In this document: piece after piece, positions 1 to 57,198 of the stretch
Numbering within the stretch: the stretch's first letter is position 1
Layout of the letters: each line of letters starts with the position of its first letter
From: Escherichia phage JLK-2012
Sequence record: NC_049942.1
Length of the DNA: 57,198 bases
Reading direction: 5' to 3' (one strand)
Position numbers and translations under genes: made by a program
The notes under the pieces: model-generated
What the model saw: the letters and a program-made list of their open reading frames with translations, nothing else
The model's database searches: none
What the model was told of the DNA's origin: nothing

Positions 1-17745: not shown

Positions 17746-18269
17746 CTATCAAATCAAATACGCCAGCACACGACAAGGACTGCTGGCAAACGCCGCTTTG
17801 GCTTTTTGATGCACTGGATATTGAGTTTGGATTCTGGCTGGATTCGGCAGCGAGCGACAAAAATGCTCTGTGTGCTCACTGGCTAACTGAGGCCGACGAC
17901 GCGCTCAATTCTGAGTGGGTAAGCCACGGTGCAATCTGGAATAACCCACCGTACAGCAATATCAGGCCGTGGGTGGAAAAAGCCGCTGAGCAGTGCATAC
18001 AACAGCGACAGACGGTAGTTATGCTTGTGCCAGAGGATATGTCAGTCGGATGGTTCAGCAAGGCTCTGGAGAGTGTCGACGAAGTTCGCATTATCACTGA
18101 TGGACGGATTAATTTTATCGAACCATCGACAGGGCTGGAGAAGAAGGGAAACAGCAAAGGCTCCATGCTGCTGATTTGGCGACCGTTCATCAGTCCTCGA
18201 CGAATGTTTACTACTGTATCCAAAGCGGCATTGATGGCGATCGGGCAGGGCGTCAGGATGGCGGCATGA
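17742..18269 (+). CDS. Phage N6-adenine DNA methyltransferase (Dam-like, orphan)
   Basis: 175 aa with NPPY catalytic motif ([11 protein letters not shown]); no adjacent restriction endonuclease. Confidence 0.8.
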
Positions 18270-18448
18270 GGCGACAGCGAAGAAGTATCACCGACATCAT
18301 CTGCGAAAACTGCAAATACCTTCCAACGAAACGCTCCAGAAATAAACGCAAGCCAATCCCAAAAGAATCTGACGTAAAAACCTTCAACTACACGGCTCAC
18401 CTGTGGGATATCCGGTGGCTAAGACATCGTGCGAGGAAAACAAGGTGA
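18266..18448 (+). CDS. ninE: NinE
   Basis: 60 aa [60 protein letters not shown] matches lambda NinE; ATGA overlap with methylase stop. Confidence 0.85.
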
Positions 18449-18538
18449 TTGACGCGATGATTTATTCGGGGCTATATTCCTCACGCGCCAGCAAAATCTG
18501 GCGTCGGGATTAGCACCCCGGATATCGAAACGGTGCAT

Positions 18539-18560
18539 AACCGCGCTGGCGGTTTTTTTA
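18539..18560 (+). terminator. Rho-independent terminator after ninE
   Basis: Hairpin AACCGC-GCTG-GCGGTT followed by TTTTTTT. Confidence 0.6.
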
Positions 18561-18723
18561 TGCGCTAAGCACAGTCACATTCGCGATTTATGGCGGGCTG
18601 TGTGGGGGAGCCGAAAGGCTCGCCGGATGTTTCGACCGGTAGTGCTAACCCCGCACAGTTCGCCACCACGATGATTAGCACCTGACGGTGGCGAGGTAAA
18701 AATTATCGAAACGCGAGGTCATT

Positions 18724-19263
18724 ATGGCTGTTCAAATTTCTGTCGAAAACCTTTCCCCTGTTACCTATAACCAGATCCCCGTAATTACTACTGAACTGTT
18801 GGCTCACCTTTACGGAACAAAAATCAAAAACATTTCTGATAACTTTCTGAACAACACGACGCGATTCATGCCCGGAAAGCATTACTTTAAAATTGAAAAA
18901 AACGAATTACGCGAGTTTAAGAACAGACCCGAAACAATCGGGTTAGTTGGTAAAAATGCCCGCTCCCTCATCCTCTGGACAGAACGCGGCGCAGCCCGTC
19001 ACGCAAAAATGCTCGAAACCGATCAGGCGTGGGATGTGTTCGAAAAACTGGAAGACTGCTATTTCAGCCAGTGCGAGAAAAATACTGGCAAACAAGAGAA
19101 GAAGCTCAACGGGCTTTCCGCAAAAGAAACAGACAGCCTTGTATGGCTGTGGGATTATGCCCACCGTCAGGTGGGTTTTTTATTTAGTAGTTCTCTCAAC
19201 TTTTCGTTCTGCTCTCTGAACTTTTCCTGTATTTCTTTTTGCATGGCGATAACCTGGGCTTGA
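18724..19263 (+). CDS. ORF6N-domain antirepressor-like protein, apparently chimeric/truncated at its 3' end
   Basis: N-terminal region [31 protein letters not shown]...; after the 74-bp repeat (19087-19160) the frame runs antisense through the mnt-like gene. Confidence 0.55.
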
Positions 19264-19487
19264 AGTTGAACTAGCGCATCAACATTTAGCGGAACCGAGA
19301 CGCTGTTAATTTTATCTGCTATTTCCCCGAGTGTATTTTCTGCATTCAAGGCATCTTCCAGTATCTGAACAATCTCTGAGTTCATAGAGCGCCCGTTTCG
19401 TTTGGCTCGTTCAGCTATAGCATCTCGCATTCCGTCAGGAAAACGGAGGTTGAACTTGTCGTAGTCTTTTACTTGTTTTTCGGCCAT
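19167..19487 (-). CDS. Mnt/Arc-family ribbon-helix-helix repressor (106 aa)
   Basis: [50 protein letters not shown]...; divergent from the arc-like gene. Confidence 0.6.
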
Positions 19488-19594
19488 TGCAAATCTCTCA
19501 AAAAAAATCATGGTGCCATATTGCCATACGATTTCAATAGTGGCATTATGGCCTTCATGGCGTCACTTTGGCACCAAATAAAGGAGATTAGATA

Positions 19595-19768
19595 ATGCAA
19601 GATACACTTTTCACTGAGCGCAAAAATATCAAACTCAACCTTCGCCTTCCATCACGGCTGAATGAAGACCTTCGCCGCCTGGCGGAAATGGACTGTATAT
19701 CTCTGAACTCTGCAATTGTTCGTTTGCTGGCAAAAGGTGTTAGGGAAGAGGTGGCGAATGGTCGCTAA
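19595..19768 (+). CDS. Arc-like ribbon-helix-helix repressor (57 aa)
   Basis: MQDTLFTERKNIKLNLRLPSRLNEDLRRLAEMDCISLNSAIVRLLAKGVREEVANGR; AAGGAG Shine-Dalgarno; immediately precedes the ant-like gene. Not in the supplied track. Confidence 0.6.
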   Translation: MQDTLFTERKNIKLNLRLPSRLNEDLRRLAEMDCISLNSAIVRLLAKGVREEVANGR

Positions 19769-20762
19769 AAACAGCGAAGCCTCAATGGCTGCAACCATTG
19801 AGGCTTCTAAATTACCAGTTAACCACGAGAAAACTGATATGACTAGTTTAGCAATTGCAGATCGCACAATCAATGTTCCATTCCACGGAACAAATCTCTT
19901 TTTGGTTGGAATTAACAATGAGCCTTATGTTCCTATGAAGCCTGTTGTTGAAGGTATGGGGATGGTTTGGGCTGCTCAATTTGTTAAGTTAAAACAGAGG
20001 TTTGTCAAAGGTATTTCGGAAATCGAAATACCTTCTGCTGGCGGTAAACAGTTAATGACATGTCTTGCCTTTCGTAAATTTGCGGCTTGGCTTTCAAGCA
20101 TTCAACCAAACAAAGTCCGCCCTGAAATCCGCGACAAGGTAATCCAGTATCAGGAAGAGTGTGACGATGTGCTCTACGAGTACTGGACTAAAGGCCATGT
20201 GATTAACCCGCGCAAAGCTAAAAAGGCATTGCCGGGGAAAATCACCACTGAACAGCAGGAAGCCATTAAACAACTCGTCATGAGTCGCGGTCAGTCTCTG
20301 CCAAAAGAAAAACAGACGAAGGCGATGATCACCATGTGGTCGTCACTGAAATCTCATTTTGGGTGTTCATACAAAGAAATCAGCGAGGAGCAGTTTACCG
20401 AAGCTCTGTCACTTGCTGCTCGCGTTCCGCTTGAAGGAGAGTTAATCGGCAAACAAGAGAAGAAGCTCAACGGGCTTTCCGCAAAAGAAACAGACAGCCT
20501 TGTATGGCTGTGGGATTATGCTAACCGCTCACAGGCATTATTCCGCGAATTGTATCCAGCGCTAAAGCAAATTCAATCGAACTATTCCGGCAGATGTTAC
20601 GACTACGGTCATGAGTTCTCGTATGTTATTGGAATGGCGAGAGACGTTTTAATCAATCACACACGAGATGTTGATATTAATGAGCCAGACGGACCAACGA
20701 ATCTTTCCGCATGGGTAAGGCTTAAGAACAAAGAATTACCTCCTTCACTACATCGCTACTGA
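19758..20762 (+). CDS. ant: Antirepressor (Ant-like)
   Basis: Follows the arc-like gene as in P22 immI; N-terminal domain (INVPFHGTNLFLVGINNEPYVPMKPVVEGMGMVW) resembles antirepressor N-terminal domains; start chosen at ATG with GAGGTG Shine-Dalgarno. Confidence 0.6.
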   Translation: MVAKNSEASMAATIEASKLPVNHEKTDMTSLAIADRTINVPFHGTNLFLVGINNEPYVPMKPVVEGMGMVWAAQFVKLKQRFVKGISEIEIPSAGGKQLMTCLAFRKFAAWLSSIQPNKVRPEIRDKVIQYQEECDDVLYEYWTKGHVINPRKAKKALPGKITTEQQEAIKQLVMSRGQSLPKEKQTKAMITMWSSLKSHFGCSYKEISEEQFTEALSLAARVPLEGELIGKQEKKLNGLSAKETDSLVWLWDYANRSQALFRELYPALKQIQSNYSGRCYDYGHEFSYVIGMARDVLINHTRDVDINEPDGPTNLSAWVRLKNKELPPSLHRY

Positions 20763-20780
20763 CAATTGACAACTTAACAA

Positions 20781-20806
20781 ACCCAGCTTCGGCTGGGTTT
20801 TTTATT
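20781..20806 (+). terminator. Rho-independent terminator after ant
   Basis: Hairpin CCCAGC-TTCG-GCTGGG followed by TTTTTTATT. Confidence 0.7.
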
Positions 20807-20830
20807 GGTGAATTTTCAATATGAGAGGAC

Positions 20831-21559
20831 ATGACAATGAACGAGCTGATAAATAGCAACGTCATCAAAATGACCAGCATTGAAATCTCTGAGCTTACAG
20901 GTAAGCGTCATGACAATGTGAAACGTACTATCGAAATGCTGGCTAAAAATGGTGTTATCCGACATCCTCAAATTGAGGATTGTGGAAGAATCAATGGGTT
21001 AGGCTTAAATCAAAGTTTTCGTGTGTATGTATTCGAAGGCGAACAAGGTAAGCGAGACAGCATTATTGTCGTCGCTCAGTTGTCGCCGGAATTCACCGCT
21101 CGCCTTGTTGACCGCTGGCGAGAACTCGAAGGGGCAACCGCGAAAATACCACAAACCTTTTCTGAGGCATTGCGCCTTGCGGCCGACCTTGAAGACCAGA
21201 AGGCTGAACTGGAGAAACAGCTTGCTCTCGCAGCACCTAAAGTTGAGTTTGCCGATCGCGTTGGCGAGTCCAGCGGAATTTTGATTGGAAACTTTGCAAA
21301 GGTTGTTGGTATTGGTCCAAACAAACTGTTTGCGTGGATGCGCGATCACAAAATCCTTATTGCTTCAGGCTCCCGGCGCAATGTGCCAATGCAGGAATAT
21401 ATGGATCGTGGCTATTTCACAGTGAAAGAAACAGCGGTCAACACAAATCACGGAATACAGATATCGTTCACCACAAAAATCACCGGGTGTGGTCAACAGT
21501 GGCTGACAAGAAAGCTGCTAGATAACGGAATGCTTAAAGTAACAGGGGAGGCTGCTTAA
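20831..21559 (+). CDS. Rha-family regulator / antirepressor with AntA/KilAC-type C-terminal domain
   Basis: 242 aa; N-terminus ([32 protein letters not shown]) typical of phage Rha proteins. Confidence 0.65.
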
Positions 21560-22164
21560 TGGCTAAACCAGCGCGAAGGAAATGCAAAATCTGTAAGGAA
21601 TGGTTTCACCCGGCATTCTCAAATCAGTGGTGGTGCAGCCCGGAACACGGAACTAAATTAGCGCTCGAACGACGAAATAAAGAACGCGAAAAGGCGGAAA
21701 AAACAGCAGAGAAGAAACGACGACGAGAGGAGCAGAAACAGAAAGATAAAATTAAGATTCGAAAACTCGCCTTAAAGCCCCGCAGTTACTGGATTAAACA
21801 AGCCCAACAAGCCGTAAACGCCTTCATCAGAGAAAGAGACCGCGACTTACCATGTATCTCGTGCGGAACGCTCACGTCTGCTCAGTGGGATGCCGGACAT
21901 TACCGGACAACTGCTGCGGCGCCTCAACTCCGATTTGATGAACGCAATATTCACAAGCAATGCGTGGTGTGCAACCAGCACAAAAGCGGAAATCTCGTTC
22001 CGTATCGCGTCGAACTGATTAACCGCATCGGGCAGGAAGCAGTAGACGAAATCGAATCAAACCATAACCGCCATCGCTGGACTGCCGAAGAGTGCAAGAC
22101 CATCAAGGCGGAGTATCAACAGAAACTTAAAAAACTGCGAAATAGCAGAAGTGAGGCTGCATGA
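21559..22164 (+). CDS. ninG: NinG (Rap) recombination-associated protein
   Basis: 201 aa with cysteine clusters and basic region, lambda ninG position and similarity. Confidence 0.85.
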
Positions 22165-22832
22165 ATATCTACGAAAGAATTGATGGCAGCAAATACCGAA
22201 ATATTTGGGTAGTTGGCGATCTGCACGGATGCTACACGAACCTGATGAACAAACTGGATACGATAGGATTCGACAACAAAAAAGACCTGCTCATCTCGGT
22301 TGGCGATTTGGTTGATCGCGGTACAGAGAACGTCGAATGTCTGGAATTAATCACATTCCCCTGGTTCAGAGCTGTACGTGGAAACCATGAGCAAATGATG
22401 ATTGATGGCTTATCAGAGCGTGGAAACGTTAATCACTGGCTGCTTAATGGCGGTGGCTGGTTCTTCAATCTCGATTACGACAAAGAGATTCTGGCTAAAG
22501 CTCTTGCCCATAAAGCAGAAGAACTTCCGTTAATCATCGAACTGGTGAGCAAAGATAAAAAATATGTCATTTGCCACGCCGATTATCCTTGTAACGAATA
22601 CGAATTTGGAAAGCCAGTTGATCCTCTGCAGGTAATCTGGAACCGCGAACGAATCGGCAACTCACAAGACGGGATCGTGAAAGAAATTAAAGGCGCGGAC
22701 ACGTTCATCTTTGGTCATACGCCAGCAGTGAAACCACTCAAATTTGCCAACCAGATGTATATCGATACCGGCGCAGTGTTCTGCGGAAACCTCGCATTGA
22801 TTCAGGTACAGGGAGAAGGCGCGTGGGCATAA
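22161..22832 (+). CDS. ninI: Ser/Thr protein phosphatase (NinI-like, PPP family)
   Basis: 223 aa with metallophosphatase motifs GDLHG, GDLVDRG, GNHE. Confidence 0.9.
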
Positions 22833-23311
22833 GAGAACTAAACCTCACCAAAGAACAGCACGAGTGGCTGAATGGCTGGCTTGAACTGTGGGGCGCATGG
22901 GTTTATTCAGGTCGTCTGGAAAAGCGCATGAGCAGCGTAATAGCGAAGTTCATGGAGAGCGTAGAGCCGGGAAGAGTTATGACAAGGCCAATGTGTAATG
23001 ATGATGATGGAATGTTGATTTCTCAGGTCGTCGATTCCGTCATGTACATTGACAAGAAAGCCTTCGGCATCCTCCTCAGCTACTACGCTCATGGTTCTTC
23101 CAGGCACGCCATTGCATCTTACTATCATCGCGTCGCAAGACCTCGCAAGATGTTATGCCGGGGCGGCGGGCGCATTCAAAAACCATCGCTCGCAACCTGT
23201 CGACGGGAAGTTGACGAAATCCTTAATGCCTCGTTGTTTATGATTTACCCGGTTCTGGATAGTGCGTTTAAAAACCGGAAACGTGTAGAGAAAATTAAAC
23301 ATGTAGCATAG
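22823..23311 (+). CDS. Q: Late-gene antiterminator Q
   Basis: 162 aa, GTG start; last gene of the nin region before the tRNAs and lysis genes; motifs WGAW and CNDDDGM resemble phage Q-family antiterminators. Confidence 0.75.
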
Positions 23312-23366
23312 AACGTGTTGACATCATTGAGCAAATGAGCAACACTATTGGCATAAGCTGCCGTTA

Positions 23367-23400
23367 GTGACTCTTAAGTTGCAACGGTGGCTTTTTTATT
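23367..23400 (+). terminator. Candidate tR'-like terminator downstream of Q
   Basis: Stem CCGTT...AACGG followed by GGCTTTTTTATTTGGG; exact stem uncertain. Confidence 0.4.
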
Positions 23401-23401
23401 T

Positions 23402-23476
23402 GGGTCAGTCGTATAAAGGTCATTACGGAAGGCTGTTAACCTTCTTATCGTGGTTCGAGTCCACGCTGTCCCGCCA
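23402..23476 (+). tRNA. tRNA, anticodon loop CTGTTAA (anticodon GUU, Asn by my cloverleaf parse)
   Basis: Acceptor GGGTCAG/CTGTCCC (one U-U mismatch), anticodon stem GAAGG/CCTTC, T-arm CGTGG-TTCGAGT-CCACG, 3' G-CCA. Confidence 0.6.
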
Positions 23477-23481
23477 AACAT

Positions 23482-23557
23482 GCTGGTTTAGCTCCAATGG
23501 TAGAGCAACTGACTTGTAATCATCAGGTCGCCAGTTCGATTCCGGTAGCCGGCACCA
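23482..23557 (+). tRNA. tRNA-like gene with imperfect anticodon stem (loop CTTGTAA, anticodon UGU if functional)
   Basis: Canonical D-arm GCTC-CAATGGTA-GAGC and TTCGATT T-loop, acceptor GCTGGTT/AGCCGGC with G-U pairs, 3' A-CCA; anticodon stem pairs only 3 of 5. Confidence 0.45.
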
Positions 23558-23560
23558 TAT

Positions 23561-23635
23561 GCGGGTACCGTATAATGGCTATTACCTCAGCCTTCCAGGC
23601 TGATGATGCGGGTTCGATTCCCGCTACCCGCTCCA
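23561..23635 (+). tRNA. tRNA, anticodon loop CTTCCAG (anticodon UCC, Gly by my cloverleaf parse)
   Basis: Acceptor GCGGGTA/TACCCGC, anticodon stem TCAGC/GCTGA, T-arm GCGGG-TTCGATT-CCCGC, 3' T-CCA. Confidence 0.65.
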
Positions 23636-23647
23636 GATTTATTATCA

Positions 23648-23671
23648 GGCTCGCTTCGGCGGGCTTTTTTT
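23648..23671 (+). terminator. Rho-independent terminator after the tRNA cluster
   Basis: Hairpin GCTCGC-TTCG-GCGGGC followed by TTTTTTT. Confidence 0.7.
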
Positions 23672-23803
23672 GTATCTGCGCCACGCCCGGCGCATATCAA
23701 CCACAGAGCCTTTCGGGGGTGAGCTTACGGAGTGGTCAGTGTGACTTTCTCTGTGGGCAGATCGCTCCCGGGCGTTGGCTCACCCACCCAAAGGAACGTC
23801 ACG

Positions 23804-24235
23804 ATGTTTGGTATTTTTGGTAAAAAAGCCCGCCGAGCGGCAGTGGAAATTAAAAAGTTTGAGAAACGTGATCTGGCACAGGCGGTTATTAATGCTGCCT
23901 ATCTGGTGGCCTATGCAGATGGTGAATGTGAGGCTTCAGAGAAAGCGAAGATCGAGCAGGTCTTGCGTAACCAGCCTGCGTTGTCCGCGTTTACGTCAGA
24001 AATTAATGCGATTAGCGCAACCATTATCGGTCAGCTGGATACGAACTTTAAAACTGGTCGTCGAGCGGCGTTACGTGAGATCGAGGATGTGAAACACGAT
24101 ACGCGTGAAGCGGAAGACGTGCTGGATGTGGCGGTGGCCATTGCCGAAGCAGACGGCGAAATAGAGCCGGAAGAGCGCAAGGTGCTGGAAGAGATTGCCG
24201 GTGTTCTGGGCCTTCGTCTGGAGAATCATCTGTGA
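23804..24235 (+). CDS. TerB-like (tellurite-resistance TerB / DjlA-N fold) protein, 143 aa
   Basis: From internal ATG with AAGGAACG Shine-Dalgarno; helical repeats AAYLVAYADGECEASEKAKIEQVL and DVAVAIAEADGEIEPEERKVLEEIAGVLGL resemble TerB-family proteins (recalled). Confidence 0.5.
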   Translation: MFGIFGKKARRAAVEIKKFEKRDLAQAVINAAYLVAYADGECEASEKAKIEQVLRNQPALSAFTSEINAISATIIGQLDTNFKTGRRAALREIEDVKHDTREAEDVLDVAVAIAEADGEIEPEERKVLEEIAGVLGLRLENHL

Positions 24236-24243
24236 CGGTAAAA

Positions 24244-24396
24244 ATGCGTCTGGCTGTGGTTGCGCTCCTGCTGTTTCTGGTGGTGATGGTGGACTTCAGC
24301 AGTCGGATAATGTCAGTGCTGGCTGACGGTGTGCTGGTGGCGGGTGTGGTGGTTGTTGCTTTCCCGTTGCTGAAAAAGAAAGCATCAGGCGATTAG
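24244..24396 (+). CDS. Small hydrophobic membrane protein (50 aa)
   Basis: MRLAVVALLLFLVVMVDFSSRIMSVLADGVLVAGVVVVAFPLLKKKASGD; two predicted TM segments; follows the TerB-like gene. Not in the supplied track. Confidence 0.4.
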   Translation: MRLAVVALLLFLVVMVDFSSRIMSVLADGVLVAGVVVVAFPLLKKKASGD

Positions 24397-24771
24397 CAGG
24401 GTATCAGTTACCCGTTGAAATTTTTAAATACCTCACAATTCAGGCGGTTGACTGTTGTCTGGTTTGCGGGGAGTTTGTTAAAAGAAACTGGCATGGTGAA
24501 TCCCCCTATGCGGAGGGGCGATCAGCAACCAGGTATATGGGATAATCGCGGATTCAGGTGCTGATACTGAATTCACCGGGAGGCACCCGGCACCATGCTT
24601 TGCCACAAAAGTGTTGTTTCTGTTTTTCTCAAACTATCATCGTTATCCCTTTATTTCCGGCTGCGCATGGCGTGGCCTTTTTTTTACGACCAGCCACTGG
24701 CAGATGGCCATCCTGTAATTTGATTCCGGTTCCGGCTTTTTAACTCTGTTCCTGTACACGGGAGAAATTCG

Positions 24772-26625
24772 ATGTCGATTAAACATTATGATGTTGTCAG
24801 GGCGGCGTCGCCGTCAGACCTTGCGGAAAAGCTGACACATAAACTGAAAGAGGGCTGGCAGCCGTTTGGTAGTCCGGTGGCCATAACCCCTTATACCCTG
24901 ATGCAGGCGATTGCAGCAGAAGGTGATGTGGTGGTCAGTGGTGCAACTGAGCCGGAGTGGTACTACGTCATCGTATTGGCCGGGCAGTCCAATGCCATGG
25001 CTTACGGTGAAGGGCTTCCGCTGCCGGATTCATACGATGCTCCGGATCCGCGCATTAAACAGCTGGCGCGCCGCAGTACAGTGACGCCGGGCGGGGCTGC
25101 CTGCAGATATAACGATATTATTCCGGCCGACCACTGCCTGCATGATGTGCAGGATATGAGTACGCTGAATCATCCGAAGGCAGACCTGAGCAAAGGGCAG
25201 TATGGCTGTGTCGGCCAGGGCTTACATATTGCCAAAAAACTGCTTCCGTATATCCCGAATAACGCGGGGATCCTGCTGGTACCATGCTGTCGTGGTGGTT
25301 CGGCATTCACCCAGGGCGCGGAGGGGACATTCAGTGCGGACGCGGGGGCCAGCCAGGATTCGGCGCGCTGGGGTGTGGGTAAACCGTTATATCAGGACCT
25401 GATTGCGCGCACTAAAGCTGCATTACAGAAGAACCCGAAAAATGTGTTGCTGGCGGTGTGCTGGATGCAGGGAGAGTTTGACATGAGCGCCGCCACCTAC
25501 GCACAGCAACCTGCGCTGTTTACAGCCATGCTGAAGCAGTTTCGTGCTGACCTCACTGTGTTTAACGCGCAGTGTCATGGTGGCAGTGCTGTAAATGTGC
25601 CGTGGATTTGTGGTGACACGACGTATTACTGGAAAAACACCTACGGCACGCAGTACAACACCATTTACGGGGCGTACAAAAACAGGGAGAGTGAGGGCGT
25701 TTATTTTGTGCCCTTCATGACAGACGGTAACGGCGTCAATACCGCCACTAACGCACCGGCAGAAGATCCGGATATTCCGGCATCAGGATATTACGGCGCG
25801 GCATCGAGAACGAATGGAAACCAGGTATCATCAAACCGCCCGACACATTTCAGTTCATGGGCGCGCAGGAGCATTATTCCGGATCGTCTGGCAACTGCTA
25901 TTCTGAACGCAGCCGGGCGCACCTCAGCCTTCATCAGTGGTAAGGCGCCTGAAATCAAACCCTCGCCCGGCGGCAACACGCCATCGGGTCCGTCTGCAGA
26001 TACGTCCGTTCGCACAATCTCCCTGCTGCCGGCAGCCGGAGAGGCTGCTGCGCAGGGCTGGAGCATTAAGGATGGCGGAATTCAGTTGTCAGATGGTGTA
26101 TTTAAGATTGCCAAGCAGAGCAATAAAACCTGGTCCCTGACGCATCCGGTGGATGACGCAATTACCCTGCTGACACAGGGCGGCAGACTGACCTGTAAGT
26201 TCCGCCTGTCAGGCGCACTGACCAACAATCAGTTCGGGCTGGGGATTTATCTGTATACGGATGCTCCCGTTCCTGATGGTGTGGCGATGACGGGTACCGG
26301 TAATCCGTTCCTGATGTCGTACTTCACTCAGACCACTGACGGCAGAGTGAATCTGATGCATCACAGGAAAGCCGGAAACACGAAGCTGGGGGAGTTCGGC
26401 GATTACGGTAACGACTGGCAGACGCTGGAGCTGGTGTTCACCGCCGGCAGTGCCACGGTTACTCCGAAACTGAATGGAGTGGCTGGCCCGGCATTCCAGG
26501 TCATAAAAGACAGTCTGACACTGGGGCTGAATGCGCTGACGCTGACGGATGTTACAAAAAATGCAGCGTATGGCGTTGAGATAGAAAGTCTGGTGCTGGA
26601 GATAAATGCACCGGCATCATCATAA
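24772..26625 (+). CDS. nanS-p: NanS-p-like sialate O-acetylesterase (prophage YjhS homologue)
   Basis: 617 aa; N-terminal SASA/DUF303 esterase-like region ([11 protein letters not shown]); same position (between Q/tRNAs and holin) as nanS-p in Stx prophages as recalled. Confidence 0.75.
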
Positions 26626-26774
26626 AAAGTGAGCCAGTCAAATGGAAGGTATCGTTAAACTCACCGGTAGTGTCAGTGGGTCGTCTGAGACGCCTGCATG
26701 AGTTATCAGAGCCATCAGTAGTTAACTGGTGGCTTTTTTATTGTTGTCAGCTTCCGGATAACGGGAGACGGGGT

Positions 26775-26990
26775 ATGTACCAGATGGAAAAAATCACAAC
26801 AGGTGTGTCATACACCACGTCAGCGGTGGGGACGGGATACTGGTTACTGCAGCTGCTGGACAAAGTCTCTCCGTCCCAGTGGGTGGCGATAGGTGTGCTG
26901 GGGAGTCTGCTGTTTGGCCTGCTGACGTATCTGACAAACCTTTATTTCAAGATTAAAGAAGATAAGCGTAAGGCTGCGAGAGGTGAATAA
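26775..26990 (+). CDS. S: Holin S (dual-start MYQM)
   Basis: 71 aa [71 protein letters not shown]; two TM helices; directly precedes endolysin. Confidence 0.85.
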
Positions 26991-27487
26991 TGTCGCCATC
27001 ATTACGCAAGGCTGTTGCTGCTGCTATTGGTGGTGGGGCTGTTGCCATAGCGTCTGTGCTCATCACTGGTCCGAGTGGTGACGATGGCCTGGAAGGTGTC
27101 AGCTACATACCATACGAAGATATCGTTGGCGTATGGACTGTATGTCACGGACACACCGGAAAAGACATCATTCCCGGTAAAACGTATACCGAAGCAGAAT
27201 GCAAAGCCCTCCTGAATAAAGACCTTTCCATGGTCGCCAGACAAATTAACCCGTACATCAAAGTCGATATACCGGAAACAACGCGCGGCGCTCTTTACTC
27301 GTTCGTTTACAACGTGGGCGCTGGTAATTTCAGAACATCGACGCTTCTTCGCAAAATAAACCAGGGTGATATCAAAGGCGCATGTGACCAGCTACGTCGC
27401 TGGACATACGCTGGCGGTAAGCAATGGAAAGGGCTGATGACCCGTCGTGATATTGAGCGTGAAGTCTGTTTGTGGGGGCAGCAATGA
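26990..27487 (+). CDS. R: Endolysin R (lysozyme with N-terminal signal-anchor-release domain)
   Basis: 165 aa; N-terminal Gly/Ala-rich SAR segment ([20 protein letters not shown]), lysozyme-like core. Confidence 0.85.
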
Positions 27488-27951
27488 GCAGGGTAACCGC
27501 GATTATCTCCGCTCTGGTTATTTGCATCATCCTCTGCCTGTCATGGGCTGTTAATCATTACCGTGATAACGCCATCGCCTACAAAGAGCAGCGCGACAAA
27601 AACGCCAGAGAGCTGAAGCAGGCGACCGCCACCATTACTGACATGCAGCAGCGCCAGCGTGCTGCTGATGCACTCGATGCTAAATACACGAAGGAGTTAG
27701 CCAATGCGAAAGCTGAAAATGATGCTCTTCGGCGTAAGCTTGATAATGGTGGTCGGGTGCTCGTCAAAGGAAAATGCCCTGTGCCAGCCTCAGCCAAAAC
27801 CTCCAGCTCCTCCGGCATGGGCAATGATGCCACCGTCGAACTCTCTTCAGTTGCTGGACGAAACGTTCTCGGTATCCGGGACGGAATTATCCGTGACCAA
27901 ACAGCACTGAGAACGCTTCAGGAGTACATCAGGACGCAATGCCTGAAATAA
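27484..27951 (+). CDS. Rz: Rz inner-membrane spanin
   Basis: N-terminal TM segment then coiled coil; ATGA overlap with R stop; contains Rz1 in the +1 frame. Confidence 0.85.
27704..27910 (+). CDS. Rz1: Rz1 outer-membrane lipoprotein spanin
   Basis: Embedded in Rz; lipobox MVVGC, proline-rich ([11 protein letters not shown]). Confidence 0.8.
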
Positions 27952-28152
27952 TTTTTTTGCAAATCACAAAGTCAATTTAATGAGCCTCGCGATGCGGGGT
28001 TTTTTGCAATAAATGCGTACCGCAACGCATGTTTTTTACACCGAACCTGCCCCTTTGGAATGGGCCTTTGAGGATACCAGTTAGTGCTGGCGAGCCTCGG
28101 TGGGCTGGTTTCCTGTGCGGCAAAGGTTCATTTCAAAGAGTAGGTACACGCT

Positions 28153-57198: not shown

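Follow-up and report, generated by a model that had tools for sequence, protein, structure and literature searches.

Probable splitting of a resident nin-region antirepressor gene by part of a P22 immI-type cassette in a lambdoid prophage of Escherichia coli O55:H7

The DNA studied here comes from E. coli O55:H7 DEC5E, where it forms a lambdoid prophage at mlrA that lacks stx. In its nin region a direct repeat brackets two repressor genes and most of an antirepressor gene (ant), and the locus raises the question of how this module came to lie there and what became of the DNA that received it. The initial annotation of the whole stretch analysed (the window, 57,198 nucleotides) read the repeat as a recent homologous-recombination mosaic joint that had installed a P22-type antirepressor switch in the nin region. 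Our analysis indicates that a resident nin ant gene was probably split by a piece of a P22 immI-type cassette, which resulted in an ORF6N pseudogene and a chimeric Ant. The features of the locus are collected in Table 1.

Table 1. Features of the split antirepressor locus and of the empty tail-gene site (positions are those of the window)
Feature	Position	Strand	Evidence or remark
c4-a1b1 target elements of C4 antisense RNA	18472-18524	+	Rfam RF03163, 50.6 bits (gathering threshold 46.7)
IsrK-like sRNA with terminator	18485-18559	+	Rfam RF01394, 76.6 bits (gathering threshold 50)
C4 antisense RNA	18586-18670	+	Rfam RF01695, 75.1 bits (gathering threshold 45)
Truncated resident nin antirepressor gene	18724-19263	+	Pfam ORF6N 1.6e-20; PGAP pseudogene
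Repeat copy 1	19087-19160	+	Resident-type start of P22_AR_C coding segment
Left joint, 9-bp microhomology GGATTATGC	19152-19160		Common to repeat end and left edge of tail-site cassette
Left cassette hairpin	19159-19185	+	GCCCACC-GTCA-GGTGGGT then T-run; terminator scan
mnt-like ribbon-helix-helix repressor, 106 aa	19167-19487	-	Pfam Arc 1.4e-20
Putative divergent promoter/operator region	19488-19594		Promoter-like sites, inverted repeats I3 and I4, direct repeat D1
arc-like ribbon-helix-helix repressor, 57 aa	19595-19768	+	Pfam Arc 22.1 bits (cut-off 20.4)
sar-like antisense RNA	19773-19839	-	Spans arc-ant spacer and ant ribosome-binding site
Chimeric antirepressor gene, 307 aa	19839-20762	+	Pfam P22_AR_N 9.1e-40, P22_AR_C 3.5e-27
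Repeat copy 2	20448-20521	+	Right joint in first 16 bp (20448-20463)
ant terminator	20779-20805	+	Conserved right cassette end in all contexts; resident Lahn2-type copy here
Cassette site between tail genes L and K, empty here	44969-45009	+	L stop, 10 bp, K start

The perfect 74-bp direct repeat was found as the initial annotation had described it. The exact 74-mer has two plus-strand copies with 0 mismatches, two matches were obtained in 0 of 100 dinucleotide-preserving shuffles, and gapped alignment stretches the similarity to approximately 84 bp at 96%. The 74-mer corresponds to the beginning of the P22_AR_C-coding part of a resident nin-region ant gene, which combines ORF6N and P22_AR_C domains and is intact in Lahn2, in 933W-type phages and in 484 complete genomes. 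We carried out the alignment to single-copy relatives that the initial annotation had proposed; Lahn2, F451 and USDA5905 each have a single 74-mer, identical to repeat copy 1, and an intact ant. In the Stx phages 933W, phi24B, Lahn2 and VT2-Sakai, the flanks of nin ant (NinE, C4 elements, ORF6N half, P22_AR_C half, roi and NinG) are 99% identical to those in DEC5E; there, however, the 74-mer is coding sequence within one uninterrupted 225-aa gene, without mnt or arc.

In DEC5E this gene is represented by an open reading frame that enters repeat copy 1 in frame and then runs antisense through the mnt-like gene, as had been noted. Its native part (18724-19160) encodes the ORF6N domain and the first 25 codons of P22_AR_C; the gene is cut off after codon 145, and the last 34 codons are those antisense to the mnt-like gene. 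The remnant retains only positions 2-29 of the 73 in the Pfam P22_AR_C model and is annotated by PGAP as a pseudogene with 'missing C-terminus', while intact homologues with ORF6N and P22_AR_C have 225 aa (Lahn2) and 234 aa (USDA5905). This supports the earlier suggestion that it is a recombination remnant. The out-of-frame tails of the remnant are unlike between the DEC5E prophage and contig L086.

P1-type C4/IsrK RNAs, absent from the initial annotation, lie 5' of the resident nin ant at 18472-18670. Terminator-like hairpins were found at 18531-18554, within the IsrK-like sRNA. Intact nin ant genes have C4 on their 5' side as well; the c4-a1b1 elements were found there in both Lahn2 and F451, and the IsrK-like sRNA is also present in Lahn2, F451 and STEC346. 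Two upstream target 10-mers, GATTAGCACC and TATCGAAACG, are repeated at 18673 and 18704, just 5' of the ORF6N ribosome-binding site, and these were the only candidates seen for downstream a/b target elements. The predicted duplex between C4 and the ORF6N leader RNA was uninformative, its energy being reached in 17 of 300 shuffles. The arrangement of C4, a1b1 and IsrK-like RNA 5' of an antirepressor gene, here the ORF6N gene, resembles immI of P1 and P7, where C4 RNA acts over icd-ant, and isrK-orf45-anrP of Gifsy-1, in which IsrK gates translation of the downstream antirepressor-like gene (PMC4825925). Unlike in these systems, the regulated gene is truncated in the DEC5E prophage, and no icd-like gene was identified. 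The antirepressor gene itself is intact in Lahn2, F451 and USDA5905 but not here, and because the ORF6N gene is truncated, the predicted C4-type control would now cover just the remnant and read-through.

The DNA between the repeats resembles immI of P22 (mnt, arc, sar, ant) in gene order and orientation. Two divergent genes of the Arc/Mnt family flank a short, palindrome-rich spacer, and an ant with near full-length matches to both P22_AR_N and P22_AR_C follows arc on its 3' side; the divergent ribbon-helix-helix pair, the palindromes and the presence of most of an antirepressor gene between the copies had all been recognised in the initial annotation. The P22_AR_N part of ant begins at 19839. 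The 106-aa Mnt-like protein (WP_001302649.1, an accession common to DEC5E and the USDA5905 tail-site cassette) matches Mnt (1MNT, 1.4e-7) and Arc (3e-5) in the PDB. The 57-aa protein has a weak match to Arc in the PDB (E = 0.12), so its assignment as arc-like rests on Pfam and gene position. The 107-bp mnt/arc spacer contains the inverted repeats TGGTGCCATATTG/CACTTTGGCACCA and GCCATATTGCCA/TGGCATTATGGC, and consensus matches place promoter-like sites at 19521-19549 on the plus strand and at 19574-19545 on the minus strand; the scan yielded five promoter-like sites against 3.6 expected. A candidate counterpart of the P22 antisense RNA is predicted over the ant ribosome-binding site. This sar-like RNA has the position and strand expected of sar, covers the full Rfam sar model (1-68) at 29.5 bits, below the gathering threshold of 43 (E = 0.0032), and has a minus-strand terminator (19807-19776) and a fold energy of -32.3 kcal/mol (z = -6.85). 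The stop codon of mnt lies in the loop of the left cassette hairpin, whose sequence agrees with that of the ant terminator in 20 of 24 bases. The module differs from P22 immI in that it lies in the early nin operon, between NinE and roi/NinG, and not in the late tail-gene region, where its relatives are found. Its Ant is a chimera with a C-domain from another gene, its Mnt-like protein has 106 aa, and its putative operator sequences are unrelated to those of P22.

Comparison with Lahn2 and with the tail-site cassette of WGPS8 located the two joints. The sequence equals Lahn2 up to 19160 and the WGPS8 cassette from 19152, and the base at which the cassette starts is identical in every tail-site copy. 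Over 19152-20447 there are two differences from the tail cassette, followed by 19 starting at 20464, while 0 differences from Lahn2 occur over 20448-21056. The chimeric ant thus has a cassette-derived P22_AR_N half (to 20447) and a resident nin P22_AR_C half (from 20448). In terms of the recipient sequence, the left joint is the more downstream of the two, and for this reason the 74 bp are duplicated. The identical copies fit the earlier description of the event as recent; a simple homologous exchange, however, does not account for the 9-bp microhomology at the left joint. Similarly, the module does lie in the nin region as claimed, but it split a resident ant with putative C4/IsrK control and brought only the N-terminal half of its own.

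The cassette is found elsewhere as a discrete unit, which keeps its two hairpin ends between unrelated flanking genes in several contexts among 80 IMG/VR loci. It usually occupies the gap separating tail genes L and K (at least 267 of 5,426 genomes), and a 1.65-kb cassette is found there in WGPS8 and USDA5905. Few sequences have the nin-type junction (2 of 5,426 genomes and two IMG/VR contigs), and exact-pattern scans with TGGGATTATGCCNACCNTCAGGTGG gave no match in species-representative genomes or metagenome contigs. The collapsed form, a single ant followed by roi, is represented in 484 genomes. Lahn2 and F451 exemplify one parental form, a single ant then roi; WGPS8 exemplifies the other, with the cassette at the L-K site. 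The Arc/Arc/Ant cassette at the L-K site (phage 2851, YYZ-2008, Stx2a_WGPS8 and USDA5905) is 99.85% identical to the DEC5E insert over the hairpin, mnt, arc and the N-half of ant, with the same left-edge base. That cassette lies in the late operon and is complete, with its own P22_AR_C half and terminator, whereas in DEC5E just its left 1.3 kb is present and continues into the resident C-half. The Hendrix model describes morons and mosaic joints in lambdoid phages. Like such morons, the cassette is self-contained and bounded by terminators, with one joint at very short homology and the other at shared sequence; unlike them, the DEC5E insertion lies inside a gene and half of that gene is re-used.

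The sister prophage of E. coli O55:H7 USDA5905, at the same mlrA site, provides a close comparison. It encodes an intact 234-aa nin Ant with the exact 74-mer once, and its L/K cassette differs from the DEC5E insert at two of 1,296 positions. Between 20448 and the stop codon of L, identity to the DEC5E prophage is 99.77%, while their early regions and ORF6N alleles are 97.4% identical, with 18524-18957 highly divergent. A search for an intragenomic donor found the cassette once only in the DEC5E genome.

These comparisons are consistent with an origin in which a resident nin ant (ORF6N and P22_AR_C), with its C4/IsrK control elements 5', was the recipient. In this process 1,287 bp of an immI cassette would have entered, comprising the hairpin, the mnt-like gene, the putative promoters and operators, the arc-like gene, the sar-like RNA and the P22_AR_N half. 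The incoming DNA would have joined the end of the 74-bp segment through the 9-bp microhomology and returned to resident sequence somewhere in the initial 16 bp of that segment, upstream of the exit point, which would duplicate the 74 bp. A two-step template switch, or an equivalent pair of unequal exchanges, would give such a pattern. The predicted products are an ORF6N pseudogene that runs into the cassette hairpin, and an intact chimeric Ant whose N-domain derives from the cassette and whose C-domain is resident. Because the direct repeats are identical, precise deletion between them should be possible, restoring an ordinary single ant gene.

Two other routes were considered and rejected. 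Neither a single homologous crossover nor integration of a circularised cassette is tenable as the sole mechanism, since each would leave at least one donor-type (R') repeat and both copies are of the resident type. Alignment of the cassette hairpin with ant coding sequence at the junction proved nothing, its score being reached in 2,166 of 3,000 shuffles. In the R'-type ant, the best hairpin-like site lies exactly at the junction, which is compatible with a microhomology joint.

A different history, which we consider rather unlikely, is that the split form was not made in the DEC5E lineage and was imported ready-made by homologous recombination from another lambdoid phage, the copies having become identical through later conversion of both flanks to the resident, Lahn2 type. 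The R-hairpin junction recurs in three other backgrounds with diverged repeats (90% identity in STEC346, 84.5% in L086). The left junction is identical in STEC346, on a different replication/Q/RusA backbone, and in L086, with an entirely different mnt, arc and ant N-domain, and the STEC346 insert is nearest to a different tail-site variant (L030, 98.4%). The recurrence of the junction shows that its type is older than DEC5E, and the divergence of the early region and ORF6N allele from USDA5905 indicates that the left flank was exchanged at some point. However, neither copy differs from the resident 74-mer found in the sister prophage, the switch points fall exactly at the edges of homology, and no donor with identical repeats was found in 5,426 genomes, 50,697 phage records, species-representative genomes and metagenomes.

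It is improbable that the split form is ancestral and that single ORF6N-P22_AR_C ant genes are products of deletion between the repeats. Such a deletion would give exactly the Lahn2-type gene, the collapsed translation being a complete Ant, and the tail-site cassette has ant coding sequence on its left edge, which suggests a nin-type predecessor; yet the split form is present in two genomes against 484 with the single form, which the sister prophage also has, the A-R segment had to exist before a duplication could arise, and the repeats are identical in DEC5E and diverged elsewhere. The many near-identical lambdoid prophages in E. coli O55/O157 genomes are prone to misassembly, but an assembly artefact, which the initial annotation had named as a possible refutation, is highly improbable given that the repeat is merely 74 bp, that the left junction is unique sequence and not a repeat join, that a separate IMG/VR isolate-genome contig (L013 = L085, 5,456 bp) is 100% identical over the entire arrangement, that related arrangements occur in two other assemblies (STEC346 and L086), and that the reading frames are coherent and the chimeric ant intact. 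The 74-bp duplication was thus confirmed as a real feature, and splitting of a resident nin ant by an immI-type cassette piece is the reading we favour.

This left-edge coding sequence of the widespread tail-site cassette, 8-9 bases long and reading GGATTATG(C), could be a fossil of P22_AR_C coding sequence (W-D-Y-A), in which case the cassette itself would derive from a nin-type arrangement; we put this forward tentatively. If true, the two similar hairpins, together with the start of P22_AR_C, would serve as recombination linkers for immI cassettes, which would shuttle between the nin (early) and tail (late) operons and swap alleles of regulators and Ant N-domains. DEC5E would then represent a relocation caught within one prophage, with a P22-type switch placed in series with a P1-type C4 switch.

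In a lysogen, the Mnt-like repressor and the sar-like RNA would be expected to prevent production of Ant. Once the prophage is induced, transcription from pR, antiterminated by N, would pass through the remnant and the hairpin into arc-ant, and Ant may then aid inactivation of a CI-type repressor, as reported for the intact nin Ant of phi24B. The phi24B Ant, which shares 82% identity with P22 Ant over its last 104 residues, promotes induction, and knockout of its gene lowered a pR' reporter to 27-56% of wild type (PMC3064807). The DEC5E prophage looks defective from its sequence, with a frameshifted portal gene, a tail-tip gene with an internal stop and an IS3-family insertion, so Ant may work solely in trans or have no effect.

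Neither the parts nor the process is new, and the locus is a well-resolved case of ordinary phage gene shuffling. What it offers is a clean example that can be dated and compared with a sister prophage, and a hint at the origin of the common tail-site cassette. It gives a base-level view of how lambdoid prophages rebuild their induction controls, here by moving a unit of repressor, antisense RNA and antirepressor into the early operon and re-using half of a resident gene. Since the antirepressors of O55/O157 prophages can affect prophage induction and cross-talk, including that of Stx phages, such rearrangements could alter induction behaviour.

The 74-bp sequence GGCAAACAAG...GGGATTATGC occurs in the window only twice, at 19087-19160 and 20448-20521, with no mismatches, as the initial annotation had claimed, and two such matches were found in 0 of 100 dinucleotide-preserving shuffles. 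With gaps allowed, the repeat similarity covers ~84 bp at 96% identity. ORF calls at the locus agreed with the layout described previously, in which a divergent pair of repressor genes and most of an antirepressor gene (ant) lie between the copies. The 106-aa protein matched P22 Mnt (1MNT, 1.4e-7) and Arc, and the 57-aa protein showed a weak match to Arc. The neighbouring genes encode NinB, Dam and NinE upstream, and Roi (pRha + KilAC), NinG, a phosphatase and Q downstream; this gene neighbourhood is a lambdoid-prophage nin region. The proposal that the ORF6N gene is a recombination remnant was borne out by PGAP, in which 18724-19167 is an ORF6N pseudogene labelled 'missing C-terminus'.

Genes and RNA elements at the nin antirepressor locus
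Feature	Coordinates	Strand	Length	Evidence or position
c4-a1b1 targets	18472-18524			Rfam, above gathering score; directly upstream of ORF6N gene
IsrK-like RNA	18485-18559			Rfam, above gathering score; directly upstream of ORF6N gene
C4 antisense RNA	18586-18670			Rfam, above gathering score; directly upstream of ORF6N gene
ORF6N ORF	18724-19263	+	179 aa	Pfam ORF6N 1.6e-20, plus P22_AR_C first 28 positions only
mnt-like ORF	19167-19487	−	106 aa	Pfam Arc family 1.4e-20
arc-like ORF	19595-19768	+	57 aa	Pfam Arc family 22.1 bits (cut-off 20.4)
sar-like RNA (predicted)	19773-19839	−		Rfam 29.5 bits, below threshold; full model matched
ant ORF	19839-20762	+	307 aa	Pfam P22_AR_N 9.1e-40, P22_AR_C 3.5e-27

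The c4-a1b1, IsrK and C4 elements were absent from the initial annotation. All three are likewise found ahead of the intact nin ant of Lahn2 and of F451, C4 and IsrK matches are present in E. coli STEC346, and Rfam comparison found none of the three at the tail-context locus. Two 10-mers of the C4 target region are repeated right before the ORF6N ribosome-binding site. The presence of C4 elements upstream of nin ant indicates that the event broke an antirepressor gene under P1-type antisense-RNA control and substituted P22-type control. The predicted sar-like RNA has a strong terminator hairpin and a fold z-score of -6.85. This antisense RNA overlies the ant ribosome-binding site, and a candidate promoter for it, TTGATT-17-TAAACT, was located by eye at 19873-19845.

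Relatives recovered from phage and genome searches were of two kinds. Stx phages including Lahn2, phi24B, VT2-Sakai and the 933W type carry a single ant at the equivalent nin position, one unbroken 225-aa gene (ORF6N + P22_AR_C) followed by roi. Other Stx phages, among them Stx2a_WGPS8, 2851 and YYZ-2008, match window 19152-20805 in their late region, where the WGPS8 annotation places this cassette between the minor tail gene L and the C40 peptidase gene K. At the left joint, identity to Lahn2 ends at 19160 and identity to the tail-site cassette begins at 19152, with the bases GGATTATGC in common. The window differs from the WGPS8 cassette at 2 positions in 19152-20447 and at 19 in 20448-20805, starting at 20464; over 20448-21056 there are no differences from Lahn2. 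The incoming DNA is therefore 19161-20447 (1,287 bp). These alignments place the left switch inside the 9-bp identity and the right switch inside the first 16 bp of the repeat.

The locus had been interpreted as a homologous-recombination joint that installed a P22-type switch in the nin region. The installation of such a switch stands, but a simple exchange does not, given the order of the switch points and the type of the repeat copies. Within the recipient gene, the left switch, at the end of the 74-mer, is downstream of the right switch, at its start; this order accounts for the duplication of the 74 bp and is incompatible with a simple double crossover on one molecule. Nor would a single crossover with a circularised cassette suffice: one of the copies would then be of the donor type, whereas both are of the resident, Lahn2-like type. 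The joint pattern would be compatible with template switching in two steps, or with a pair of unequal exchanges and later conversion.

We compared the cassette ends at 80 IMG/VR loci whose products are related to the mnt-like protein. On the left, the conserved boundary is the hairpin CCCACCGTCAGGTGGG with a T-run after it; in most contexts an A-run comes before it, and the left flanks are unrelated in several contexts. On the right, the conserved boundary is the ant terminator ACCCAGCTTCGGCTGGGTTTTTT, beyond which the flanks are unrelated. This comparison shows the cassette to be a discrete unit. The mnt stop codon falls in the left hairpin's loop. The bounding terminators, at 19159-19185 and 20779-20805, are imperfect direct repeats that agree at 20 of 24 positions, and the changes in their stems keep pairing intact. 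Directly before the hairpin, GGATTATG occurs in two contexts only, tail L/K and nin, and in the nin context it is ant coding sequence. The 8-9 bases before the tail-site hairpin are those of the ant coding sequence before the nin-site hairpin, where other contexts have the A-run; as one possible reading, the tail-site cassette may have descended from a nin-type arrangement, which would account for the sharing more readily than chance identity. In ant with the donor-type repeat, the best hairpin match fell exactly at the junction, with a score that was not significant.

The window matches E. coli O55:H7 DEC5E (NZ_CP038383) at 100% identity and belongs there to a lambdoid prophage without stx integrated beside mlrA. 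PGAP records an early-left IS3-family insertion (8254-9467), a truncated HNH endonuclease gene (30042-30392), a frameshifted portal gene (35122-37706) and a tail-tip gene with an internal stop (46543 onward). The prophage is probably defective. Several offset, overlapping BLAST matches to the sister prophage at 36648-37237 suggest internal tandem repeats in the portal-gene region. Three tRNA genes (Asn, Thr, Gly) follow Q, where Stx phages have stx, and downstream of them are TerB-family, DUF3927 and DUF6645 genes and no toxin genes (block 23402-23635, 23804-26625). A serine/threonine protein kinase gene (11023-12069) adjoins the immunity region, close to an S24-peptidase CI-type repressor gene (12994-13701).

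The sister prophage, in O55:H7 strain USDA5905, is also at mlrA and shares many identical protein accessions with that of DEC5E. Its nin Ant is single and intact (234 aa), and the gene holds the exact 74-mer once and shows no differences from window 20448-21072. It also has a cassette at L-K, differing from the window insert at 2 of 1,296 positions. From 20448 to the L stop codon (44971) the prophages share 99.77% identity, but only 97.4% in the early region and 90.8% from K onward, and their ORF6N alleles are very different. DEC5E's own L-K site (44969-45009) has no cassette and a lambda-type K start, and its genome holds one cassette copy only. In cassette-bearing relatives the K N-terminus is also different (MLYSNIL...). 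The simplest reading is that a USDA5905-like ancestor had both components; later, on the way to DEC5E, 1.3 kb from the left of the cassette would have ended up within nin ant, and exchanges with other prophages would have replaced the tail-site copy and the early region. Alternatively, the split arrangement may have reached DEC5E ready-made, by import.

The nin-type junction was found in 2 of 5,426 complete E. coli genomes (DEC5E and STEC346) and in two IMG/VR contigs, and in none of 50,697 phage records or of the species-representative genomes and metagenome contigs. The tail-type junction was present in at least 267 genomes and the collapsed single ant-roi form in 484. An assembly artefact is disfavoured because one of these two IMG/VR contigs (L013, the same as L085) matches the window at 100% identity from C4 through roi. 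STEC346 has the same left junction as DEC5E on another phage backbone, with repeats just 90% identical and an insert nearest to another tail-site variant (98.4%). The IMG/VR locus L086 has the same junction with repeats 84.5% identical, different mnt-like (84 aa) and arc-like (60 aa) genes and a KilA-N + P22_AR_C Ant. Its extra 67-aa ORF between arc and ant (2147-2350, minus strand) contains CxxC pairs and had no Pfam match. The junction type therefore predates DEC5E, and what lies between the conserved ends can be exchanged. Further rearrangements of nin ant were seen in E. coli O157:H7 PV15-279 (L088, 1025-2273) and in H154, H156 and H155; in one, a second complete ant comes after an ORF6N pseudogene, with ~570 extra bp, and another carries an IS1203 insertion. 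The locus seems to be a hot spot for rearrangement.

Overall, the initial annotation was largely right, and the feature is real and well resolved. All of its parts are known (P22-type immI, the P1-type C4 system, the Stx-phage nin ant and a moron-like cassette) and are joined by a known kind of process; our literature search found no description of this particular arrangement.

In the lysogen, pR would be held off by CI, the arc-ant promoter repressed by the Mnt-like protein, and ant translation blocked by the sar-like RNA. After induction, N-modified pR transcription would read through the IsrK terminator, then the ORF6N remnant and the hairpin at 19159-19185; continuing antisense to mnt and in the sense direction through arc-ant, it would yield Ant, which would hasten induction by inactivating CI-type repressors. 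In phi24B the intact nin Ant aids induction, with a pR' reporter at 27-56% of wild type in the knockout (PMC3064807), and in Gifsy-1 an antirepressor-like gene is gated by IsrK (PMC4825925). Given the portal frameshift, the tail-tip stop and the IS3-family insertion, any effect of Ant may be mainly in trans. Translation of the sequence collapsed from repeat to repeat yields a complete Ant, and the identical 74-bp direct repeats should allow precise deletion to a Lahn2-type ant.

Follow-up and report, generated by a model that had tools for sequence, protein, structure and literature searches.

A tRNA-Asn-Thr-Gly array in the late-operon leader of a phage-21-like lambdoid prophage is probably recombinant within its tRNA-Thr gene

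The 57,198-nucleotide stretch of Escherichia phage JLK-2012 analysed here (NC_049942.1; hereafter the window) most likely carries a late-expressed array of three tRNA genes in the late-operon leader of a phage-21-like lambdoid prophage beside mlrA, and the array appears to be recombinant within its middle gene, tRNA-Thr. This reading, which draws on analogy with phage 21, is given a probability of roughly 0.8. The array is a known kind of element and is ordinary apart from the middle gene. Indeed, RefSeq genomes of E. coli O55:H7 already annotate identical copies of the Asn, Thr and Gly genes, and both parental arrays have been described. What is new is the proposed intragenic recombinant origin of tRNA-Thr, together with a link, put forward as a testable lead, between its irregular anticodon stem and a recurrent allele whose changes agree with published determinants of nuclease resistance.

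Table 1. Positions in the window of the array, of the putative late-operon signals around it and of gam.
Feature	Position	Strand	Remarks
gam, RecBCD inhibitor, lambda-type Old trigger	6903..7319	-	Pfam Gam PF06064 E 1.1e-64
Q antiterminator gene, phage 21 type, 162 aa	22823..23311	+	Pfam Phage_antitermQ E 3.2e-24
Late promoter pR' (putative)	23318..23353	+	homology to phage 21
tR', terminator of the short pR' leader RNA	23357..23401	+	stem and T-run; ends one base before tRNA-Asn
tRNA-Asn(GUU)	23402..23476	+	75 nt, discriminator G73; ARAGORN, Rfam
tRNA-Thr(UGU), chimera	23482..23557	+	76 nt; Rfam, PGAP in identical genomes, no ARAGORN call
tRNA-Gly(UCC)	23561..23635	+	75 nt; ARAGORN, Rfam
Second intrinsic terminator, right after the array	23647..23676	+	8-bp GC-rich stem, T-run; terminator scan

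An earlier note, made by folding the letters by hand, had placed three tRNA genes in this interval, and all three have been confirmed. Each matches Rfam RF00005, at 23402-23473 (55.3 bits, E 3e-9), 23482-23554 (49.0 bits, E 1.7e-7) and 23561-23632 (55.4 bits, E 2.9e-9), above the gathering score of 29 bits. ARAGORN calls the first and third genes as Asn-GTT and Gly-TCC, in agreement with the anticodons GUU and UCC that had been read by hand, and skips the middle one. PGAP annotates tRNA-Asn, tRNA-Thr and tRNA-Gly with the same boundaries in 7 complete E. coli genomes, which are 99.3-100% identical to the window over 23380-23680 (three of the seven are identical). When the genes were laid out pair by pair, CCA was found to be encoded in all three, and both Asn and Gly form a complete cloverleaf, with a 7-bp acceptor stem, a 5-bp anticodon stem, a 7-nt loop bearing U33 and a purine at 37 and a GTTCRA T loop, save for U13·U22 and, in the Asn acceptor stem, one U·U. 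The first and third genes had been said to share an unusual 3-bp D-stem: they do share it (GTAT/TTAC, with U13·U22), but it is not unusual, being the native D arm of host glyT. The middle gene has the canonical D arm, the loop CTTGTAA and the 3/5 anticodon-stem pairs that had been described for it, along with a T loop and two acceptor G·U pairs, and its anticodon is UGU, that of Thr. Thermodynamic folding of this gene gave a non-cloverleaf minimum-energy structure in RNAfold, a result that was discarded as uninformative because the cloverleaf is not recovered even for the Thr of vB_EcoS-683R6, which is identical to thrU.

The setting of the array closely resembles that in phage 21. The Q gene upstream, which PGAP names 'antiterminator Q family protein' in an identical genome, encodes a protein that is 161/162 identical to phage 21 Q. 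The positions of the pR' features were transferred by homology from the curated phage 21 record OL657228, which annotates a -35 element, two Q-binding elements, a -10 element, a start site, a pause element and tR', with tRNA-Asn beginning at the next base. On this basis the predicted -35 (TTGACA) lies at 23318-23323, the -10 region begins at 23341 and transcription would start near 23353; the Q-binding elements, ATTGAGCA and AATGAGCA, were read from the sequence at 23326-23341. From the region of the Q-binding elements to the Asn gene, 70/72 aligned positions match phage 21, the two differences being one substitution and a terminator T-run that is 1 nt shorter. The tR' stem is 9 bp long (23357-23365 paired with 23383-23391) and aligns with the phage 21 terminator annotated at the same stretch with PMID 1704887; it was overlooked by a simple terminator scan because its loop is longer than 8 nt. 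On the 3' side of the array are a TerB-family gene and a NanS-p-like esterase gene (DUF1737+SASA+DUF6645), followed by a holin/lysozyme/spanin cassette. The homology with phage 21 suggests that the tRNAs are part of the Q-dependent late transcript. By analogy with that phage, polymerase would reach them only after Q modification at pR' and readthrough of tR', and the three tRNAs would be made with the late transcript and presumably excised from it by host processing enzymes.

Deposited phages cover the left half of the array or the right half, and none covers both: Asn and Thr lie downstream of Q in Sf6, phage 21, BTP1, SPN9CC and many P22-like phages, and Thr and Gly lie downstream of Q in vB_EcoS-683R6, phi467, PhiR47_1 and others. 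The Asn(GUU)-Thr(UGU) pair has been described downstream of Q in SfI, Sf6, ST64T and phage 21 (PMC3636060). Host thrU and glyT were taken from the thrU-tyrU-glyT-thrT-tufB operon for comparison. Set against them, the Thr-Gly pair commonly carried by prophages proves to be a copy of the two genes that lacks tyrU: of 124 Thr copies in the survey, 69 do not differ from thrU at any position, and 51 of the Gly copies match glyT in full. Ile/Arg arrays are present in other E. coli prophages, some of them fused as Ile-Arg-Thr-Gly. The full Asn-Thr-Gly array is rare, being found in 13/5,426 complete E. coli genomes (mostly O55:H7), and its Thr junction also occurs in 18 IMG/VR contigs and in one species-representative genome, that of Escherichia albertii.

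The junction itself lies within tRNA-Thr. Positions 1-26 of the window gene match phage 21 Thr at 26/26 and host thrU at 19/26; for positions 27-76 the figures are 31/50 and 46/50, the four differences from thrU being G42U, U43C, A49G and U68C. The acceptor stems of both parents (phage 21 and thrU) are fully Watson-Crick, with covarying differences at 3:70, 5:68 and 6:67. In the hybrid, the phage 21 5' strand is paired with the thrU 3' strand, which accounts for the wobbles U3·G70 and U6·G67, and a CB9615-type variant has G5·U68 as well. The T stem has one extra G·U, and the D stem has four Watson-Crick pairs. We propose that homologous recombination inside tRNA-Thr joined an Asn-Thr array of the kind carried by phages 21, Sf6 and BTP1 to a Thr-Gly pair derived from thrU and glyT, with the crossover in the shared GGTAGAGCA at the end of the D arm. 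A relative, L130, has the same Thr junction with an intact anticodon stem (GT at 42-43) and a different Gly haplotype, and its resemblance to the window goes no further than the final base of Gly; the stop in homology at this point indicates that the array behaves as a mosaic recombination module. Either the crossover inside Thr happened more than once or further exchange came later. The sole Thr difference between the two triple-array lineages is U68C, which restores G5-C68; C68 may have arisen by point mutation or as a phage-21-type conversion patch, as G5-C68 would result from both. All of the ThrRS identity elements (G1-C72, C2-G71, G35 and U36, the set cited in PMC12445682) are present in the window gene. 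The middle gene would thus be a clean case of recombination within a tRNA gene serving as a mosaic joint between lambdoid phages, in which the covarying acceptor strands of the parents have been left mismatched by the joint.

The two flanking genes differ in how well they are preserved. The window Asn aligns with phage 21 Asn without differences and is invariant in 8/8 haplotypes of the triple array. It matches host tRNA-Asn at 48/78 aligned positions, with an arm of GAAGG/CCUUC where the host has GCGGA/UCCGU, and has a U4·U mismatch in the acceptor stem; the identity elements G73 and GUU are present, and the gene reads as clearly intact. The window Gly matches host glyT at 71/75 positions, the differences being a compensated pair (C6U/G66A), U8C and A38G. 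At positions 8 and 38 it thus has C and G for the U and A of host glyT, and A38G allows C32-G38 pairing; the Gly identity elements (U73, the first three pairs and C35/C36) are present. Sister Gly haplotypes have independently added G10A, G39U, a broken T-stem pair or other changes, and across haplotypes the Rfam score drops from 63-66 to 46-55 bits. As far as can be judged from its sequence, Gly is probably functional but blemished.

The anticodon-stem mismatches of the window Thr, A27·C43 and C28·U42, are caused by a double change that recurs elsewhere. Inheritance of TC at 42-43 from the phage 21 parent was considered and ruled out, as phage 21 has A42 A43; G42U/U43C would be a separate, older allele of the thrU-type copy. 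Exhaustive scans of IMG/VR (2.9 million viral contigs) found 30 loci in which position 42 is not G, with TC at 42-43 in 28 and CC in 2. The same scans found no locus with G42 and an altered position 43, and no pairing-restoring change at 27-28 in the YC alleles. In 124 Thr-Gly pairs, which were surveyed with an anchor outside the anticodon arm (the Thr-Gly joint), the only anticodon-stem substitutions are doubles at 42-43. Within IMG/VR, 15 Thr sequence variants carry the double, about 10 of the thrU type, among them a pure thrU body (L216 and L222), and the rest chimeric; together they span three array types, Thr-Gly, Ile-Arg-Thr-Gly and Asn-Thr-Gly. The 5,426 complete E. coli genomes hold approximately 1,040 extra thrU-like copies, of which approximately 30 (about 3%) have TC. 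No full-length TC allele was found in deposited phage genomes; it is documented only in prophages and viral contigs.

Codon usage offers an indication of what the array may do. ACA is used 12.9 times per 1000 codons in prophage ORFs versus 8.4 in host ORFs, and GGA 15.1 versus 7.7 times; Asn codons are barely biased (AAT fraction 0.49 in prophage ORFs versus 0.44 in host ORFs). These counts fit supplementation for Thr and Gly, not for Asn, and the same ACA bias has been reported in phage SfI (PMC3636060). The array probably sustains the decoding of AAY, ACA and GGA/GGG codons late, with two contributions: it would top up scarce tRNAs, and it would replace nuclease-sensitive host tRNAs once these had been destroyed by anticodon-stem nucleases.

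Whether the middle gene takes part in such decoding depends on how its irregular stem is read. One rival reading, to which we assign a little less than an even chance, is that this gene, and perhaps Gly too, is a decaying pseudogene in a semi-defective prophage, with Asn as the only working tRNA; recombination would have produced a poorly paired hybrid, the anticodon stem would then have lost two pairs, and the gene would be drifting. Consistent with decay, the window Thr has three G·U wobbles and two mismatches in addition to the native A52·C62, and Rfam scores fall stepwise from 73.8 bits for thrU-type Thr and 61.5 for the phage 21 type, through 60.8 and 58.8 for non-chimeric TC (L073) and CC (L041) genes and 58.6 for the chimeric Thr with GT (L130), to 49.0 for the window gene and 47.0 for the CB9615 variant, although the window gene is still 20 bits over the Rfam threshold. 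ARAGORN calls Thr genes that have one defect, whether the acceptor is chimeric and the anticodon stem intact (L130) or the stem carries TC and the acceptor is sound (L208, L210, L211, L222 and others), and is silent on the window, L001 and L002, which combine both defects; PGAP is silent on the T68 variant (six O55:H7-type genomes) and on a G24A variant. Decay is also in keeping with the differing changes at conserved or paired positions in the Gly haplotypes beside an invariant Asn, with the intact stem retained by about 97% of prophage thrU-type copies, and with the restriction of the full-length TC allele to sources other than deposited phage genomes. Relatives also have frameshifted structural genes. 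In the closest sequenced relative, USDA5905 (99.8% identical over window 20448-44971), bet and the portal gene are frameshifted and the tape measure gene contains a stop, disruptions which suggest that selection on the prophage lineage may be relaxed.

Set against decay is the non-random nature of the damage. The same adjacent double is seen each time, without single-step forms in 2.9 million contigs, and it is found in many sequence backgrounds as well as in all three array types; moreover, U68C, by which the Thr genes of the triple-array lineages differ, restores a pair, and every ThrRS identity element has been retained. The suggestion in the earlier note that the middle gene is decaying thus has evidence on both sides: the stem carries a specific recurrent double in place of scattered damage, while the acceptor stem of this recombinant gene is weakened. 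As a separate observation, PGAP leaves unannotated the Thr variants at L002 2604-2679 (E. coli O55:H7 CB9615; TC and T68) and at L209 1484-1559 (mouse strain M19; TC and G24A), the second of which ARAGORN does call, and through these omissions the prophage tRNA content of some RefSeq genomes is under-reported.

A less probable reading, put forward tentatively, is that the mismatched stem is an adaptation, and that a thrU copy with G42U/U43C resists anticodon-stem Toprim nucleases (P2 Old, and perhaps AriB of PARIS). On this reading, ACA codons would remain readable to a lambdoid phage that makes Gam once host thrU had been destroyed. The cuts made in thrU by P2 Old, which Gam triggers, follow C28 and C40, both inside paired CNG motifs, and phage tRNA-Thr(UGU) genes, including that of phage 21, rescue cells from it (PMC12445682). 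Phage tRNA-Thr has been shown to be resistant only when a CNG motif is altered and the 27:43 pair is also lost, neither of which suffices alone (PMC12445682, 2025). The cleavage site of PARIS AriB in host tRNA-Lys(UUU), Thr(UGU) and Asn(GUU) falls between positions 40 and 41, beside a UAAU motif, and T5 tRNA-Lys evades the nuclease via changes at 39 and 41 (PMC12409363). In the window Thr, G42U turns the 3' CAG to CAU and unpairs C28, and U43C abolishes the 27:43 pair, so that both published determinants of Old resistance, an altered CNG motif and a shortened stem, are present in this allele, with the 5' CUG kept. The finding of doubles only, with neither singles nor compensated forms, is what a two-factor requirement would predict, and the recurrence of the allele in Thr-Gly, Ile-Arg-Thr-Gly and Asn-Thr-Gly arrays, together with a prophage gene for Gam, points in the same direction. 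As for the neighbouring Asn, neither CNG motif of host Asn is found in it, and it carries C39/U41 in place of the host U39/C41; changes at these two positions confer resistance to AriB on T5 tRNA-Lys.

Other observations count against adaptation. The anticodon stem has 3 bp, versus 4 bp in the resistant tRNAs that have been tested, and might fail in translation; the 5' CUG motif and the AriB site (U36-A-A-U-C|A41) are unaltered; the allele is rare among extra thrU copies and absent from deposited phage genomes; the neighbouring Gly is altered at conserved positions (U8C and A38G); and the double could be a single old mutational event that was spread by recombination. A literature search found no known defence nuclease specific for tRNA-Gly(UCC). 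The toxSAS FaRel2 targets tRNA-Gly and tRNA-Thr through acceptor pairs 1, 2, 4 and 5, a precedent of little weight as it comes from an unrelated host. An escape function of the window allele is plausible, given the matches to the Old determinants in Thr, the Gam gene and the changes at AriB positions in Asn. The fuller proposal, that G42U/U43C is a minimal natural escape allele shuffled among arrays by intra-tRNA recombination and that the array is a recombinant counter-defence cassette rather than a codon-usage aid with one failing gene, is one we regard as rather unlikely. Were the allele functional, it would provide a two-nucleotide natural test of the Old-resistance model in temperate phages and would argue against dismissing low-scoring prophage tRNAs as pseudogenes.

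The reading that a Stx-phage cluster of the ileZ-argN-argO type was misread through hand folding, to which we give next to no credence, has in its favour only the position of the array (after Q and before the NanS-p-like esterase and lysis genes) and the occurrence of Ile/Arg arrays in related prophages, and it is refuted by the Asn-GTT, Thr-TGT and Gly-TCC calls on which ARAGORN (for Asn and Gly), Rfam and PGAP agree, ARAGORN having found no Ile or Arg tRNA anywhere in the window. The expectation in the earlier note that the set might differ from Ile/Arg was borne out: the Q gene and late promoter are of the phage 21 type, whose known companions are Asn and Thr.

Several further features of the prophage were recorded. 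The array was considered as an integration site and rejected in this role, since it lies in the interior, away from the integrase and the mlrA junction at the left end; window 1-2824 aligns with mlrA and the adjacent integrase in USDA5905, and this end presumably corresponds to yehV, the site that the Stx1 prophage of O157:H7 uses. A lambda cIII thermoregulator element (7505-7563, minus strand, 84.2 bits) lies beside kil/cIII and an exo-bet-gam block that we take to be near-identical to that of lambda. An IS3-family insertion sequence occupies 8213-9521 on the minus strand (orfA 9141-9467, orfB 8254-9141) and contains an ALIL frameshift pseudoknot (9070-9186, 120.9 bits); this segment of approximately 1.3 kb is without a counterpart in the USDA5905 prophage. 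Matches to isrK (76.6 bits), C4 antisense RNA (75.1 bits) and the a1/b1 target (50.6 bits) lie together at 18472-18670 on the plus strand, upstream of ORFs for Ant and KilAC antirepressors (19716-21559) in the nin region; the cluster resembles an immI control module of the P1/P7 kind, here set in a lambdoid prophage. Where Stx phages have their stx genes (23804-26625, plus strand), the window has a TerB-family gene, a DUF3927 gene and the NanS-p-like esterase gene, with a match to the STnc100 sRNA at 24462-24634 (107 bits).

Two observations were also made on tRNA genes outside the window. In related Ile-Arg-Thr-Gly arrays, the Lys anticodon UUU is found on two tRNA bodies (L161 3480-3634, minus strand; L204; L209 1405-1481), one being a thrU body with A26G/G35T and the other an argN-like body with TTT for TCT; L161 has both, adjacent to each other. 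The main target of PARIS and PrrC is tRNA-Lys(UUU), and the UUU-switched tRNAs may be decoys or replacements, or may equally be mutational noise. The jumbo lytic Escherichia phage BF17 (Asteriusvirus; L223 44-177) has two neighbouring tRNA-Thr(UGU) genes, of which one is identical to host thrU and the other has a divergent anticodon stem (AUCGC/GCGAU) without CUG/CAG motifs.

Comparison with known systems places the array between two families. With the phage 21-type Asn-Thr pair of phage 21, Sf6, SfI, BTP1 and SPN9CC it shares a Q21-type gene, the pR' and Q-binding elements, tR' and a position right after tR'; from phage 21 itself there are no differences in Asn, in the AACAT spacer or in the first 26 nt of Thr. 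Unlike the phage 21 array, its Thr is thrU-like from position 27 onwards and a third gene, Gly, has been added; on sequence, the array is best placed as a recombinant derivative and not as a plain member of the phage-21-type Asn-Thr arrays. With the Thr-Gly pair of vB_EcoS-683R6, phi467 and PhiR47_1 it has in common the last 50 nt of Thr, a TAT spacer and a Gly close to glyT, and the pair of strain TUM9757 is likewise followed by TerB and DUF3927 genes. In a typical Thr-Gly pair, the anticodon arm is identical to that of thrU and the acceptor stem is fully Watson-Crick, whereas in the window there is a foreign 5' third of Thr with G42U/U43C, A49G and U68C downstream of it, and a Gly with U8C and A38G. 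The Stx-phage cluster consists of tRNA-Ile (CAU-type) and two tRNA-Arg (UCU-type) downstream of Q; the window array occupies the same niche, between Q and the lysis cassette, and related arrays fuse Ile-Arg to Thr-Gly, but its anticodons and sequences are different and the window has no stx genes. Finally, the window Thr resembles tRNAThr6 and tRNAThr21, two phage tRNAs that resist the nuclease and counter P2 Old toxicity (PMC12445682), in that its anticodon is UGU, a CNG motif is altered and the anticodon stem is shortened; position 43 is changed as it is in tRNAThr6 (U43A), and the 5' third of the gene has the sequence of tRNAThr21. It differs from them in carrying G42U/U43C versus G30C/C40G/U43A and in the loss of two pairs versus one.

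Follow-up and report, generated by a model that had tools for sequence, protein, structure and literature searches.

The slot that holds the Shiga toxin genes stxAB in Stx1 and Stx2 phages carries a different cargo in Escherichia phage JLK-2012, namely a gene for a TerB-domain protein followed by one for a small DUF3927 membrane peptide, and this pair is the common non-toxin occupant of what is, judged from its flanks, the same recombination-bounded site. The window (the whole stretch of DNA analysed, 57,198 nt, from sequence record NC_049942.1) is a prophage of E. coli O55:H7 DEC5E that adjoins mlrA; the USDA5905 prophage is 99.8% identical to it and differs by an IS insertion and the immunity region. 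The gene pair itself is already known, is annotated in RefSeq and is ordinary prophage backbone; the part that is new in this analysis is a leader of about 110 nt that is conserved, covaries and has no match in Rfam. The overall account, in which a cargo module of the TciA/TciB type is expressed late, is gated by this leader and has a membrane role in the lytic phase, is regarded here as evenly balanced between right and wrong.

The late operon runs in the order Q, pR′, tR′, three tRNA genes, a hairpin, the TerB/DUF3927 pair, an STnc100-like sRNA gene, a nanS-p-like esterase gene and the lysis genes S/R/Rz, with features as follows.

22823-23311, + strand: Q antiterminator of phage-21 type (Pfam Phage_antitermQ, E 3.2e-24)
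23318-23360, + strand: late promoter pR′, placed by aligning the annotated phage 21 features, with -35 TTGACA at 23318-23323, -10 at 23341-23346, transcription start site at 23353 and sigma-dependent pause element at 23354-23360
23326-23341, + strand: Q-binding elements ATTGAGCA/AATGAGCA of pR′
23355-23401, + strand: tR′, at which the short pR′ transcript ends, placed by alignment with the terminator annotated in phage 21
23402-23476, + strand: tRNA-Asn (Rfam tRNA, RefSeq)
23482-23557, + strand: tRNA-Thr (Rfam tRNA, RefSeq)
23561-23635, + strand: tRNA-Gly (Rfam tRNA, RefSeq)
23647-23672, + strand: terminator-like G+C-rich hairpin (23647-23666) with T run, from a terminator scan
23804-24235, + strand: TerB-domain protein, 143 aa, ATG start, RefSeq WP_001484313.1 (Pfam, PHROG, PDB match)
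24232-24396, + strand: DUF3927 peptide with two TM segments, 54 aa, GTG start, RefSeq WP_000216690.1 (Pfam, PHROG, RefSeq)
24462-24634, + strand: STnc100-family sRNA gene (Rfam RF02076, 107 bits)
24659-24677, + strand: terminator-like hairpin 3′ of the STnc100 sRNA gene, from the terminator scan
24772-26625, + strand: nanS-p-like sialate O-acetylesterase (Pfam DUF1737, SASA and DUF6645)
26775-26990, + strand: P21-type class II holin (Pfam)
26990-27487, + strand: lysozyme (Pfam)
27484-27951, + strand: Rz-type lysis protein, closing the lysis cassette 26775-27951 (Pfam and the RefSeq annotation of the USDA5905 prophage)

Phage 21 DNA is 96.4% identical to positions 22810-23559, and in the alignment all pR′ elements are equal, base for base, to the annotated ones of phage 21; the T run of tR′ is one T shorter. 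All three tRNA genes were returned by Rfam and RefSeq, while ARAGORN reported only Asn and Gly and missed Thr. The esterase DNA shares 97% identity with yjhS of the Stx1a phage Stx1_699. The initial annotation had described this region as having the Stx-phage layout, and the Q, tRNA, terminator, esterase and lysis genes on which that description drew are all present; as to type, however, the late region is better described as that of phage 21 (Q21, exact Q-binding elements, S21 holin) than as that of 933W.

The pair is placed in the stx slot because the DNA on either side of it is homologous to that around stx2AB in 933W and around stx1AB in an Stx1a phage. The left edge of the slot is the hairpin at 23647-23672: positions 23611-23682, comprising the tRNA 3′ end, hairpin and T run, match 933W (L006) 2348-2420 at 82%, and the 933W counterpart consists of the argO 3′ end and an annotated 'possible rho-independent terminator upstream of the stx genes'. 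The right edge, set by flank homology, is the STnc100 sRNA gene. There, positions 24433-24598 align with 933W (L006) 3749-3925, DNA lying just past stx2B, and from 24424 the flank aligns with the Stx1a phage (L018) from 5772 onward, just past stx1B. This flank contains the STnc100-like sRNA gene and then nanS-p, and the STnc100 family is likewise found 3′ of stx2B in 933W. The stxAB phages 933W and Stx1_699 thus resemble the present region in their tRNA genes, hairpin, two-gene cargo on the late strand, STnc100-family sRNA, nanS-p and lysis genes, but the cargo proteins are unrelated, and the stx2 leader is about 40 nt without a structured element, whereas the terB leader is about 110 nt and structured. 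Neither stxA nor stxB is present in the slot, which contains TerB and DUF3927 only, so the proposal that these two genes stand in place of stxA/stxB was borne out, with the cargo alone differing between matching flanks.

Moreover, the pair is not an ordinary companion of stxAB. It was found within about 1.4 kb of stx in 0 of 5,426 complete E. coli genomes, which were searched with chimeric stx2AB-plus-pair and stx1AB-plus-pair queries, and no Stx phage is among the TerB-positive phage records listed. The order Q-tRNA-TerB-DUF3927-esterase is common to all sampled E. coli prophages, one of which has the 933W tRNA set ileZ-argN-argO. In the same 5,426 genomes, the pair was detected whole or in part at 4,610 places, compared with about 737 stx2 and about 360 stx1 places; intact pairs occur in 803 genomes and remnants in about 2,360, and a single genome has up to 8 such places. 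A pair this frequent, named in RefSeq and homologous to tciA/tciB of P1 does not deserve the label 'unusual' that it had been given.

The assignment of the 143-aa protein to TerB, first made without database searches, held in profile and solved-structure searches. Pfam TerB PF05099 scored 60.2 bits (E 2.9e-16, cut-off 24.4), with residues 26-138 covering profile positions 2-109 of 118, and phrog_632 'tellurite resistance' matched the protein end to end (E 3.8e-69). The solved Klebsiella TerB, 2JXU_A, aligned over query residues 15-137 and chain residues 21-144 (E 3.1e-7), including both acidic motifs of the DG-x5-E type, AYADGECEASEK and AEADGEIEPEER, which correspond to ASDGVSSEEK and KSDGNFDDDEK of 2JXU and form a putative cation site. 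Residues D39, G40 and E46 are invariant across nine phage TerBs. As in the ter-operon TerB (terZABCDEF; 2JXU), a single domain spans nearly the whole length, and the protein is a soluble single-domain one. The partner of the ter-operon TerB is the multi-pass TerC, in contrast to the 54-aa peptide found here. NCBIfam and PADLOC searches of both proteins returned nothing useful.

The small peptide scored 71.7 bits against Pfam DUF3927 (cut-off 25) and matched phrog_1470 'TciB-like'. It had initially been read as a 50-aa peptide with two TM segments overlapping the TerB gene. Two hydrophobic segments (residues about 6-22 and about 28-47) and the overlap are present, the latter as a GTGA in which the terB stop meets the peptide start at GTG 24232, but the length is 54 aa. 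The 50-aa form starting at ATG 24244 was rejected, as it would not overlap terB, and both the RefSeq annotation and Lys4 of the 54-aa form, invariant in nine of nine homologues, favour the longer one. Across the seven phages examined, the stop and start of the pair overlap or abut in every case.

Among the closest known systems is tciAB of phage P1. TciA shares 41% identity with the 143-aa protein over its full length, TciB scores 106 bits against the DUF3927 profile, and comparison of the sequences shows the pair to be a homologue of TciA/TciB, a phage accessory module. In both phages a TerB protein of about 141-143 aa directly precedes a DUF3927 peptide of 54 aa, the stop of the first gene overlapping the start of the second (by 1 nt in P1, as GTGA here), and tRNA-Asn and tRNA-Thr genes are located shortly upstream. 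Expression is linked to the lytic programme in P1 and, from the anatomy of the operon, probably here also; the control differs, in that P1 uses the C1-repressed ban operon and the present pair would belong to a Q-dependent late operon. The P1 genes also lack a structured leader, and a tblastn search of the window with P1 TciC found no tciC homologue (best E 0.77). Transcriptome data have shown that tciAB is transcribed during P1vir infection, CRISPRi has shown that plaque formation does not require tciA, tciB or tciC, and the tciABC region has been described as one hypervariable region of P1-like elements.

Machinavirus jumbo phages, a Schitoviridae (N4-like) phage and phages of Klebsiella and Actinobacillus also carry the pair, and TerB is found without the DUF3927 peptide in Pseudomonas PMBT3 and Vibrio K479. 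Some copies are degraded, such as that of DCE7, with an internal stop, and that of E2348/69, with a DUF3927 stub only; since some copies are pseudogenes or remnants, the module is dispensable. A 2026 preprint listed TerB among the conserved neighbours of prophage Pas sRNAs. The remnants and pseudogenes, together with the non-essential P1 module, might suggest a functionless passenger kept merely by recombination-prone conserved flanks. However, this reading, already disfavoured, is highly improbable: among E. coli prophage copies the dN/dS of TerB is 0.004-0.17 at dS 0.13-0.73, a strong constraint despite high synonymous divergence, the pair is conserved over unrelated phage types and hosts, and its leader is conserved and covarying. 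The dN/dS of DUF3927 is mostly about 0.17-0.45, with one pair of copies at 0.93. The pair is under strong purifying selection, and the dN/dS values of TerB and DUF3927 ruled out a chance pair of open reading frames.

The leader of terB is more strongly conserved than the coding sequence itself and contains the following elements.

23695-23806, + strand: conserved structured leader of terB, about 110 nt (covariance model, 124 bits)
23701-23708 with 23749-23756, + strand: helix H1
23709-23724 with 23778-23794, + strand: anti-Shine-Dalgarno strand paired with the Shine-Dalgarno strand
23729-23737 with 23760-23768, + strand: inner helix
23790-23795, + strand: Shine-Dalgarno sequence AAAGGA, 8 nt 5′ of the terB ATG

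Its helices are CCUUU:AAAGG, GGGUGAGC:GCUCACCC and CCACAGAG:CUCUGUGG. Leader cells were paired in 93.3% of cases, versus 34-50% with slid partners; compensatory changes occurred at 13 pairs, a number reached in 0 of 500 shuffles, and six complementary variants of H1 exist. The covariation supports a structure in which the Shine-Dalgarno sequence is sequestered in helices. The jumbo-phage rows, which MAFFT had misaligned, were realigned by the covariance model. A first RNAalifold consensus pairing CUUACGGAG with CUCUGUGGG was rejected, as it is deleted or altered, with no compensating change, in variants from jumbo phages and elsewhere, whereas H1 and the anti-Shine-Dalgarno helix covary. The sequestering fold is the minimum-energy fold or at most 3.7 kcal/mol above it.

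The pairing of CCUUU..GGGGUGAGC with GCUCACCC..AAAGG buries the Shine-Dalgarno sequence, and this hairpin would gate translation of terB, with translation of the peptide expected to follow that of TerB through the GTGA overlap. The second covarying helix, CCACAGAG with CUCUGUGG, is incompatible with the fully zipped hairpin, and the simplest reading of it is a pseudoknot or an alternative 'on' state; the proposed 'on' state is a conjecture, because nested folds with H1 only are 5-18 kcal/mol worse than the sequestering fold. A long hairpin with a conserved pairing of anti-Shine-Dalgarno and Shine-Dalgarno strands, and the retention of a competing or pseudoknotted helix, are also features of known sequestering riboregulators such as RNA thermometers and translational riboswitches. 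Unlike these, the leader had no match at gathering threshold to any of 4,227 Rfam families, with only noise of at most 19 bits at E up to 10.

Lambdoid, Klebsiella, Actinobacillus and jumbo phages have the leader upstream of terB/tciA, and 933W has a diverged copy 5′ of the late-operon gene ant; so far, the leader has been found only 5′ of phage terB and, diverged, of ant. A genome-wide scan for the leader pattern gave 79 matches versus about 67 expected by chance (a rough estimate), and five were real, all with TerB downstream; the scan is too loose. That the leader represents an undescribed class of phage cis-regulatory RNA gating translation of accessory genes, and the pair a widespread lytic-phase guard of the inner membrane that Shiga toxin genes displaced, is somewhat short of an even chance. 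Such a class would combine a sequestering hairpin with a competing or pseudoknotted helix for accessory genes inside very strongly transcribed lytic operons, and it might sense a physical or ionic signal. The toxin genes would have displaced the pair through recombination bounded by the conserved hairpin on one side and the sRNA flank on the other.

A simple promoter scan found no sigma-70-like site on the + strand for the pair, which is weak evidence because the same scan also failed to flag pR′. From the lack of a promoter-like site of its own, and from the position behind tR′ and the second hairpin, it follows that transcription of the pair would come only from RNA polymerase that Q21 has modified and that started at pR′, hence after induction; dependence on the late promoter is plausible on this anatomy. 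A factor of lysogenic conversion, expressed in the lysogen and giving resistance to tellurite or oxidative stress or to colicins, is quite unlikely. It would accord with the homology to TerB and with the enrichment of the pair in STEC and EPEC genomes among the matches listed, lineages that also bear ter islands; in addition, morons at the stx position can carry their own promoters, as stx1 does. Nevertheless, such a factor is poorly matched by a pair lying behind two terminators with no promoter-like site on its strand, by a leader that sequesters the Shine-Dalgarno sequence and by a P1 counterpart in a repressor-controlled lytic operon. Machinavirus jumbo and Schitoviridae phages are taken as strictly lytic, and the presence of the pair in them would rule out a role confined to the lysogen.

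The ter operon, from which TerB takes its name, confers phenotypes of just the kind proposed below for the membrane role of the pair, and the ter cluster gives resistance to colicins and phages. Published work has found TerB associated with the membrane and partnered with TerC, itself a membrane protein; the minimal construct cited for tellurite resistance is terBCDEF, not terB alone. In the USDA5905 prophage, which is nearly identical, and in the DNA flanking it, no TerC, TerD, TerE, TerZ or TerA is annotated near the pair. Because that minimal construct is terBCDEF and the window has no other ter gene, the ter-operon phenotypes may not transfer, and tellurite resistance from TerB alone appears unlikely.

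For the lytic-phase membrane role preferred here, the peptide would insert in the inner membrane with both ends cytoplasmic, and would tether or partner the acidic TerB domain, which probably binds cations, at that site. During the lytic phase, the complex would stabilise the energised inner membrane until the holin fires or, alternatively, would until then keep out pore-forming colicins and superinfecting phage. This guard function is a tentative proposal, more doubtful than probable. No functional study of TciA/TciB, DUF3927 or TerB in a lambdoid or Stx-phage context was found in the literature.

The pair might instead modulate lysis timing, with the peptide, and TerB as cytoplasmic sensor, acting on the pinholin and SAR-endolysin as an antiholin-like or PMF-buffering device. 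In its small size and two TM segments the peptide resembles class II holins, a P21-type holin is encoded in the same late operon, and in LMessi, Fostie, CharmingMan, Actinobacillus pPE4 and Klebsiella phage 5 LV-2017 the pair is found directly between Q and the holin. Yet the pair is apart from the lysis genes in P1, N4-like and jumbo phages, knock-down in P1 causes no plaque defect, and Pfam places the peptide in DUF3927 only, with no match to a holin or antiholin family (the true holin being at 26775-26990), which together leave this role unlikely. A part in phage-versus-phage conflict or counter-defence, as inhibitor or decoy for host TerB defence systems (Shango, Bunzi) or as exclusion with another target, is very unlikely. 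TerB domains have been found in Shango and Bunzi, the tciABC region of P1-like elements is hypervariable and the pair occupies a cargo hot spot; however, the best PADLOC-DB match, PDC-S48, is sub-threshold (E 0.003, 14.6 bits), there are no partner genes for a helicase/ATPase or for TM-lipid binding, and the strong purifying selection with very few amino-acid changes is unlike that of an arms-race gene.

For the biology of Stx phages, the chief use of the pair is to correct a view: the stx position is not specific to toxins but serves as a general cargo slot, most often occupied in E. coli by the TciA/TciB-type module. The slot also illustrates in concrete terms how toxin genes can be exchanged, as recombination is possible between the conserved terminator hairpin and the sRNA/esterase flank. 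The strong constraint across very different phages is one reason for a modest follow-up, and the leader, a relative of which is located 5′ of ant in Stx phages, offers a tractable handle on how phages may meter the translation of accessory genes in late transcripts.

The initial annotation had described a TerB-like gene and a small membrane peptide at the toxin locus of an Stx-phage-like late region, and both the layout and the position are borne out by comparison. The Q gene, pR' (-35, both Q-binding elements, -10, start site and pause element) and tR' are base for base as annotated in phage 21. They are followed by tRNA-Asn, tRNA-Thr, tRNA-Gly, a hairpin, a leader, the TerB and DUF3927 genes, an STnc100-family sRNA gene and, according to Pfam and RefSeq, a nanS-p-like esterase, a P21-type holin, a lysozyme and Rz.

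Features between tR' and the esterase gene (window positions)
23482-23557, plus strand: tRNA-Thr, between tRNA-Asn and tRNA-Gly (Rfam, 49 bits; RefSeq)
23647-23672, plus strand: G+C hairpin with T run (terminator scan)
23695-23806, plus strand: terB leader, about 110-130 nt
23804-24235, plus strand: TerB gene
24232-24396, plus strand: DUF3927 gene
24462-24634, plus strand: STnc100-family sRNA gene, between DUF3927 and the esterase (Rfam)
24659-24677, plus strand: terminator-like hairpin of the sRNA (terminator scan)

The tRNA-Thr was undetected by ARAGORN, and its 3' half is unlike that of the phage 21 tRNA-Thr. In 933W, an STnc100-family sRNA lies after stx2B and adjoins AsxR on the opposite strand; a 2026 preprint ties STnc100 to the prophage sRNA PasD.

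Judged by its flanks, the pair occupies the stx slot, and the initial reading is right on this point. Window 23611-23682 aligns with the 3' end of 933W argO and the annotated 'terminator upstream of the stx genes', while 933W homology restarts at window 24433, 46 nt past stx2B; the interval between holds stx2AB in 933W and TerB-DUF3927, with no toxin, in the window. For an Stx1a phage (Stx1_699), homology restarts 45 nt past stx1B, with 97% identity in the esterase, and one O157 prophage carries the 933W tRNA set ileZ-argN-argO followed by TerB-DUF3927-esterase. Were the pair ordinary backbone, it would stand alongside stxAB in typical Stx phages; with chimeric queries (stx2AB plus pair, stx1AB plus pair), stx and the pair within about 1.4 kb of each other were found in 0 of 5,426 complete E. 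coli genomes, which hold about 737 stx2 and 360 stx1 places (by subtraction). Among phage records, 327 carry stxA, and none of the 129 with a TerB relative is Stx-converting by name; only two of these are closely related, and neither carries stx at this locus.

Both ORFs lie where they had been placed, and the TerB assignment of the 143-aa protein is upheld by profile searches: it is a full-length TerB domain (Pfam PF05099, 60.2 bits against a cut-off of 24.4), matches phrog_632 end to end (E 3.8e-69) and, over residues 15-137, matches the solved Klebsiella TerB 2JXU (E 3.1e-7), with both acidic DG...E motifs lining up. The second ORF encodes a DUF3927 peptide (Pfam, 71.7 bits; also phrog_1470, 'TciB-like') with two hydrophobic segments. 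Its proposed overlap with TerB stands, the GTG start at 24232 and the TerB stop sharing GTGA, but its length is 54 aa rather than 50, as in the RefSeq form, with a Lys at residue 4 unchanged in nine homologues. Among E. coli copies, dN/dS is 0.004-0.17 for TerB (dS 0.13-0.73) and mostly about 0.17-0.45 for the peptide (0.93 in one pair), so both genes are maintained by selection.

The pair had also been called unusual, which does not hold: it is intact (at least 80% of 593 nt) in 803 of the 5,426 genomes, at up to 8 places per genome, and both proteins are already named in RefSeq. Any match occurs in 2,362 genomes (4,610 places); many short ones are DUF3927 stubs, as in E2348/69, and pseudogenes occur too. 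All sampled contexts are alike, with Q, tRNAs, TerB, DUF3927, sometimes iraM, esterase and lysis genes. The anti-adaptor gene iraM, in opposite orientation, separates DUF3927 or its stub from the esterase in E2348/69 (4014-4701 of that locus) and STEC1590 (4395-4730), and the slot therefore gathers further cargo.

Sequence comparison shows homology of the pair to P1 tciA-tciB: full-length TciA shares 41% identity with the window TerB, and TciB, too, is a 54-aa DUF3927 protein. The window pair belongs to this module, but sits in a different operon and has no TciC homologue 3' of it in the window. A ter-operon TerB was rejected because the window contains no terC, terD or terE; the pair is not a known defence system, nor is the peptide a recognised holin in Pfam. 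In IMG/VR, close relatives number at least 348 for the window TerB and at least 309 for the P1-type allele. The two-gene unit, stop and start overlapping or abutting, lies between Q and holin in Klebsiella and Actinobacillus temperate phages, LMessi, Fostie and CharmingMan. It is also found in a Schitoviridae phage, Pantoea phage LIET2 and, with only a weak peptide match, Machinavirus jumbo phages; TerB occurs without the peptide in Pseudomonas PMBT3 and Vibrio K479. The pair itself is thus common, annotated and homologous to a named P1 module.

The window begins inside mlrA (yehV), the integration site of the Stx1 phage in O157:H7, and continues into a lambdoid prophage integrated there; it matches E. 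coli O55:H7 DEC5E at 100% identity across the two stretches compared. Compared with sister strain USDA5905, the immunity region differs and the late region is 99.8% identical. An IS3-family element (about 8213-9521, minus strand) in the early-left region is missing from the otherwise similar USDA5905 prophage. A C4 antisense RNA with a1/b1 targets and isrK (18472-18670, plus strand) precedes antirepressor-like ORFs, the arrangement of P1/P22 ImmI-type antirepressor control; in USDA5905, unlike the window, the corresponding Arc/Ant block is placed among tail genes. Past the tail fibre genes, at the right prophage end, lies an NleG-family type III effector gene (52445-53020, plus strand; Pfam T3SS_NleG, E 5.8e-46).

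Mobile-element and antirepressor features (window positions)
8254-9141, minus strand: IS3 OrfB
9070-9186, minus strand: IS3 ALIL frameshift pseudoknot
9141-9467, minus strand: IS3 OrfA
19716-21559, plus strand: two antirepressor-like ORFs, nin region

The non-coding stretch 5' of TerB is conserved more than the TerB coding sequence, being 83-86% identical to that of phages with TerB only about 43% identical. Whole blocks, AGAGCCTTTC[G/A]GGGGTG and GGCTCACCC[A/G]C[C/T]nAAAGGAA, are invariant even in jumbo phages and pair with each other, CCUUU lying opposite AAAGG of the Shine-Dalgarno (SD). In each of the five leader types tested, this SD-sequestering fold is either the minimum-energy one or lies no more than 3.7 kcal/mol above it. 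Its helix shows one G-C to A-U change and, in two variants, matched one-base deletions on both strands. A second helix, CCACAGAG with CUCUGUGG, occurs in six complementary versions, including CCGUAGAG:CUCUACGG, CCAUGGAG:CUCCAUGG, CCGCAGA:UCUGCGG and AACCACAA:UUGUGGUU; 8 bp were reached in 0.9% of shuffled trials. When 46 distinct but related sequences were put into a model-based alignment, itself fitted solely to the second helix, pairing held in 93.3% of cells; once partners were slid, the share was 34-50%. Changes on both sides affected 13 pairs, compared with 2-6 after sliding, and 0 of 500 shuffles gave such values. The long hairpin and the second helix cross each other, and the 5' strand of the latter adjoins the anti-SD, so together they are either a pseudoknot whose base is unzipped or two alternative states, which nested folding cannot tell apart. 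No Rfam family matches the leader; the leader of stx2 is short and unrelated. A genome-wide pattern scan found TerB downstream of all five true instances; by covariance model the leader is absent in P1, the N4-like phage, LIET2, PMBT3 and K479.

In O157 644-PT8 (about 4905-4920 of its locus), Evi (about 6100-6115) and several IMG/VR loci, GGGGGTGAG becomes a run of 7-11 G, removing the U:A pair, sometimes more, of the anti-SD helix; this could be slippage-prone variation of a regulator. Loci of Pantoea septica, Klebsiella phage 5 LV-2017 and Citrobacter braakii show reassortment between leader types and TerB alleles: window-type TerB has a different leader variant and P1-type TerB (43% identical) a same-family leader (83% identical to the window's), indicating recombination inside the module. 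In PPompW-type prophages (LC567818 and related), the match to the hairpin and first leader part ends at an IS110-family ISEc20 insertion, which appears to interrupt the leader or module.

With the identity, position, coupling and selective constraint of the pair and its structured leader established, the anatomy suggests how it may be expressed. Only Q-modified polymerase starting at pR' would transcribe the pair, as is accepted for stx2 at the homologous position; a scan for sigma-70-like sites on the plus strand of 23250-24850 found none, and missed pR' as well. SD sequestration would hold translation down until released by the alternative helix or some signal, and coupling to TerB would drive translation of the peptide. 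Because a soluble TerB is paired with a two-TM partner, expression is probably lytic, and some carrier phages are ones we take to be strictly lytic, the two are best read as an inner-membrane-associated module. TerB itself is reported to associate with the membrane and to partner the membrane protein TerC, while resistance to pore-forming colicins and phages is a trait of ter clusters. It is possible, though less likely than not, that the module protects or conditions the infected cell up to the moment of lysis. Less likely rivals are a modulator of lysis timing, a stress factor of the lysogen, a counter-defence or exclusion function and, least likely, a neutral passenger. P1 tciABC is non-essential and decayed copies are common, which argues against any strong role.

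A diverged copy of the leader was found by covariance model directly 5' of ant in 933W, PPyecE and an O157 prophage.

Diverged leader copies (33.5 bits, E 5e-7)
7742-7857 of locus L006 (933W)
10477-10592 of comparison locus L001
9508-9623 of comparison locus L008 (O157 644-PT8)

The copy ends at the ATG of this antirepressor gene, located between R and Rz in lysis cassettes of the 933W type. Compensatory changes (CACAGAA:UUCUGUG and GAUGA:UCAUC) preserve pairing in both helices, with CCUUU:AAAGG kept. What appears to be new is the RNA leader, together with its relative at ant, and this is a moderately interesting lead.
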